Assembly: GCA_963806535.1 (NCBI GenBank)
Contig: CAWDYC010000004.1
Coordinates: 256,001 to 320,000 of the forward strand
Direction of reading: 5' to 3'
DNA from: Candidatus Bathyarchaeota archaeon
Lineage (GTDB): Archaea > Thermoproteota > Bathyarchaeia > Bathyarchaeales > Bathycorpusculaceae
Length of the DNA: 64,000 nucleotides
Positions 1-64,000 of this stretch are shown here, in pieces. Under the pieces are notes generated by a model. The model was not told where the DNA came from. It saw nothing but the letters and a program-made list of their open reading frames with translations, and made no database searches. A program made the translations under genes and the position numbers. Positions within the stretch are counted from its first letter, which is position 1, and every line of letters starts with the position of its first letter.

Positions 1-494
1 CTGATAATCCTGAATTAGCAATCGGCGCCATGACTGAGGATGGCACCATAATTCTTGACGAAAACCTTGTTTCGTACTTGGGGGTTTCACAAGATTATAT
101 TAAAGAGGAAAGTGAGCGGCAAAAAAATGAAATCGAGCGCAGACTCAAATTGTACAGAGGAAATGAACCTTACCCCAACTTGCGAGGTAAAGACGTAATC
201 ATAGTGGATGATGGAATAGCTACTGGTTCAACAATGAAAGCAGCTTTAGCCTCAGTTAAAAACAGGGGAGCAAAAACGGTTACTGTCGCTGTTCCAGTTG
301 GTCCACCTTCAACTATTAAAGAGCTAAAAAAACAAGCAGACAAAGTCGTTTGTCCCTACACTCCTGAATATTTCCAGGCTATAGGTCAGTTTTACGTGGA
401 TTTTGAGCAAACAACCGACGAAGAAGTAATCCAACTTCTAAAGCAAAACAAACAAAAAAATCCTGATAAAGCAGCAGGTATGGTGACGGCATGA
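1..494 (+). CDS. Phosphoribosyltransferase family protein (5' end outside window)
   Basis: PRPP-binding motif VIIVDDGIATGST; frame open to the window start (DNPELAIGAM). Confidence 0.9.
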   Translation, partial: DNPELAIGAMTEDGTIILDENLVSYLGVSQDYIKEESERQKNEIERRLKLYRGNEPYPNLRGKDVIIVDDGIATGSTMKAALASVKNRGAKTVTVAVPVGPPSTIKELKKQADKVVCPYTPEYFQAIGQFYVDFEQTTDEEVIQLLKQNKQKNPDKAAGMVTA

Positions 495-1144
495 TTCATC
501 AAGAAAATGAGGTAAAAATCCCATTTGGCAGCGTAGTTCTAAACGGGAATTTGAACGTGCCTTCAGGTGCCAAAGGGATTGTATTGTTTGCTCATGGAAG
601 CGGCAGCGGCAGATTCAGCCCAAGAAACCAATATGTTGCAAAAGAATTCAACAAGGCAAAAATTGGCACTTTGCTTTTTGATTTGCTTACCAGTGACGAG
701 GAAGAAGAGGATATGGTAACTGCAGAGTACAGATTTAACATTGGCTTACTTGCTCAACGCCTTATAGGTGCCACTGAATGGCTCAAAAAAGATCCCTTAA
801 CGAACAATTGTGCATTCGGATATTTCGGGGCAAGTACAGGCGCCGCAGCAGCTTTGATTGCAGCAGCAAAACTTCCAAACGATATTGCAGCTGTGGTTTC
901 GCGTGGAGGACGCCCTGACTTGGCGGCTGATTATCTTCCACAAGTGGTGGCGCCAACTCTCTTGTTGGTCGGCGGTTGGGACACTGAGGTAATTGAGTTA
1001 AATAGGCAGGCGATGGAGCAAATGACAGCTGAAAAGAAACTTGTAATTGTTCCTGGTGCTACGCATCTTTTTGAGGAACCAGGCACACTTGAAGAAGTTG
1101 CTAAACTATCAAAAGATTGGTTTTTACGTTACTTAACTAAATGA
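491..1144 (+). CDS. Dienelactone hydrolase-like alpha/beta hydrolase
   Basis: FAHGSGS, nucleophile motif GASTG, SRGGRPDL, GATHLFEE; ATGA overlap with the PRTase. Confidence 0.9.
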   Translation: MIHQENEVKIPFGSVVLNGNLNVPSGAKGIVLFAHGSGSGRFSPRNQYVAKEFNKAKIGTLLFDLLTSDEEEEDMVTAEYRFNIGLLAQRLIGATEWLKKDPLTNNCAFGYFGASTGAAAALIAAAKLPNDIAAVVSRGGRPDLAADYLPQVVAPTLLLVGGWDTEVIELNRQAMEQMTAEKKLVIVPGATHLFEEPGTLEEVAKLSKDWFLRYLTK

Positions 1145-1213
1145 AAAAAAGATTATTAAATTGACTTTTATTCTGCTTTCGATTGATGATACATCTTATA
1201 GAACGCATAGTTT

Positions 1214-1601
1214 TCAGCCATGTCTGCTGTGTAGAGGAAACTGAATACTAAAACTTCTTCCAAAGGCACAGTTCATGTAAACCTTTTCCTTGGAAATATT
1301 GGCTGCTTTAGACTTAGTTGTTAAAATCACTGTTAAAACATCGCCCATTGCTAATTCATCGCCGATTTTATGTCCATCTTCGGACTTTTCATCTAAGTGC
1401 TATGGCTGTTTTCCATGCGTCTCCACCGCCGAAATCAACAATCACATAGGGATGTCCCAATTGAAGTAAGGATGAAATGGAGATTGAAGGCATGCATTTT
1501 GCGCATTGCCCTGAAACTTCATTCATTTCTGTATCGCTTAGAGGTATGACAAGAATTTTATGTTTATTTTTGTATTCATCTGCTACAGTAAAAAACTGCA
1601 T
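1214..1601 (-). CDS. Hypothetical protein, probably frameshifted near 1395
   Basis: 70-aa ORF continues in another frame (LDEKSEDGHKIGDELAMGDVLTVILTT) to a TGA at 1214-1216; no family recognised. Confidence 0.35.
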
Positions 1602-1668
1602 AAAATCACAAACTAGTTATTCTCTTTTGAAGCTATATCTTTTTCGTTTTCCAGAAAAGACTATATTA

Positions 1669-2416
1669 TCACGCTCGCTTTCCCTTTTCCCAATAGTACA
1701 GGAACAGGTCTTTTACCCAATTGTGAAAAGTGGAATCGGGGCCGAAGAAACCAGCGTAGTCTATTCTTCCTCCAATTTGATAAAAGCATATTCCAGCCGC
1801 CTTCTCAGTGAGGACAACTATGGCGGGAAGCTCCGATAAAACTCTTAATTCAACGTTTTTGGGAGTTGGAGGTAGGATTGCACCTGGTGGGAGGCGTTCC
1901 TGCGAAATGATCATTTTGATTTGTACTCCCTCTACAACTCGTTGATTCATAACTGAAGCCATTTGCCCTGGAATAGTGCCTTCACCTATCCCCCAAGCGT
2001 ATTGCTTTGCTTCAGTGAAAGCCTGGGAACCCAAATTCAAGGACTCAATCGTATCCATTCCCAACTCTGCCGCCGAAAGATCCCCCAATCTGTGAACGAA
2101 TTGGCTCGGTAAACGCATTAAATCATGTGTGGAAAAATACTCTTTGTACTTAGAGACAAAATCCAAAGAAGTGGAAATTTCGAAGGACTAGTTTACCATA
2201 TTCTGTAAGAGCAAACATGCCGTCGGGCTGCCTTTGAACTAACACAGCTGTGCTCAATCGTTCCAGCTGCCTAAAAGCCTCTGTTGGCGTGACGTCAAGT
2301 CTGCGAGCAATTTCCTGCATCTTAAGATTTTCCTTCTTCAGTTCACGCAGTATGCTCAGGCGGCTCTCGCTCGCCAACTCAAAAAACAATTTCTCTAACC
2401 CGATATTGTCTTCCAT
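1669..2416 (-). CDS. ArsR-type wHTH transcriptional regulator with C-terminal DUF1724-like domain (frameshift ~2160)
   Basis: LFFELASESRLSIL HTH N-terminus joined to a C-terminal half ending DLFLYYW. Confidence 0.8.
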
Positions 2417-2523
2417 TCCTTATCACCGATGTTGAAGATTTGACTCTGATACTTACTTCTAAGCATTTGTATCAAATAAAACTAATCACAACTGCCGCCC
2501 ATTCAAAGAACAGTGAAGTAAAA

Positions 2524-2787
2524 ATGGAAATTAAAGCAAATTGTAAAGAAAGGGTCTTCTCAATAGAACTCCAATCGAAAAGAAACCTCAAAAATATAAC
2601 ATTAACCAACGGCTCCAACGACAGCGTCCTAGTTGAAGGCACAATAGGCGAGTTGGTGAAAGCAACCTTCGCAGAAGGCGTAATCCTTGAAGTCGTCGGC
2701 AAAAACGGTGTTCTTCGAGTGGATCTCGGTGAAGACGAAATCCAAAAACCAACCTTGGAAAACCAACTGGAGGAGAAAAAGCAATGA
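2524..2787 (+). CDS. Small conserved hypothetical protein
   Basis: ORF heading a three-gene overlapping operon; start uncertain. Confidence 0.6.
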   Translation: MEIKANCKERVFSIELQSKRNLKNITLTNGSNDSVLVEGTIGELVKATFAEGVILEVVGKNGVLRVDLGEDEIQKPTLENQLEEKKQ

Positions 2788-3185
2788 ACAAAACAAAAGT
2801 AGTAGCAATTTTAGGAGTTTTTGCTGGGCTTATGGGGGCGTCTCATGGACCCGGCGAAATCCTTCAAGGCAACGTGGCGCCAAAAGAAGTTTACATTATG
2901 GCGTGGCCTCAATTGGCCTCTTCATCTTTAGCTGGAGAACCAGCGGTGACTGTGATTCCCAGCTTTATGGCAGCCGGCATCCTCACTATCATCATGGCGG
3001 GTCTAGTGATCGTGTGGGCAGGAACTTGTTTGGAAAGAAAGCAAGGTGGACTGCTGTTGATACTGCTCTCGTTGGCAATGCTAGCCGTTGGCGGAGGCGT
3101 TGTTCCACCACTTTTCGGCATCGCCGTTGGAGTCATCGCTGTAATAATGAATTATAACTCAAGCAAGGGAGGTGTTAACACTTGA
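2784..3185 (+). CDS. Hypothetical membrane protein
   Basis: Several hydrophobic segments; overlapping start/stop with both neighbours. Confidence 0.7.
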   Translation: MNKTKVVAILGVFAGLMGASHGPGEILQGNVAPKEVYIMAWPQLASSSLAGEPAVTVIPSFMAAGILTIIMAGLVIVWAGTCLERKQGGLLLILLSLAMLAVGGGVVPPLFGIAVGVIAVIMNYNSSKGGVNT

Positions 3186-3760
3186 ATAAAGCATTAATTA
3201 TTTACGGAACTCGGTACGGCGCGGCTGCTACAACGTCAGAGGAAATAGCAAAGATCCTGCGCCAAAAAAGTATTGAAGTTGAAGTAGTCAACGCTAAAGA
3301 AGAAAAAGTCAAAGATATAGCCGAATACAACCTTGTTGTCGTTGGCAGTGGCATCCAAATCCACAAATGGACAGGCGAACCAGAAGACTTTCTCAAAAAA
3401 TTCCAGAAACAACTTGCAACCAAGAAGCTGGCGCTTTTCGTCTGCTGCGGTTCAGCCACTAATAAAGATAAACCTGAGACAGTTGAGCAGGCAAAACGGA
3501 GGTACCTTGAAGAAAAAGCAGTCAAGTACAATCTGCAACCCGTTGCTTTCGGCTTGTTCGGCGGAGTCTACAACTACAACAACGTGCCGTGGTACGCGAA
3601 GAAAGCCATGGAAATGGACAAACCAAGAGTGCAAGCAGCCTACAAGGAAACAGAACCGGGAGTATATGACACACGAGACTGGACTGCTATCCGAGCATGG
3701 GCAGAAGATTTGGCTAAACTTCTAAACTCAAACTCAGCTGCTTTTAGAGGTGGTAAGTAA
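3182..3760 (+). CDS. Flavodoxin-domain protein (HemG-like)
   Basis: IIYGTRYGAA FMN loop, VVVGSGI, DTRDWTAIRAWA. Confidence 0.88.
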   Translation: MNKALIIYGTRYGAAATTSEEIAKILRQKSIEVEVVNAKEEKVKDIAEYNLVVVGSGIQIHKWTGEPEDFLKKFQKQLATKKLALFVCCGSATNKDKPETVEQAKRRYLEEKAVKYNLQPVAFGLFGGVYNYNNVPWYAKKAMEMDKPRVQAAYKETEPGVYDTRDWTAIRAWAEDLAKLLNSNSAAFRGGK

Positions 3761-3912
3761 TGAAAATCCAAATGCAACATAGAAACCTCACAAAGATACT
3801 ACTCTTCCTCTTTGTGCTGGGCAACATTGCCATGGACATAATCAACATTGCCGTCTGGCTTGGAATCTCAAGTTTGCAGTCATCACTGGTCGGGAACTGC
3901 TTCAGGAACTAG
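3760..3912 (+). pseudogene. Truncated membrane protein N-terminus
   Basis: TAATG-coupled start, hydrophobic ILLFLFVLGNIAMDIINIAVWLG, stop after 50 codons. Confidence 0.4.
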
Positions 3913-4249
3913 CACAACAAACTTTAGCGCCAAGTGGCAAGCCACATCATCAACTGTATCTAGACAAATAGACTCCCCTTTGACCCTATCAAAGAAAGCT
4001 TGATCTCGAACAAATTGACGAGAATCTTTTTGCTGGATCCTAAATTCTTGGGATTTAGGGTTTCTTCTGCCTCGTTTATGTGTCATACTAACAAGCCGCA
4101 CTCCCAACTTTTGGGTGAAGGGGGCGAAAACTGAAAACAGACTGGAGCTAGCGCTCGCCCAAATATCGAGCGCAGTAGATATAGCCTTACGCTTAAAAAA
4201 CTATCTGTCACGCAAGTTGAAAAAGGCAAACTCGAATAGAACGAAGCAA

Positions 4250-5095
4250 TTACTTAGTTTTTGGTCTTGTCATAGAACTCTGGATCCTCTTTCCGCTGAA
4301 AACGATTGCTAGTATCGCTAAGCCAACAAGAACAATTGTTCCACCTGGTGCTGCGTCTAAAATGACTGATGCTAGTATGCCAAATATTACAGTAATTAGT
4401 CCGATAATGGGGGCAAGTATGACTGTTTGCTTGAAGGATTTTGTAACTTGAGTACTTATTAACGCTGGCAAGACAAGGAGAGCTGAAATTAAGAGAACAC
4501 CAACGATAGGTATTGCAATAATTACGACGACTCCTGCGAGAATGCTTAGAAGGTAGTCAAAGACCCACGTCTTGATTCCTGCAGCTCGTGCCTGAGTTTC
4601 ATCAAAAGTTATGTAAACCATTTCCTTGAAGAATAGGAAAATTATGCTTAGGGCTATTGCTGCAACAATGGCAGACGTAATAATTTGGTCATTATTTACT
4701 ATCAGAATGCTTCCAAAAAGTAGGCTCTCAAGGTTAACGCCAAAGCCATGTGCAAGGCTTAGTAAGGTAATTCCTCCTGCAAGTCCCAACTGAAGGAAAA
4801 CAGCAACGGCGGCATCACCAGAAATCTTTGTGGAACGTAACGCTTTATTGATGCCTATTGACCCTAACACCACAACTATTCCAGCTATCCATATCGGAAA
4901 AATGCTAAGGTAGTATCCAAGGGCTAATCCTCCAAAAGCCGTGTGAGAAAGCCCATCGCCTATTAGCGAGATTTTCTTTAAGACAATAAAAATGCTGAGA
5001 ATGGAGCTAAGAATTGCAATAATTATACTTATGATAAAGGCACGCTGTATGAAAGGAGCCTGAAGCAAGGAAAGAACATCAAGGATGATCATGAT
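4250..5095 (-). CDS. znuB: Zn/Mn ABC transporter permease (ZnuB-like)
   Basis: GDGLSHTAFGG, LFGSIL, VGVLLISALLVLPA. Confidence 0.9.
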   Translation of the reverse strand: MMIILDVLSLLQAPFIQRAFIISIIIAILSSILSIFIVLKKISLIGDGLSHTAFGGLALGYYLSIFPIWIAGIVVVLGSIGINKALRSTKISGDAAVAVFLQLGLAGGITLLSLAHGFGVNLESLLFGSILIVNNDQIITSAIVAAIALSIIFLFFKEMVYITFDETQARAAGIKTWVFDYLLSILAGVVVIIAIPIVGVLLISALLVLPALISTQVTKSFKQTVILAPIIGLITVIFGILASVILDAAPGGTIVLVGLAILAIVFSGKRIQSSMTRPKTK

Positions 5096-5840
5096 GATCC
5101 ATAATCTCCACAGGGTGATCGTATAATTTGTGAATCTCAACGTCTGCTGCGAAGTCTTCGTTTTCTCCGCAGAAGAACTGTGACCTGTTTACGCAAAGAA
5201 CTCTGTTGGCTATCTTTGTTATAACGCCTATATCATGCGAGGATAAAATTACAGTTATTCCCCGCTCCTTGTTTAACCGATCAAGAACGTTATAGAATTC
5301 CTTTTTTGAAGTAGTGTCCACTCCGCTTGTTGGCTCGTCGAGCAAGAGCAGTTTGGGTTCGGCAACCATGGCTTTAGCCAAGAAAACACGTTGTGACTGA
5401 CCTCCAGAGAGTTGCCCTATCTTTCTATCTTTAAGATCGTATATTCCAAACAGTTTGAGTGTTTCCTCAACCTTTTGTTTGTCTTCATCTTTCATTCCGT
5501 GAAATAGTCCAGCAACTGGAGTTCTTCCGAGCATGACTGTTTCATATACGCTAAAGGGTAAGTTTGGGTCTCTTGCTTGGGCACTTTGAGGAACATAACC
5601 GACGTACTTGAGATTTTTACTTAGGTCCGGGCTCCCAAAAAGTTTGATTGTGCCGCTTGTTGCTTTTGTTAGTCCCAAAATGACTTTAAGGAGAGTCGAT
5701 TTTCCAGCGCCGTTGGGTCCTATGAGTGCAATTAGGTCTTTTTGGTTTACGTCTATGTTGATGCCTTCGAGAGCCATAACTCCGTTTGGATACTTGACGC
5801 TGAGATCACGTATTTCGACGACCGAGTTAGCTTCCGACAT
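5079..5840 (-). CDS. znuC: Zn/Mn ABC transporter ATPase (ZnuC-like)
   Basis: GPNGAGKS, GYVPQ, LSGGQ, LLLDEP, His-rich C-terminus. Confidence 0.92.
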   Translation of the reverse strand: MSEANSVVEIRDLSVKYPNGVMALEGINIDVNQKDLIALIGPNGAGKSTLLKVILGLTKATSGTIKLFGSPDLSKNLKYVGYVPQSAQARDPNLPFSVYETVMLGRTPVAGLFHGMKDEDKQKVEETLKLFGIYDLKDRKIGQLSGGQSQRVFLAKAMVAEPKLLLLDEPTSGVDTTSKKEFYNVLDRLNKERGITVILSSHDIGVITKIANRVLCVNRSQFFCGENEDFAADVEIHKLYDHPVEIMDHHDHP

Positions 5841-6765
5841 TGGTCAACGCCAAATGAATGTTATTTATGTCCTGTTGCATAAGAGTTATGTAACTGTCAC
5901 CGGCAGATTTTTCTTGCGTAGTCAGCCCTTCGATCGGATTCATTTCTATAAGGGTCGCGCTAGTTTGGCTACTTATTGACTGCGATATTGCTGGGTTTTC
6001 AAGCGATTCATAGCCGACATATTTGAGGTGATATTGATTAATTGCACTAATTACGTTCTGGATGTCAGTGGGCGTTGGTTCTTCCTCGAATGGTCCTGAA
6101 ATGGCAAGTTGGGTAACGTTATACTGTTTTGCGAAGTAGGCAAATGCTTCATGGAACGTTACAAAGTATTTTGTCGCCGTGTTTGTTGTAGCATTGATTG
6201 CTTGAGAATTTAGTGCGTCGAGTTTGGCTTCATAATTATTAGCGTTTTGTGTGAAGTATTGGGTGTCTGCAGGGTCTGCTTTGATTAATCCTTGAAGGAT
6301 ATTGTTGACTTGTTGTTTTGCGTTTAGGGGATCTAGCCAGATGTGAGGGTCAAGCGTTCGGTTACCGTTTTGAAATTGTGACGGCACTGGGAGCAGGTTG
6401 ATTCCTTGGCTTGTGTCAACTTTGACAAGCTTTGTGTTTCCAGCTGCATTAATTACATCTTGAATCCAGGGTTCAAGTCCAGCACCGTTGTAAATTAGTA
6501 CATCTGCACTTGAAATTTCAGCTATGGAAGACGGTGTTGGTTCGAAAGCATGTACATCAACTGTTTCTGGAACAAGTATTGAGACGTCAGTTTTGTTGCC
6601 ACCCACGTTTTGTGCGAAATCATATAGTGGATAAAATGTTGCAATAACTTTTAATTTTGAACTTGTACCTGGCGTTATGCTGTTTGAAAAGTATAAAGCT
6701 AAGACAGTTCCCACGAGGATAATAGCTATCAAAACTGCGACTATTGCGTAAGTTCTTTTTCTCAT
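5827..6765 (-). CDS. znuA: Metal ABC substrate-binding protein (ZnuA/TroA family)
   Basis: DVHAFEP, DPHIWLDP and FHEAF metal-ligand motifs; N-terminal anchor. Confidence 0.92.
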   Translation of the reverse strand: MRKRTYAIVAVLIAIILVGTVLALYFSNSITPGTSSKLKVIATFYPLYDFAQNVGGNKTDVSILVPETVDVHAFEPTPSSIAEISSADVLIYNGAGLEPWIQDVINAAGNTKLVKVDTSQGINLLPVPSQFQNGNRTLDPHIWLDPLNAKQQVNNILQGLIKADPADTQYFTQNANNYEAKLDALNSQAINATTNTATKYFVTFHEAFAYFAKQYNVTQLAISGPFEEEPTPTDIQNVISAINQYHLKYVGYESLENPAISQSISSQTSATLIEMNPIEGLTTQEKSAGDSYITLMQQDINNIHLALTNVGS

Positions 6766-6803
6766 GAAAACATTCCTTCTCTAAAAGACATGGGTCTAAA
6801 GTT

Positions 6804-6833
6804 GTTATTAAGTTTTGTCTTTTTTTTAATAAC
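6804..6833. promoter_or_regulatory. Candidate NikR-type operator GTTATTAA-N14-TTAATAAC
   Basis: Perfect 8-bp inverted repeat between znuA and the divergent NikR-like gene. Confidence 0.65.
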
Positions 6834-6943
6834 TATGGGTTTTGAAGCTTAGAACAAAGATTTTCTTAATCTGTGTAAAATGCACTTACTAGAAAACAAT
6901 GCGTATCTTATTAAAGCAAGGCAATTGAATATAATCAAAGTAG

Positions 6944-7363
6944 GTGAGTAAATTGAGCATAATTAGTCTTTCATTGCCAACAGAATTGCTTGAAGAGTTA
7001 GATGCAGTACTTGGAGAACAAAAATCGGCAACTAGGTCAGAGATTCTCAGACAAGCTGTGCGAAGTTACTTAACCGAATATAAAAAACTTGAAGACCTGA
7101 AAGGCAACATAATCGCCACCATTTCAGTTCTTTACAACAAAGAAGAAAAAAACGAGGAACTCTTTAAGCTCCAACATGAATTCAGCGACATGATTACAGC
7201 CTATCTCCACTCACATCTTACTGAAACTAGTTGTCTTGAGGTAATGGTAATCAAAGGCTCTTCCAAACGACTAAAGGAATTAGTCGATGGACTTAAGGCA
7301 AATAAACCAGTCAAACAGATAAAACTCTCTGTTATGACAACGGATGAATCAGAAATAATTTAG
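6944..7363 (+). CDS. nikR: NikR/CopG family metal-responsive regulator
   Basis: N-terminal ribbon-helix-helix (ISLSLP, RSEILRQAVR); QHE, HSH and CLE metal-site residues. Confidence 0.88.
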   Translation: MSKLSIISLSLPTELLEELDAVLGEQKSATRSEILRQAVRSYLTEYKKLEDLKGNIIATISVLYNKEEKNEELFKLQHEFSDMITAYLHSHLTETSCLEVMVIKGSSKRLKELVDGLKANKPVKQIKLSVMTTDESEII

Positions 7364-7364
7364 C

Positions 7365-7818
7365 TTAGCTGCTTTCAGTATCTCTCCAAGAGTCCATTGT
7401 AAAGCTTGTTAGTGCCCAGTGCCAACCTCTTTTTTCAGCTGCCTTTTCTCCGAATTCTTTTTCCAAACGCTTGTTCATTCTCAGAATTCTTCGACTTATT
7501 TGATGACGAGTAACTTTAAAACGCTCAAGTTTGGTAGCCAAATCCTTGGGCAACAAACCAGGAGAACCTGCCTCAAAAAGAGCCTGAAGAATCTCGCGGT
7601 CAATCTCATCTAGGCAAGCAACACGCTCAATCAGCGACTTGTCAAAATTGAAAGAATCTTTCAAGTCCTGCAAAGATTGTGCGTAGCATAAGCTTGACCT
7701 CTTCAACTCTGCCAAGAGTCTGTTTGAGTAGCTGCTGATTATACTTTAAACGACCTATCTTGTCGCTTTGACTGCGCTTCTTTTTGGGGTTTTGAACAGG
7801 TTTTTCAGTTGTTTCCAT
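7365..7818 (-). CDS. wHTH protein (frameshift ~7710)
   Basis: ORFs 7642-7830 and 7365-7715 join; DEIDREILQALF...LLPKDLA...RGWHWAL winged helix. Confidence 0.6.
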
Positions 7819-8005
7819 ATCAGAGTGCACACTCCAAGAATTCTGTCAACATCAATACAAGGCAAAATTGACAGTGGGTAATCAGGACCAACTAATTGCA
7901 GAAAAGTGACTTCCGAAAAGCATGGACTTTTCCCATGCCTTAGGGTATGCGCTGAAATGGCTTTTGAACAGGTTTTCACTGCCATTAGCGCAGAAATAAG
8001 TGAAG

Positions 8006-8956
8006 TCAAACGGTGTACTCCCCAAGTTTTCTTTGTCCTTCTGCCAGCTTTTTCGGGTCAGCTTCAAAATTGTCTACTTGCCCAAGGGCTTCGATTAGCC
8101 GCTCAAATTTAATCTCAAGCCGATCCACTTTCTTGTCGATACGCTTGACTTTCTCTGGCATCTGCATGTAATCAATCGCAGCATCCTTGCCGATGTTCTC
8201 AAGTTCGCCCTCGCCCCAACTGTGATCAATCTTGCGACGCCCCGCTCTTACGCTAAAGTATCTGCCAAACAGTTTTGCAACAGGATCCTCAACAGCCATT
8301 TCGCCGCCGACAAACGCTCCCTCAGCTAAGACAACCCCGTATTTCTTCGCCAAAGCCACCGCAATACGATTACTCAGGTTCATGGCTAAACCGTAAACTT
8401 CCGCAGGATTCTTACCCCGAATCACTGGCACGTGAACAATCCAACTTTTTGAAGTATGCCTAACCTTAACACCCTGTTCCAAACCCAAAAGAGCCGTCCA
8501 ATTCTGCATCTCCACAGGCTTGAACTGCCCATCAGGATAACGTCCCTCTGCCAGAATCTTAAACGACACCTGACACTTGTCCAACCTATGCAACTCGCCA
8601 GGAAACACCCTGCCCTCACATGACTTGAGAAGATTTGAGCCCTCAGTTGTAAGAGCATAAAAAGTTGCACTGCTACGCTTCTCCTGGTAGATTAGGCCAG
8701 CTTTTTCTAACTTGCCGATATAGTACCATACGTGGGAACGGCTTAAACCCAAGATTCTGCCAGCTTGCGTAGGGTAATCACCTGCATAAATGCGCTTCAT
8801 CAAAGGAAGAACCCATGTGCGGACTTTATCGCTATCAAACTGCACGCAACCTGTAGCTTGATGTCTAGTTGTACTTTGAGCATTTTCAGCACCGACTTTT
8901 GTACTTTGATCTTCAACCAAAAAATCAAGCCTCCATCCAGCTGGATAAAGCATCAT
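8006..8956 (-). CDS. wHTH protein with uncharacterised C-terminal domain and coiled coil
   Basis: 316 aa; AGRILGLSRSHVWYYIGKLEKAGLI HTH; HRLD and IDHSWGEGELE motifs. Confidence 0.75.
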   Translation of the reverse strand: MMLYPAGWRLDFLVEDQSTKVGAENAQSTTRHQATGCVQFDSDKVRTWVLPLMKRIYAGDYPTQAGRILGLSRSHVWYYIGKLEKAGLIYQEKRSSATFYALTTEGSNLLKSCEGRVFPGELHRLDKCQVSFKILAEGRYPDGQFKPVEMQNWTALLGLEQGVKVRHTSKSWIVHVPVIRGKNPAEVYGLAMNLSNRIAVALAKKYGVVLAEGAFVGGEMAVEDPVAKLFGRYFSVRAGRRKIDHSWGEGELENIGKDAAIDYMQMPEKVKRIDKKVDRLEIKFERLIEALGQVDNFEADPKKLAEGQRKLGEYTV

Positions 8957-9170
8957 TTATTTTCGCTTTCATTTCTTCCTCAAAAGCGTCAATACAAAGC
9001 GTTAGGTCATCTAACACATTGCAAAGTTTTCGGTTTTCTTCCCATAGCAGGCGATTTTCTTTTTCTAGAACAGCGATTCTTTCTTCATATGTTAGTAGGA
9101 TGCGCTGAACTTCTTGTAAAACATCAGATTTAATTCTGTCTCTTATTGAACTGTCGCCGTTTTGAATCAT
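8925..9170 (-). CDS. Small coiled-coil protein
   Basis: Heptad pattern YEERIAVLEKENRLL; GGAGG upstream of the ATG. Confidence 0.6.
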   Translation of the reverse strand: MIQNGDSSIRDRIKSDVLQEVQRILLTYEERIAVLEKENRLLWEENRKLCNVLDDLTLCIDAFEEEMKAKINDALSSWMEA

Positions 9171-9683
9171 CGTTAGCTACCTCCAAAACGTCGACGCTCA
9201 AGAGCTCCCCGCCCAGGACAAGAGCCGCCGCCATGCGTACAATGCCGATTAGAAAAACTGTACCGCTTACACGAAATATCGGTTCCATCAGCAAACGCCA
9301 ACTTTGCAAACTTGCAGAAAAACAAGTCCTTAGAGCACGTATCAATTATGGCGCAGTCTTTTGATAATGGATTACTTAAGCAGGGATAGTATCCAAGAAG
9401 GCATGGAGGCTTAAACGAATCGGCAACTTAGCTCATTGGTGGCTGCCTCCTCTGGGCTGAAACTTAGAGCACGCACCGCTTGAAGCTAACTGATTAATCG
9501 ACTTCTTACCCTTCAAGGCCGGCTCGGAACAACGACCACACCAAAATAAGCAATTCATGCAGCGAAGTTCTTTCCTTGAAAAATCGTCTATTCTGGAGCG
9601 TACGCTAACGTAGGACTTTTAAATCTAAAAAAAGGGGTGGAAGAGAGCGGAAGATTCAGTATAAATGTAGTTCGTACATATGA

Positions 9684-9761
9684 TGGCGGGTCCGACGGGA
9701 ATTGAACCCGCGACCCCCGGATTAAAAGTCCGGTGCTCTAGCCTGACTGAGCTACGGACCC
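9684..9761 (-). tRNA. tRNA-Lys(TTT)
   Basis: Acceptor GGGTCCG/CGGACCC, anticodon arm CCGGA-CTTTTAA-TCCGG, GGTTCAATTCC T-arm, encoded CCA. Confidence 0.97.
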
Positions 9762-9841
9762 GCTTTGATTTGTTGCGGCTATAGGAAAACAAGAAGGGGT
9801 TTTTTAGCGTTTCTATTAAAATTAAGATAAAAAGAAATTAT

Positions 9842-10213
9842 TTAATGGATTGTTGGGGCTTTTAGGACTGTTGTCATGAAACCCTTGATTTTGTCTTGCG
9901 AGTTGAGGATGGTTTCGATGGTTTGTGCTCCTTTTTCGGTTAGTTTGTAGATTCTTTTTCTTTCAATCCATATTCCTTCGACTAAGCCGTTTCGTTCAAG
10001 CGAGTAGAGTAGTGAGTAGACTGTGCCTGAACTGGCTAAGAATCCGAATTTGTTGTGTATGTATGATATTACGTCGTATCCGCTTATGGGTCCGTTTTGT
10101 AATTCGCCCATTATTATTGTGTCCATGAAACTTTTGATTACTCTTTCATGCATTTTTTTTATTATTCTTGCTTCTGATTTTTCACCGTTTACTGTTATTG
10201 TTAAAGCTACCAT
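9842..10213 (-). CDS. PadR family transcriptional regulator
   Basis: SGYDVI, SGTVYSLLYSLERNGL, RIYKLTEKG. Confidence 0.9.
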   Translation of the reverse strand: MVALTITVNGEKSEARIIKKMHERVIKSFMDTIIMGELQNGPISGYDVISYIHNKFGFLASSGTVYSLLYSLERNGLVEGIWIERKRIYKLTEKGAQTIETILNSQDKIKGFMTTVLKAPTIH

Positions 10214-10609
10214 ATTTTTACACGCTCACTATTGTTTATTCATGTTTAGATATATAAGATTTATTCGGATTTAGAATAACATGTTATAACAAAACCCAAA
10301 AAGTATAAACAAACTTCTCCCTGTGAAACTGATAAACCGATCACATTTAACGATTTAGCGCTTTCACATATTATGCCATATCGAGGTAGACAGATCACAG
10401 AATTTTACATGAAAGTGTCATAGAGCTCCGATTATATTCAAAAATTTTTCATTTTTCATATACATACATACATAGAACATTCGAGCAATTTTACTGCAAA
10501 AATTCGTTTTCCCTTCTCTCAAAGCCAGTTTTTAATAGCTACCGATATATGTGCATGTTACGAAACGTTATCTCTTCTTTTAGGCTAAAAAGGGTACGGT
10601 GCCTTTAAA

Positions 10610-12245
10610 TTGATTTCATGGAAATATACATTTAAACGATTAAATGAAGAATACGATATCGCTAAACGAAAAAAGCAAGCGTTAGATAACCTTTTTGAAA
10701 CCGGCAAAATTTCGCAGTCAACACGCGATTCTTTTAACGGCGAAATCAATGCAGCAATAGCCACAATCGAAAAACAGCAAAAAGAATTAATTGACAGCAT
10801 GGCAGGAAAAACTCAGGAACTGGAAAACCAAATAAAAATGTTAGAAACACTTCTTGCTAACTATGAGATTCAGCATGTCGTAGGCGAAATTGACGAGGAC
10901 ATCTACCAAAGAGAAATAAGCCTACTTACAACAGGGCTAGAAACAACCAAAAACGAGCTAAACACAATAAAACAAGTCACAAACCAACTTTCTCCAACAG
11001 CCCCAGCAATCCAAGCGCCAGCCGCTCCAGAACCAGCAGCCCCAATTGTCGAAGCTGAAATTGCACAACCAGTAATAGCAGAACCAACACCTGTAGAAGC
11101 TCCAGTTGAAGCCGCTCCAATTGAAACTGTAGTAGAACCAGCTCCAATTGAAACTGCTCCAGCTGAGATTCCAATTGAAACTGTAAAAGCAGAAGCGACT
11201 CCAGCGGAAAGCGCTCCAATAGAAACAGCGCCCGTAGAACCAGCGCCAGTAGAAACTGTTCAAGCGCCAATCGAAGCTGCTCCAGTTGAAACAGCGCCAA
11301 TAGAAGCCGCTCCAATTGTTGAAGCCCCAGTTGAAGTTACGCCAGTTGAAACCCCAATTATAGAAACAGTTCCCGTCGAAGCCCCGCCAGCAGAGACAAT
11401 CGCTCCAGTTGAAACAACCCCTGTTGCTGAAGCTGCCCCCATTGAGATGCCAACAGTCGAAGTAGCTCAAATTGAAGCTCCCATAATCGAAGCTGCTCCG
11501 GTTGAGACTCCAACGGTCGAAGCGACCCCAATAGAAGCCCCACCGATTGAAGTTCCAGTTGAAGCTGCACCAGTTGAAACCTCAATTATCGAGACAGCGC
11601 CAGTCGAAGCTACCTCGGTTGAGACAACTCCCGTTGTTGAAGCTACACCAATTGAAGCTCCAATCCTCGAAGTTGCCCCAATTGAAGCTCCTGTTGAATC
11701 TCCAACTGTTGAAGTCGCTCCAACAGAAACCGCTCCAATCGAAGCTGTTCCAGCTGAAGAAGCTCCAATCGCTCCCCCAGAACCAGAAGTCCAAATAATA
11801 AATGAACCAACACCTGAAATTGCTCCTCAAGAACCAGCAGTAACTGAGCCAGCGCCACAAGAACCAATCATAAATATGGAAGCAGCTCCAGTTGAACCAG
11901 CTCCAATAGTAGAGCAGCCATAGTAATTGAGCAGCCAATCGTTGAAGCAGCAAACATTACGCCAACTGAAGTAATTGCTGAGCCAACAACAAGAGCAGCC
12001 AACAGTTGAAGAAGTTCCACTTCAAGATTTTGAAGTTACCGAACCAGTTCAAATTGAAACTACCCTTGAAAAAGTAATGGATCCAACAATAGAAACCATC
12101 TACTCCAGTCATAGTCGAGGAGGCTATAATTCCAGCCCACCCTATGGAAGCGCCCCACGTGGCGCAGACGGAAATGGTAGCAAACGCAGAAGCCGCAACA
12201 ACCGCAACAGAAACAGAAGACTCCAGTGAAGAAAAATCTGAATAA
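10610..12245 (+). CDS. CdvA-like coiled-coil protein with long acidic Pro/Ala/Glu tail (indels after 11920)
   Basis: ~120-aa coiled coil (ALDNLFETGKISQST, IQHVVGEIDED) followed by E-A-A-P-I/V repeats; acidic frame resumes to TAA 12243-12245. Confidence 0.7.
11000..11960 (+). repeat. Degenerate 15-nt coding tandem repeat (GAAGCTGCTCCAATT-like)
   Basis: Pentapeptide periodicity EAAPI/ETAPV/EATPI. Confidence 0.85.
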
Positions 12246-12400
12246 TCGTATCTCTTTAATTTCTTTTCTTTTTTATTTTTTGTTTAAAATAACTTTCAAT
12301 AATTTTAATCAAGATCGGTTTAGAATAATCTTCTGGTTTCTGTGTGAGTGAAAAAATTGTTTTTTGTTGCTTTTTAGATTTAGCAATTGTTTTGGTCTTA

Positions 12401-12460
12401 GGTTGCGTCCCAATTCGTCCCAAAAAGGCCAGAAACGTCTAAAAATGTCCCAAAAAGACT
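12401..12460. repeat. 10-bp phased array of six units (consensus caaaaNGTCC)
   Basis: ggttgcGTCC caattcGTCC caaaaaGGCC agaaacGTCT aaaaatGTCC caaaaaGACT. Confidence 0.7.
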
Positions 12461-12467
12461 CGAGCGA

Positions 12468-13224
12468 TTAGGTTTTCAAAAGGGTTTGCAGAAGTTTAAT
12501 GGCTGCCCACGCTGCTAATGCGCTGGTGTGTGGATTATCAGGGTGTGGATCGTTTGCAAAACGCAGAAACATTTCGCCAAATCGCCATTTAACCTGAATC
12601 TCATGCGTGTTACGCTGAACTGTTGGGTCGGAAACGACTTTGACTTTTACTTTGGTTGGTTTAACAGTTAACGCTAAAGTTGCTGCAACATTCATTTCTC
12701 GGGGAAACTTTCTTGCTGCTTCTTCAGCGTAGCCTTCGTAAATCACTTTTTCTTCTTTGCTGTCGTTTCCAAAGGCTTTGGGGTTTTTTCGTGAAGTCAA
12801 AGTAATCTCGTCGATGCCTGCTAATGCTGCGCTGGAAAGTGCATCTAAGCCGCCGATAGCGCCTGAAGGAACATGAACCCTGCTCAAATCAACATTTAAA
12901 TCCAGTAGTGCGCCTGTGCTCATAACTATTAGCTCGGTTCCTAGAAGCAACAATTTTGGGCACATAATCTTTTGCCGCTTGCTGAGACGCCGCTTCCACA
13001 ATAACCTTAGGCTTTAGTGCAAGTAGTTCGTCAACGCTTTCAACAATTTTTACTGGAAACTTGATTGTGCTTTTGAGTTTTTGTGCTTTTGAAGCGTCAA
13101 AGTCATAAACAACCAGTTCGTCGCAGATTACAAGTTTTCTTTCTATGGCTTCAGCTAGTACTGTGCCAATTGCACCGCACCCTATCAAACCAACCTTTAT
13201 TTTTTTTAAGTCACTTTCTATCAT
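12468..13224 (-). CDS. nadX: L-aspartate dehydrogenase (frameshift ~12945)
   Basis: GLIGCGAIG, EAAS, PSGAIGGLD, NVAATL, NPHTSALAA. Confidence 0.88.
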
Positions 13225-13234
13225 AATTTGAGTC

Positions 13235-15704
13235 TCAAGCGATTGTGACTATAATATCGGCGGGATCAATTTGCTCGCTGTCACTCTTGCCGTCATATTC
13301 AACTGTAACATTGTTGAGATCTTCAACCTTCAAAGTTCCTGCAATATCTGCCTTTCCTTCAATTATAACCTTAGCGTTTTCGCTGTTAGCCGTGCGGATT
13401 ACCACATTTTTAAGCGGCAAATTAAGCGGTAGTTTTTTCTCTGCCTTTGTCTGTCGTCCCTCGCTGATGACAGCAATAATTAAGTCACCTTTCTTTTCTG
13501 CCTCTTCATCCACAAGTGCCGCATTAAATTTGGGCCATTGTGAAATCTGCAGGCTTTCAAAGCCTTTGTTTTCGATGAACATGTGCTGGTAAATCTCTTC
13601 CGTTAAGTGAGGTGTTACTGGCGCAAGCAATTGCAGTATACGATAGAGCACTTCGTAGAGCGTTTGTTGTGCTGCTACCTTTTTTGCTTGATTTTGAGAG
13701 TCAGTATTGTAGAGTCTGTCTTTTACTGCTTCAACATAGTAGTCGCAGAAAACATGCCAAGTGAAATTGCGCACATCTTCAACTGCTACGTTAAATTGAC
13801 ATTTTTCAAAAGCTTCGGTGACTTTTTTTGTGAGGTTTTCGGCTTTGCTAATTATCCATTTGTCAAGAGGCTGAAGATCTATATCCTTGGCTTCAACTGG
13901 CTTGTAATCTTCTAAGAGTTTGCTTGTAAAGCTTGACACGTTCCAAAGCTTATTTAGAAAACGTCTGCCATACTCAACATCTTGCGCCCGATACGGAATG
14001 TCTGAGCCTGTTGCTCCTCCGCCTGCAGCCCACTGCCTTGTTGCATCTGCCCCATTTTTGTTTAGCACTTCAGGAGCCGCAGCGTAGTTCTTGAGTGATT
14101 TGCTCATTTTTCTGCCATCTGCGCCCAGCACCATGCCGTTTATGAGGACACTGTTGAATGGGCGTTCATCGAATAGGGCTAAGTGGCGTACCATGAGGTA
14201 GTATGCCCAGGTTCGGATGATGTCTGTGCCTGATGGATGAATGCTTGCGGGGAACAGGTGCTTCCAGTCAGGGCGGTCTGGCCAGCCTGCATGAACAGCG
14301 CATGTTATTGAGGAATCCATCCATGTATCCAAAACGTCGGTTTCACCCGTGAATTCGTGTTCCGCCGCATTTGGGGCATTTGTCAATTCGAGGTTTTTCC
14401 ATTCTCGGATCAATTGGCACCCAGTTTTCTTGAGCAACAATGACTTCGCCACAAGTTTTGCAGTACCAAACTGGAATTGGCGTTGCAAACAATCTTTGAC
14501 GGCTAACAACCCAATCCCAATCCAGTGATCGTGTCCAATCGATTAAGCGGTTTTTCATGTAGTCTGGGTACCATGGAATCTCGTTAGCGTTTTTCTCCAC
14601 TGCCTCAGATAATGGCATGGTTTTCATGAACCATTGTTTAACCTCTAAGATTTCGACTTGGGCTTTGCAGCGGTCGCAGACGCCTACTTCCTGTTGAATC
14701 TTTTCACTCTTCTCTAGTAACCCTGCCGCAGTTAAGTCTGCAACGATAGCTGCTCGTGCTTGGTTAACGTATAAGCCAGCGTATTTGCAGCCTGCTTCGC
14801 TGATTTTGCCACTTTCAGTTAACAGTCGGATAACTGGAAGTTTATGTTTGATAACGGTTTTTACATCTTCTTTGTCGCCGTAAGTGCAAATTTGAACAAC
14901 GCCTGTGCCAAAGCAGGGGTCTACTGATTCTTCGCTAATGATGGTTACTTCGCGGTTCATTAGGGGCACAGCGATTTTTCTGCCAATGTATTTGCTGTAC
15001 CGTTCGTCTTTTGGGTTAACTTCAACGGCGACGCATGCGGGTATGAATTCGGGACGTGAAGTTGCTATTAGTAGGTATTCGCTGCTGCCTTCTAGTTGGA
15101 AGCGTATGTAATGCAGGGTTCCTTCTTTTTTGATGTGGTCAACTTCGGCGTCGGCGATGGCGGTTTCGTCTCTGGGACACCAATTCACTGGGTGAGTGCC
15201 TTGGTACATGTAACCTTTTTTGTGAAGAAGCACAAAACTCAGCTGGGTTCTGCGCCAATAATCTGGATCCATCGTTTTGTATTCTGTGGTCCAATCGATA
15301 CTGGCACCCATCTTGAGTAACCCTTCTTTCATTATGCCAATGTATTTCTCAACCAGCTCAATGCACCATGCGCGGAATTGGTCGGGAGGTACATCGCGTT
15401 TGCGGATGTTTCTTGCTTTTTCAACTTGGATTTCTATGCCTAATCCGTGGCAGTCCCAGCCTTGGGGGAAAAGCACGTTGAAGCCTTGCATTCGTTTGTA
15501 TCTGGCCACCATGTCAAAGTAGGTCCAGTTCAAAACGTTGCCCATATGCAACTCGCCTGAAGGGTAAGGCGGAGGAGTGTCTATGCTAAATGGAACTCGC
15601 TGTTTATCGTTCCAATCATAGTGGTAAATGCCCATTTCTTCCCATTTCTGCTGCCATTTACGCTCAATCTCTGTGAAATTGTATTCTTTAGGCATAGGCT
15701 GCAT
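13235..15704 (-). CDS. valS: Valyl-tRNA synthetase (frameshift ~14360)
   Basis: DTPPPYPSGELHMGN, DVLDTWMDSS, KMSKS. Confidence 0.95.
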
Positions 15705-15826
15705 GCTATTAGTCCTCGGTAGTATGATGGCTTAGGGAAAACAAGAAAATCACCTAAAAACATTACCCTATTAAACGCCAGAACATTTGTCCCTTGATGC
15801 AAACCTTGGGCTGCTAGTTTAATTGA

Positions 15827-16253
15827 CTAATTCCTATTGATGCTTTCAAAAAACTCTCTGGGGGTAAGTATTCTGGTTTTTCTAAACTTATCAAGTCTGA
15901 GAAGGTGTTTGTCTCCTGAGACGATTATGTCCGCTCTTGATGCGAGTGCACATTCTAGAATTTTGTTATCTTGCCGTATCTTCCTCAATAATGCATAGTT
16001 TCAATTTAGGATCAACTATTGTTGAGCTTGTCTGGATAGCTCGAAGAATCTCTTTTTCGTTTACATTTGCCTTGTTTAGAATTTTAGCTATTTTGGGGTA
16101 TAATAGGACTTTAGATATTTCTAAAATGATGTCTTTGCTAATGTAAACTGTTAGTTCTTGTTTTGTTTGAAAAAACTCGTTTGCGAGAATTTTTTTCATG
16201 AAGAGTGAAAGCCATACATTGGTGTCGAAAACTACTTTGACCTTCTTGCCCAC
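15827..16253 (-). CDS. PIN-domain toxin (frameshift ~15970)
   Basis: VVFDTNV N-terminus; second frame DNKILECA...IVSGDKHLL...ILTPREF. Confidence 0.85.
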
Positions 16254-16495
16254 TCGACTGCCTCAGCCACAATTGCATCAACGTCAACAGATTCTTCACA
16301 TGTTGCTTTTTGAATTCTTTTTGTTATGTCCTCAACGGATGCTTCCTTGGTTTTCCTGAGTAGTATGTCTCCGTTGTGAGTAAGTACCAGAAGCTTCTCG
16401 CCGCCTTTCACTCCCAATTTCTTGCGGACTTCTCGGGGGATTACTACTTGACCTTTGGATGAAACCTTAATTATATCTTCGATTTCCTCTGTCAT
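16232..16495 (-). CDS. AbrB/MazE family antitoxin
   Basis: VSSKGQVVIPREVRKKLG; overlaps the PIN gene. Confidence 0.9.
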   Translation of the reverse strand: MTEEIEDIIKVSSKGQVVIPREVRKKLGVKGGEKLLVLTHNGDILLRKTKEASVEDITKRIQKATCEESVDVDAIVAEAVEWARRSK

Positions 16496-16623
16496 AAATT
16501 AATGAAATATTTTACAAGTAAATAAATTTTTACATTTATTTGCGTAGCAGTCGAAGGCAGATTAAAAAAAGAAAAAATAAAAAGTTGCTAAGGCGGGTCT
16601 TTTGTTTTGAAGGACAGGTAAGT

Positions 16624-17424
16624 TTATCGGTTTCTTTCGCTTCGCACGAAGAGGAACGTTCCAATCACGAAAGATGCTATCGAAATTGCAGCGACTATCA
16701 CTAAATCGAGGAATGGGGTTGTACATGGCTATTTGGCTATAGAATGGTGTGCCTTGATAGACTAGTCCTCTTAGCAAATCAACTAGGTAAGTCATTGGCA
16801 TGGCATGTGATAAAGCGCCTAAGACTCCGCTGGAATTGTTTATGGGTATGAATGCGCCTGAGAGGAACATTTGAGCAAATACGAACATGATTACGCCTTT
16901 GTCTGCTGTTTTTGGGCTGCTGCTAAATATGCTGGCAACTAATACGCCAAGTGTTCCGCCTGATATGCAGATAAGTGGTGCCAATACAGAGGATCCAGCC
17001 GATTGCTGATAACCCAATGGATATTCCCATAACTAGGGCTATGATGACGAATGCGAAAAGCTGCAGTATGGCAGTGATGCTGCCACCAACAATTTTGCCC
17101 AGAATGATGGAATACCGTGATATTGGAGCTACAAAGATTTCTTGTGTAAAATCGTTTTCTCGGTCTTCAACAAGCGATGTGACACTCATCATAGTGTTCA
17201 TGGCAATTGTTGCGGCGACCATTCCTAAAAGCGCAAACTGAAGATAATTGTAACCTAAACCAACACCCAAGTTTTGGGCAATGCTACCACCTAGAATGCC
17301 CAGAAACAGGACTGGAAACATAAGGCTAAAAACAAGCGAAGTTTTCCAATCTTTAAAGAATCGCAAGTACCTCTCGGGCAGCAATAACTAATATTGCGTT
17401 GAGGTCTTTTTGAAGTGGCTTCAT
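16624..17424 (-). CDS. ABC-2 type exporter permease (frameshifted)
   Basis: EDRENDFTQEIFVAPISR, FLSGAFIP, PMTYLVD. Confidence 0.88.
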
Positions 17425-18375
17425 TAAATTGTGACCTCCTCGGTTTTATTTTCGATTAAATTCATGTAAGCTTCTTCAAGGGTTGGCGTATGGAGCTCCA
17501 TGCAAGTTAGAGGCATCTTGATTTGGGCTAGAATTTGCTGTGGGGTTTGTTGCTCAAAATAGATTTTGAACTTGCCATCTTCCGTTAGTTTCTGATTTAA
17601 AGTTCTCAATCTGGGAACTCAACATGCCTCGGTTTTCAGCATCTAGGACGAGGTATTTGCCAAGTAAACGGTTCTTCATCTCGCTTGGTGTTCCCAGAAA
17701 AATGATTTGGCCATGATTTACTATGCATACTCTGTCGGCGTTTTCGGCTTCTTCGATGTAGTGAGTGGTTAGGAATATTGTGGTGTTTTGGGTTTTGGCT
17801 ACATTTCGTAAATAGATCCATAGATCTCTGCGGGAAACGGCATCTAAGCCTTGACTTGGCTCATCTAAGAACAGCACTTTGGGCTTTTGCATTAATCCGC
17901 GGATGATTTCTAACTTACGCTTCATTCCACCTGAGAAGGTTTTAAGGGGTTTGAACAGGTCCTCGCGTATGCCCATAAACCCGGCCATCTCTAAAACCTG
18001 ATTTTGATATTCCTTGGGCATGAGTCGAAAGAATGGCTTGTAAGGATAGACGCCGTAGAGGTTTACGTGTAAACGTATGTTTTCTTCGGCCGATAGGTTG
18101 AGGTCTAAGCTTGGATTCTGGAAAATGATTCCGACATTTTCGCGTACATTTTTTGCTTGGGTGCTTACGTCGTAGCCTGCTATGGTTATGTTTCCGCTTG
18201 TTTTTGCCAGTGTTGTGGTTAGGATTGATATTGTGGTTGTTTTGCCTGCTCCGTTGGGTCCGAGAAATGCGAAGAATTCGCCGGGTTGCACATCGAAACT
18301 GATGTTGTTTACGGCAGGTTTCTCGGTTTTGCGGTAGCGTTTGGTTAGTTTTTCTACGTGTATGATTGGTTGCAT
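17424..18375 (-). CDS. ABC exporter ATPase, DrrA-like (frameshift ~17600)
   Basis: GPNGAGKT, FSGGMKRKLE, FLDEP, TTHY, PTLEEAY. Confidence 0.9.
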
Positions 18376-18392
18376 TTTTTTACCTTCAATTT

Positions 18393-18469
18393 ATTTAACA
18401 TTGTTAAATTAACTTAACATTGTTAAATAAATACTTAACGCTGTTAAATTATCATTTAACGTGGTTAAA
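18393..18469. promoter_or_regulatory. Four tandem palindromic operators TTAAC-N3-GTTAA
   Basis: Sites at 18395-18407, 18414-18426, 18435-18447 and 18456-18468, between divergent ABC and TetR genes. Confidence 0.85.
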
Positions 18470-18501
18470 ACATATAAACAGCCAACACGCAATCAATAAT
18501 A

Positions 18502-19179
18502 ATGAAAACAAGAAAAACCAAAACACCACACATACAACCAGACGCCGTCATAAAAGCAGCACTAGAAATACTAGATGCAGAAGGCTTAGAAAACGTAACC
18601 CTAAGACGCATAGCAGCAAAACTCAACGTACAAGCACCCGCCCTATACTGGCACTTCAAAGACAAACAAGACATCACAGAAGACATGGCCCAAACCATCC
18701 TCACAAACGCAAAACTCGACAACTTCACCCCACCAACCGACATCAACAACTGGCCTCAATGGCTAGCAGACTTAATGCATTGCCTACGTAACGCACTAAT
18801 TGCTCACAGAGACGGCGGACGCGTTGTTGCGGGAGCATCGTTTGGTCGCGCCTACGCTTTAGAAAAAATGTTAGCTCAAATTGCCAGGGTTTTAAACAAA
18901 GCTGGATTTGACAGCCTTCCTGCAGGTCTAGCTGCCGCCACAATAATCGATTACGTTTGGGGCTTTGTAATTGAAGAGCAAGCGGGCACTGAACCCGAAG
19001 CACTCATAGCGCACTTAGCCAACCCGCAACATACCCAATCCATCAGGACTAATTCAGAAGACGACGCATTCCTAAGCGCCTTCATGGAAGAATACCGCAA
19101 AACAACGCCAACAGAAACTTTTGACTGGGGCTTACAGGTAATAATAACTGGCCTAAAATGCACAATACCCAAACAGTAA
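18502..19179 (+). CDS. TetR family repressor with TetR_C domain
   Basis: AALEILDAEGLENVTLRRIAAKLNVQAPALYWHFKDK; HRDGGR. Confidence 0.92.
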   Translation: MKTRKTKTPHIQPDAVIKAALEILDAEGLENVTLRRIAAKLNVQAPALYWHFKDKQDITEDMAQTILTNAKLDNFTPPTDINNWPQWLADLMHCLRNALIAHRDGGRVVAGASFGRAYALEKMLAQIARVLNKAGFDSLPAGLAAATIIDYVWGFVIEEQAGTEPEALIAHLANPQHTQSIRTNSEDDAFLSAFMEEYRKTTPTETFDWGLQVIITGLKCTIPKQ

Positions 19180-19233
19180 ATTTTTCGTAAAGCTAAAATA
19201 AAAGTAGTATGTTTTGATTATTCTAATAAGGTA

Positions 19234-19326
19234 ATTCGGGGAGCTGGGAAATTGACCTGGCTGAGAGGGCAACTGTTTGTTGCCGACCCAATGAACCTGA
19301 ACCAGGTAATACTGGCGGAGGGAAAA
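19234..19326 (+). promoter_or_regulatory. TPP (THI-box) riboswitch
   Basis: Conserved elements in order: GGGGAGC, GCTGAGAG, GACCC, GAACCTGA, CCAG-GTAATA-CTGG, GCGGAGGGAA; upstream of a thiamine-related operon. Confidence 0.93.
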
Positions 19327-19329
19327 GAC

Positions 19330-19875
19330 GTGAACATAAATCTAATAAATAAAACAGACAAAAAACAATTTTCTCAGACAAAAAGAGTAGCGTTAACAGG
19401 AGTTATGGCAGCGTTAATTGCTGTTACAACTATTATTGCCATACCTTTGCCGCCCCCGCTCTCAACCATTAATCTCGCGCCTGTAATAATATTCGTAGTT
19501 TGCATTCTCCTTGGACCAATTTTTGGCTTAACCTCAACTGTTATCGGATGTGGCATTGGATACTTGGCTGGAACAAGCCTTGGGACAATAATTGTTCCCC
19601 CCGGATTTCTATACATATACTTGGTTGGTTTAGTCGTTGCCAGAGGTCCAATGGCTTTAGCTGTAGGTGCTTTAAGAAAGAAAAGTGAAATAACAGGGAT
19701 GGTTCTCGGCGTCATTATTGAAACGGCTATTTTCTTTAGCATCGATTTTGTCTTATTTGGGCTTGGATTCGCTGTGTTTGACTTGGGGACTCTTGTTGAT
19801 TTAGTCTTCGTACCGATAACGGTAGCAGTTCTCATTGCTGTAAGAAGAATTTTAGATACCAAGTATCTATCATAG
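19330..19875 (+). CDS. ECF transporter S-component (probable thiamine/precursor uptake)
   Basis: ALTGVMAALIAV, INLAP, LGP motifs and about six TM segments; GTG start 8 nt after GGAGG. Confidence 0.8.
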   Translation: MNINLINKTDKKQFSQTKRVALTGVMAALIAVTTIIAIPLPPPLSTINLAPVIIFVVCILLGPIFGLTSTVIGCGIGYLAGTSLGTIIVPPGFLYIYLVGLVVARGPMALAVGALRKKSEITGMVLGVIIETAIFFSIDFVLFGLGFAVFDLGTLVDLVFVPITVAVLIAVRRILDTKYLS

Positions 19876-19885
19876 ATGACAAAAA

Positions 19886-20557
19886 ATGCTTGACAATATG
19901 GATTTTGAGCAGGAGCAAACGGCTAAGCATTATGAAGAGTACTATGAGACTAAATACAAAAGGGCCGACCAGCTCGAAAAGAAACTTTTAACACAACTTT
20001 TCTCTAAATTTTCGGACGTAAAAAACGTTTTAGAAGTTGGTTGTGGAACTGGTCACTTCACTAGGTGGATGGACTCTTTAGACTTAGAATCAATAGGTGT
20101 TGACAAGTCTAAGAGCATGCTCGAAGAAGCAAAAGGGCGCTGGTCTCAAGGAACCTTGTTACAGACCGAAGGAAGCCGCTTACCATTTAAAGATAAATCA
20201 TTTGACGTTGTTGCGTTTATCACTAGCTTGGAATTTATGCCAAATGCCACGTTGGCAATTAATGAAGCCGCAAGAGTCGGGAAAAGAGGCATTATCTTAG
20301 GTTTGATGAACAAAAACAGCACAAGCACTCTAAAAAAGAGAATTCAAGTGACAACAAAAAATAACTCATTTTATCAACAGGCAAAGTTTTATTCGATATC
20401 AGACATAAAGAATTTAATAGAAAAAACTCCTGGAAAGCTCGAGATCACATTTTGGGCATCGACAGTTTTTTCCAAACCTTTCAATAAGATGGAGTCATCA
20501 CGTTTTCCTTTTGGAGCATTTCTTGGAATAGCAATAAAATTAAGGGATAATTCATGA
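19886..20557 (+). CDS. Class I SAM-dependent methyltransferase
   Basis: VLEVGCGTG, GVDKS, LPFKDKSFD. Confidence 0.9.
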   Translation: MLDNMDFEQEQTAKHYEEYYETKYKRADQLEKKLLTQLFSKFSDVKNVLEVGCGTGHFTRWMDSLDLESIGVDKSKSMLEEAKGRWSQGTLLQTEGSRLPFKDKSFDVVAFITSLEFMPNATLAINEAARVGKRGIILGLMNKNSTSTLKKRIQVTTKNNSFYQQAKFYSISDIKNLIEKTPGKLEITFWASTVFSKPFNKMESSRFPFGAFLGIAIKLRDNS

Positions 20558-21606
20558 GTGATATTGGCAAGTTTACGTTCGATTTAATTGAAAAATTGGT
20601 TTACCCCAAACTAGGTGCTGAAAGAGTAGAAGTGCTTGTTGGTCCTGGTGCCGGTCGTGATAACGCAGTTATCCAGTTGAAAGGAGGTCAAGTGCTAGTT
20701 ACGACAGCTGATCCCCTTTCTGTGATTCCTGCTTTGGGGTTTAAGGACTCAGCGTACATATCGGTTCATCTGATTGCTTCGGATTTGGCTACTTGTGGCT
20801 TTGCCCCTCAGCTTTTTATGGTTAATCTCAATGTTCCACCTGAAATGAAAAATGAAGAGTTTGAAGAGTATTGGACAAGTGTAGATGAAGAATGCAGAAA
20901 GCTCGGGATAGCTATCGTGGGTGGGCACACGGGCAGGTATGCTGGTTCAGGATACACAGTTATAGGCGGAGGAGTTATGATGGCAGTTGTACCTGAAAAT
21001 CGGTACGTAGCAAGCACTATGGCTAAGCCTGGCGACTTGATAATGATGACCAAAGGTGTCGCTATAGCTACAACGGGAATACTTTCTAGGGGTTTTCCAC
21101 AAACTATTGAAAAATATTTTGGGTCTGCTTTTCTTAAAAAGACTAAGCGGTACCTTTACAGCTTCAGCGTGGTTGAAGATGCGTTAGTTGCAGCTTCGGT
21201 AGGCTTGAGGGATCAAGGGGTTACAGCTATGCATGATGTCACCGAAGGTGGGCTGTTAGGCGCTTTATATGAGTTTTCAGAGGCATCGAATACTGGTTTA
21301 GAGGTTGATATTTCAAAGGTTATTATTACTGATGAAGCGAAAGAAATCTGTCAGCTGTTCAAGATTTCCCCTTATAAGACTTTAAGCGAAGGTACTCTGC
21401 TTTTAACCGTGAAACCTGAAAAAGCTTCAGCTGTTCAGCAAGCGCTTGATTTGAAAGGTATTAAAAATGCCATAATTGGAAAAATGAATGACGTCGCGCA
21501 AGGCAAATGGATCAAGAACGAAGGTAAGCAAGAGCATTTAGAGAGACCAGAACCTGATCCTTATTGGACGGCATATTGGAAAGCAACTAGTGAGGGTTGG
21601 AAATGA
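20554..21606 (+). CDS. AIR synthase-related (PurM/HypE/ThiL-like) protein
   Basis: TADP, ASDLA, IVGGHT, PGD, MHDVTEGGL, SEGTLL. Confidence 0.88.
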   Translation: MSDIGKFTFDLIEKLVYPKLGAERVEVLVGPGAGRDNAVIQLKGGQVLVTTADPLSVIPALGFKDSAYISVHLIASDLATCGFAPQLFMVNLNVPPEMKNEEFEEYWTSVDEECRKLGIAIVGGHTGRYAGSGYTVIGGGVMMAVVPENRYVASTMAKPGDLIMMTKGVAIATTGILSRGFPQTIEKYFGSAFLKKTKRYLYSFSVVEDALVAASVGLRDQGVTAMHDVTEGGLLGALYEFSEASNTGLEVDISKVIITDEAKEICQLFKISPYKTLSEGTLLLTVKPEKASAVQQALDLKGIKNAIIGKMNDVAQGKWIKNEGKQEHLERPEPDPYWTAYWKATSEGWK

Positions 21607-22241
21607 CACATTTCCGTGGTCTTAAGGGATTGTACCTTGTTGTATCACCAATTTTACCTTTTGAGCAATTGTTGCTTGCCACGGAAAGGGCGCTTGATGG
21701 CGGCGTTGACATACTTCAGTTATCAACAAGCAAAGAAAACCAAGAGATCAACGCTTTAGCAAATGCGCTTGCAGATTTAGCGAAGAAGCATGATATCCCA
21801 TTTCTTGTCAACAATAATTTAGAATTGGCTGCCAAAGTCAAAGCTGACGGGGTGCACTTTGACACATATGACGTTTCCCCCAAAGAGGCAAGGCAGGTTA
21901 TTGGCAATGAAGGCATTGTTGGTTATACTGTAAACGTTGATTTAGAAAAAATTATGTGGGCTGAACAGGAAGATGCAGATTACGTTTCATTCTGTTCGAT
22001 CTTTAATCAATGCCCAGGTGGACCATGCCCGATTGTGCCCCTTGATGCAGTAAGAAATGCAAAAACCAAGGCCAATATTCCAGTATTTGCAGCAGGTGGA
22101 ATAAACATTGAAAACCTTTTTGCAGTTCTTGAGGCAGGCGTGGATGGCGTTGTGGTTACATCTGCTATTCTAAAATCTAAAGATCCTAAACAGATTGCAC
22201 AAAGCTTTAAACAAATCATTAACAGGTTCCTTGAAAAATAG
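21603..22241 (+). CDS. Thiamine phosphate synthase-like TIM barrel (divergent ThiE/TenI family)
   Basis: LYLV, GGVDILQL, ADGVH, ADYV, AAGGI, GVDGVVVTSAI; several active-site motifs altered. Confidence 0.8.
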   Translation: MTHFRGLKGLYLVVSPILPFEQLLLATERALDGGVDILQLSTSKENQEINALANALADLAKKHDIPFLVNNNLELAAKVKADGVHFDTYDVSPKEARQVIGNEGIVGYTVNVDLEKIMWAEQEDADYVSFCSIFNQCPGGPCPIVPLDAVRNAKTKANIPVFAAGGINIENLFAVLEAGVDGVVVTSAILKSKDPKQIAQSFKQIINRFLEK

Positions 22242-23145
22242 TTAGCTTCTGCTTTGCCAGTGTTTTACTTCTTCAGTTCTGACAAGACGAAGCTTACTAT
22301 TTCTTCGGCTATGTTGACTTTTGCTACGACCTGCAAGCCTTTCCAACCAGGCTGACTGTTAACGTCAACTATGCGTGGTCCTTGCGGTCCCTCAAGGATG
22401 TCTACGCCCGCAACTTTTGCAGCCCACAGCTTTAGCGGATTTTATAGCTAATTCTTCGAATTCTTTGCTAATTGTTGCAGGCGCTGGTTTCGCTCCTCGG
22501 CTGTAGTTGGTTTTCCAGCCTTCCGCGACGCGGCGCATCGATGCAACTACTCGGTCGCCGATAACAAATGCGCGTATATCTGAGTGTCCGTGAGGTACAA
22601 ACTCCTGCATGTAGATGACGCCATGATGGAATGTTATGGCTTTGAAAACTGTGTCAGCAATGTCAGCGTCAACTACTCGAGTTGCGCCTTGTCCTCTGGA
22701 ACCGAAAATTGGTTTAACGACAACGTCTCCGCCAAGTTCGCTAAAGGCTTTGAGCGCTTCGTTTACGCTTTCCGTGGCTAATGTCCGTGGAACAGGAACG
22801 CCCACATCTTCAAGGAGCGCCAAAATATCATATTTGTCAACACAATGCTCAATGGCTGTTGGCGGGTTCACCATGTAGAAGCCTTGACGTTCAAGCTTGT
22901 AGAGCATGTCCATTCTGAAAACCAGTTCTTCAAGTGAACCGCGTCCAATCGGGCGGATAATGAGTGCGTCTAAATCGTCAAGGATGCTGGTGCCGTTAAC
23001 TTTGAAGTAGGGTTTGTACGCGAGTCTTGCGACAAGTTTTGGAAAAGTGAAACATTCGTAAGGTATGCCTCGTTTTGTTAATGCTTCCCGAACTTGTGTG
23101 CTGCTCCATGCTTCAGGGATTTCGCGTCATTATTCCAAATTTCAA
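22242..23145 (-). CDS. RimK-family ATP-grasp ligase, MptN-like (frameshifted)
   Basis: GRGSLEELVFRMD, VVKPIFGSRG, YMQEFV, DIRAFVIG, WKTNYSRG, NSQPGW. Confidence 0.85.
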
Positions 23146-23253
23146 TGCAGATCTGTCCTTGCTAATGATGTAGTGAAGATGCTAAATGATTGTGCTCTTA
23201 AAGTTTCTGGGGAAAATGGAAAAATCAAGACTTTATTGCCAAAATAAAGAAAG

Positions 23254-23749
23254 CTAGTTTCTGAATTTATCCGAAAACAAAACTATTTTTTCTCTGTTTT
23301 TGCCTATCAAGTCGCCGATGAATGCTCCCAAAGCCAAACAGATTATCAGGCTTGTTATAGCAAAAAAGTCGATACCTATCGAACTTGCAATTTGCGAGTT
23401 AATCCCAATTGCATTAAAGGAAAGCACGATTGCTGCCCAAATGCCGAAGCCGATAACGGATGCTCCAACAAAAATGAATGTTGCTTTTTTGTTGTAGCTT
23501 GAAGGTTTAAACCCAAGAGAGAATGCAAAGCCTATCACCGCAAGAATGGTGCCCAATATCAATGCCTCTTTTTCGCAAAGAAATATTCATTAAAAATCCA
23601 TAGGCAAAAGTAAAAACCACCATAATTAACGTCAAGGCTATCCAGTACGTTTTGCTTTTCAAAAGGCTTACTGGTTTTGGCTGATCTTTAAACTTGGTTT
23701 TCTTCGGCTTCGTCTTTTTAGGCTGAGTCTTCGGATAAGTCTTAGGCAT
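23254..23749 (-). CDS. Hypothetical membrane protein (frameshift ~23570)
   Basis: Basic N-terminus plus several TM segments over two overlapping ORFs. Confidence 0.65.
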
Positions 23750-23829
23750 GACTCATTTGACTAAATGTTTTGCTTAATTAGTTTTTCATAAATAACCTAT
23801 GAAGCTCTCGGGTCAAGTCGAGAAACATG

Positions 23830-25799
23830 CTACTTTATTCTTTCAAGCCGCAAAGAATTCAGCAAGAGCAGCATCGTGACTCCATCGTCACCTGCAATGA
23901 CGGTTGCCAGCAAACCTGTTACGCCGATTACTCCTAAAGCTCCTAAAATTAGTTTTATTACAAGTGATGCCGCAATGTTTTGTTTTGCAATATTCATTGT
24001 TTTATCGCTTAATTTTATGAGGTATGGAATTTGTGCCAGCTCATCTTTCACGAGCACTATGTCTGCTGATTCGAGGGCAACATCAACGCCCTGCTGCACC
24101 CATGGCTATACCAACATCTGAAGCGGCAAGTGCAGGAGCATCATTAACGCCGTCGCCCACCATTGCCACAAGCCCACCTTTGCCCTTCATTTCTTCAATG
24201 CATTTGAGTTTGTCTTCTGGAAACAGCTCCGCATAAACCTCATCAATCTTCAAAATATCCCCTGTCTCCTTGGCAATCTCTGTTCTGTCGCCAGTTAACA
24301 TAGCGGTTTTTATGCCAGTTTTTTTCAAGTCACTTACAGCTTTGAGTGCATCTTGCCTAACTTGGTCAACAACGCAAACTGCCGCAAACCCCTCTCTGCC
24401 AACAGAAACACAGACCGAAGTGTGAGTATCAGCTTCATCAATTGCGAAGGCTTCCGAACAATTACAATCGAACTGTTTCATTAACTCTAAATTTCCAACC
24501 GCGACAAAATCACCATTAACGTTACCTACGATGCCTTTTCCTGGAACCTCGGTGACATCAGTTATTTTGAACTTGCTTAGGTCAATGCCTCTTTCTGTGG
24601 CCCGTCGAACAATGGCTTGAGCAACAGGATGATTGGAAAACTGGTCAAGTGCAGCAGCATAAGCCAACGCTTCTTCTTCGGTTCTTTGCGTAAGCCTTAC
24701 TTCATGAACCGCGGGTCTGCCCATCGTTAAAGTGCCAGTTTTATCAAAAACTACTCGCTTTACCTTAGCTAATTTTTCAACGTAGATTCCGCCTTTAATT
24801 ATTACACCTCTTCTAGCTGCAATTGTTATTGCTACAAAAACTGTTGCGGGAACCGAAATGATGAAGGCGCTTGGGCAAGAAACCACAAGAAGAATAAGCG
24901 AACGGTACAGCCACGTATGGAAAGACATGCCAAAAACCAATGATGGCACGGCAGCGGTTAAAACGGCTAATATGATAATTATTGGCACATAGATTTTTGC
25001 GAATCGGTCTACAAGTTTTTCTATCGATGCCTTTCGTTTGCCCGATTGACCCAACAAGCACTATTATTCTTGAGACAAGAGTTTCACTGGCTCTTTTTGT
25101 GACAGTTATCTTTAGAGGACCACTCATGTTTAATGTGCCTGCATAAACGCAGTCGTTCAACTTTCTTAGTTACAGGCACTGATTCGCCGGTTACGACGGC
25201 TTGGTCAACATGTGAGAAACCATCAGCAACATTGCCGTCTAAAGGTATCCGCTCACCTGGACGGACAAGCAAAGTCATGTTCGGCTCAACTTGATTGACT
25301 CTTACAATTTTTTCCGTCTCCATCAGCGACGATTCTTGCTTGGTCGGGCATGAACTTAGACAGTTTCTCAACAGTTCGCCTTGCTCTATCCTCTATGTAG
25401 CCTTCAAAATATTCAGCAATCGAGTAAAGAAACAGTACTGTTGCCGCTTCAAATCGTGCATTAAGGTATAGGGCACCTAATGCTGCAGCAGCCATCAGAA
25501 ATTCAACAGAAAATCTTTTTTCAACAAATAGTTCTCGAAGACCCACTCACGCCAATGTATGCGGAAGCAGAGAGAACTGAAACATAATACAAAATTGTGG
25601 TTAACGTGGCTGGGACATTTATTATTGGCAGGTTAAAGCCAAGGGGGACTCCTGCAAAAAGGTAGTCAAGCAAACCACCTATCAGAACGGTTAAGCCAAG
25701 CAAAACTGCAAAGGAAATTATGACACGTTTACTTTCATGTTCCTCTGCTTCTTTCTGCTCTGGCTTTTCTACGCAGAATTTATCTTCTTCAGAAGTCAT
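23830..25799 (-). CDS. P1B heavy-metal-translocating ATPase (multiple indels)
   Basis: TGES, SCPS, DKTGT, HP, GDGVNDAPAL motifs across five ORF fragments. Confidence 0.92.
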
Positions 25800-25873
25800 C
25801 GTTACCTAATAAAGAAAAATACTCGGCAAATATTAACTGTTCAGGTAACAGCCTCTGTTCACCATTGGTTGCA

Positions 25874-26508
25874 TTAGTAAAAACAAGGGATGTACTCTCT
25901 GACCCTGAAATTAACGCCTAACGCTTCGGCAACAGCCTGCGCTTTGGCTATATCCACTTCTGGCATCCGTACAACCGTCACTTCAACTTCAAGCACAGAT
26001 TTGGCTTTTTTTATGAAATCGATTGCTGCCTCATACGCATCAGCAAAAGTTGGTTTGCAAATCTCATTGTAAGTTTCTTTGTCGCCTGCGTTTAAGCTCA
26101 CGCTTACTTTGTCAACGCCAGCCGCCTTCAACTCCGCCGCCACATCCCTGCCTCGATTAAGCACGATAACCATGCCCATTTGTGTTCACCCTGATTTTCA
26201 GAGGTCTGCCATAATGCTGCCTTATCCACCGTGCAACCTCCAACAAGACATCCAACCTCTCAGTCGGCTCGCCGAAACCGCAAAAAACCACTTCATCCCA
26301 ATTCGCATATGCAAAACCTCGCTAAGCTCGGTGTAATTTGCGCAACGCTTGGCTCCTCTGATAGTTTAAGGTTGAAACCGCCCACGCCCTGCTTAAAATT
26401 TCTAAGACAGAAAAAGCAGCAGTTCGAACATCGATTGGTTATGTTTAGGTAGAGCTTGTTTTCCAGCCAGTAGACCGTTTTTGGCGTTTCATTTTTAGCC
26501 AGTTTCAT
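25874..26508 (-). CDS. TatD-associated-type radical SAM protein (frameshifted)
   Basis: LYLNITNRCSNCCFFC (CxxxCxxC), VSVSLNA, FRVREY. Confidence 0.82.
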
Positions 26509-26792
26509 CCGCCCGTCATTAGGGACATAAGAATAACGCTGTCGCCGTCTTTTAGTGGTGTGTTTACGCCTTTTAGTTGGTCCATGTGGATGCCGTTTAC
26601 CATGCTACGAAATTTGGTTTCATTTCTTTCTTGGTTGGGTCATAGACTTCCAAGGTAAGTGGTTTTCCATATTTAGCTGGCGATTTTATCTAGTAGGTCG
26701 ACTAGTGATGTATCTTCTTTGAGGTCGAATTCTTCTTGGCTTGTTTTTGTAAAACTTTTGACCAAGCTTATGTAATGTACTTTTATTTTCAT
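26505..26792 (-). CDS. MoaD/ThiS (SAMP-like) sulfur carrier (frameshifted; absent from the ORF track)
   Basis: MKIKVHY...VNGIHMDQLKGVNTPLKDGDSVILMSLMTGG-stop with C-terminal GG. Confidence 0.88.
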
Positions 26793-27025
26793 TTTTTTGA
26801 CCTTACTAGCGACTTAGTAATATGAAATTGATTAAAGCATCTCATATCTTTTTTCCAGCGCAAATTCGAGATTTAGCAGGTGATTTATTTGAAAAACCGA
26901 TGTTATTCTTTATGCATTACGGCAGCAAAAAGCTTTATTTAAGCCATGAATTTCCAAAATACAAACCCATTAAGTTAATATACTTTTCAACTGCCTAATA
27001 GTAAAAATAATCGGAGGAACAAGGT

Positions 27026-28882
27026 TTGTTCGGTTACGCAGGTAGAGTTTTACACGTTGACTTAACTACAGGCAAAATTACTTTTGAAAAATTAGATGAG
27101 GAAACTGCCAAAAAATATATTGGCGGCATAGGCTTAGGAATGAAACTTTGGCTAGACAATTCAAAAGCAGGCGTTGACTCATTCAACCCAGAAAACCCAT
27201 TGGTTTTAACAGTCGGCCCAGTTTCTGCAACAATGTTTCCTACAGGCGGAAACGGCCACGCCTTTATATCAAAATCACCAGCAACTCACGGTGTCGGAGA
27301 AGCAGTAAGTCACGGCACTTTTGGAGCAGAAATGAAAAGAGCAGGATACGACGCGGTTATCCTGACTGGAAAAGCTGAGAAACCAGTTTATTTGTGGATT
27401 GATGATGATTCAGCTCAACTACTTGATGCCGAAAAAATCTGGGGTAAATCACCCTCTGAAACTGAAGACTCAATTAAAGATGAACTTGGTGATTATTACG
27501 TTCGGGTTGCATCCATTGGTTTGGCCGGAGAAAAACTATCAAAAATCGCCAGCATAATAAATGAGAAAACTCGTGCTGCCGGACGAACAGGTTTAGGCGC
27601 AGTGATGGGTTCAAAGAACCTTAAAGCCATCGCTGTCCGAGGAACCCATGATATCGTTGTTGCTAAACCAGACGAGTTCATGGAAATGGTCAAAGAATTT
27701 CATGAACGCATGAAAGGACCAGCAGCCCAGAAATACCGAACTTTAGGAACAGCAGAAAACATCATGATACAAAACGCTTTGTACTGCTTGCCGACCCGCA
27801 ATTATAATAATGCTCATTTTGAGAACGCTGAAAAAGTAAGCGGAGAAGCATTAAACGAAAGGTACATAGCAAAAATAATTGCTTGCAACTCATGCGCCAT
27901 GCGATGCGAGCATGAAGCAGTAGTTAGGGAAGGACCCTACAAGGGAACGATGGCGCGAATGGAATATGACAATATTTGGGCGCTTGGACCAAACTGTGGC
28001 GTAGATAAACTTGATGCCATAGTGAAAGCAGCTGAACTCTGCAACTACTACGGCTTAGACGCTACAAGTGCAGGCGTAACCGTAAGTTTCGTAATGGATT
28101 GCCACGAAAACGGGATCCTCACACATGAAGAGCTTGGCGGAATTGACGCTCACTTTGGAAACGCAGAAGCCCTCATTCAACTTTTGGAAAAGATAGGTAA
28201 ACGAGAAGGAATCGGCGACATGCTGGCTGACGGCGTAAAAGTAGCTGCAGAAAAAATCGGCAAAGGCTCAGAAAAGCTTGCCCAAAATATTAAGGGCTTA
28301 GAAGTTACAGGCTACGATTTGCGTTGTCTCAAAACAACTGCTTTAAGTTTTGCAGTTTCTTTCCGAGGCGCAGACCACAACCGAAGTGGCGCATACGCAT
28401 TAGACCTTTCAGGAAAAGTTGACCGTTTGAAAGCTGAAAAAGGACGCGGCAAACTCGTTAAAGATTCCGAAGATGTTTACGCGTTAATTGATTCACTTAT
28501 CATCTGCAAAAACGCTAAAGGCACACTATACAAAGAATTAGCTGATATGGCAAAACTGTACACGTTGGTAACTGGGATAGAGATGTCGCCTCAAGAATTC
28601 GGTGTAGCTGGCGAACGAATAAACAATCTTGCACGTTTAATCAACGTCCGCGAAGGATTAAGCCGCAAAGACGACACGTTGCCATGGAAAGTTATGAATC
28701 AACCCATCCCTGATGATGGACCCGCAAAAGGTGCAGTAGTAACTCAAGATGAACTTGACCTGTTACTTGACGATTATTACCAAGCACGCGGTTGGACAGC
28801 AGACGGTGTCCCAACAAAAGCCCTACTCAACAAGCTCGGTTTGGAAGATTTATCAAATATCGTCGAAGGAAAAGAGGATTAG
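27026..28882 (+). CDS. aor: Aldehyde:ferredoxin oxidoreductase (tungsten AOR family)
   Basis: GYAGRVLHVDL, KSPAT, AAGRTGLGAVMGSKNLKA, CxxCxxxC, YYQARGW. Confidence 0.95.
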   Translation: MFGYAGRVLHVDLTTGKITFEKLDEETAKKYIGGIGLGMKLWLDNSKAGVDSFNPENPLVLTVGPVSATMFPTGGNGHAFISKSPATHGVGEAVSHGTFGAEMKRAGYDAVILTGKAEKPVYLWIDDDSAQLLDAEKIWGKSPSETEDSIKDELGDYYVRVASIGLAGEKLSKIASIINEKTRAAGRTGLGAVMGSKNLKAIAVRGTHDIVVAKPDEFMEMVKEFHERMKGPAAQKYRTLGTAENIMIQNALYCLPTRNYNNAHFENAEKVSGEALNERYIAKIIACNSCAMRCEHEAVVREGPYKGTMARMEYDNIWALGPNCGVDKLDAIVKAAELCNYYGLDATSAGVTVSFVMDCHENGILTHEELGGIDAHFGNAEALIQLLEKIGKREGIGDMLADGVKVAAEKIGKGSEKLAQNIKGLEVTGYDLRCLKTTALSFAVSFRGADHNRSGAYALDLSGKVDRLKAEKGRGKLVKDSEDVYALIDSLIICKNAKGTLYKELADMAKLYTLVTGIEMSPQEFGVAGERINNLARLINVREGLSRKDDTLPWKVMNQPIPDDGPAKGAVVTQDELDLLLDDYYQARGWTADGVPTKALLNKLGLEDLSNIVEGKED

Positions 28883-28884
28883 AA

Positions 28885-29389
28885 ATGGTAAAAGAACACG
28901 AAAGAAAATTCGTTTCTGTTGACCCAGAAAAATGCGTAGGATGCCAAGTCTGCGAGTACGCTTGCTCATTTACTAAAGAAAAAGCCTTCAACCCGCTCAA
29001 ATCACGCATTCGCGTTGTTCGCGTTAACCAAGTAGCTAACATGGCAGTTACATGCAGACTCTGCGAAGACCCAGCATGCGTAGCCGCTTGTCCACGAGAT
29101 GCACTTACACAATCAAAAGATACAGGCAACATTGTATTGGACAAAGACAAATGTAACGGCTGCGGCTGGTGCATCGAAGCCTGCGACTACGGAGCCATAA
29201 TGCTTCATCCAGAAACCAAAGTAGTCTACGTCTGCGACCTTATGCAAAGACAAAGCAGATGGACCACAATGCGTCAAATGGTGTCCTGAAGAAGCATTAA
29301 CATTGGTCACAAGCGACGTGCTGGCGCAGAAAGCAAGAATTAACGCAATCAAAAAGCTGCTCCAAGAACCAAAAGAAAACACGAAATAA
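28885..29389 (+). CDS. 4Fe-4S dicluster electron-transfer protein (frameshift ~29240)
   Basis: CVGCQVCEYAC, CRLCEDPACVAACP, CNGCGWCIEAC. Confidence 0.9.
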
Positions 29390-29440
29390 AAAAAGCGCCA
29401 AGCCTTTTACATTTTTCTTTATTTTATACTTGCCATTTTG

Positions 29441-30196
29441 CTATTTGCTCAAGTGCTCTTCTTTCATGCTAACGCAAAAATTAGTAAAATTATACCTAAG
29501 ACAAGGACTGAGCAAAGACACAATTCGTTTGAACGATCTTTCAGGTATCTTTTTTAAAAGTAAATTGCCTGCAAAAGTGCCTATTATCACGGCTATTGAC
29601 GAAAAAATTAGGATAAGCAGAAATTGGCTTACCTGATTGTATTGCGTCAAGAAATAAACTGGCATTCTAACTGCATCAACAATTAATGCCGTCGCAGTAG
29701 CAGTTGCAATGAAAGCTTCCTTCTCAACATCAAAATTAAGCAGAGCAACCGCTCTTATGCCCCCTTGCTCCCCAACTAATCCACCGAAAAATCCAGAAGC
29801 AAGACCAACAACGGCTGCTCCTATCTTTCCAAAACGTAACCGCTCGGAAACTTGAATTACCCCGAGGATTCCAGCTAAGATCAGCATAACATAAAAAATA
29901 ATTTGCAGAAGATTGCTTACGAAAAAGACGTGAACGAGTGCTCCAGCTATTCCTCCCGCAGCGCTTAACAAGCCAAAGCGTATCAGTATTTTGCGGTTAA
30001 CTTTGGATTTCAGAAGCCAAAAACGTGAAGCTGAACCAAAGAAATGAGGCAACGAAACAAGTGCAATTGCGACTTTGGTTCCAGTTTGAATGCTTACTAG
30101 CGGTGTGAGAAAGCTTCCTATGCCAAATCCTGCCACGGACGCAGTCATGCCTGCAAAGAAACCTACGACAACAACTGCAACCAAAAATTCTAACAA
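29441..30196 (-). CDS. TSUP/TauE-SafE family transporter
   Basis: GFGIG, GFFGGLVGEQGG, multiple TM segments. Confidence 0.88.
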   Translation of the reverse strand: MLEFLVAVVVVGFFAGMTASVAGFGIGSFLTPLVSIQTGTKVAIALVSLPHFFGSASRFWLLKSKVNRKILIRFGLLSAAGGIAGALVHVFFVSNLLQIIFYVMLILAGILGVIQVSERLRFGKIGAAVVGLASGFFGGLVGEQGGIRAVALLNFDVEKEAFIATATATALIVDAVRMPVYFLTQYNQVSQFLLILIFSSIAVIIGTFAGNLLLKKIPERSFKRIVSLLSPCLRYNFTNFCVSMKEEHLSK

Positions 30197-30325
30197 TAAA
30201 ATACCTAATTAAACAATTAATAATGCAGGTTAAAACTCTTTTCAAAGGTGCATTTCTGCAAAACCTATTAATACATTTAGAATTACGTTTAGGAAATATA
30301 ACTAACTCTTGCAAGGTGCCAGTAA

Positions 30326-31126
30326 TTGCTTGCCCAAATAATCATAACAATAATTCTCGGTTTAATCCAGGGATTAGCTGAATGGCTACCTATTTCCAGC
30401 ACCGCTCACCTGCGAATAGCTGAGCATTTTCTGGGGTTCTCCGCGACACCGCTTTTCAATGTGTTTTTGCACATAGGCACACTTGGGGTTGTTATTTTCT
30501 ATTTCAGGCATGACATCAAAGTCATACTTACCGCGTTGGTGCACAGGGACTTCCACAGCGAGTACGGGAGATTCATTCCTCTAATCGTAGTTGCAACAAT
30601 CCCGACTGGCATAATAGGGGTACTCTACGACTTTTACATCGGCGACACCTATCAAACAATCCTAATAATCGGCATAACTTTCCTGATTGGCGCCGCGCTT
30701 TTGTTCTCATCAAAGTTTGGCAAAGAAAACCAAACCCAAATCTCGTACCGCCAAGCACTCGTCATGGGTGCAGCTCAAGGGGCCGCCAGTTTTCCAGGAC
30801 TTTCAAGAAGCGGCTCAACAATATCAAGCGGGCTTTTGCAAGGTGTAAAGCGGGAAATGGTTTTCAAATTCTCCTTTTTGCTTTCTATTCCAGCCATAAT
30901 TGGCGATTTAGGTGTCGAGGCTTATCATCAACGAGGTACTTTTTCACAGGGTGTTGGCGTTAGTCCTCTGAATCTTTTAGTGGGCTTGATTTTTGCCGTG
31001 ATTGCCGGATATTTTGCCATAGTGCTTGTGAAAAAACTGGTACTAACCAAGAGGTTCCATTACTTTGCCGCATACACGTTTGCCCTTGGAATGGCCCTAA
31101 TAATTTTAACCATATTAGGATTTTAG
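30326..31126 (+). CDS. uppP: Undecaprenyl-diphosphate phosphatase (BacA)
   Basis: QGLAEWLPISSTAH and PGLSRSGST motifs. Confidence 0.93.
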   Translation: MLAQIIITIILGLIQGLAEWLPISSTAHLRIAEHFLGFSATPLFNVFLHIGTLGVVIFYFRHDIKVILTALVHRDFHSEYGRFIPLIVVATIPTGIIGVLYDFYIGDTYQTILIIGITFLIGAALLFSSKFGKENQTQISYRQALVMGAAQGAASFPGLSRSGSTISSGLLQGVKREMVFKFSFLLSIPAIIGDLGVEAYHQRGTFSQGVGVSPLNLLVGLIFAVIAGYFAIVLVKKLVLTKRFHYFAAYTFALGMALIILTILGF

Positions 31127-31190
31127 CGTTTCATGCGTTAATCCTTTAAGCAAATTTTTCAACAAAACTTAGAACCTAGTTTTAGCAAGC

Positions 31191-31338
31191 AGAAGAAGAA
31201 GAAGAAGTGTGCCCCTGCAGGTTTTCTTCTTCTTTTAAAAGCAGAGAAGAAGTAGGATGTGCTATTTCCAGCCGTCCTTCTTATTCTATCAGAGAAAAAC
31301 AACACCCAGTGCTAACACCAACCGTTGTTGTTCTACTA
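31191..31338 (-). repeat. Three-hairpin dispersed non-coding element, copy 1
   Basis: About 90% identical (manual alignment) to the reverse complement of 59281-59425; strand inferred from G-U pairs and a GAAA loop. Confidence 0.9.
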
Positions 31339-31519
31339 AATTAGCTTCTTTAAAAATACATGCAGCCGTTTGAGCTCCAAAAGAAATGGTTTCTTTCCGA
31401 ACAATTGTGTCGCAACTTTGCTTTTCTTATTCTTTCGAAACCGTATTTCATAACAATATTAAATAAGCAAATGAAGCTTTTGTTTAATTGAGCTTTGTTG
31501 AAACAAAGCAGGAAATTTT

Positions 31520-32959
31520 ATGAAAGAATCTTTAACAACAAACCAAGGTGCCCATGTTCCAGACGACCAAAATTCTCTTACCGTAAGCAACAATGGGCCT
31601 CTTCTGCTTCAAGATGTCCATCTGATTGAAAAACTAGCACACTTTAACCGTGAACGAATACCTGAACGAATTGTACATGCCAAAGGTGCTGGCGCCGGCG
31701 GATATTTTGAAGTAACAAAAGAACTATCAAAATATACAAAAGCCAAATTTTTATCTGAAATCGGAAAACGCACAGAAGTTTTCGTCAGATTTTCCACAGT
31801 AGGCGGCGAAAAAGGATCAGCGGACGCAGAACGTGATCCAAGAGGATTCGCAGTAAAATTCTACACTGAAGACGGCAACTATGATCTTGTCGGAAACAAT
31901 ACGCCAGTATTCTTTATTCGTGACCCACTAAAGTTTCCAGATTTTATTCACACACAGAAACGCAATCCTGGAACAAATCTCAAAGACCCAAACATGTTTT
32001 GGGACTTCTTGTCCTTGATTCCTGAGTCGCTTCATCAAGTGACCATTTTGTTCTCGGATAGAGGAACTCCGGCGTCCTATCGCAACATGAACGGTTATGG
32101 AAGCCACACATTCAAATGGTATAATGACGATGGCGAAATCTTCTGGGTTAAATACCACTTCAAAACCGACCAAGGCATCAAAAACTTAAATCGAGAAGAA
32201 GCCGAGCACATGAAAGGAACAGATCCTGACCATGCAACGCGCGACCTCCATAACGCCATTAAAAGGGGCGAATACCCTTCATGGACATTGCAAATGCAAA
32301 TAATGCCCGTCAAAGACGCGGAAACTTACCGTTTCGACGTGTTTGACGTGACAAAAGTTTGGCCTCATGGCGATTACCCACCGATTGATGTAGGCAAGAT
32401 GGTGCTGAACCGCAATCCCTCAAACTATTTCGCTGAAGTAGAACAGGCAGCATTTAGCCCAGCTAACTTTGTGCCAGGCATCGGCGCTTCGCCTGACAAG
32501 ATGCTTCAAGGACGTCTCTTTGCTTATCACGATGCACATAGGTATCGTTTGGGAGCAAACTATCTGTTATTGCCCGTTAACCAGCCTAAAGCGGTTAAAG
32601 CAAAAAACTATCAGCGGGACGGTTACATGCGTTTTGATGGAAACGAAGCAGACGCACCAAATTATTACCCTAACAGCTTTGGAGGTCCAGAACCAGATAT
32701 TGAAGCTTCGGAGCCAGCCTTTGATGTTGCAGGAAAAGCCATCCGGCAACGGTACATGCATCCAAACGATGACTTTGTACAGCCGGGAAATCTATATCGT
32801 CTCATGAACGAGGTAGACCGCAATCATCTGATTGGAAACATAGTGTCTCACCTTGGAAACGCGAACAAAGAAATTCAACTTCGAGAGCTAGAGATTTTCA
32901 GCAAAGCTGAACCAGAATATGGACAACGCGTAGCAGAAGGCTTAGGTATAAAACTGTAA
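31520..32959 (+). CDS. katA: Monofunctional heme catalase
   Basis: [35 protein letters not shown]. Confidence 0.96.
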
Positions 32960-33003
32960 AATCCTACTTAACCTAAAAACTTAACCTAAAAACTAAGTTC
33001 TTA

Positions 33004-33684
33004 CTAACTCTTTTTTAAGAGTAATTTTTGGACCTCTTCATCCGTTAAGTCGTACCAGTTTTCATAAGCGTCCGCAACTGCGAATGACCCACTTCGAATG
33101 TTAAGACAAACAATTTCGTCTACCTCAGACCTTAACAAGTCAATAGCACCCAAAGAAGCAGTCGGAATGGCTACAACTACTTTCTTAGGTAGACTCTTCC
33201 TCAAAGACCTAACTGCAGCCAGCATAGTGAACCCAGATGCTAGCCCGTCATCCAACAGAATAATTACCCGGTCCCTTAGTTCCGGCAATGGTTTGTTTCC
33301 TCTGAACTTTCTGAGTCTCTCCATAATATTTCTCTTAGTTTCAGAGATCGATTCTTCAATATCTTCGTTTGTCAGGCCAAGCTGTTCAACAAGAAGTTCA
33401 TTTAGGACAGTTACTCCATCCCACGTTACAGCTCCAAATCCCGCTTCTGTATTCCATGGAATTTGAGCTTTCCTAACAATCACCACATCCATTGGGAGAT
33501 CAAGTTCTTTCGCAACCACATTGCCGACTGGGACTCCTCCCGCAGGAATAACCAATACAATAACATTCTCTTGATGAGAGTATTCCTGAAGTTTTTCTGC
33601 AAGAAGCTTGCCTGCATCGAACCTGTCTCTAAAAACTTTAACTTGTTCCCTTAAAGCGGGCTCATCAATAATCTTCGCTGTCAT
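33004..33684 (-). CDS. Phosphoribosyltransferase family protein (paralogue of the first gene)
   Basis: FRDRFDAG, GGVPV, ILLDDGLASGFT. Confidence 0.9.
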   Translation of the reverse strand: MTAKIIDEPALREQVKVFRDRFDAGKLLAEKLQEYSHQENVIVLVIPAGGVPVGNVVAKELDLPMDVVIVRKAQIPWNTEAGFGAVTWDGVTVLNELLVEQLGLTNEDIEESISETKRNIMERLRKFRGNKPLPELRDRVIILLDDGLASGFTMLAAVRSLRKSLPKKVVVAIPTASLGAIDLLRSEVDEIVCLNIRSGSFAVADAYENWYDLTDEEVQKLLLKKS

Positions 33685-33742
33685 GAAACAACACTAATTT
33701 GCAAATTCCATGAGGAGACCATTTACAGTGATTGATTCGCTA

Positions 33743-34333
33743 CTACACTTTCACTGATTGATAACTTAGCCCGACAGCGCCTGAGTTATACGTCTTCGTA
33801 TTCACAAGTTTTAGGTTTCGCCTAACATTTACATCTCTTAACAAGGGCTTCCCATTACCCAAAATTACTGGGTGCACAATAATATTGTATTCATCAATCA
33901 AACCCAGCTTTGTAAACGTCTGCGCCAAAGTGGCTCCACCGACTAAATACATGTTTTTGCCCGATTGCTCCTTCAATTTCATAACTTCTTCAACAATGTT
34001 ATCTTTGATTAATCGGGTATTTTTCCAAGTTACCTTGTCAAGTGAATTTGAAAACACGATTTTCTGTGTGTCTTCAGCGTAACGCGAGAATTTCCTGTCG
34101 TTTTCTGTGCTTTTAGGATTACTTGCGGCGGCAGGCCAGTATGTTTCCCATATTTGGTAGGTCACTCGTCCAAGCAGCATTGCGTCTGCGTTGTCTATCT
34201 GGTTCCACATTTCTTGGTGAAGATCCTTCCAAGCTTCTTCATTGTCGAAGGGTGGAAGCCAATCCATTTCACCATTGGGTCCAGTTGAGAAACCGTCAAG
34301 AGTCATTTGCATGGCTAAAATTATTTTCCTCAT
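33743..34333 (-). CDS. Dihydrofolate reductase/RibD C-terminal family protein
   Basis: MTLDGF, LLGRVTY, GGATLA, GLIDEY, HPVILGNG. Confidence 0.9.
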   Translation of the reverse strand: MRKIILAMQMTLDGFSTGPNGEMDWLPPFDNEEAWKDLHQEMWNQIDNADAMLLGRVTYQIWETYWPAAASNPKSTENDRKFSRYAEDTQKIVFSNSLDKVTWKNTRLIKDNIVEEVMKLKEQSGKNMYLVGGATLAQTFTKLGLIDEYNIIVHPVILGNGKPLLRDVNVRRNLKLVNTKTYNSGAVGLSYQSVKV

Positions 34334-34448
34334 AATCTTTCGCCTTACTAAGGCTTGGAAGCTTGGTTTTGGATATAAGAATTTGTGATTGCAGACTAAC
34401 AGTCATAACAGATAATTGGCGGTCTTTTTCACAAATCAGATTTGGTTA

Positions 34449-34508
34449 TGGTGATGAGGGTAGGATTCGAACCTGCGAACCCCCGAGGGAAAGGATATTT
34501 CATTCAGG
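34449..34508 (-). repeat. Degenerate copy of the tRNA-Leu 3' part (att relic 1)
   Basis: tggtgatgagggtaggattcgaacctgcgaacccccgagggaaaggat resembles 35412-35459 and extends into the intron. Confidence 0.85.
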
Positions 34509-34520
34509 TGCTAAAGTCAA

Positions 34521-34745
34521 CTATAATCGAAATTCTTTTTCACCAATTTCGAGTTGCTTTTCCAACGTTTCTTTGTAACGGTCTACTTGGTCTTCTTTAA
34601 GGTCATCTTGGCTTACATTTAAAGCCCTCAATAGTTCTTTGTCGCTTAGGTTTACCAGGGTTTCAGCAAGTTTATCGACGAGTTTACGAATTTCTAAGAG
34701 CTCCAAAGCTATGATTTTGAGGTCTCTCTTATCCTCCTCTGTCAA
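34521..34745 (-). CDS. Small antitoxin-like hypothetical protein
   Basis: LAETLVNLSDKELLRAL resembles Phd/RelB-type C-termini; lies between att relics. Confidence 0.5.
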   Translation of the reverse strand: MTEEDKRDLKIIALELLEIRKLVDKLAETLVNLSDKELLRALNVSQDDLKEDQVDRYKETLEKQLEIGEKEFRL

Positions 34746-34839
34746 GACTGTTCTAGCCAACCAAGTCACCGAATAAAGGTTACCCATTTAAGGGTGCTAA
34801 GATGTATTAAAAATTTCACTTCACAAGGACTAATGTAGT

Positions 34840-34870
34840 TGGTGGTGAGGGCAGGATTTGAACCTGCGAA
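34840..34870 (-). repeat. Degenerate copy of the tRNA-Leu 3' end (att relic 2)
   Basis: tggtggtgagggcaggatttgaacctgcgaa versus tggtgctgagggcaggattcgaacctgcgaa. Confidence 0.85.
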
Positions 34871-34873
34871 ACT

Positions 34874-35126
34874 TTATTCGTAGATTGATTTCGTAAGCCA
34901 ACATCCACGAACACTAAATTGCCTTCTTTTTCATCTAAAGAATAGATTACACGGTACTTACCAATGCGCCATCTCCATAAACCTATCAACTCCCCCTGTA
35001 ATCGTGTTCCAGCATAAGGGTCACCAGCAGCTTTTTCAAGTCCTTTCAGAACTTGTTCTTTCCCAGTTTTCGGAAGCTTTTCAAACTGCTATTGAAATTG
35101 TGTAAGAAAATGAGCTTATAGGGCAA
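34874..35126 (-). CDS. RelE/ParE family toxin (indels; absent from the ORF track)
   Basis: MPYKL...DPYAGTRLQGELIGLWRWRIGKYRVIY...VGLR..IYE. Confidence 0.82.
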
Positions 35127-35131
35127 ATTTT

Positions 35132-35341
35132 TTAGTCCTTCAAAAGAGCTTCTCTTATTTCCTCAGGAATAGAAACGGTAATGTATTCTTTTTTCTTATA
35201 TTCTTCAAGCCTTTTCTCTATTCTTTCTAACCCCTCTTTGTCAGAAAGCTCTTCAAGGGAAGCTAGAATTTCTTCTATCCTGTCAAAATGTTCATAGAGT
35301 TCTTTAAGCAAAGGCAACGGAACTGGAACAGTTTGTGTCAT
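35132..35341 (-). CDS. Putative antitoxin
   Basis: Small acidic protein (ILASLEELSDKE) directly upstream of the RelE gene. Confidence 0.65.
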   Translation of the reverse strand: MTQTVPVPLPLLKELYEHFDRIEEILASLEELSDKEGLERIEKRLEEYKKKEYITVSIPEEIREALLKD

Positions 35342-35411
35342 CCAAAGGCTCTCGCACAATAAATTATGCACTCAAGTAATTAATGTTGTTTCCGAAGCTT
35401 GAGAAAGTTTA

Positions 35412-35561
35412 TGGTGCTGAGGGCAGGATTCGAACCTGCGAACCCCTGCGGGAAAGGATTTCCCATCAGGCCTTTGCCGGCCAAATGTTAGATCTTGAGT
35501 CCTTAGTGGAACACGCTCGCAGCATATTCTTTCACCTTTGACCTGGCTTGGTTACCTCAGC
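35412..35561 (-). tRNA. tRNA-Leu(CAA) with two introns (35503-35530 at 28/29; 35460-35493 at 37/38)
   Basis: Acceptor GCTGAGG/CCTCAGC-ACCA; spliced anticodon arm AAGGA-CTCAAGA-TCCTT; long variable arm; BHB motifs at both introns. Confidence 0.92.
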
Positions 35562-35630
35562 ACACATTTTCTGGGCTACAGACTTTCCGTTTTCTTTCTT
35601 ATTAATCATTTGCCCTTCGCTATAGCGGGT

Positions 35631-37418
35631 TTACACGACTTTCTCTAGGTCAGCGATTAAGCGTTCAAACACTTTTAAGCCGCCCGTCCAGACGCTCTGA
35701 TCTGACACGTCCAAGCCGACGATTTTGCCGATTCCCAGCGGCGATACGCTACTGCCTGATGACAAAGCTTTCACCAACTTAGGCACAAATGCCTTGCCTT
35801 CCTTTAGGTACTGCTCATAAAGTGTGTAGACAAACATTTGAGCGTAGACATAAGGGTAGTTGTAGAAGCGGTAGTTTGCCATATAATAGTGTGGTTTCAT
35901 GGTCCATTCAGCTTCCATTTCGGGGAACCATGTTACAGAGTCGCCGTAGATGCGGTCGCGGGCTTTGGTCCAGTGGCTGCAGATTGTCTTGTAATCTAAG
36001 TATTCGCCTTGTTGTATGGATTTGTAAAGTGCCTGTTCGAACCAGACTCGGGCTGTAACTTGGAACGTCGTCATGCCCGCCTCATCGAGAACTTGGCATA
36101 GGATTGCTTTTTGTTCCTTGTCTGATTTTGTTTCACTTAGAAGTAAGTCGGCTAGGAGTAGTTCGCCGAAGATTGATGCTGTCTCCGCAACGGTAGATGG
36201 AACGCTCGTGTTCATCAGAGTTTGATTTCGAGACATGTAATAATCATGAGTTGCATGTCCCAATTCATGTGCTAATGTGAAAACATCACTTAAGGTTCCA
36301 TTGAAGTTGTCAAGGACAAAAGCCGATTTGCCCAGATACCAACTTGCACAGAAGGCGCCGTTACGTTTCCCAAATCGAGGGTTCGCGTCAATACGGTGTT
36401 TAACAAACATTTCTTTGACGGCAGTTGAGTATTCTGGGTCAAAGCGGCTGTACGCTTTTGTGACCCGGCTTTGCGCTTCCTCAAACGTGAACTTTCGCTC
36501 GGGTGAATCAGGCAGGGGTGCAACGATGTCATGGTTACCAAGCAGCGGCAAACCCATCAGTTTGGCTTTTAGTTTGAGATAGCGTCGATATATATCCGCA
36601 CCATCCTCTACTGCGTGGAGTAAATTCTCAACAATCGCCTCCTCAGTGTCATTATTCATGAGGCTTGGATCCATAGGTGAGGCATATTTTCTGCGTTGGG
36701 AAACGGTGACCCAGTCGTTGCAGATACTGCGGAGGGCTGAGGAGAATATTTCGCCATCTTTGCTAAGTAACCCATAAATTGAACGGTTCGCCGATTCCCT
36801 CGTTGAACGGTCAGGATGAGACAATAACCCGGTAGCTTCGCCGTAACTAAGCGTCTTTTTTTCTCCTAAAACCATAACGTCGAACATGCGGGTGTTGAGC
36901 CATTTGCTTTGTAGCTCCTCCCATGCTTGAATGCCGAATTGGTCTTTTTCGATGATAAGTTGTTCTTCTATCTCCGTCAACTGGTGAGGTACTCGCCGCT
37001 GCACCCGCTCTAACATGTGCCGATAACCCGTTAAAACAGGCTCTGCAATCAACTCGGGCTTAGCCTTAACGAGCGCTCCCAACTCCAAAGAAAAGAACGC
37101 TAACTGCTTCCCAATCTCCGCCTCAAGCTTGCTTACCCTGTCGTAGAGTGCCTGCACCTCGGGTAGCGTCATATTGGCTGAAAAGGAAAGGCTTGCAAAA
37201 AGCGAAAAATCACCGATTTTGATGTAAAAATCTTCAAGTTCTTGAAGACAACTAAGCAAACTGGGCGGGTCAAAAGACGTTATTTTTCCGCGGTATTTCT
37301 TCGCGAATATGTCGGCTAACGCTTTTGTTTCATTTATTTTTTTATCAATCGATGAATTGTTGTTTTCAGGAAAAAGCTCTGTTAGGTCCCATGTGATTTC
37401 TTGTTCTTTGTCGGTCAT
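35631..37418 (-). CDS. pepF: Oligoendopeptidase F (M3B)
   Basis: WDLTELF, GKRNGAFC, HELGH, AETAS, FYNYPY. Confidence 0.93.
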   Translation of the reverse strand: MTDKEQEITWDLTELFPENNNSSIDKKINETKALADIFAKKYRGKITSFDPPSLLSCLQELEDFYIKIGDFSLFASLSFSANMTLPEVQALYDRVSKLEAEIGKQLAFFSLELGALVKAKPELIAEPVLTGYRHMLERVQRRVPHQLTEIEEQLIIEKDQFGIQAWEELQSKWLNTRMFDVMVLGEKKTLSYGEATGLLSHPDRSTRESANRSIYGLLSKDGEIFSSALRSICNDWVTVSQRRKYASPMDPSLMNNDTEEAIVENLLHAVEDGADIYRRYLKLKAKLMGLPLLGNHDIVAPLPDSPERKFTFEEAQSRVTKAYSRFDPEYSTAVKEMFVKHRIDANPRFGKRNGAFCASWYLGKSAFVLDNFNGTLSDVFTLAHELGHATHDYYMSRNQTLMNTSVPSTVAETASIFGELLLADLLLSETKSDKEQKAILCQVLDEAGMTTFQVTARVWFEQALYKSIQQGEYLDYKTICSHWTKARDRIYGDSVTWFPEMEAEWTMKPHYYMANYRFYNYPYVYAQMFVYTLYEQYLKEGKAFVPKLVKALSSGSSVSPLGIGKIVGLDVSDQSVWTGGLKVFERLIADLEKVV

Positions 37419-37675
37419 GGTTTTTCGCCTTAAGTTTAAACTCGCTGGGCTATTTTGGGTTTGCCTATTAAATATAAAATAAATGATTACTTTTTTTGGT
37501 TTATAACGAACTTGCGGCACTCCCACTTTTACAATTTCTTTGCTTGGTTATCGAAGCAAAACGTGGGTTAAAATAAAACAATCAACTTCTGTCATTTAGC
37601 ATTTTTTACATTAAAAAATTCTGCATTATCGCGTTTGGTAATTTTGGCGAATGGTTTTCAATTTAGTATTTAAGC

Positions 37676-38584
37676 TTAGAGAAGGCGTGCTTCTGTATTG
37701 TTTTTTGAAAAATTAGTTCCGTCTGAGGGATGATAATTTACTTCAACAATAAACGGAAGTAATGGGAAACCTGAAGAAAACAACTTGTATTTCAATTTAT
37801 ACAATCCTTCTGTAAGAATTATAGCCTCTCTTTGGGAATCTAAAGCGCTGTGCAAAAATACTCCTGATGGGCTAGCTCTCACGGAAAAAATATCGATTAC
37901 TCCAAAATCTTGAGGTAGAATTGTTATCATATAACTTTGTGTATGTTGTGCCCATTTTAGATAGCTTCTATCTTTACTCTTTAATTCAATACCGTTCGGT
38001 CCAGTAATTGAGTCTAAAATGCAAACAGCATTAACTGCAGCTATGTCGGGTCTCTTATTAACAACTTTTGCATGCCAAATGAATTCTGTGAATGCCCCTG
38101 TTTGATCGGTATAAGTAACAACAGGTGAGTACTTTTTGACTTCTGCGATAACTAAATTCCTTGAGTAGTCCTTATTCCAACCTTTGTCTCTAACTAACTG
38201 CTCGATTTTTTGTAAAAGCTCTTCTTCAGTTTCGAAGTGCTCTGGATTACTAAGAACGTATCTCAGGAACCCTTCCAGAGGCATTCCCTCCTCTTGTAAT
38301 GCTATTATGTCTCTAAAACCTACATGGTGAGCTAACGCCAGTTCTTGATGTGTAAATAATGAACAAGCAAGATCCTGCTTTCCGGCTCTTTTGAAATCTA
38401 TAAAGAGATAATAATCAGAGGCTTTTAATTCCTCAGTTATTTTCATGATGTCATCCAATCCTTGAACCTTAAAAGCAAGATAAGACTCTAAAGCAAACTT
38501 TTCTTTCAGTAAACCTTTTACTTTTTCTGCTATTTCTCTCTCGCCTTCTCGTTGGCCGCAACTTATAAAAACTTTACCAACCAA
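37676..38584 (-). CDS. TIR/NDT-like N-terminal domain fused to a beta-rich domain
   Basis: KVFISCGQ, SDYYLFID, SLFTHQELALA (candidate catalytic Glu). Confidence 0.6.
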   Translation of the reverse strand: MVGKVFISCGQREGEREIAEKVKGLLKEKFALESYLAFKVQGLDDIMKITEELKASDYYLFIDFKRAGKQDLACSLFTHQELALAHHVGFRDIIALQEEGMPLEGFLRYVLSNPEHFETEEELLQKIEQLVRDKGWNKDYSRNLVIAEVKKYSPVVTYTDQTGAFTEFIWHAKVVNKRPDIAAVNAVCILDSITGPNGIELKSKDRSYLKWAQHTQSYMITILPQDFGVIDIFSVRASPSGVFLHSALDSQREAIILTEGLYKLKYKLFSSGFPLLPFIVEVNYHPSDGTNFSKNNTEARLL

Positions 38585-38693
38585 GCTTTTCTACCGATAA
38601 CGTATTGTTTGGGTTGGTTTTTAAATTTTAGGATTAGTTGTTACTCCAAAAAGGTAAGTGTTGCTGAACTGCACTTTTATTGCTAACTTTTTA

Positions 38694-38761
38694 CTGTAAT
38701 CTAGACATCTTCTAAGCAAAATCCATAGTCCAATGCTGTAAATCTAGACATTTTTGCCTAG
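38694..38761. promoter_or_regulatory. Direct repeats CTGTAA(A)TCTAGACAT x2 and three CTAG sites
   Basis: Copies at 38694-38708 and 38736-38751; CTAG at 38701, 38744 and 38758. Confidence 0.6.
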
Positions 38762-38799
38762 AACAAGGCTTAAAAGTTAACATTTACATATACAATGTT

Positions 38800-39690
38800 A
38801 TGCTTCAAGAACCGACGGTGGAAAACATAAATTCTTCCTTGTTTCAGGATACAATACATCGCATATACTTCAAAAATTCTCAGAAAATGAAAGAAGTCTG
38901 CGATGGGGCCGTCCACCTTGTTGTTACGTCCCCGCCCTATTGGAACATTAAAGACTATGGAAATCCCAACCAAATAGGCTTTCACGATACATTGCCCACT
39001 TACATTAAGAGACTTCGCAAGGTGTGGTCTGAATGTATAAGAGTTTTGGCACCTGGCTGCCGAATGTGTATTAACATAGGCGATGTATACCTGAGAGCAG
39101 ATGAGCAAACACCTTACCAAATTGTTCCGCTTCATGCATATGTTGTGAATAGTATAATGAATAAGCATGTTAACGACGTTGTTTATCTTGGAAGCATTAT
39201 GTGGAAAAAGATTCCGACTACCCATACAAGTGGTGGGGCAAATGTCATGGGGTCATACGGCTATCCAAGAAACGGCTATGTTAGCTATAACTATGAATAT
39301 ATAGCAATTTTCAAGAAGAAAGGCAAAGCGCCGAAACCTGAGAGGTCGATTAAAGAAAAGGCGAAAATCGAAAATGAAGAGTGGCGATTATTATTCAACG
39401 GTATTTGGGAATTTGTGGGAGCTAAACAGGACGAGCATATTGCTATGTTTCCAGATGAATTACCAAAGCGATTAATGCGGATGTTCACTTTCCAAGGTGA
39501 TACTGTGCTTGATCCATTTTTGGGCAGCGGAACAACAACAAAGGTAGCTTGGGAGCTTGGAAGAAATAGTATAGGCTATGAGATTGGTTTCGGCTCAACT
39601 CCTGAGACTAAAAGAATTGTTAAGGCAAAGGTTCACTTTGAGGACACGCCCTTTGACATTCGGCATAAAGTTTTTCCAACCTTGACTTAG
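38800..39690 (+). CDS. Beta-class amino-DNA methyltransferase (probable m4C)
   Basis: TSPPY motif IV precedes DPFLGSGTT motif I. Confidence 0.93.
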   Translation: MLQEPTVENINSSLFQDTIHRIYFKNSQKMKEVCDGAVHLVVTSPPYWNIKDYGNPNQIGFHDTLPTYIKRLRKVWSECIRVLAPGCRMCINIGDVYLRADEQTPYQIVPLHAYVVNSIMNKHVNDVVYLGSIMWKKIPTTHTSGGANVMGSYGYPRNGYVSYNYEYIAIFKKKGKAPKPERSIKEKAKIENEEWRLLFNGIWEFVGAKQDEHIAMFPDELPKRLMRMFTFQGDTVLDPFLGSGTTTKVAWELGRNSIGYEIGFGSTPETKRIVKAKVHFEDTPFDIRHKVFPTLT

Positions 39691-39814
39691 AATAAAGAAT
39701 CGCTACTCCACAAACTGAGCAAGCTATAACAAGAAGTCAGGGACTAGCCGATTCCCGTTTGTTGCAGACTAATTTTTAACACGATGTTACTGTGGTCGCA
39801 AACTTGTTGGTTGC

Positions 39815-40189
39815 TCACCAAAAGTCATCGATCTTGGTGAATTTTCCGTTTAATTTGCCGTACTTGTTTTCAAAGTTGTTGATAATCTTTGTTTTTCGGT
39901 TTGTGGTCTGGAGAATTTTTTGGTCTAAATAGTCCACATATTCGGCTAACTCTTGAACAGTTTCGATATAGAAATAGCCGTCACCGTAAGCACCGATGGG
40001 CATTCCTTCATCAAGAATGAGTTTAGTTATGAGAGCTCTAGCGGTAGATACAGTGTCGTCATGAGGTATGTTAAGCATTTCAGAAATTTTACCTGCTGAG
40101 ATTGGGTTAGCTTTTCCATGGTGTTCCAATAGGATTTTTTTTATTTCCTCAAGTCTTTGTTGTTGGAGAGACAAGCCATCACTTTCCAT
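39815..40189 (-). CDS. wHTH protein of phage/island type
   Basis: PISAGKISEML...GMPIGA..GYFYIETVQEL followed by a coiled coil. Confidence 0.65.
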   Translation of the reverse strand: MESDGLSLQQQRLEEIKKILLEHHGKANPISAGKISEMLNIPHDDTVSTARALITKLILDEGMPIGAYGDGYFYIETVQELAEYVDYLDQKILQTTNRKTKIINNFENKYGKLNGKFTKIDDFW

Positions 40190-40469
40190 TATTAATAGAA
40201 TGGGTGCCTATTGCTTTATTAGTTTTTTCAAATTTGTTGGCTAGCCCGACTTAATTGAATGCTATATATGGACAAAATCTATAACTTAAAAGCAGACTCT
40301 TAAGTCAAAGATATGCAAGCATGTTTTGGAAGTAGTTGTGCATATTATGAAACAAGAATATTTGGACTACATTTAGGAAATAATTAAGACAATGAACGGC
40401 GCTCGCAAGGAATAATTTATAATGTATCAGGTTGAGTATGTTCAATCACGTTCATGGGCGGCTATTATC

Positions 40470-40673
40470 ATGAAAGAATTGCTGGATAAAATCACCGTTG
40501 ATCCTGAGATTCTTGTTGGAAAACCCGTCATAAAGGGGACAAGGATTCCAGTTTACCTTATAATCGAGTTTTTAGCCAACGGCTTAACAGAAGAAGAAGT
40601 CCTTTACGAATACCCCGAACTTAAGAAAGCAGATGTCAAAGCTGCCCTCCTTTATGCGTCAAAATGCATGTAG
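40470..40673 (+). CDS. DUF433 family antitoxin-like protein
   Basis: DPEILVGKPVIKGTRIPV, YPEL, AALLYA. Confidence 0.9.
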   Translation: MKELLDKITVDPEILVGKPVIKGTRIPVYLIIEFLANGLTEEEVLYEYPELKKADVKAALLYASKCM

Positions 40674-40751
40674 CTTCTTTAGGAACTTTTAATATTCCTT
40701 CACCAAATAGCAGGTATAGGGTAACCTAATTGGGTAAGCAAAACTCAAACG

Positions 40752-41038
40752 ATGCCCCTTGAACGCATGGGAAAATTTCCCGAAGGCTCGGTTCAACTAA
40801 GCGTGCTAAAGGCAATATTGCTAGAGATCGTTTTGCGTTTGATCAGACTTTGCAGGGGCATGATTGCCAAAAAATTCGTGAGGGCGGAGATTTTGTTGTT
40901 CAGAAACGAGATTTTTTCGGAAACAAAGTTGGTGAGCCCACAATTTATGAAGTGAAGACGGGGGATTCTAAGTTGACTGAGGCACAGGAAAAAAGGCAGC
41001 GTCAACTGAGAAACCGTTACAAAGTCGCTAGATACTGA
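40752..41038 (+). CDS. Small PD-(D/E)XK nuclease-like protein (frameshift ~40800)
   Basis: Joined frame KRAKGNIARDRF...GGDF...YEVKTGDSKLTEAQ. Confidence 0.65.
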
Positions 41039-41067
41039 CACAAATATTGGATTAAATTGTTGTCATG

Positions 41068-41359
41068 TTATGCTGGTTCAAGTGTGACTTCTACTGCGTA
41101 TCCTTCTAAGTTTGGCTTATTGCGTTCATTACGCTTAAGCAAGGCGTAGGTCAAGTTTGGAATGCGTATGCGTCCATTTTTTTGCATCCGAGCAAAGAAA
41201 CTTTCCCTTGCACCCCATAAAACAGTTACAGTATACGGTCACTTTTAAAATCTCAGATGGTTCTAGCTTATACTGCCACCGTACTAGTTTGGGAATCTGT
41301 ATCAGATTGGTTTTGGTTAGCAACTTTGTTTTGAAAAGACTTTTTGAGTTTAAAGGCAT
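41068..41359 (-). CDS. Tandem AbrB-like DNA-binding protein (frameshifted)
   Basis: NLIQIPKLVRWQYKL and ARMQKNGRIRIP halves. Confidence 0.6.
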
Positions 41360-41390
41360 GGTGATTCACTTTTGTTTACATAGTTCCAGA

Positions 41391-41466
41391 CAGAATCACA
41401 CGTTTCCACACATTTTGCCACAATTAGACACATTTCAGCACAAATCCACACAAATGCACACGCAAC
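41391..41466. repeat. 10-bp phased CAC array (7+ units)
   Basis: cagaatcaca cgtttccaca cattttgcca caattagaca catttcagca caaatccaca caaatgcaca cgcaac. Confidence 0.8.
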
Positions 41467-41923
41467 CTGCATAGAATTTAAGCTTTGCCACAGAAAAGCA
41501 ACCTGAAGCAAACTGCTCAAAAATGGCAACGCAAGTGTTCTTCTTCTCTTAATGAAAACTTATACTGGCTATTTTTGGCAAAAAAACTTTTTCTCAAGCC
41601 GTTTTAGCCTCGCTTAACTTGGTGACTGTGTTCTTTGCTGACTTCAGTCGATTTTATCGATTGTTTTAAGTTTTGCTCTTTGCAACGGCAACAACACAAA
41701 GTTTTTTTGGTGCTTTAGCTATAGGAAAGTTTAGGCAACCTTTAATTTAGTCTGGATATGCAAGAAAAAGTTTATTAGTGGGCTATGTAGCTGTTTGTTG
41801 TGCTCTTAGAAAAGTTAACTCAAACCCTTTTTCAAATTGGATGATCCCATTATTGAAGGAGATGGAAGTTTGAAAACACTCACAAAATCACAAAAAAACA
41901 TAAAATTTATGGAGAATTGAAAA

Positions 41924-44900
41924 ATTGACCACCCTTATCCAAAAAGAAGACATCCATGATTTATTGAAGACATTTTTTCAACGAAAAAGGCCTAGTAAGG
42001 CAGCACCTTGACAGCTACAACGAATTCATCGACCACGGACTACAAGAAGTCGTTGATGAAGTCGCTGAAATCCCCATTGAAGTTCCAGAAAGCCCATACA
42101 AGGTAAAACTTGGACAAATATGGGTAATTGACCCCCAATCAAGAATAACCGGTCCATATGTAACTGAGGTTGATGGGACAAAACATGAAATTTATCCAAT
42201 GGAAGCCCGACTGAGAAACTTGGCATATTCTGCTCCCATTGCTTTGGAAATGACCCCCGTCATTGACGGAAGAGAGCAAGACACCGAACTTGTTTACATC
42301 GGCAACATTCCAGTCATGCTCAAATCAAAACTTTGTTTCTTATCTCAACTTTCTAAAGAAGAATTAATCGCTGCTGGAGAAGACCCAGACGATCAAGGAG
42401 GATACTTTGTTGTTAACGGTTCCGAACGCGTCATCGTTGCCATGGAAGACTTGGCACCTAACCGCGTAATCGTCGACATAGACGAGAAAGGAACCTCACC
42501 TGTTTTCCAAGCAAAAATCTTCTCAACAACTGTCGGCTTCAGAGCAAGAATTGAACTTAAACTAAAATCAGATGACGCAATCTACGTCACAATGCCAGGT
42601 GTTCCAACAGAAATTCCATTCGTAGTTATCATGCGTGCCTTAAGCCTGGAAAAAGACAAGGACATTGCAGAAGCCGTTTCACTTGACAGCGAAATGCAAA
42701 GCCAACTTGCAGCCTCATTTGAAAAAGCCATCGGCGTAGACACACCTTCAGACGCAATTCTCTTCATTGGAAACCGTGTTGCTCACGGACAAGTTGAAGA
42801 ATATCGTTTACAGAAAGCTGAAACCGCCCTTGACAAAAACTTCCTACCACACCTTGGAAGAAGTGAAGCAAACCGCAAAGAAAAAGCAATTTTCCTAGGC
42901 GAAATGGCTTACCGCGTTATTCAATTAAAAACTGGAAGAAGGCAACCAGACGACAAAGACCACTTCAAGAATAAACGTCTGCGCCTCGGTGGTCCACTTC
43001 TGGCAGACCTTTTCCGTGTTTCATTTAGAAACTTAACACGAGACATAAAATATCAGCTTGAACGCATAGGCGTTAAAGGCCCAATCATAACAGTTTCAGC
43101 GGCAGTTCGCCCAGGCATAATAACTGAACGTTTCCAACATGCATTAGCAACAGGCAACTGGGGAAGAGGCAGAGTCGGAATCACTCAACTCTTAGACAGA
43201 ACCAATTACATCTCAACCCTAAGCCACCTCCGAAGACTACAATCGCCATTAAGCAGAAGCCAACCTAACTTCGAAGCCAGAGACTTACACCCAACTCACT
43301 GGGGACGCCTCTGTCCAAACGAAACACCTGAAGGCTCCAACTGCGGTCTTGTCAAAAACCTCGCATTATCCGCATCCATAGCCGTCGGCGTAAATCCTGA
43401 CAAAGTAAAGCAATTGCTTTTTGAAATGGGATCTGTTCCAGCAGGAGAAGCCAGCCGCGAGCTACGTATTTCAGGAGCTAAAGTTTTCGTTGACGGAAAC
43501 ATAATTGGTTACTGCAACAACCCTCAAGACATAGTGAAGTCTTTCAGGGAGAAAAGACGAGCTGGAGAAATATCTACAGAAGCAAACATTACTTATTTCT
43601 CAAAAATGCAAACAGAAACTGAAGAAGTACATGCTAACTGTGACGAAGGCAGAGTTAGACGCCCACTCATAATCGTTGAGAATGGCGAGCCAAAACTTCA
43701 ATCTAAACACTTCGAAAAGATCGGTTTAGGCGAGTGGACTTGGGAAGACGTAGTCAAGAACGGATTAATCGAGTATTTGGACGCTGAAGAAGAAGAAAAC
43801 GCTTACATCGCCTTAACATTCGACGACAATCAACAAAGAAAACACCCATGTTGAAATAGCAACTTACACAATTCTCGGCATATGCGCCTCAACAATCCCA
43901 TATCCAGAACACAACCAGTCACCAAGAAATTCATACCAAGCAGCTATGGCTAAACAGGCTCTAGGTGTTTACGGCACAAACTTCCACCACAGAGTCGATT
44001 CACGCTCACACATCCTGCATTATCCACAAGTTCCAATGGTTGAAACAGAATTAATGGAAGTCATGGGCTACAAACAACGCCCCACAGGACAAAACTGCAT
44101 CGTTGCAGTGCTCAGCTTCGAAGGCTACAACATGGAAGACGCACTTAATCTTCAACAAAGCATCAATAGACCGAGGCCTAGCCAGATCGACATTCTACCG
44201 AATTTACGAAGCTGAATGCCGCCAATACTTAGGAGGATTAAAAGACAAATTCACCGTTCCAGAACCAGGAACCCGCGGCTACAGAGGCGAACAATACTAC
44301 AGGCTCTTGGAACCAGACGGAATAATCAGTTTAGAATCAGCAAGTTGTCGGTGGAGACGTCTTAATTGGCAGAATTAGCCCACCCAGATTCCTTGAAGAA
44401 TACAAAGAATTTGAAGTAAAAGGACCCTCAATGCGAGACACATCAGTTGACATGCGTCCCTCAGAAACAGGAACCGTAGACGGCATATTCATAACGATGT
44501 CTGGCGAAGGAAGCCAACTTGTAAAAGTGCGCGTTCGCGACCAAAGAATTCCAGAACTCGGCGACAAATTCGCTTCACGCCACGGACAAAAAGGAGTCAT
44601 CGGCTTAATCGTGCCACAAGAAGACTTACCTTTCACAGACGAAGGCATTGTACCTGACCTAATAATCAACCCACATGCTATTCCGTCAAGAATGACCATT
44701 GGCCAATTCATCGAATCACTCGCAGGAAAAGCAGCGTCGGCAAGAGGTCGACCAGCAGACGGAACCCCATTCTCAAACGAAGGACCAGACGAAATACGCA
44801 AAGCCTCGTAAAACTTGGCTATCAGCCACACTGGAAGCGAAGTTTTCTACAACGGCACTACAGGCGAAAAATTCGTTGCAGACGTTTTCGTCGGCGTAGT

Positions 44901-45297
44901 TTACTACCAGAAACTTCACCACATGGTCGCAGACAAAATACATGCCAGAGCACGCGGACAAGTTCAAATGTTAACACGCCAGCCAACTGAAGGTAGAGCC
45001 CGAGGTGGTGGTCTCAGATTCGGAGAAATGGAGCGAGACTGCTTAATTGGACACGGCGCAGCCATGCTGCTAAGAGACAGACTTCTGGAAGAATCAGACA
45101 AGTACACTCTTTACATATGCGAAAACTGTGGTCAAATCGCTTACTTTGACATGAAACAAAGACGTTATGTCTGCAGAATATGTGACGAGAAAGCAAAGAT
45201 TTCACCAGTAATCGTCTCATACGCTTTCAAGCTTCTACTGCAAGAGCTTCAAAGCTTGTGCATCACTCCAAAATTAAGATTAAAAGAGAAGGCATAA
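41924..45297 (+). CDS. rpoB: RNA polymerase subunit B, unsplit (several indels)
   Basis: [38 protein letters not shown]-terminal Zn finger. Confidence 0.96.
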
Positions 45298-45299
45298 TC

Positions 45300-49448
<4,149 letters not shown>

Positions 49449-49465
49449 AAAATGGAGGAAAAAAA

Positions 49466-49903
49466 CTGACAACCGGCATAAAAATCACCTGCGACGAAAT
49501 GCGTTACATTGCTTTGTTTGAAAGCATAAGCGGCGCCAGCGTGAAAGACTGCATTGTTGACGAAATAGAGCAACGAGCAATATTCATCGTAAACCAAGGC
49601 CAAGTTGGCGTTGCAATAGGAAAAGGCGGCAGAAACATCCACACACTTGAACGAATGACAGGCAAAAAACACGAAATCATCGAATACAGCGAAGACCCAG
49701 TAACATTCATGAAAAACGCCCTGAAACCAGCAACAGTCAGAGAAATACGCGTCACAGAAAGAACTGATGGCAAAAAAATGGCAGTCATAACAGTCAATCC
49801 CAAAGACAAGGGCGTCGCAATAGGTAAGAACGGCAAAAACGCTGAACGTCTGCGATTTTTAGCAAAACGGTATTTCGATATTCAGAACGTAAGCATCACC
49901 TAA
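49466..49903 (+). CDS. nusA: Archaeal NusA (KH domains)
   Basis: EMRYIALFE, AIGKGGRNI, AIGKNGKN. Confidence 0.95.
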   Translation: MTTGIKITCDEMRYIALFESISGASVKDCIVDEIEQRAIFIVNQGQVGVAIGKGGRNIHTLERMTGKKHEIIEYSEDPVTFMKNALKPATVREIRVTERTDGKKMAVITVNPKDKGVAIGKNGKNAERLRFLAKRYFDIQNVSIT

Positions 49904-50126
49904 GCAGTCCAGCAGGCTATTAGGCGATGAAACGTCACTGCTTCATCGTTTATTGTTAAACTTAAATGGCATTTAGCTTTAGCCATACTTTTGTTTAATT
50001 ATAGTTTTATCTTTGTAAACGACATGTTTGACTATTAGTCAAGAAATCTTTACTAAAAATAGTAAACAATCCTTGACGAGAACCCTTTTATCACAACCAA
50101 GATTTAGCAGCTATTGGTGAAAACGG

Positions 50127-51693
50127 GTGAAACTTAAGAGCGATATAATCGTTTTTGCTGTTTTGGCGCTGCTACTTTCTTGTTCTTTATCTTCAGGAAT
50201 TTCTCTAGGAACAGTGAAAGGCGCTACTCAAAACAACAATTTGCAGTCCAATAACGGTGCAATATCGCTGACTAATGGATCCGCTCCGGATGATTGGCCA
50301 ATGTTTCGTCATGACCTGCAGAATACAGGGGCTTCTACGTCAACACCCCCAATCAACAAATTGCTATGGCAATTTTCCACTGGTGATTTAATTTATTCAT
50401 CTCCTGTAGTCGCAAACGGTGTTGTTTACATCGGGTCAAACAATAGCTACTTTTATGCTCTAAATGCTTCGAGTGGTTCTTTAATTTGGCAAAGTTACGT
50501 GGGCAGTAATGTTGAATCATCTGCTGCTGTTGTTGATAATATTGTTTACGTTGGAATCTTATGGAACGGACACAATGGTTACGTGGATGCTTTGAATGCC
50601 ACAACTGGCTCGATAATTTGGCGATTTGCAACAAATAGCGGTATCGAGTCATCTCCCGCTGTAGTCGACGGTGTTGTTTACGTTGGTTCATACAACGGCT
50701 ATATTTACGCGCTAAATGCGACCACTGGTTTGTTAAGATGGTCGTTCCTTACTGGCGGCTCAACATATTCTTCTCCTGCAATCGTAAATGGCATTGTATA
50801 CGTAGGTTCAATCGACGGCAGAGTTTACGCCTTGAACGCAAATAACGGAGCGCAAATTTGGTACTTTCAAACAGGAAATCCTGTCTATTCATCTCCAACG
50901 ATTGTAAACAACGTCGTGTACGTTAACTCAGATAACGGAACAGTATATGCTTTGAATGCAAATGATGGCTCGAAAATTTGGCAAGCAACTATAGGCGTAG
51001 GTGACCATGCGGACGATTCGCCCGCTGTTGCTGGCGGCATTGTATACTTTGGCGCACGCAACGGCTATTATGCCTTCAACGTTACTGATGGATCGCAGAT
51101 TTGGTTCTTTACCTCGCCTTATTCGTCGCGTCAATTCACTGGCTACGTATATTCGTCCCCTGCAGTTGCGGGCAATGTTGTATATTATGGGTCATTTGAT
51201 GGCTACGTTTTCGCTTTAGATGCTTTCAATGGTTCCATGATCTGGTCATATCGTACTGGAGGATATCTTGTTTTCGTCACCTGCAGTTGTCAACGGCATT
51301 GTTTACATAGGCTCATTTGACGGAAAAGTTTATGCTTTGGGGAATTGGGCTTCGCTATTTCAAACGTCGATTCCGACCCCAACTCCTACTCCTCAAGCAA
51401 CCGCAACTCCCACAACAACTCCGACCCCAACGCTCACACCAACAGCAATACTTGTTCTCGCTAACACTTCTAAACCAATCGCAACTCCAATAATCACACA
51501 AATGCCTCAGCTCTCCCCGACGCCCATTCAAGATCCAATTCCAATAGCCACATCTGAACCGAAAGGAGAACTCATGCTCGGTGTTACTCAAAACGAAAGC
51601 GACTTCACGAGTTGGATAATATTGGGAGGAATTATCGGAACTGCTGTGGTAGCGCTGATATTCTTTATGCTAGTTTTCAGAAGAAGACCGTAA
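50127..51693 (+). CDS. Secreted PQQ-like beta-propeller protein with Pro/Thr linker and C-terminal TM anchor (frameshift ~51268)
   Basis: Signal peptide, WPMFRHD, repeated SSPAVVNGIVYVGS.DG.VYALNA, PT repeats, TM plus RRRP. Confidence 0.88.
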
Positions 51694-51873
51694 GTCGTCA
51701 ATGGATCAAGCGTTTTCACCAAAAAACTTTAACAAAAGCGAGGTGACTAAAACAGAAAGAAACACACTAAGTTTGAATATATTCTCATCTGCAACTCTTT
51801 TTTTCTTTTTTCATAAGGCTATTTTTATGTAAATTTTATAGGTAATGGCTGTATTTAGTTAGCAGGGGTTTGA

Positions 51874-53167
51874 ATGGCTGACTCGCACGAAGATGAAATT
51901 TACTCAACTATGTTTAGTTCGCTAAAACATCCTGTTAGGCGCAAGATTCTCCGAATGCTAGCCATGAAACCCATGACTTTCATGGAGATGGTTGAGCAAC
52001 TTGATGTTTCAACTCCTCATTTGACTTACCATCTTGAAAGTCTTGGTGAACTAATTTCTAAAATGGATAATGGACAGTATAAGTTGTCGGCTTTTGGAAT
52101 AGCTACTGTAAGTGCTATGAAGGGTGTTGAAGAAGTTCACGAACTTGAGCCGAAACGTCGTGTTGTGACTTTTAGGTGGAAAGCGGTTGTCGGAATATTG
52201 TTGGTTGCAGTATTGAGTTTTGTCTGGCATGGCTGGTCTTCAATTTATATCAATAAACCAGCTCTCGAACTCCAAACAGTCGCTTTCAATGGAAAACCAG
52301 CAGTTGTTGTCTTATGGAATGGGCGAAGATAAAGTAGCGAATTTTCTTCAAAACGTAACACAAATTGACACTACTAATTACACAATTTCTTTGCTTAGTA
52401 ACACGATGCAGTGGCGAACAGATTTCGGTGGTGTTGCTGAAGAAGTCATACAGTACTCTCTTACAAGCACCAAAAGCAACTTGAACATAGATTTTCGTTT
52501 TAGGGACAATCATTTCTCACGGTATCAGCTTGACATGATTGAAAGCTCACCAATTTTTGCTCAGATCCAACCTAACGATGTCCTACAAAACGCTAAAGGC
52601 ATACTTGCTCGCTACAAAGCTTATTCTGGTGACACATACTTAACAAACATGAGCAACCTTCTAGACACTGTTAACGCAACACAAAACATAGCTGTAGTTC
52701 AGGGTAATATGAAGCTGCAGATTACTGTTTCAGGCGGCAGTGTCACGCTTCTTTGGATGTATACGCAAGACGGTATTGACTACCAAGCCAAAGGTTTACA
52801 AATGACTTTCCAAAACAATGTCTTAACAACCATGACAGATGGCTATTTCTTATTCACCATAGGAAGCACTGACTTAGCTACTTCCAGGCAACAGGCGATA
52901 GATATTGCTCAAAACTACGTGAAAACTTTAACTTGGACCATTGAGGGTCAACAGGTTTCTCATTTCAGCGTAGAGGGTCAGCCTTTTTCCGTTCAACTTG
53001 TGCCTCATACTCGAGGTAATTCAGTAGCGTTGATTCCTTATTGGTATGTGGAAATGAGACTCACCGCCACTTATGCAGGAGGCATAAATGAAGTTACGGT
53101 TGGAATTTACGCTGACACAGGCAAAGTTTCAGATGTGCAGATGTTAAGCGGCAGTGCAGAAACATAG
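51874..53167 (+). CDS. Membrane-anchored ArsR-type wHTH regulator with extracellular domain (frameshift ~52220)
   Basis: FSSLKHPVRRKILRML...HLTYHLESL, a TM segment, then a long Asn/Gln/Thr-rich domain. Confidence 0.75.
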
Positions 53168-53246
53168 TGAGAAAAGGGGTCAAAATTTTCTTTTTTTCTC
53201 AATGACCCCTTAATTATAACTTAAAAGAAAAAAATGAAATGACAGT

Positions 53247-53881
53247 TTACTCGTTTTCTTCTTCTTGTTCTATTGGCTCTTCTTCCTCGGCTTCTTCTTT
53301 TGGTTCAGCAGTTTCTGCTTTTTGTGCATCACTCGACAAAATCATCGTTATCAAGTGCTTTCTGGTCTACTTCTGCCCTTGTTCTCCAATCCAGAAACAA
53401 CAGCCCATTATCATCTTGCCCAAGGTAGCCGTAGCGAATGTAGCGTTCAATGTTTAAGCCGATTTTCCAGTTAGGCATTTTTTCGCTGAGCAGTTTCTCA
53501 ACGTCTTTTCTTGGTGCTTGCCCTTTCTTGCTAATTATATATGAGATTGTTATGGCTAAGCCTGCTAAATCGTCAATGCGCCAACCCATCAACTTATCCT
53601 TTGTCTGCAAGTCGCCGCGCAAGAGCAACATAGAATCTTGCTTTATCAAGCTCTTCTATCGTGGGTTTTTCTGGGGTTTTTTCTTCTTCAAAAATTGTTT
53701 TAACCTGCAAATCCAGCGGTTTCAGGTAGTCATCAAGTAGATCGAGCACTTTAGGGTAGTCTGAACCTAATGCTTTGTGCAGTTCCCAGCCCTTAACTCC
53801 TGGTTTCTGATGTCGCTTGTAGAAAAGCATCTGAGTTGCCTTTTTGATTTTGCTGCCGTAAACACCTTTTTTCTTGCTCAA
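53247..53881 (-). CDS. Putative kite (tandem winged-helix) SMC accessory subunit (indels)
   Basis: About 210 aa, two WH-like halves (GWELHKALG; IERYIRYGYL...LFLDWRTRAE), acidic tail; coupled to the kleisin gene. Confidence 0.6.
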
Positions 53882-54706
53882 TCTAATTCGCCTCTTTTCC
53901 ATTTCTGCCAGTCTTCATATGAGATGGCGATTGGAACTGATGTTGACTGCTGAGTTAGTAGCTCTGTTCTGGGTTGGCTGAAAGGTTTTATGAATACCTC
54001 TTCCTCTAACCTGTCAATCTCCAGTGTTGCGTAGCCATAGGTTACAAGAAAACTTGTTAGGAATGCTCTTTGAACTGTTTGTTCATAGGTGTCAGCACCA
54101 ATAAAGTCCCAGTAATGAATTTTGCCATCTGTTCCTTTATTTGCAACACAGGCTTTCAGTTCCTGCCAGTAAATATTTAATTCGTCAGAAAATTCTTTAT
54201 CACTTAGAACACGCTGCTTTATCAATTCCTCTCTGCTTGCAAAAGCATTTGAAACCTCGATTGCTTCAAAATCTTTCCATCTTTCATTAAGAGGAGATAA
54301 CGCTTCCCAGTAAAGCAGTCCCTGTGCTAAAGTGTTAAGGCTTATTTGTTCAAACTCGATCAGTGGGTTCCAGGCTTTAAGAAATGCATTAACCATTTCT
54401 TGTTTGCCGATTTGGAGGATTTTTTCTTCCAAGAAGAAAAGGGTCAGTGTAGAGCAGAGATGATCGTTGTTTAACCCATTCGCTTTGAATTTTGATAACA
54501 GTGGCTAAATGGTGGAGCGCTTCTGCGTCAAGTCTTAACTCGTCAGGGTTTTGCCAATGAGGAAAATATTCTCTTACAACTTTGATGATTTCATCAATGT
54601 TTAATGTGAAAGGGTCAACCGTGTGGTTTTCGATGGCGATGCACATTTCAATTATGCGTTCAAGCCTTTCCTTGCCCAATGTCTTAGCATGTTTTGCTAC
54701 CTGCAT
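53878..54706 (-). CDS. ScpA/kleisin-like protein (frameshift ~54430)
   Basis: VDPFTLNIDEII...AEALHHLATVIKIQSE N-terminal motif; C-terminal WH (RAFLTSFLVTYG). Confidence 0.7.
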
Positions 54707-56634
54707 TACGCCACAACCTCACTTACAACTGATTTTCCTTCAATATTTTGAACTGTAATCACGTTAGCGTCTTGCTGGGCAAAGGTGATTTGGCTTGGAG
54801 TGATGACGACGTATTGGACGTTTGCATCTTTAATTGTGGAAAGAAGAACTTTCGCAATCATTTCTCGGTTTTTAGGGTCCATATGAATGTCATATTCATC
54901 TACTGCTCGGAATGGGGAGCGAACGTGCTGTTGCAGTGCTAAGAGAAAACTCATGGTTGCTGTAGTTCGTTCGCCGCCACTTTGGGTGTAAGCGTCAAGA
55001 GCCACTGGTTTTCCGCCTTTGAATCCGACAAATATTTCTAAACCAGCTGTTTCAATGTCTTGAGCGTTTGAAAGTTTCACTTCGCCAGTTGCTAAAGTTT
55101 GGCTCATAATCCGCTGGTACTCCACATTTACGCGGTCAAGCAGGTTCTCCATGACTGTTCGCCATGATTGCATTCGGTTTTGACTTCTTCAAGGGTTTTC
55201 TCGCGGTTTTCAGCCACAACCTGTGCTTTCTCTTTCAGCTCCAGATAAAGTTTCGAGTAAGATTCGTATTGGCGTTCGATGTCTTCTGAAACATTTACAA
55301 GTGCTGCTAAATGGCCGTCTGTTAAGCGGATTTCGTCTTGGATGTCAGGAGCGCTTTTTAAAACTGCGATTCTTTCACCGGACAGCCATTGCTTTTTGAG
55401 TTGTTGCCGTCAGATTTTCTTGTGCTTCTTTCAGCGATTTCTCAATATCTTTTATGGTCAACGATGGCGTTTGCCCGCTTATACTCAAGCATGGCAAGAA
55501 TTACACTGTTTATCCAACACTTCGTCTGTAACCTTGTCAGATGAATCTTCCAAGTTGAGCATTTTTGCTTGATTTTCTTTAATTTGCTCGTTTGTTTTGG
55601 AAACTTGTTGCTCTGAATTTTTGAGCATTTCTTTGAGGTTTTCAGTTCTGAAGAGTTTAAGTTGGTTTTTGCTGCCTTGAATTGCCTGCTGTAAAACCTC
55701 TGCTTCTTCAAGCAATTGTCCAATGAGTGATTGTATTGATTGGTTTTGTGCGATTTCATTTTCAAGATTTAGGCGTTCATCAAAAGCTGTTCGGGTTTCT
55801 TTTTTGAGTGTTTCCCGCTCATTTTGTTGACTGTTCAGCTTGTTGGTTACGGCTATTTTTTCCTCTTCAATTTTGCGTCAGTGCATCTTGGTTTTTGTTT
55901 AGGTTGGCTTGTAAGCCTTTAACTATGGTTTCGCGTTTTTCAACTTCTGCCCAAGATAGTTCACGTTCTAAAAATCGACGTTTAATCTGAAGTTGCTTTT
56001 TCTCTTGGTATTTTTCGTATTGTTCACGCCAATAGTTGAGGGTTTGCTGGGCTTGCTCTAAAAGTTTGCCGACGGATTCTTCTTGCGTTAGAATGCGCAT
56101 TAATTTTGTTTTTGCTTGCAGGACGTTTTCGCGGAAAGGTTCTAAGCCGACAGCTGCTTCAACAATGCGCAGTTTTTCTATGTTGCTAAGAACAGTGAAT
56201 TGTTCAACCATGTTTTGATGCATGATAATTAGCATGTTGTCTGGGTCAACGCCGAACCTGCCAAGTAACCGTTCAACATCCTGTTTGCCGACGGCTCGGT
56301 TTTCCAGTTCAAACCCATATTTGCCGTCTCGGCGCAATACCCGAGTTAGGAAAAGTTGGTCTTTTGAGTATTTTGGTACTGGACGTTTGTTTCCCTGTTT
56401 GCTGTTGTCTAAAATTAGTGTTACTCTTGCTTGGTCATGTCCCCATCGGATTAAATCGCTGAGTTTCCTTGAGCGTTCCGTGTATGATTGACCTAAACCG
56501 ACGGAAATGGCTAAAAGCAAAGAGGATTTTCCTGCGCCGTTAGGTCCACCAATTACGTTTACGCCTTGCTTAAACGGCACTCTAGCGTATTCATAACTCA
56601 TGAAATTTTCAAGTATAACCTCTTGAATTAACAT
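54706..56634 (-). CDS. Short SMC-family ATPase, SMC5/6- or ClsN-like (indels)
   Basis: LENFMS, GPNGAGKSS, MHQ Q-loop, QSGGERT, SPFRAVDEYDIHMD, ITP. Confidence 0.88.
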
Positions 56635-56859
56635 TAAAGCTTTCTTAGCCTCTAAATTTAGCGTTCGTAACTAATGGAAAAACGTCTTATTAAAACAATT
56701 TGACATGTTTGTGCAGATTAATCCTGTAAATTTGAGTGATTGAATCATTTTCTTTAATGCATTTTTTAATTTAAACAACGCTTGCTTATTGAGTTAGCCT
56801 TTAGATTTGGATGAAAAAAATGCAGGAGATTGAGAGAATAGAGCTGATAGCTATTAATA

Positions 56860-57237
56860 TTATTTTTTTAGGAAAACAAATTTTGGCGCGCCGCCTACTT
56901 CCATGCCTTTAACCTCGCCTTCTGCTGGGAATACTGCTGAAAATATTTGGTAGTTGTCTATTTTTGCAGGTCCTTTAAGTGAGTCTTTTACTTTTTCTTT
57001 GGCGTGGGAAAACACTGCTTTTTCAGAAGCTTTTAGAGATTCTTCGTCTTGCCATAATGTTAAGATTGTTACTAAATTTGGGTCGTCATGGGAAAGTAAT
57101 GAAATGTAACCGCGAAATCCACTTGAATTCCGTGTCTCAGTGTTTAGAATATGATCGAGTTCTAAAAAAGCATCTTCTCTTTTACCTTTTTTAAAGTGCC
57201 ATAAAGACATTCTCACTAAAACCAAATTATTCACCAA
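56860..57237 (-). CDS. Antibiotic biosynthesis monooxygenase (ABM) family protein
   Basis: KKGKRE, GFRGY, LTLWQDEESL. Confidence 0.75.
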   Translation of the reverse strand: MVNNLVLVRMSLWHFKKGKREDAFLELDHILNTETRNSSGFRGYISLLSHDDPNLVTILTLWQDEESLKASEKAVFSHAKEKVKDSLKGPAKIDNYQIFSAVFPAEGEVKGMEVGGAPKFVFLKK

Positions 57238-57290
57238 GAAATATTTTGTATTTCGCCTAATTTATAGTTTAAACTAAGGTTGCGGGATAG

Positions 57291-57874
57291 CTAGTTATCA
57301 GCTGAAGTGACTAGTGTTGCAACATAACACTTCAAATCTTCATTATCAACAAAAGAAATTATCTTCAATACCTGAGCTTTCAAGTGTATCCATAAATGTG
57401 TTAAGTGGAAAAGCCTTCTTCAACCCAGTCACCACAACCCTGCCGCCTAGCTTTGGCAACTCGCGTCTAACTCTTTTAGCGTTTCAACAGGTTTGGGCAT
57501 GTTTTGAAGCACTGTAAAGGCGAAAACAAAATCAAAAAAAGCATTTTTAAACGGCAAGTGGTCAGCGTCAGCCTGCAAAACCAAAACATTCCCTAAATCA
57601 TTTCGCTTGCTCTTTGGCTTTTAGCAGTAGTTTGTCGTGAAATGTCAACGCCAACAACCATATCGGATTGAGCTGCTACTTCTTTGAAAAACAAGCCTGA
57701 ACCACAACCAACATCCAAAACCACGCCACCTGCAACCTCTACATTTTTCAATGCCGCTTTGTATTTTGCCTTCTGTTCCTCAGCGTACCGATCTTCGTAC
57801 ATTTCAGCTGTCAAATCGTAACGTTGCATGACTCTGCGCTTGTCTTTCCAACCTGCCAAACGGTGTTCCTTCAA
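57291..57874 (-). CDS. Class I SAM-dependent methyltransferase (frameshifted)
   Basis: VLDVGCGSG, GVDIS; second frame ADADHLPF. Confidence 0.82.
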
Positions 57875-57908
57875 GAAATCTTATGTACCCAAGCTCTGAC
57901 TAAAATAG

Positions 57909-58721
57909 TTGGCTGAAAACAATTGCAACAATCAAACAAACTCTCGGTGCTGACCTCTACCAACATTAGCGGAAGCTGCAACGCTTGATTGAGAAATCTT
58001 TTGTCCAAAGAAGAACTCTCATCGTTGCAGGCACATGCCACGTGCATTACGTTGGCAGAGCAAGCTCAACTCTTGAACTTGGCGAACGCATCCTAATCAT
58101 CAAGTCTGACGGGTCGCTTCTTGTTCACCGCCCAGTCGGCTATGAACCAGTCAATTGGCAACCTGCAGGCAGCGTTTTCCATGTCCAAGTCAAAGACGAA
58201 GAGCTGGAGGTTCATGGAATTCGGCAAAAGCCACATGAAAGCGTTCGCGTCACATTCGAAAACATCTATATGGTCTCTGCCCTCAACTTGTCAGATTCAG
58301 GAGATTTTCTTTTACACGCAAGCGAAGACGACATGCATCGAGCCATTCTTCTTAAACCTGAACTTCTCGAAGAAGGCTTCAAACCGATTAGCTGGGAGAA
58401 AAAAGTTGAGCCCGGCTTCGTAGACATTTATGGCGAAGACAAAAACGGCAAACTCGTCATTGTTGAAGTTAAACGAAAAACTGCTTCAAAAGAGGCTGCG
58501 TCTGCAATTGGCAAAGTATATTGAACCTATCAAAGCCAAAGTTAACCGAGAAGTCCGTGCTGTGCTGGTTGCCCCTAGCCTTGCTAAAGATGTTCAGAGA
58601 CTGCTGGTTACACTTGGGCTTGGAGTTTAAGGCGCTTGACCCGAAAACCTGTGCTGAAGTTCTTAAGAAAACTGAAAACTCAAAGCTGGAGTCATTCTTC
58701 AAAGAAAAAGACTCGATTTAG
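57909..58721 (+). CDS. nucS: Endonuclease NucS/EndoMS (indels)
   Basis: CHVHYVGRASS, KSDGSLLVH, PVNWQP, SEDDM, GFVDI, VEVKR. Confidence 0.9.
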
Positions 58722-58776
58722 ATAAATTTTCATTTAGGATTTTTGAGGTTTGCGGTTTGTTCGCCAAGTCAAAGCG

Positions 58777-59190
58777 CTAAAAATTGAAAGTATCACAAGA
58801 AGAACAGCAACCCCAATTTTGAGGATTGTAAACGCTTGAATTGTGGAAACAAGTAAGAATTGCAGCTGGAAAGGGACCGATTAGAATATAGAAGAAGATG
58901 GCTGTAGGTAATTTGTAGTTATATTTGTAGTCTTTGAGGCTGCGTTTCCCAAAGTACAATGCTGCTAATCTGCCTAAGCCAAAGGTGCATTTTTTGCAGT
59001 TGTAGCATGGTCGCAAGCAGCCCAAAAACTTCAGCACACCATAAATGGCAATGAGCGCAACCAAAAGAAACACCACTCCAGCTGCCAGATTGATGAGCAG
59101 GAAAGCTACAGTGTCTAATGCAATCCAAAAGGCAAGAGCAAGGTTGCCGATTATTGTGAATTTTTTTGGAAATTCTATGGTTTCGCTGAT
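58777..59190 (-). CDS. Cys-containing membrane protein (start and end uncertain)
   Basis: TM segments plus CLRPCYNCKKCTFGLGRL; frame is open upstream of the tracked start. Confidence 0.6.
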   Translation of the reverse strand: MSETIEFPKKFTIIGNLALAFWIALDTVAFLLINLAAGVVFLLVALIAIYGVLKFLGCLRPCYNCKKCTFGLGRLAALYFGKRSLKDYKYNYKLPTAIFFYILIGPFPAAILTCFHNSSVYNPQNWGCCSSCDTFNF

Positions 59191-59280
59191 TTTCTCTCTT
59201 CCTGTCAGGTCTTATTGTTTGAAGAAGGATAAGAAGTTTCAAAGTAAATCCACAAGAACAGTACCAAGTCAACAATTCGT

Positions 59281-59425
59281 TAGAAGAACAACACAGTTGG
59301 TGTTAGCACTGGGTGTTGTTCTTCTTTGATAGAAGAAGAAGGACGGCTGGAAATAGCACCGTCCTACTTCTTCTCTGCTTCAGAAAGAAGAAGAAACCTG
59401 ATAGGGGCACACTTCTTCTTCTTTT
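59281..59425 (+). repeat. Three-hairpin dispersed non-coding element, copy 2
   Basis: Stems AGAAGAACAACAC/GTGTTGTTCTTCT, AGAAGAAG-A-AGGACGG/CCGTCCT-A-CTTCTTCT, AAAGAAGAAGAA/TTCTTCTTCTTT. Confidence 0.9.
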
Positions 59426-59622
59426 GGTGGCTTAATCAGAGATGTTACAAATCGACTGCTAAGGAATAGCAATTGTTTCCTAAGAAAATAAGTTCATGAA
59501 CACTTTGAAAACAAACTAAACTGACTTAAATATAGTATCTTAACATGTAAACTTTCGATTTAATTTCTGGCGAAAAAAGAAAAAAAATTCGCGAATTACA
59601 AAAATTAAAGAGAAACAAAAAA

Positions 59623-60193
59623 TTATTCTTTTGGTTTTTCGTTATGATTTTCTGGCACAAAAACGGCTGCGGCAACAGTTGTTGTCCATAAACCATTTTT
59701 GTCGCCTGCTGCTGATTGAGTGATGTTAGCTGTTTTTATGATTAGCCCCGTAGTTTTGAAGAGTTGTTTGCGTTCATCCCAAGCTGTTTCTGGGTCAAAT
59801 TGAATACCCATCGTTGTTGCTAGCATTGTTGCTGCTAAATCTTCTGCGTAGTCACCTGCAATTTCGTCTGTTTGCCCAAATGAGTGATGTTCTGAGAGGT
59901 AGCCGTACTGGTTTTTGCCTGAAGGGATAGCAACGCCTATTGATGATGCAACAAGCCTATGTGGTTCATTAGTGGCGTTTCGTGCGATGACAACAAAGGT
60001 GATTTCGCCAGGCTGCACCATTTTCAAGCCTTTCTCTCGTGGAAGCTGCTCGCATCCGGGAGGAACAATGCTTGAAACGCTAACCAGGTTGCACATTTGT
60101 ATGCCTGCGTCTCTGAGGGCTAATTCAAATGATTGGAGTTGCTCTTTATGTTTGCCAACTCCTTTAGTGAAAAAGAAAGTATTTTGGTATCAT
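59623..60193 (-). CDS. pdaD: Pyruvoyl-dependent arginine decarboxylase (indel near start)
   Basis: [34 protein letters not shown] self-cleavage site, YGYLSEHH. Confidence 0.92.
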
Positions 60194-60295
60194 TTAGGTT
60201 CGGAAACAATGATTACAGAATGCATTTATTAGGCTTTTGTTTTAAGACGTAGTAATACATTGAACAGACAAAATTAATTCACTGAGGAACAAAAT

Positions 60296-61487
60296 TTGCC
60301 ATCACATCAAAGCGTGTTCAAAGACGAAGGCAAGCTTGACATAAACTACATTCCGCAGCAGCTGCCTCACAGAGAAAAAGAACATCGCCTGCTAATGGAG
60401 TTCTTCAGCTTCATTACTCGCTACCCAGAGCGGATGTCTCAACGCGTTATCATAACTGGCGATGTAGGCACAGGAAAAACAGTTCTTGACCCAACATTTC
60501 GGAGCCAACATCACATCAGAAGCTAACAAACGAGCCATAAAATTTCGTTATGTGCATGTTAACTGCCGAGAGTATCGAGGTAGTCTCCAGCCGATTTTGC
60601 ATCATGCTGTAACCGTTTTCCGTCCAAAGTATCCAGCACGTGGCTATTCTGCAGACGAAGTTCTATCAACATTAATGCAGGTTCTAGATGAAGAAAACGC
60701 TTTCATGGTGTTGACCCTTGACGAGTTTGATAGTCTGATAGAAAATGAAGGTTCGGATGCTGTTTACAAACTGACGCGCCTGCAGGAAATGCGCCAAGGC
60801 AAACCTCAAAGGTTGTCATTTATTTTTATTATGCGTGATTTGAAATCGCTTGAAAAGTTGGATGATAGCGCACGAAGCACTCTTCAACGTAGCATTATAC
60901 GTTTAGAGCGTTATGGCAAACCTCAGCTTGTTGACATCTTGAACCAGCGTGTTTCTATGGCTTTTGAATTGGGAGCAGTTGAGGAAGATGTTGTTGATTT
61001 GATTGCTGAGTTGGCTTTCAGTGAGACGGGAAATGCCCGTTTTGGAATTGAGTTGTTGTGGCGCTCTGGGAAATATGCTGATGCCGAACAAGTTGGAATG
61101 GTTGGAGCTGAATGTGTTCGCTTGGCAGTATCCAACATTGTTCCGGGCGTTCGACGTAGTGAGTTAGCGGGGCTTGCTTTGCATGAAAAAATGTTTTTGC
61201 TTGCAGTAGCCCGTTATTTCAAAGAAAATGAAGAAGCATACGCTTTATTGTCTGAAATTGAAAAAACCTACGCAGTCATCTGCGAAGAAATGGATGAGCA
61301 GCCCAACAGCCACACGCAAATATATAATTATGCTCAGTTTCTTTCTTCAATGAAAATTTTGAAGCTAGAGGTTGCAAGTGAAGCTACAAGAGGTAGGTCT
61401 ACAAGGGTTTCTCTGCTTTCGATTCCGGCGAATGAGTTGGAAAAAGAATTAAGCGCTTCGTTGGAACAGGAAAAAAGAATCAGGTGA
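60296..61487 (+). CDS. cdc6: ORC1/Cdc6 replication initiator (frameshift ~60488)
   Basis: YIPQQLPHRE, GDVGTGKT, VNCR, LDEFD, GNAR, RGRS wing. Confidence 0.92.
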
Positions 61488-61759
61488 AGCGGATGGAGTT
61501 AGAAGATGTTTTTTCATCGAAGCTTCGAATAAGAATTTTAGAAGTAATCTATAAATCTGGTCAGCCTAACGTTTCAGATATTGCTCGTCAAACCAAAGCT
61601 AACTTCTCATCCACAGCTAAGCACTTGAAACTTTTAGAGGCTGAAGGGATTTTGCAAGTCCATCTTTATGGCAGAGTTCGCATGTACAGGTTTAAGGAAG
61701 GTTCAGCAAAGGCGAAAGCAGTGCAAAACCTAATAGAAGTGTGGGAACAAAATAAATAA
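61484..61759 (+). CDS. ArsR family wHTH protein
   Basis: FSSKLRIRIL, HLKLLEAEGIL, GRVRMY. Confidence 0.85.
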   Translation: MKRMELEDVFSSKLRIRILEVIYKSGQPNVSDIARQTKANFSSTAKHLKLLEAEGILQVHLYGRVRMYRFKEGSAKAKAVQNLIEVWEQNK

Positions 61760-61760
61760 G

Positions 61761-62207
61761 GTGACAAAAATGGCGATGGTTGATGTATCAGGAAAAGCTG
61801 AGATTTTCCGAGAAGCATCGGCAACAGGAACAATAAAGTTGAAACCTGAAACAATAGATTTAATCAAGAACGCGAAAATCGCTAAAGGCGACCCGCTTTA
61901 CACAGCTAAGATTGCTGGTGTGCTTGGTGCTAAGAGAACAAGCGATTTGATTCCTCTCTGCCACCCATTGCCATTAACCAACGTGGAAGTAGATGTAAAC
62001 GTAGCTGATAAGGGCACGGTTTCGGTTACGGCTACAGTTAAGACGAAAGCGCAAACTGGCGTTGAGATGGAAGCGTTAACAGCAGTTTCTTTGGCGTTGT
62101 TGACTGTTTGGGATATGACTAAGCAATACGAAAAAGACACGGGTGGGCAGTATCCTTCTACGGCTATTGAGAATATTCATGTTATCCGCAAGTTTAAGCA
62201 GGCATAA
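61761..62207 (+). CDS. moaC: Cyclic pyranopterin monophosphate synthase
   Basis: MVDVSGK, LIPLCHP, TGVEMEAL. Confidence 0.95.
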   Translation: MTKMAMVDVSGKAEIFREASATGTIKLKPETIDLIKNAKIAKGDPLYTAKIAGVLGAKRTSDLIPLCHPLPLTNVEVDVNVADKGTVSVTATVKTKAQTGVEMEALTAVSLALLTVWDMTKQYEKDTGGQYPSTAIENIHVIRKFKQA

Positions 62208-62210
62208 GGT

Positions 62211-62744
62211 ATGAGTGAAAGTTCAGAAGCACATAAGGCTAAAGCGCCTAAAATTTTGAATTTCGCTGTTTACATTTGCAGCACATCGCGTTACAAGCTA
62301 ATTGATCAAGGAGAAAAAGTTGTAAGTGATATCGGCGGCGACACAATCGTAGATTTGCTGAAAAAATCTGGTCAAAACGTGCTTTTCAAAAAGATTATTG
62401 CCGACGATAAAGTGTTGATTTCCGAAGCTGTCGAGGAAGTTTTGAACATGCCTGATTTAGATGTTGTCATCTTCTCAGGTGGCACGGGAATCGCACCTAC
62501 AGATATCACCATTGAAACCGTAACACCTTTCTTTGAAAAAACTTTACCCGGTTTCGGAGAATTTTTTAGACGCATAAGCTTTGATCGGGTTGGTTCAGCA
62601 GCGGTTTTGTCTCGTGCGATAGCTGGAGTGGCTAATGGCAAGGCTTTATTTTGCATCCCTGGTTCCCCTGATGCTGTCCATGTTGCTGTAGAAATGCTTA
62701 TTTTGCCCGAGGCTTCTCACATCGTCAAGCACGCACGGGAATAA
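62211..62744 (+). CDS. moaB: Molybdenum cofactor biosynthesis protein B
   Basis: GGTG, DIT.E, PGFGE.FR, LSRA, PGS. Confidence 0.92.
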   Translation: MSESSEAHKAKAPKILNFAVYICSTSRYKLIDQGEKVVSDIGGDTIVDLLKKSGQNVLFKKIIADDKVLISEAVEEVLNMPDLDVVIFSGGTGIAPTDITIETVTPFFEKTLPGFGEFFRRISFDRVGSAAVLSRAIAGVANGKALFCIPGSPDAVHVAVEMLILPEASHIVKHARE

Positions 62745-62746
62745 CG

Positions 62747-63679
62747 ATGAATTTAACAGACAATTGCGGCAGACCTCTTCTTAATCTGCGGATTTCGATA
62801 ACTCAGCGGTGCAACAATCGCTGCTTATTCTGCCACAGGGAAGGCGAAGTAAAACAGGCCAACGCTTCTGCAGAGAAAATGACGGTTGAAGAAATCGTGC
62901 GGATATCAAAAATAGCTATCAGCCTTGGTATTGCGCGAATTAAACTAACAGGGGGAGAACCATTAATGCGCAAAGACCTTCCCGAAATCATTTCAGGCAT
63001 AGCTGCGATTCCTGGTTTGAAGGATTTATCATTAACAACCAATGGTCTGCTGCTTGAGGGCTTGGCTAAAGAATTGTTTAAATGTGGATTGAAGCGGGTC
63101 AACATTAGCTTACCTTCGATAAACCCCGAAACTTATCGAAAGTTAACGAGCGGAAACTTGCAGCAAGCATTGGTGGGAGTCAAAGCTGCTGTTGAAGCCG
63201 GTTTTTGTCCCGTTAAACTTAACATGGTAATTCTGCAAGACGTGAACGAGAAAGATGTTCCCTCAATGATTGATTATGCACGTCAAACGGGCACTGTTCT
63301 GCAGCTAATTGAGCTTGACCCCATTAACGTCACTAGCAACTATTATCACACCCATCATCGAAGCCTTGATGCGCAAGAAGAATTGCTGCGCGAAAAAGCA
63401 GAAACAATTGAGAAAAGACCTTTCATGCACAACCGGCTGATCTATCATCTGCCGAGTGTAACTGTTGAGGTGGTGCATCCGATTGAGAACAGCGACTTCT
63501 GCATGCACTGCACTCGAATGCGTGTCACAAGCGACGGTAAACTCAAACCCTGTCTTATGAGAAACGACAACTTAACTGACATATTGACAGCTGTACGGCA
63601 AGGCGCAAGTGACAGGCAACTAAAACAACTATTCATAACAGCTAATTCGCTGAGAGAGCCATACAACAAAAGTAGTTAA
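62747..63679 (+). CDS. moaA: GTP 3',8-cyclase
   Basis: LRISITQRCNNRCLFC, TGGEPL, FCMHCTRMR, KPCL. Confidence 0.95.
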   Translation: MNLTDNCGRPLLNLRISITQRCNNRCLFCHREGEVKQANASAEKMTVEEIVRISKIAISLGIARIKLTGGEPLMRKDLPEIISGIAAIPGLKDLSLTTNGLLLEGLAKELFKCGLKRVNISLPSINPETYRKLTSGNLQQALVGVKAAVEAGFCPVKLNMVILQDVNEKDVPSMIDYARQTGTVLQLIELDPINVTSNYYHTHHRSLDAQEELLREKAETIEKRPFMHNRLIYHLPSVTVEVVHPIENSDFCMHCTRMRVTSDGKLKPCLMRNDNLTDILTAVRQGASDRQLKQLFITANSLREPYNKSS

Positions 63680-63698
63680 TTTTTAAAAATAAATGGCG

Positions 63699-64000
63699 TC
63701 AGAACTCAATTATTTTTGCTTCATTTTTCACGGTATCTAAGAGGGCTAATGTGGGTTTTCCTGTTAGGTACCCGCAGAGTTCTCCCGGATTGACGGCAAG
63801 GGTTTTTCCTCTCTTTTCGATGCTTTTGTTGTGAGAGTGGCCATGGATTACGGCGTCAAAGTATCCGCTATCTATTATAGCGCTGAGCAATTCCGTTTCT
63901 GTTCCATGAAGCAGGGCGATTCTATATCCATCCAAAGTTGCTGTGGCGAATTGGTCATGGATTGTGCAGTTAGTGGTTTCGCTGAAACGTTTCTTTAGGA
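63699..64000 (-). CDS. Metallophosphoesterase, YfcE/MJ0936 family (partial)
   Basis: LLHG, HGHSH, NPGE motifs. Confidence 0.85.
   Translation of the reverse strand, partial: LKKRFSETTNCTIHDQFATATLDGYRIALLHGTETELLSAIIDSGYFDAVIHGHSHNKSIEKRGKTLAVNPGELCGYLTGKPTLALLDTVKNEAKIIEF

Follow-up and report, generated by a model that had tools for sequence, protein, structure and literature searches.

Thiamine salvage is known from riboswitch-controlled operons of the thiW-thiM-thiE type, and from uptake through ThiT or PnuT with trapping by a kinase. The locus described here, which lies within a 64,000-nucleotide stretch of Bathyarchaeota DNA (the window), shares the logic of both: a TPP riboswitch and an importer, combined with a step that uses ATP and an enzyme of the ThiE fold. 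Its enzymes are, however, of other kinds, and the genes for three of them recur together as a cassette, nearly always behind a riboswitch.

Organization and recurrence of the cassette

The features of the locus are as follows:

19227..19340, + strand: TPP riboswitch aptamer (RF00059, 62.9 bits against a gathering score of 54.3, model positions 1-105)
19330..19875, + strand: ECF-type S-component, for substrate capture at the membrane (PF07155, 38.4 bits against a cut-off of 26.7)
19886..20557, + strand: class I SAM-dependent methyltransferase, MT (Methyltransf_11, PF08241, 65.8 bits against a cut-off of 21.2)
20554..21606, + strand: PurM-superfamily ATP-utilising enzyme, PurM-like (AIRS, PF00586, 60.8 bits; AIRS_C, PF02769, 73.8 bits)
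21603..22241 (alternative TTG start at 21597), + strand: ThiE-like TIM-barrel with a remodelled active site (PF02581, 140 bits)

The riboswitch is followed by four tightly packed genes: the S-component and MT genes are separated by 10 nt, and the MT/PurM-like and PurM-like/ThiE-like pairs each overlap by ATGA, at 20554-20557 and 21603-21606, respectively. An earlier sequence-only reading, which had described a riboswitch-led set of closely spaced or ATGA-coupled genes, is thus borne out. The aptamer, which scores 79.4 bits with our custom model R1, is the sole TPP riboswitch of the 2.95 Mb window genome. A Shine–Dalgarno-like GGAGG (19317-19321) lies within its 3' core, and the first gene begins with a GTG at 19330, a start that is backed by ATG or GTG at the matching alignment position in relatives. 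This arrangement suggests that the ligand-bound aptamer occludes both the Shine–Dalgarno sequence and the start codon of the first gene; abundant TPP, on binding the GGAGG-containing aptamer, would block translation of that gene. No intrinsic-terminator-like sites were found in 19000-22600. The riboswitch and the four genes are best explained as a single TPP-repressed operon, and the cassette provides a case of a predicted TPP riboswitch at work in Bathyarchaeota.

Of 80 related loci (tblastn), 68 have the genes for MT, PurM-like and ThiE-like in the same order, in hosts belonging to the Bathyarchaeota, Bacteroidota and Balneolota, and the full S-MT-PurM-ThiE order is seen in all four close relatives with a PurM-like orthologue. 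Neighbourhood conservation had been named beforehand as a check on the locus, and the MT is co-conserved in both of these samples. Because the recurrence spans two domains of life, the arrangement is far beyond chance. Model R1 finds an upstream TPP riboswitch in 67 of the 68 cassette loci; at the Rfam gathering score, one is present in all 10 cassette loci tested and in three of four close relatives of the window genome. Among the carriers are the culturable Bacteroidota Chryseobacterium aquaticum, Pedobacter sp. Leaf176, Algoriphagus yeomjeoni and Mucilaginibacter polytrichastri. Two incomplete loci were also seen: in L064, a cassette-type S-component directly precedes PurM-like, with MT absent and the contig ending inside PurM-like, and in one relative (G004), the PurM-like gene contains two stop codons and the N-terminal half of the ThiE-like gene is disrupted.

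A TPP riboswitch and a SAM methyltransferase also occur together in the bacimethrin cluster of Clostridium botulinum, which is under riboswitch control, and by analogy the cassette might synthesize an antagonist of thiamine or a methylated variant of it. We regard this as scarcely probable: only four gene families recur across the 80 loci, no thiaminase, glycosidase or hydroxymethylase being among the conserved neighbours, and the carriers are auxotrophs in which ThiL is the one further thiamine enzyme.

Thiamine genes and importers of the carriers

In the window genome (G000; completeness 91.75%), ThiC, ThiD, ThiM, Thi4, ThiN, TPK and TenA were not found, and ThiT is absent by tblastn. The ThiE-like gene is its only ThiE-family gene, and a bona fide ThiL (250 bits) is encoded separately at C7:172074-173027. 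Similarly, ThiC, ThiD and canonical ThiE (defined as a score over the TIGR00693 cut-off, which none reaches) are each found in 0 of 14 Bacteroidota carriers, while ThiL is present in 14/14 and TPK in 2/14; the families searched for in the Bacteroidota were these five and ThiG. Partial matches to the ThiG model in eight of the 14 (19.5-30.7 bits, over Pfam's low cut-off) are tentatively read as other TIM barrels. ThiD is likewise absent in G055, G056, G058 and G059, and a true ThiL was found in every carrier tested. Of 151 genomes from a single order, 43 have ThiC, nine have the cassette MT and none has both; in the window's order, ThiD(N) occurs in 0/5 carriers versus 10/36 non-carriers. The cassette is, therefore, confined to genomes with ThiL in which ThiC, ThiD and canonical ThiE are all missing. 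We think it probable, with room for doubt, that the cassette is an undescribed TPP-repressed salvage module and the only route by which these thiamine auxotrophs obtain thiamine monophosphate (TMP), which the separately encoded ThiL would then convert to TPP.

The S-component has no match to PF09515 (ThiT, Thia_YuaJ) or in NCBIfam, and its identification as ThiT was rejected on the former ground. A sequence search of the PDB found no relative of it at E values up to 1, and the closest clusters in the Atlas, which are generic S-components of Bathyarchaeota, give no clue to the ligand. The window genome has two EcfT/CbiQ genes. A conserved S-component precedes MT in the Bathyarchaeota loci L059-L068, and at L085 and L102 the riboswitch is followed by a TonB-dependent receptor and then the cassette. 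The S-component would import not thiamine itself but a related compound and, in some Bacteroidota, the TonB-dependent receptor, under the same riboswitch, would take the importer role. The proposal of the sequence-only reading that an external thiamine-related compound is taken up and converted gains support here, as it fits carriers that retain ThiL and are without the known synthesis and salvage genes searched for.

Alternatively, the cassette could repair or detoxify damaged thiamine phosphates (oxy- and oxo-forms) rather than provide an external supply. In a 2024 paper (PMC11223231), salvage or detoxification is argued to be likely for thiamine-linked genes of unknown function, and the ThiE-like protein does retain sites for both halves of TMP. 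Nevertheless, the importers to which the cassette is tied (S-component, ThiT, TonB-dependent receptor and MFS transporter) speak for supply, as does TPP repression, which suits supply better than repair; moreover, TMP that could suffer damage has no other source in the carriers. This alternative, consequently, seems quite unlikely to us.

The three enzymes

The PurM-like protein falls below every family cut-off (95.9 against 184.15 bits for thiL, TIGR01379; 88.8 against 251.6 for hypE, TIGR02124; 79.8 against 125 for selD), and its assignment as ThiL, HypE, SelD or PurM was rejected by score. The nearest folds to its model (pLDDT 94.8) are HypE (TM 0.78), ThiL (0.67) and SelD (0.65), and its profile match to solved relatives is 84 bits for HypE versus 50 bits for ThiL. 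In a tree, the cassette proteins occupy their own clades, far from the ThiL of the window genome; the order among the bacterial cassette, archaeal cassette, ThiT-linked or solo, and widespread archaeal paralogue clades is not resolved, and we claim no direction of gene transfer from it. The paralogue, which is 32-36% identical, is paired with a different PF07155 S-component, and no TPP riboswitch was found in 16 of its loci (R1 or Rfam); therefore, the PurM-like family is not always thiamine-linked.

The substrate of the cassette protein is suggested by two Bathyarchaeota loci (L071 and L126), in which the riboswitch is followed by ThiT (158 and 143 bits, respectively) and PurM-like alone, in genomes with ThiL and without ThiD. 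From this gene order, we infer that PurM-like acts on a thiamine-like molecule and that it is probably the ATP-using step, a kinase with thiamine or the thiazole moiety as its substrate. The phosphate would most likely be placed on the hydroxyethyl-thiazole end, so that thiamine yields TMP, the thiazole alcohol yields thiazole phosphate, or both, and PurM-like would stand in for ThiK, ThiM and TPK. If PurM-like suffices for thiamine in the ThiT context, then the co-conservation of MT and ThiE-like requires a second substrate.

Both profile and fold, it should be said, place PurM-like nearer to HypE than to ThiL, which counts against a kinase; so does the chemistry, as HypE activates an amide oxygen and an alcohol kinase would be a novelty for the PurM superfamily.

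Activation of an amide oxygen is the known chemistry of PurM, PurL and HypE. With HypE the nearest solved relative by both measures, PurM-like could instead phosphorylate a formamide or amide oxygen and so drive ring closure or dehydration of a ring-opened or formylated product (candidates being formylaminopyrimidine and the open thiol form of thiamine), with MT and ThiE-like finishing the conversion. However, such a role leaves no step from thiamine to TMP in the genomes that have only ThiT and PurM-like, and the thiol form of thiamine re-closes spontaneously near neutral pH. Additionally, the C-terminal Cys motif, which we take to be a hallmark of HypE, is absent, the protein ending ...SEGWK with no terminal Cys. 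On balance, salvage of a ring-opened or formylated product is a possibility that we consider unlikely.

The ThiE-like protein, for its part, scores 140.4 bits on TIGR00693, just short of the cut-off of 145.1, which a G030 orthologue passes with 158.6; its model (pLDDT 93.2) has a TM of 0.86 to 2TPS, at 26% identity. Alignment to B. subtilis ThiE (3O15 numbering) shows that Q57-F-R59 is replaced by Q-L-S, N92-D93 by N-N, H107-I-G-Q by H-F-D-T, and G151-P-I-Y-P-T156-E-T158-K159 by C-S-I-F-N-Q-C-P-(gap), then GGPC. Each of the substitutions previously listed from the sequence (QLS, NN, HFDT and loss of the Lys) is confirmed by this alignment, to which K61 to S can be added; S130 is replaced by T. 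In all, R59, K61, D93 and K159 are lost, with R59, K61 and K159 lost family-wide, and D112 is retained in the window protein but is P in bacterial copies. These five residues are the pyrophosphate and Mg2+ ligands of ThiE. The equivalents of Q57, N92, H107, G188 and S209 are kept; those of the thiazole-phosphate and pyrimidine contacts Q57, G188 and S209 (Q41, G167-G168 and S189) show little or no variation. The protein, thus, retains the ThiE fold and thiazole-phosphate site, without the pyrophosphate/Mg site. As for the three Cys residues said to have been gained, Cys133 and Cys144 are, like Asp89, invariant in 68/68 family members, whereas Cys139 is variable, and a conserved metal site formed by all three was rejected for this reason; Ser131 is a further new invariant residue. 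The ThiE-like protein would still bind the pyrimidine and the thiazole phosphate, and would join or exchange the two halves without a pyrophosphate leaving group, via Asp89, Cys133 and Cys144.

In RefSeq, the bacterial homologues are named ‘thiamine phosphate synthase’ and ‘AIR synthase family protein’. Together with the near-threshold TIGR00693 score, the G030 orthologue above it, and ThiE as the nearest fold and profile, these names would suit a set of ordinary thiamine genes, namely, a working thiamine-phosphate synthase, a second ThiL and an MT that is an unrelated passenger. We judge this very unlikely. The supply of HMP-PP is missing, given the absence of ThiD and ThiC from the window genome and all 14 Bacteroidota carriers, and of ThiD from the four further genomes named above; R59, K61 and K159 are lost across the family; a true ThiL is already present in every carrier tested; and MT is co-conserved in 68 of 80 loci. 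The view that the locus is not simply a ThiE plus a ThiL has, therefore, stood up, and if the cassette is indeed a salvage module, the first RefSeq name would wrongly suggest salvage of HMP and thiazole through ThiD.

The MT belongs to no named family that we could recognize: all 34 NCBIfam matches (BioC, UbiE/MenG and others) are far under their cut-offs, the best being 60 bits against 155. The Bacteroidota cassette MTs share 36-42% identity with it, and its nearest solved relatives, at low scores, are the uncharacterised 2GS9 and 1VLM, LahSB and Bud23, which give no clue to the substrate. Most bacterial cassettes carry an extra gene for a Trm112p-like protein (PF03966), in cis at 54 loci. 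A model of the bacterial MT–Trm112 complex scored 0.87, versus 0.33 for the best control, and the controls were passed (the mark is reached by 58/80 solved complexes and 2/110 mismatched pairs); the runs gave at least 72% contact agreement and a partner pLDDT of at least 88, with the Trm112-like protein contacting the central strand of MT (residues 118-130), although likeness to already solved Trm112–methyltransferase complexes may alone explain the pass. The archaeal cassette is without a cis-encoded Trm112; the window genome has a Trm112-like gene at a separate site (C7:268604-268828).

MT, with the Trm112-like subunit in bacteria, would supply a SAM-dependent step that prepares the pyrimidine partner, and together MT and ThiE-like would carry out pyrophosphate-independent chemistry. 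A more specific scheme, which we hold to be rather unlikely, is a pyrophosphate-free, SAM-driven synthesis of thiamine phosphate: methylation by MT (with Trm112) of a pyrimidine-type breakdown product, such as the aminomethyl-pyrimidine or a thioether, would give rise to a charged leaving group, which the Cys/Asp-bearing ThiE-like protein would displace with thiazole phosphate from the PurM-like kinase. If it were true, PurM-like would be the long-missing thiamine kinase of organisms in which ThiL is the sole known thiamine enzyme, and a 90-year-old pathway would gain new enzymology.

Relation to known enzymes and salvage operons

Many environmental bacteria and archaea are vitamin B1 auxotrophs, and where ThiL is the sole known enzyme their source of thiamine phosphate is unexplained. 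The cassette is a concrete candidate answer, and one that is present in culturable Bacteroidota. If a salvage function is correct, auxotrophy predictions would change, three large enzyme superfamilies would acquire new functions, and there would be a bearing on the B1-related compounds traded in soils and waters. The openly readable literature that we searched gave no description of the gene set, in line with the earlier suggestion of an undescribed route; the accessible portions of PMC11223231 and of the main text of PMC9666465 do not mention, respectively, a methyltransferase or AIR synthase, and Leaf176.

Among the individual enzymes, ThiE (B. subtilis 2TPS/3O15; TIGR00693) shares the TIM-barrel fold with the ThiE-like protein and is its best profile match (122 bits), but ThiE needs ThiD for its own substrate, and the window genome has none; the ThiE-like protein is also under the family cut-off. 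The TenI thiazole tautomerase (1YAD/3QH2), a ThiE-fold protein without a pyrophosphate site, resembles it in fold and in thiazole phosphate binding. TenI is, however, a weaker match than ThiE (profile 68 versus 122 bits; TM 0.78 versus 0.86), and its substrate derives from the ThiG pathway, which is absent in carriers (apart from the weak partial ThiG matches in 8/14 Bacteroidota); assignment as TenI was rejected, with NF005819 at 74.3 against a cut-off of 251 and ThiE closer. ThiL, HypE and SelD have both AIRS domains in common with PurM-like, and its confident model superposes on all three, but PurM-like is tied to vitamin importers and a TPP riboswitch, an association that is undescribed for those enzymes. 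Trm112–methyltransferase holoenzymes comprise Bud23, Trm9, Trm11 and Mtq2, with RNA or translation factors as substrates; the Trm112p-like protein modelled on the bacterial MT, and Bud23 among the weak PDB matches, are points of likeness, whereas the cassette MT is a member of a vitamin operon.

In comparison with thiW-thiM-thiE-type salvage, three differences stand out: the kinase there is of the ThiM, ThiD or TPK type, whereas that of the cassette would be of the PurM type; the coupling enzyme of the cassette is without a pyrophosphate site; and the cassette adds an obligatory methyltransferase, accompanied in bacteria by Trm112.

The riboswitch and the genes behind it

The only TPP riboswitch of this genome (Rfam scan; 2.95 Mb in 12 contigs) lies in the window. 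As a sequence-only reading of this DNA had proposed, genes for an ECF S-component, a class I SAM-dependent methyltransferase (MT), a PurM-like protein and a ThiE-like protein are packed closely behind it: the aptamer scores 62.9 bits with RF00059, Rfam's TPP riboswitch model, the S-component and MT genes are separated by 10 nt, and both the MT/PurM-like and the PurM-like/ThiE-like junctions are ATGA overlaps. The last three genes are referred to here as the cassette, which is preceded by the S-component in Bathyarchaeota loci.

Features of the window, with scores
9687-9761, minus strand: tRNA gene, 72.6 bits; unrelated to the cassette
19227-19340, plus strand: TPP riboswitch aptamer, full-length Rfam match, 62.9 bits against a gathering score of 54.3
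19330-19875, plus strand: ECF S-component, PF07155, 38.4 bits; no ThiT match and no NCBIfam match
19886-20557, plus strand: MT, Methyltransf_11, 65.8 bits; named NCBIfam families all far below cut-off
20554-21606, plus strand: PurM-superfamily protein, AIRS and AIRS_C; thiL 95.9 against 184, hypE 88.8 against 252, selD 79.8 against 125
21603-22241, plus strand: ThiE-like protein, PF02581, 140 bits; TIGR00693 140.4, slightly under 145.1

A Shine–Dalgarno-like GGAGG (19317-19321) occurs 8 nt 5' of the GTG start of the S-component gene, in the conserved 3' core of the aptamer, and relatives have either ATG or GTG at the aligned start position; ligand binding by the aptamer would thus presumably hide the ribosome-binding site. 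The Bathyarchaeota aptamers (window 19227-19340; loci L031, L033, L034 and L066) possess a long extra stem in contrast to the short loop seen in Bacteroidota, and carry GCGGAGGGA, which creates the GGAGG beside the start codon, where the bacterial ones have GCGTAGGGA.

Immediately upstream of the riboswitch is a gene for a TetR-family regulator (18502-19179, plus strand; TetR_N and a tetracycline-repressor-like C domain; NF010319, 138 bits, cut-off 265). Only one of four relatives has a copy in the same position (L033; 71% identity), and the gene therefore probably lies outside the module. On the other side, a convergent ORF of 173 residues (22392-22913, minus strand) encodes a RimK/MptN-like ATP-grasp protein that matches the NF040720 profile (291 positions) over positions 76-248, at 165 bits where the cut-off is 350; the N-terminal part is apparently absent or separately encoded, and a stretch of some 169 residues is 89-93% identical in three relatives. 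Beyond it, the translations of two overlapping ORFs (24083-25057 and 23830-24099, together spanning 23830-25057, minus strand) read as consecutive pieces of a P-type ATPase, which may reflect a frameshift or a split gene.

Conservation of the cassette and its partner genes

Orthologues of the PurM-like protein (62-74% identity) were found in four of 40 relatives, three from the same genus and one from another family of the order. All four retain the gene order S-component, MT, PurM-like, ThiE-like, as well as the riboswitch, which is detected in three at the Rfam gathering score and in one by our own riboswitch model, R1. One copy, in a 71%-complete MAG (G004), is damaged, with two stop codons in the PurM-like gene and a ThiE-like gene that is broken within its N-terminal half.

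A wider scan, a pattern search with the PurM-like alignment against one genome per GTDB species, returned at least 600 stretches, 594 of 600 being confirmed relatives, and the best 80 loci were analysed. In 68 of these, tblastn found the MT, PurM-like and ThiE-like genes in that order, so that the MT is indeed kept with the other two, the point on which the sequence-only reading had asked for a check of neighbourhood conservation. Among the best 80 loci, the 68 cassettes belong to Bathyarchaeota, to Balneolaceae and to many Bacteroidota (including Algoriphagus, Cyclobacterium, Mucilaginibacter, Pedobacter, Chryseobacterium, Christiangramia and Chitinophagaceae); of the other 12, three are truncated where their contigs end (L083, L101 and L112) and nine are without MT and ThiE-like genes. 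Model R1 places a TPP riboswitch upstream of 67 of the 68, the exception being L124, where transposase-like ORFs are found instead, and the Rfam model detects it at the gathering score in all ten cassette loci scanned. Bacterial MTs share 72-88% identity across classes. Spanning Flavobacteriia, Cytophagia, Sphingobacteriia, Chitinophagia and Balneolaceae (alignment A5), this identity is unusually high, and reflects either strong constraint or recent spread of the cassette.

When the ORFs of the best 80 loci were clustered, only four families recurred widely: the three cassette genes and a gene of about 93 residues. The latter, directly 3' of the ThiE-like gene in 54 of the 80, encodes a Trm112p-like protein (PF03966). 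A model of the Algoriphagus MT in complex with it scored 0.87, against 0.33 for the best control, and so passes a mark that 58 of 80 solved complexes attained, as did two of 110 mismatched pairs; contacts agree between the three runs to 72% or more, and the partner has a pLDDT of 88 or higher. Complexes of Trm112 with methyltransferases have already been solved, and the pass may therefore reflect nothing beyond likeness to these. No Trm112 gene accompanies the archaeal cassettes; a Trm112-like gene of the window genome lies at another site.

The ThiE-like protein and the thiamine genes of carriers

Residues were mapped on B. subtilis ThiE in 3O15 chain numbering, which agrees with that of the literature. 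The ThiE-like protein retains Q57, N92, H107, D112, G188 and S209. The substitutions listed in the sequence-only reading are all real. R59 and K61 are each replaced by S, D93 by N, G109-Q110 by D-T and S130 by T, whereas G151...T156-E-T158-K159 gives way to C-S-I-F-N-Q-C-P, followed by GGPC. Across the family alignment (seven archaeal and 61 bacterial members; redone with 32 sequences), the invariant residues are Q41, G85, H87, D89, G109, T111, Y129, S131, C133, C144, V147, G167, G168, G184 and A186, and none of the 68 members restores the residues with which ThiE holds pyrophosphate and Mg2+. In bacterial copies W stands in for R59 and P for D112. Of the three cysteines said to have been gained, C133 and C144 are thus family-invariant, but C139 varies, and it is therefore two cysteines, not three, that define the family.

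The AlphaFold model of the protein (pLDDT 93.2) superposes best on ThiE (2TPS; TM 0.86, 26% identity), with TenI lower at 0.78, and the family profile likewise scores ThiE at 122 bits and TenI at 68 bits. These comparisons point to a ThiE-fold enzyme that could still hold the pyrimidine and the thiazole phosphate, and in which the pyrophosphate leaving-group machinery appears to have been replaced by one Asp and two Cys.

The cassette copy is the sole ThiE-family gene of the window genome (91.75% complete), in which ThiD, ThiC, ThiM, Thi4, ThiN, thiamine pyrophosphokinase and TenA were not found; a true ThiL (250 bits) is encoded on another contig. ThiD exceeds its cut-off in ten of 41 genomes of the order, as ThiDN-sized ORFs of about 460 residues, and in none of the order's five cassette carriers. 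It was also not found in two further archaeal carriers, one of them a complete chromosome with ThiL over cut-off; in the other, the ThiL match is interrupted by stop codons and falls slightly under cut-off. Of 14 Bacteroidota carriers, none has ThiC, ThiD or a canonical ThiE over cut-off (11 have the cassette copy only and three a second, sub-cut-off copy), two have the pyrophosphokinase (TPK), and all 14 have ThiL (300-333 bits). Partial matches to the ThiG model in eight of the 14 (19.5-30.7 bits; some 50-110 of 247 profile positions) are formally over Pfam's low cut-off, and we interpret them as belonging to other barrels. Of 151 genomes sampled evenly from the order of Algoriphagus, nine have the cassette MT, 43 have ThiC and none has both, counts that include non-independent kin and are given with no p-value. 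The thiamine toolkit found in carriers of both domains is therefore ThiL plus the cassette, from which we conclude that the cassette product is thiamine monophosphate (TMP) or something usable by ThiL.

Possible division of labour and comparison with known systems

Some PurM-like genes have no MT and ThiE-like genes beside them. In two other Bathyarchaeota (L071 and L126), a TPP riboswitch is followed by ThiT, the thiamine-specific S-component (158 and 143 bits), and the PurM-like gene, in genomes with ThiL and without ThiD. A Thermoplasmata contig carries the riboswitch, an MFS transporter and the PurM-like gene before its end, in a genome that does have ThiD, and in two Bacteroidota (L085 and L102) a TonB-dependent receptor stands between riboswitch and cassette. 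A PurM-like paralogue (32-36% identical), present in nearly all relatives, is preceded by another PF07155 S-component in ten of 16 loci, none of which was found to have a riboswitch. An importer plus the PurM-like protein is the common denominator of these contexts. The window genome's own paralogue pair (L003; G000:C4:108652-112440) shows signs of decay: two overlapping ORFs make up the S-component, which is thus split, and only 284 residues are left of the PurM-like ORF, stop codons occurring within the stretch homologous to the query. Two Nitrososphaerota loci (L069 and L070) share a further arrangement, in which a PurM-like gene standing alone (42-43% identity), with no riboswitch, is placed back to back with a gene of the ThiI family (PF02568, 190 bits) and adjoins an M1 peptidase gene.

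The most economical reading is that ThiT, the PurM-like protein and ThiL alone would convert thiamine to TMP and then TPP. The PurM-like protein could then be a thiamine kinase or a hydroxyethyl-thiazole kinase, with trapping of the vitamin after import as a second role, although we hold either specific assignment only tentatively. Against a kinase, the nearest solved relative is HypE, with ThiL second (84 versus 50 bits; TM 0.78 versus 0.67); the family tree leaves the branching of its subgroups unresolved. Because the S-component ahead of the cassette is something other than ThiT, and because MT and ThiE-like genes are strictly kept with it, there may be a second, non-thiamine input, whose conversion would take one step that uses SAM and one, catalysed by the ThiE-like protein, that is independent of pyrophosphate.

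In public records the cassette proteins bear generic names only, and no description of the gene set was found in searches of the main text of open-access papers. According to a 2024 study of a different orphan thiamine gene (PMC11223231), genes of this kind probably function in salvage or detoxification. As far as computation can go, an undescribed thiamine salvage route, as the sequence-only reading had it, is supported. We are highly confident that this is a genuine and widespread module linked to thiamine, and most likely it feeds ThiL in auxotrophs; for the whole statement, a salvage module supplying ThiL in auxotrophs, enzyme mechanism included, our confidence is moderate, the mechanism being inferred enzyme by enzyme. 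Culturable Bacteroidota carry the cassette, among them Pedobacter sp. Leaf176, Chryseobacterium aquaticum KCTC 12483, Algoriphagus yeomjeoni and Mucilaginibacter polytrichastri, and the module merits experiments there.

We know of no described thiamine pathway that employs a class I methyltransferase with a Trm112 partner. The known salvage operons follow the same logic, namely, riboswitch, importer, ATP-dependent step and ThiE-fold enzyme, but each enzyme of the cassette either belongs to another type or has an altered site.

Follow-up and report, generated by a model that had tools for sequence, protein, structure and literature searches.

Small palindromic interspersed repeats have been well studied in bacteria but only sparsely in archaea. 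The PATEs of haloarchaea are archaeal, non-coding elements derived from IS200/IS605; they end in hairpins, have no TSD and share their ends with resident IS200/IS605 elements. Tandem hairpins with a short repeated motif are also known from the CsrB/RsmZ sponge sRNAs, which are single-locus genes with a promoter and a terminator. In the portions of the literature available to us, REP/BIME/REPIN sequences are described as extragenic palindromic units that fold into stem-loops, form mosaics with units in either orientation, are inherited largely vertically, are homogeneous within each genome and have no TSD. The relevant parts of two reports give REP units of 20-40 bp with a GTAG/CGTC end tag (PMC3733652) and a copy number usually above 100 per genome (PMC2817692). 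BOX elements (boxA-boxB(n)-boxC of Streptococcus pneumoniae and the BOX-type elements of S. suis) consist of short modules of variable number or presence, are predicted to form stem-loops, are intergenic and are typically shorter than 200 bp, and a dedicated transposase is not mentioned in the passages of PMC3049150 that deal with them. MITEs, as outlined in parts of PMC11602168, are small, non-coding, AT-rich, intergenic, multi-copy, highly base-paired and taxon-specific.

The window, i.e. the whole stretch of 64,000 nucleotides that we analysed, contains two copies of a three-module hairpin repeat. Copy 1 (31191..31338, minus strand; covariance model (CM) score 175.4 bits) lies between uppP/bacA and a catalase gene, and the products of both flanking genes were confirmed (BacA/UppP, PF02673, 1.3e-66; catalase, PF00199, 1e-200). 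Copy 2 (59281..59425, plus strand; 161 bits) lies between a 118-aa ORF on the NucS side and the gene of a pyruvoyl arginine decarboxylase; the decarboxylase gene is the immediate neighbour and NucS is farther away. The first-pass annotation, which was made from the letters of the window, had described the two copies as inverted and about 90% identical with unrelated flanks. A search of the 2.95-Mb genome gave 90% identity over 144 nt (E = 2.3e-48), and the pairwise alignment ended at the borders of the element. In a repeat search, the similarity appeared as two adjoining inverted arm pairs, one of 67 nt at 31259-31325/59293-59359 with 94% identity and one of 62 nt at 31196-31257/59362-59423 with 87% identity.

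The description of three hairpins per copy, with GAA-type 5' arms and TTC-type 3' arms, was borne out by folding. In copy 1, hairpin 1 (31293..31334, minus strand; nhmmer match C4:287335-287291) has the arms GAACAACAAC and GTTGTTGTTC and the apex TTGGTG-TTAG-CACTGG. Hairpin 2 (31245..31287, minus strand; C4:287288-287244) has GAA/TTC arms, an inner stem GGACG/CATCC and the apex GCTGGAAATAGCA, and hairpin 3 (31191..31236, minus strand; C4:287236-287196) has the arms AAAGAAGAAGAA and TTCTTCTTCTT and the apex CCTGCAGGGGCACA, followed by a (CTT)n tail. The three hairpins of copy 2 were taken from the MFE structure at 59282..59325, 59331..59374 and 59383..59425 on the plus strand, with the respective nhmmer matches C4:315283-315326, C4:315330-315375 and C4:315383-315424. 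GCAC is found on the 3' side of the apex in all three hairpins, as had been claimed. When folded as RNA, copy 2 formed three consecutive hairpins with -65.3 kcal/mol (z = -6.4), a value equalled by none of 200 shuffled sequences, and its complement reached -60.8 kcal/mol (z = -8.2). Copy 1 folded as single-stranded DNA gave z-scores of -4.9 and -3.5. The two copies share no reading frame, in agreement with the first-pass annotation. A coding reading of the hairpin repeat was rejected, for the copy lengths (144-150 nt) differ by non-multiples of three and the GAA/TTC tracts are stop-free through composition alone. Three metagenomic DNA runs with short contigs showed the flanks of other copies and, in an independent contig, a one-unit AGA length variant at 31190, at the end of hairpin 3. 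The similarity and the folds of the window copies far exceed chance, and the observation of the pair is real.

The element had been presented as copy 1 of 2, which proved to be a marked undercount. A blastn search of the source genome with copy 2 found 19 loci on 7 contigs, and the union of the blastn and nhmmer loci is 20. In the per-hairpin nhmmer searches, hairpins 1, 2 and 3 were found at 16, 16 and 13 loci, respectively. Canonical three-hairpin copies occupy 9 of the 20 loci, and partial copies consist of hairpins 1+2, hairpins 2+3 or hairpin 3 alone. A lax regular-expression inventory of hairpins with GAA arms gave 175 matches, 33 of them within known loci and most of them noise; it also gave a few degenerate extra copies. 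Long ORFs border 18 of the 19 blastn loci on both sides; the remaining locus, with hairpin 3 only, is not intergenic. The 18 intergenic copies are found between divergent genes in 6 cases, convergent genes in 4 and tandem genes in 8; in the tandem contexts the element is antisense five times and sense three times. No pattern was found in the orientation of the copies relative to GC skew, AT skew or coding strand within 25 kb on either side.

The neighbouring genes are a miscellany of unrelated housekeeping genes and include those for a methyltransferase, ribosomal protein L22, an ECF transporter, Hjc, an ABC ATPase, a nitroreductase, QueC, a DHH/DHHA1-domain protein, aIF5B, CbiZ and glycogen debranching enzyme, among others. 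Genes recurring next to the element were sought by clustering over 69 loci, and the candidates were rejected as either spurious frames across the GAA/TTC repeat or orthologous housekeeping genes. The orthologous clusters comprised B12 radical SAM, diphthamide synthase, AsnC regulators and family B DNA polymerase. Proximity to tRNA genes was also considered: 5 of 39 congener and source-genome loci have a tRNA within 1.5 kb, two of these being orthologous, and the idea was dropped because our rough expectation was about 2-3 loci.

With a CM built from 10 source-genome copies, matches at E<=0.01 were obtained in 66 of 120 genomes of the genus, and G112, G105, G049, G127, G101, G009 and G013 have three-hairpin copies of full length. 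The counts per genome, which reach at least 25 in congeners, are lower bounds with 26 candidates scored per genome. In an order-level search of 151 genomes at E<=1e-6, the matches outside the genus were limited to two of the six genomes of the sister genus g21, each with one weak match (46 and 39 bits); other families of the order, with 116 genomes, gave none, nor did a BLASTN search of 16 genomes of other genera. Exact copies of the 24-nt hairpin-1 core number 15 among 185,579 species genomes, all of them in MAG records named 'Candidatus Bathyarchaeota archaeon', and the IMG/VR viral contigs have none. The lower-scoring CM matches of other congeners and of g21 are real relatives of the hairpin repeat: two-hairpin elements that share its arms, GAACAACAAC/GTTGTTGTTC and AAAGAAGAAGAAG/CTTCTTCTTCTT, but have different, species-specific loops.

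The pattern of conservation differs from that first described. The apices were said to be better conserved than the linkers, and this roughly holds for the window pair; family-wide, however, conservation resides in the arms (GAACAACAAC/GTTGTTGTTC and GAAGAAGAAG/CTTCTTCTTC), and the apices vary and are species-specific. Similarly, the GNRA loop reported for hairpin 2 is present as GAAA closed by a G-U pair, but it is restricted to the copies of this genome. Most congeners have GTAG as their hairpin-1 loop.

To follow the modules, each of which is a hairpin unit of 40-48 nt, 61 forward copies from 10 genomes were aligned with the model as guide. The modules are paralogous: in many copies hairpin 2 has the apex TGGTGGTAGCACCG, identical to that of hairpin 1. 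Single modules are lost, moved or added. The G013 positional orthologue of the copy at C4:153k consists of hairpins 1 and 2, exactly hairpin 3 being absent, the module order in L094 is 3-1-2, and the copies of G127, G101 and G009 have an additional 3' part of about 45 nt. A CTGATGAG-like string in this 3' extension of some G127 and G009 copies raised the idea of a hammerhead, which was ruled out, as most copies read CTGATTAG and Rfam detects no ribozyme. The boundaries of the element are fuzzy and the (CTT)n tail is variable.

The modules are mostly co-oriented, with L094, L095, L102 and L103 as head-to-head composites, and flipped (reverse-complemented) apices occur in 7 of the 61 copies. The flips, which were read off the alignment and five of which were recovered by a crude regular-expression check, affect hairpin 1 in L095, L102 and L103, hairpin 2 in L052, and hairpin 3 in L038, L040 and L092. 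L095 (G112), L102 (G105), L109 (G127) and L124 (G101) occupy the same site, beside an orthologous AsnC-type regulator gene. There the apex is unflipped in L109 and deleted in L124. Because L095 and L102 are flipped and L109 is unflipped at one and the same site, the flip must have occurred in place. The copy-2 site of G112 and G105 has the element in the same relative orientation as in the source genome, and G049 carries it inverted as a whole and cut down to hairpins 2+1.

The closest species, G013, with a coding identity of 87-89%, is 'empty' at both window sites. The uppP-katA spacer is 317 nt in the source genome vs. about 62 nt in G013, and it is about 40 nt in the nearest metagenomic relative, whose UppP is 95% identical in amino acids. 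Compared without alignment, the uppP-katA spacers are 226-275 nt shorter in seven syntenic congeners (G013 and six others), and the element was found in none of 80 metagenomic uppP loci. The spacer that holds copy 2 is 383 nt in the source genome vs. 59 nt in G013. The extra DNA thus amounts to about 255-275 nt at the uppP-katA site and about 320 nt at the copy-2 site, compared with 148 nt for the element, and what lies beyond the element at both sites is 110-180 nt of unique sequence. A clean empty-versus-filled junction was seen neither in G013, nor in the seven syntenic congeners, nor in the 80 metagenomic loci; the differences in the intergenic DNA extend beyond the element and make the insertion junction unreadable. 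As the extra DNA exceeds the element, its direct insertion by itself at the window sites is conjectural.

Many copies are old and have been kept at their sites through speciation. Three of five G013 loci examined share their site with a copy of the source genome (G000), and six of seven G112 copies examined have positional partners among the nine copies of G105. The element identity between the G112 and G105 partners is 0.75-0.84, which is about that of the adjoining 100 nt of intergenic DNA and not above that of the coding flanks. The element is no better conserved than its surroundings and therefore gives no sign of stronger constraint. Retention at orthologous sites would also be expected of a functional element. 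Within G000, the nearest neighbour of the core copies was a G000 paralogue in 9 of 9 cases (81-94% identity), and the identities of G000 copies to their positional orthologues were 0.60, 0.62 and 0.43, with coding flanks at 0.74-0.84. Since paralogues are closer than orthologues, the copies of this genome must have been drawn towards a master sequence of its own, by amplification, overwriting or conversion.

The family is intergenic, occurs in either orientation, is kept at many sites, has new sites in single lineages and is alike within a genome. We consider it likely that the hairpin repeat is a genus-restricted Bathyarchaeota family of non-coding, modular, palindromic interspersed repeats, made of one to three paralogous hairpins, resembling REP/BIME or BOX elements and spreading or being homogenised at the level of DNA. 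The family behaves as small palindromic repeats of bacteria do rather than as a single RNA gene would. Of the general features given above for REP/BIME/REPIN sequences, the extragenic stem-loop units, the largely vertical inheritance, the homogeneity within a genome and the lack of TSD are shared by the hairpin repeat; mosaics with units in either orientation may have a parallel in its flipped modules and head-to-head composites, although its modules are mostly co-oriented. Its units are 40-48 nt, compared with the 20-40 bp given in the part of PMC3733652 on REP units, and the GTAG/CGTC tag described there is not conserved. About 20 loci are present in the source genome and at least 25 in the richest congeners, against the REP copy number above 100 given in the corresponding part of PMC2817692. 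It has no counterpart of the single-copy RAYT that REP repeats flank and no Y1 co-occurrence, and, unlike REP/BIME/REPIN, its arms are purine/pyrimidine-asymmetric GAA/TTC repeats and its host is an archaeon. The REP/BIME-like alternative put forward in the first-pass annotation therefore stands with respect to dispersal between genes, hairpin modules and their flips, gains in single lineages and homogenisation within a genome, but not with respect to a RAYT link, an end tag or the copy number, and its involvement of single-stranded DNA is conjectural. It is nearer the mark than the ncRNA alternative offered beside it.

The other systems resemble the hairpin repeat in part. Short modules of variable number or presence, predicted stem-loops, intergenic position and a length below 200 bp recall the BOX elements as described in PMC3049150; the hairpin repeat differs in that its modules are paralogous hairpins with common arms, in its in-place flips of single modules, in its archaeal host and in its fewer copies. 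This likeness is only an analogy, and no sequence relation is expected. The MITE features listed above from PMC11602168 apply to the hairpin repeat as well, but it has no TSD and no defined TIR boundary, no parent IS came to light in the genome-wide search for Y1 elements, and its internal modules vary independently. Like PATEs, it is archaeal, non-coding, hairpin-bearing and TSD-free; unlike them, it is unrelated to the end hairpins of the resident IS200-like elements, which are GC-rich. Each of its tandem hairpins presents a short motif (RGCAC), as in CsrB/RsmZ, but it has about 20 loci in both orientations and its modules flip. Because the copy number, end tag and RAYT of REP sequences and the TSD of MITEs are lacking, we regard the hairpin repeat as a new family without membership in any named one. 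It belongs to the broad kind of small palindromic interspersed repeats and is not categorically new. In the literature accessible to us on Bathyarchaeota or Bathyarchaeia with MITEs, REP sequences or interspersed repeats, we found no report that treats such repeats. The string 'Bathyarchae' is absent from the main text of the archaeal and bacterial MITE census (PMC11602168), whose supplementary lists may hold the family unnamed.

The arms offer a likely explanation for the behaviour of the modules. Every arm is of the GAA/TTC type, and therefore neighbouring arms are direct repeats and partner arms are inverted repeats, an arrangement that makes loss or duplication of modules, apex flips and changes of tail length likely. 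Slippage or unequal recombination between neighbouring arms would delete or duplicate a whole module, and recombination or template switching between the inverted arms of one hairpin would flip its apex. The (CTT)n tail may change in length in the manner of a microsatellite. For spread and homogenisation there are two candidates: gene conversion among dispersed copies, or an enzyme that recognises the hairpins in trans. Any effect on neighbouring genes is likely incidental.

A dedicated hairpin-recognising protein of Bathyarchaeota is a speculative extension of the above which we hold to be rather unlikely. Such a protein would be either part of a RAYT-independent counterpart of REPINs, or the partner of a multi-copy RNA that it binds via the stems and the RGCAC bulges. 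The conserved arms, the species-specific loops, the homogenisation, the in-place flips and the lack of Y1/RAYT tracking would all fit it.

The first-pass annotation had also suggested an undescribed structured ncRNA, acting as a multi-site protein sponge or a guide-like array. In its fullest form, many copies would encode structured small RNAs, with the G-U-bearing strand transcribed and each of the three hairpins presenting RGCAC as a protein sponge or docking RNA; we think this quite unlikely. The strong folds, the recurrence of RGCAC in most apices and the retention of copies at orthologous sites agree with it. So does the pairing of the stems, which 92% of cells preserve and in which double changes outnumber those of shuffled and slid controls; the alignment behind these figures had been fitted to the model, and 7 of its rows were reverse or overlapping. 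However, palindromic DNA retains pairing without any RNA. The base of the hairpin-1 apex has two T-G wobbles that are conserved on one strand (UG in 54 of 68 and 48 of 68 rows), and together with the kept pairing they could reflect selection on a single-stranded fold, RNA included. The strand signal is weak. At pairs with a Watson-Crick consensus, G-T exceeded A-C by 117 to 72 in the 61 copies of the model-fitted alignment, but hairpin 2 of copy 1 has a C-A on the proposed strand and the G-U on the opposite one, C-A is found on the proposed strand in hairpin 2 of most source-genome copies, and the orientation to neighbouring genes is mixed among the other copies.

No Rfam family matched the element at the gathering score in the window, in 19 source-genome loci or in 20 congener loci, and the element is thus not a known RNA family. 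In a permissive scan, the best sub-threshold match reached 19.2 bits vs. a cut-off of 176, which is at chance level. A positionally conserved promoter-like signal was not found in the 40 nt upstream of the element; the flanks show a mild T-richness at -7 to -3. The 6 of 18 intergenic copies that lie between divergent genes fall within promoter regions, the module flips would shift RGCAC to the other side and strand, and the arms are conserved while the apices are species-specific, all of which argues against the RNA. With Rfam, the promoter search, gene orientation and flips all unsupportive, an ncRNA, sponge or guide array has no positive support.

Alternatively, the copies could be cis-acting DNA or RNA sites of the host, serving as platforms for chromatin or regulatory proteins, as bidirectional transcription stops or as stabilisers of mRNA ends, a role that has been proposed for REP sequences. 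We regard this as improbable. The intergenic position of 18 of the 19 blastn loci, the fact that copies have long stayed at the same sites in several species, the conservation of the arms through the genus and a sister genus and the T-rich 3' arms are consistent with such a role. Against it, the neighbouring genes have no common function, the conservation does not exceed that of the adjoining intergenic DNA, the closest species lacks the element at both window sites, and the CM match is limited to 66 of 120 genomes of the genus. The element lies between divergent genes as often as between convergent ones and is therefore not a 3'-end signal.

It is very unlikely that the copies are REP/REPIN sequences proper, i.e. 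single-stranded DNA hairpins processed by a Y1 HUH transposase, be it a RAYT or, in trans, the TnpA of the resident IS200. The absence of TSD is expected of Y1 transposition, and the GTAG loop of hairpin 1 in most congeners would agree with it. A genome-wide mobile-element search, which covered Y1 elements, found as the sole Y1/HUH genes (PF01797) of the source genome those of three IS200-like copies of a 552-bp element, 99.6-100% identical. One of these copies lies about 680 nt from a hairpin copy. The end hairpins of the IS200-like copies, CCTGCCGC-GTTA-GCGGCAGG and CTCGCCTC-GGAA-GAGGCGAG, are GC-rich and bear no relation to those with GAA/TTC arms. A GTAG stands ahead of hairpin 1 in 11 of the 61 copies, and neither GTAG nor CGTC is conserved as an end tag. 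The co-occurring HUH/RAYT gene that the first-pass annotation had suggested looking for was not seen; the presence of Y1 genes does not track the element among the 120 genomes of the genus. Y1 genes are present in 39 of these 120 genomes vs. 7 of 21 element-rich ones (at least 10 CM matches or a best E<=1e-9), a comparison which, since related genomes are non-independent and the class was set post hoc, shows only no sign of a link. At E<=1e-5 they are absent from G105 and G049 (97% complete; at least 22 and at least 24 matches, respectively), and the genomes richest in Y1 genes (G002, G095 and G016, with 7-10 each) are outside the 66 with CM matches. The lack of an orientation bias with GC skew or coding strand also speaks against REP/REPIN sequences proper.

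A classical MITE, i.e. a deletion derivative of a DDE-type IS moved by the transposase of that IS through terminal inverted repeats, is very unlikely. The element is small, AT-rich and intergenic and its outermost arms (AGAAGAAC... / ...CTTCTTCT) are by construction inverted-complementary and could therefore act as TIRs, but, as the first-pass annotation had noted for TSD and transposase, no TSD is present at the window copies or consistently across the 61 copies (no pair of boundary offsets gave direct repeats of >=4 bp in over 3 of them) and no transposase adjoins any copy examined, and the boundaries are fuzzy, the (CTT)n tail is variable, and the gain and loss of single internal modules are unexplained by a TIR-defined unit.

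The hairpin repeat, taken as a family of small palindromic interspersed repeats, is as far as we found in the literature the first such family described in Bathyarchaeota, and as a RAYT-free case it is moderately interesting. Its REP-like behaviour, namely persistence, homogenisation and modular shuffling, occurs without a RAYT and could help to ask how such repeats persist. The repeats mark differences between strains and species among abundant sediment archaea, and they can break or confuse metagenome assemblies and predictions of ncRNA.

The (GAA)n/(TTC)n hairpin element shows a length variant in a metagenome contig and differs in its 3' part among genomes of the genus. At window position 31190, next to the copy at 31191-31338 (- strand), one metagenome contig (run X2) carries one extra AGA unit and is otherwise mismatch-free across 31120-31267. 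At this point the (GAA)n arm or tail is polymorphic in length. Many copies in G127, G101 and G009, three other genomes of the same genus, share a 3' part of about 45 nt after hairpin 3, and the copies in the genome studied here (GCA_963806535.1, G000) are without it. This extension (TTTGGAGTTAACTGATTAGCTTTCAAGTATTGAAG-like) bears a small TTCAA/TTGAA hairpin and, at loci L108-L125 and L031-L038, occupies positions about 1-50 nt past hairpin 3.

On the 1.08-Mb contig C12 of G105, also of this genus, three copies (125k, 264k and 330k) have - strand orientation, followed by five (605k, 620k, 743k, 827k and 882k) with + strand orientation. Their strands could reflect an orientation switch along the contig; a similar orientation pattern was not found among the G000 copies.

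A second dispersed repeat of about 75-86 nt is present in six copies in G000 (C3:153414-153488, which is L016:1402-1476; C5:37040; C4:572031; C7:336145; C7:254725; C11:89312). It consists of a T-tract followed by the palindromes ACCTA..TAGGT and TATATAC..GTATATA. One copy lies immediately upstream of a hairpin-element copy, and this arrangement is repeated in the closest species, G013, where the repeat occupies L032:1401-1475. An IS200-like element of 552 bp, whose sole gene encodes a 144-aa Y1 transposase and whose end hairpins are GC-rich, was found at G000 C4:112474-113025 (L127:1358-1909), with two further copies on C3 and C8. The three copies are 99.6-100% identical, and about 680 nt separate one of them from the hairpin copy at C4:111775. 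On C6, a 2-kb AT-rich stretch (44700-46700, 34.6% GC; L012/L015) terminates at a hairpin-element copy; it contains no open frame longer than 94 aa, and no repeats of it were found elsewhere in G000.

Rfam identified a TPP riboswitch aptamer at window 19227-19340 on the + strand (62.9 bits vs. a gathering score of 54.3). The long, degenerate, 15-nt-periodic direct repeats at 11044-11791 (families D1, D4 and D6), rich in GAA/GCT/CCA codons, are likely a low-complexity (P/A/E/V/I) coding repeat. The seven diverged repeats of about 120 nt at 50394-51311 (families D2/D3) probably encode the blades of a beta-propeller-like repeat protein.

Within window 34446-35560, a tRNA 3' half (T-arm, acceptor and CCA) occurs three times on the - strand (35466-35409, 34894-34837 and 34503-34446), with small ORF cassettes between the copies. 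Neither Rfam nor ARAGORN called a tRNA in this region. The 3'-half copies come after an apparent intron-bearing tRNA gene, and together with the ORF cassettes they form a pattern reminiscent of a tRNA gene that has served as a serial integration site.

Follow-up and report, generated by a model that had tools for sequence, protein, structure and literature searches.

A modular hairpin array in Bathyarchaeia with features of a dispersed palindromic repeat

A family of hairpin arrays

A 64,000-nucleotide stretch of DNA from a Candidatus Bathyarchaeota archaeon, referred to here as the window, carries two copies of an array built of hairpin modules of ~45 nucleotides. We lean towards the view that this array is a dispersed palindromic repeat: a non-coding, extragenic element restricted to a lineage within Bathyarchaeia, which is passed on vertically apart from rare copying in trans. 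Module H1 is constant, H2 is a diverged duplicate of H1, and H3 is short-armed and variable. Arrays occur at several loci and in both orientations at one site, the number and order of their modules vary, their presence among related genomes is patchy, and their sequence is conserved above the neutral level. All of this fits a dispersed palindromic repeat: the array is indifferent to orientation at one site, its modules are shuffled, it has been duplicated to unrelated loci and lost in a patchy manner, and it is conserved at the level of sequence.

The family is real, non-random and apparently undescribed. In the literature consulted, mainly open texts without their supplements, neither this kind of element nor any other non-coding element is described for Bathyarchaeia. 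No match to Rfam 15 reached the gathering score (best E 0.12-0.13). Searches with blastn retrieved only two phage records, with a 27-nucleotide match (E 0.1), and no plasmid. The exact two-loop pattern of the window's variant had 0 matches in GTDB species genomes; this pattern misses the homologues described below, whose loops differ, so the count shows only that this particular variant is absent there. A coding function was considered and rejected, as no reading frame stays open throughout the four DNA copies and indels measure 1, 2 and 3 nucleotides. The translation of copy 2 has no homologue of similar length.

Structure of the array

The features of the array and its surroundings are listed in Table 1. 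Both perfect stems that the initial annotation had described in copy 2 were recovered by an unbiased stem scan, one of 13 bp (59282-59294/59313-59325) and one of 12 bp with GAA/TTC arms (59384-59395/59413-59424). The window contains three perfect stems of at least 12 bp, compared to a mean of 0.25 in 20 shuffles, and its single 13-bp perfect stem compares to none in 20 shuffles. The second hairpin (59331-59374) forms 15 Watson-Crick pairs with a single A-A mismatch. Its proposed stem, CTG-GAAA-TAG cap and CA are present in the sequence, but the minimum free energy fold closes the top with two pairs and a 7-nucleotide loop. Copy 2 folds with z-scores of -6.65 (+ strand) and -7.74 (- strand), and none of 200 shuffles was equally stable, which upholds the expectation of a structure beyond that of shuffled controls.

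Pairing between hairpins through the shared GAA and TTC arms had also been proposed, and it is possible on paper but predicted to be negligible in copy 2. Forcing the helix between the 3' arm of H1 and the 5' arm of H2 yields -48.7 rather than -60.2 kcal/mol, a cost of 11.5, and the expected number of pairs is 1.7 between hairpins versus 49.5 within them. Such cross-pairing is predicted to be populated in the homologues at loci L002 (+ strand) and L004 (- strand).

Table 1. Coordinates of the array copies, their modules and neighbouring genes in the window
Feature	Coordinates	Strand	Remarks
Whole hairpin array, copy 2 (H1-H2-H3)	59280..59425	.	homology with other copies starts at TTAG, 59280
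H1, most conserved module	59282..59325	+	12-bp stem (13 here), purine/pyrimidine triplets
H1 (continued)	59282..59325	+	internal loop, 6-bp top with G-U/G-T wobbles (+ strand), 4-nt NTAG loop
Linker 1	59326..59330	.	length 5 nt; each of the four DNA copies has YTGAW
H2, paralogue of H1 judging by sequence	59331..59374	+	top derived here: GAAA loop, 2-nt deletion
Linker 2, variable	59375..59383	.	from the four-copy alignment
H3	59384..59424	.	12-bp GAA/TTC arms, 17-nt variable loop; L004 loop inverted relative to window
Array copy 1	31196..31339	-	90% identity; flanked by uppP and catalase
Hypothetical membrane protein of Bathyarchaeia	58777..59205	-	start approximate; context only
pdaD, pyruvoyl-dependent arginine decarboxylase	59623..60193	-	1-nt frameshift near 5' end; context only
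cdc6/orc1	60296..61487	+	frameshifted in assembly; context only

Genomic setting and distribution of DNA copies

The two copies in the window are 90.4% identical over 146 alignment columns and lie ~28 kb apart in inverted orientation; their similarity ends sharply, and the flanks are unrelated. Copy 1 follows uppP at a distance of 70 bp and precedes the catalase gene by 181 bp. Copy 2 lies 198 bp beyond the pdaD stop codon and sits just upstream of a conserved promoter-like stretch that separates it from the hypothetical membrane gene and belongs to that gene. As noted previously, the genes flanking copy 2 are co-directional, both being on the minus strand, and copy 1 has the same orientation relative to its own flanking genes. 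Frameshifts of one nucleotide are numerous in the window (cdc6, pdaD, smc, RNA polymerase), and single-base indels in the element may therefore be errors. The genes for SMC, an Nse4-like kleisin and further partners (53329-56634, - strand), which are broken by frameshifts, lie 2.6 kb from copy 2.

Scanning GTDB species genomes for cdc6 yielded 62 loci, nearly all from Bathyarchaeia, with a best protein identity of 92%; the comparison set comprised 63 sources and 1.22 Mb. Homologues do exist elsewhere, which was one of the points on which the array could have failed: an HMM, blastn and a covariance model agree on the element in two of the 62 related loci, L002 and L004, and further traces appear in database ORFs. 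Only four DNA copies are present in the 1.22 Mb, with none in the other 60 loci. REP and REPIN families typically have hundreds of copies per genome, and four DNA copies in 1.22 Mb is a low density for a family of the REP type.

The pdaD gene occurs in 50 loci, and its linkage to the hypothetical gene or to nucS is kept in 35, of which two have the site filled. In L004, the array has the window's orientation and is found between nucS and pdaD, which are convergent, the hypothetical gene having been lost; in L002, it is inverted, with the hypothetical gene on one side and pdaD on the other. The window, L002 and L004 belong to one clade with L001 and L003, both of which lack the element. L001 is the closest relative, and its spacer measures 114 bp, compared to 438 bp in the window. 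That two 21-kb loci each have one copy, at the same site, favours descent from a common copy, as far as can be judged from sequence. Insertion at the pdaD site may also have happened independently in separate lineages, which is conceivable because the same spacer houses other insertions in other lineages.

The spacer downstream of pdaD is an insertion hot spot in many loci (for example, L011 7857-8213, L014 5266-5390 and L018 8402-9144). The inserts include tRNA-like fragments in L011, a different repeat common to L012, L014 and L017, and larger ones elsewhere; the insert in L018, L030 and L056 we take, from its motif, to be a pyrophosphatase-like gene. A short GCAAG/CTTGC inverted repeat follows the pdaD stop codon in many loci but is absent from the window's clade. 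Beside the L002 copy is an A/C-rich stretch (8472-8541) with blastn matches in L007, L034, L041 (several), L042 and L045, although nhmmer matched this stretch only to itself.

The reported distance of ~0.9 kb between copy 2 and cdc6 was accurate, at 871 bp from the cdc6 start, and the cumulative GC-skew of the window has its minimum, a shallow one, at 58367. These facts could suggest that the array belongs to a replication origin to which the neighbouring Cdc6 binds. We regard this idea as scarcely credible: copy 1 is 29 kb from cdc6, 60 of the 62 cdc6 loci have no element, and the mini-ORB 13-mer, with the TTCC and GAA cores given in the available portion of PMC1904270, matches the window at 31 positions (up to 3 mismatches) but neither copy. 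Proximity to cdc6 thus looks incidental, and the implied link to this gene is unsupported. A mini-ORB-like motif is found directly upstream of the TATA-like box of the hypothetical gene in L009 4874, L011 7918 and L017 7879 (- strand). These are three of the 16 mini-ORB-like matches in the 1.22 Mb, and may simply be an extended BRE.

Copies read through spurious ORFs

Profiles built from the translated element picked out four proteins in a set of 753 candidates (E 4e-10 to 1.8), and 15 in a set of 1.84 billion representatives. Fourteen of the 15 carry an H1 trace; the remaining one, P0134, is a repetitive protein without such a trace and was dropped. Together with P0033, this gives 19 ORF records called across the element (4 + 14 + 1), by a search that is biased to in-frame, consensus-like copies. 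No Pfam family was detected in the 19 profile-matched ORFs scanned, and we read them as spurious gene calls over the element.

When these peptides are read back as DNA, they suggest arrays of one to four modules in varying order and orientation. P0122 would correspond to H2-H3-H1, P0135 to H3-H1, P0136 to H3-inverted H2-H2-H1, and P0138 to H1 alone. H1 is the constant module. The P0129 array is upstream of the hypothetical gene in the orientation seen in the window, and that of P0033 is also upstream of this gene, probably in the orientation of L002 (a short peptide match, E 0.013). P0131 represents a third type of neighbour, as its flank corresponds to another, unrelated gene found in L034 (E 1.7e-9). 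Of the 19 traces, 17 had flanks without a convincing match.

Module anatomy, conservation and the case for RNA

H1 and H2 are paralogues on the evidence of their sequences. In L002 and L004 the tops of both modules read GGTG-NTAG-CACC, and the lower stems of H1 and H2 differ by two C-G/G-C swaps. The GAAA-capped top of H2 in the window is, by the same kind of comparison, a derived state and a subfamily variant. The 13th pair of H1 in copy 2 results from the absence of one A that copy 1, L002 and L004 have, and which is implied by 13 of 14 peptide traces, a sample biased to in-frame copies; its loss may be a sequencing error. Also, the H1 loop base of copy 2 is T, a minority state found in three of the 14 peptide traces, whereas ten have G and one has another base. 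The 13th pair, the GAAA cap and the loop T are all non-consensus, which overturns the earlier proposal that copy 2 is closest to the consensus and the best seed; L004 is the better seed for a covariance model.

H3 shares the GAA/TTC arms of H1 and H2, with a variable loop of 16-17 nucleotides. The loop of H3 in L004 is the reverse complement of that in the window, with p-values against shuffles of 0.007 for copy 1 and 0.034 for copy 2.

The identity of H1 plus H2 between species is 77-86%, compared to 50-53% at four-fold degenerate sites (417-455 sites per pair), which points to either selection on the sequence or re-seeding from a master copy. The modular hairpin family outlives the saturation of synonymous sites in Bathyarchaeia. 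Across 36 named pairs, 91% of cells in the four copies pair, no pair (0/36) has changed on both sides, and covariation is not above that of shuffles (406/500); with four sequences, the last two counts have little power. The lack of both-sided changes and of excess covariation suggests that it is the sequence, rather than the fold, that is conserved.

We think it unlikely that the array acts as a structured RNA made from the + strand, such as a small RNA or an element that stabilises or processes 3' ends, that is occasionally duplicated with its own function. Its folds are very stable in all four copies (z-scores of -3.6 to -9.3), its conservation exceeds neutral expectation, and the C-G/G-C swaps between the paralogous H1 and H2 preserve pairing. 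Moreover, U-G pairs are invariant, and one-sided changes (G-C/G-U and U-G/U-A) preserve pairing on the + strand. The wobble pairs of the top favour that strand (consensus -24.4 versus -20.8 kcal/mol), a preference that also fits an RNA. However, no both-sided change is seen among orthologues, the array occurs in both orientations relative to the same neighbour gene, and the inversion or reordering of modules would alter any RNA. There is no promoter or TATA-like box at a common distance from the copies on either strand, and no Rfam match at the gathering score.

Archaeal H/ACA and C/D guide RNAs have up to three tandem hairpins. By the usual definitions of these classes, the array differs from both in having no box C on either strand, no conserved box D (CTGA is not conserved), no ACA tails, no pseudouridylation pocket and no Rfam match. 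A bulge-helix-bulge was found in 0 of 2000 sampled structures in each of the eight copy/strand folds.

Binding of protein to DNA and transcription termination

Conservation of sequence without covariation, independence of orientation, a linker fixed at 5 nucleotides and an H3 spacer fixed at about 17 nucleotides are properties that might be expected if inverted GAA/TTC boxes were bound as double-stranded DNA by a host protein (a nucleoid organiser, insulator or regulator) and spread by ordinary recombination. The arrays also sit just upstream of the promoters of the hypothetical gene and the catalase gene. In addition, L016 (3189-3230) and L058 (3181-3220) have a single GAA/TTC hairpin with the arm and spacer layout of H3, ~190 bp upstream of smc and between divergent genes; the L058 match, with E 0.096, does not stand out from decoys of reversed sequence, the best of which reached 0.037. 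This explanation is nevertheless rather improbable in our estimation, since pairing continues down to a 4-nucleotide loop, beyond what a protein operator needs, 33 of the 35 loci with the same gene linkage lack the array, and the core motif is at no other promoters in the 1.22 Mb.

The arrays are located 30-400 nucleotides downstream of stop codons, in L004 between convergent genes, and have pyrimidine runs of 9-17 nucleotides on both strands, all of which would suit a bidirectional intrinsic transcription terminator. According to the available part of PMC8716108, aCPSF1 binds efficiently only where there are two U4 tracts. In copy 2, the minus (mRNA-sense) strand is free of such tracts and the plus strand contains one, and the other copies have one to three per strand. 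Moreover, T-rich stretches immediately follow the stop codons of pdaD and uppP, ahead of the array. A role as terminator is therefore very unlikely.

Comparison with known repeats and mobile elements

The accessible text of bioRxiv 10.1101/2021.07.10.451892 presents REPINs as extragenic, palindromic, vertically inherited and slowly duplicating, and states that they are undetected in archaea. The array resembles REPINs and BIMEs in consisting of extragenic palindromes of ~100-150 bp that occur in several copies, cluster as variably arranged modules, and persist vertically for long periods with decay (PMC3116915, PMC3733652 and the same preprint, each as far as accessible). It is likewise an extragenic, hairpin-forming palindrome in multiple dispersed copies, two in the window and one beside the further neighbour type of P0131. 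REPs, as defined in the accessible part of PMC6006769, have GT[AG]G 0-2 nucleotides 5' of a fully paired stem of 7-20 bp. None of the four copies has this motif at a hairpin foot; wherever GT[AG]G is present, it falls within a stem or a loop, as does GTAG in the H1 loop. The stems also differ, as those of REPs are short GC-rich palindromes while those of the array have GAA/AAC triplet arms. The host is archaeal, the density of copies is apparently low, and no RAYT gene was found in the window or within 10 kb of the L002 and L004 copies. On the favoured reading, the array works like a REPIN or BIME but is not a member of these families, since it has no such foot and no RAYT was seen nearby.

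MITEs, including Duanwu, Qixi and Chongyang of Haloquadratum, are also non-coding, dispersed, stably folded and shorter than 200 bp (PMC3184786, in its accessible part). H1 plus H2 of L004 has a 10-bp terminal inverted repeat; the other copies have only a 7-bp arm symmetry. Unlike MITEs, the array lacks constant ends, as H3 is variable; its internal modules shuffle, and no partner insertion sequence was found in the loci compared. The 25-nucleotide flanks of the four copies contain no direct repeat that would represent a target-site duplication, which old copies may have lost, and a clean empty site was not found.

The lack of a target-site duplication is shared with IS200/IS605 elements, whose hairpins have a constant tetranucleotide at the 5' foot; in the array, TTAG occupies this position in three of four copies. 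This class of enzyme occurs in archaea, where the consulted sections of PMC6006769 report only IS200-type Y1 proteins of subclass 1.1. The array hairpins are, however, ~45 nucleotides long rather than 20-25, they form tandem paralogous modules, and there is neither an identified pair of left and right ends nor a tnpA gene nearby. A crude regular expression for the Y1 signature matched nothing in all 63 sources. Among 82 ORFs of the window, L002 and L004 there is no transposase or recombinase Pfam family, and the remaining ORFs of these sequences are, by annotation or inspection, housekeeping genes.

If the array is a dispersed palindromic repeat, the H1 hairpin in single-stranded DNA would be recognised by an enzyme that acts in trans and only rarely makes new copies. 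An HUH/Y1 transposase is a candidate for this enzyme, in analogy to the RAYTs that act on REPINs. Inversion, deletion and duplication of modules could come about when the GAA/TTC arms that they share recombine with one another or serve as points of template switching, and this shuffling would need no enzyme beyond such recombination. Copies would then persist vertically between transcription units, and any benefit to the host would presumably be independent of orientation; blocking of read-through or of RNA decay and binding of protein are conceivable. A bolder proposal, which we put forward as a doubtful possibility, is that the arrays are the first archaeal counterpart of the REPIN-RAYT system: vertically inherited hairpin replicators with a new recognition code (NTAG loop and triplet arms) that are copied and reshuffled by a putative domesticated single-strand nuclease.

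The family is a concrete candidate for further searches: its H1 model can be applied to public genomes by the hundred, and the genes that co-occur with it should identify the enzyme or binding protein. If copy numbers are low and a partner is absent, the family would be a minor lineage-specific repeat. Should it prove to be an RNA or an array bound by protein, it would nevertheless add a new non-coding element to a lineage that abounds in soils and sediments.

Additional features of the window

A tRNA-Leu-like gene that apparently contains an intron is located at ~35410-35560 (- strand); it was missed by ARAGORN and Rfam, and its identity as a tRNA is our own reading. Two partial copies of its 3' end (34837-34894 and 34446-34503) bracket small genes including a ParE-family toxin, and the region 34446-35560 (- strand) looks like a tRNA-integrated toxin-antitoxin islet. 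Unannotated genes at 7365-8956 (- strand), next to a tRNA-Lys (9684-9761), have no Pfam family and are possibly the remnant of an integrated element. An AT-rich inverted repeat of 18 pairs with one mismatch (18389-18432), between genes for an ABC exporter and a TetR protein, is probably a TetR operator. A TPP riboswitch (19227-19340, + strand) lies where an ECF S-component gene and thiamine-related genes begin, and a CdvA-like coiled coil (10610-11923, + strand) has a long Pro/Glu/Ala-rich repeat tail with a period of 15 nucleotides.
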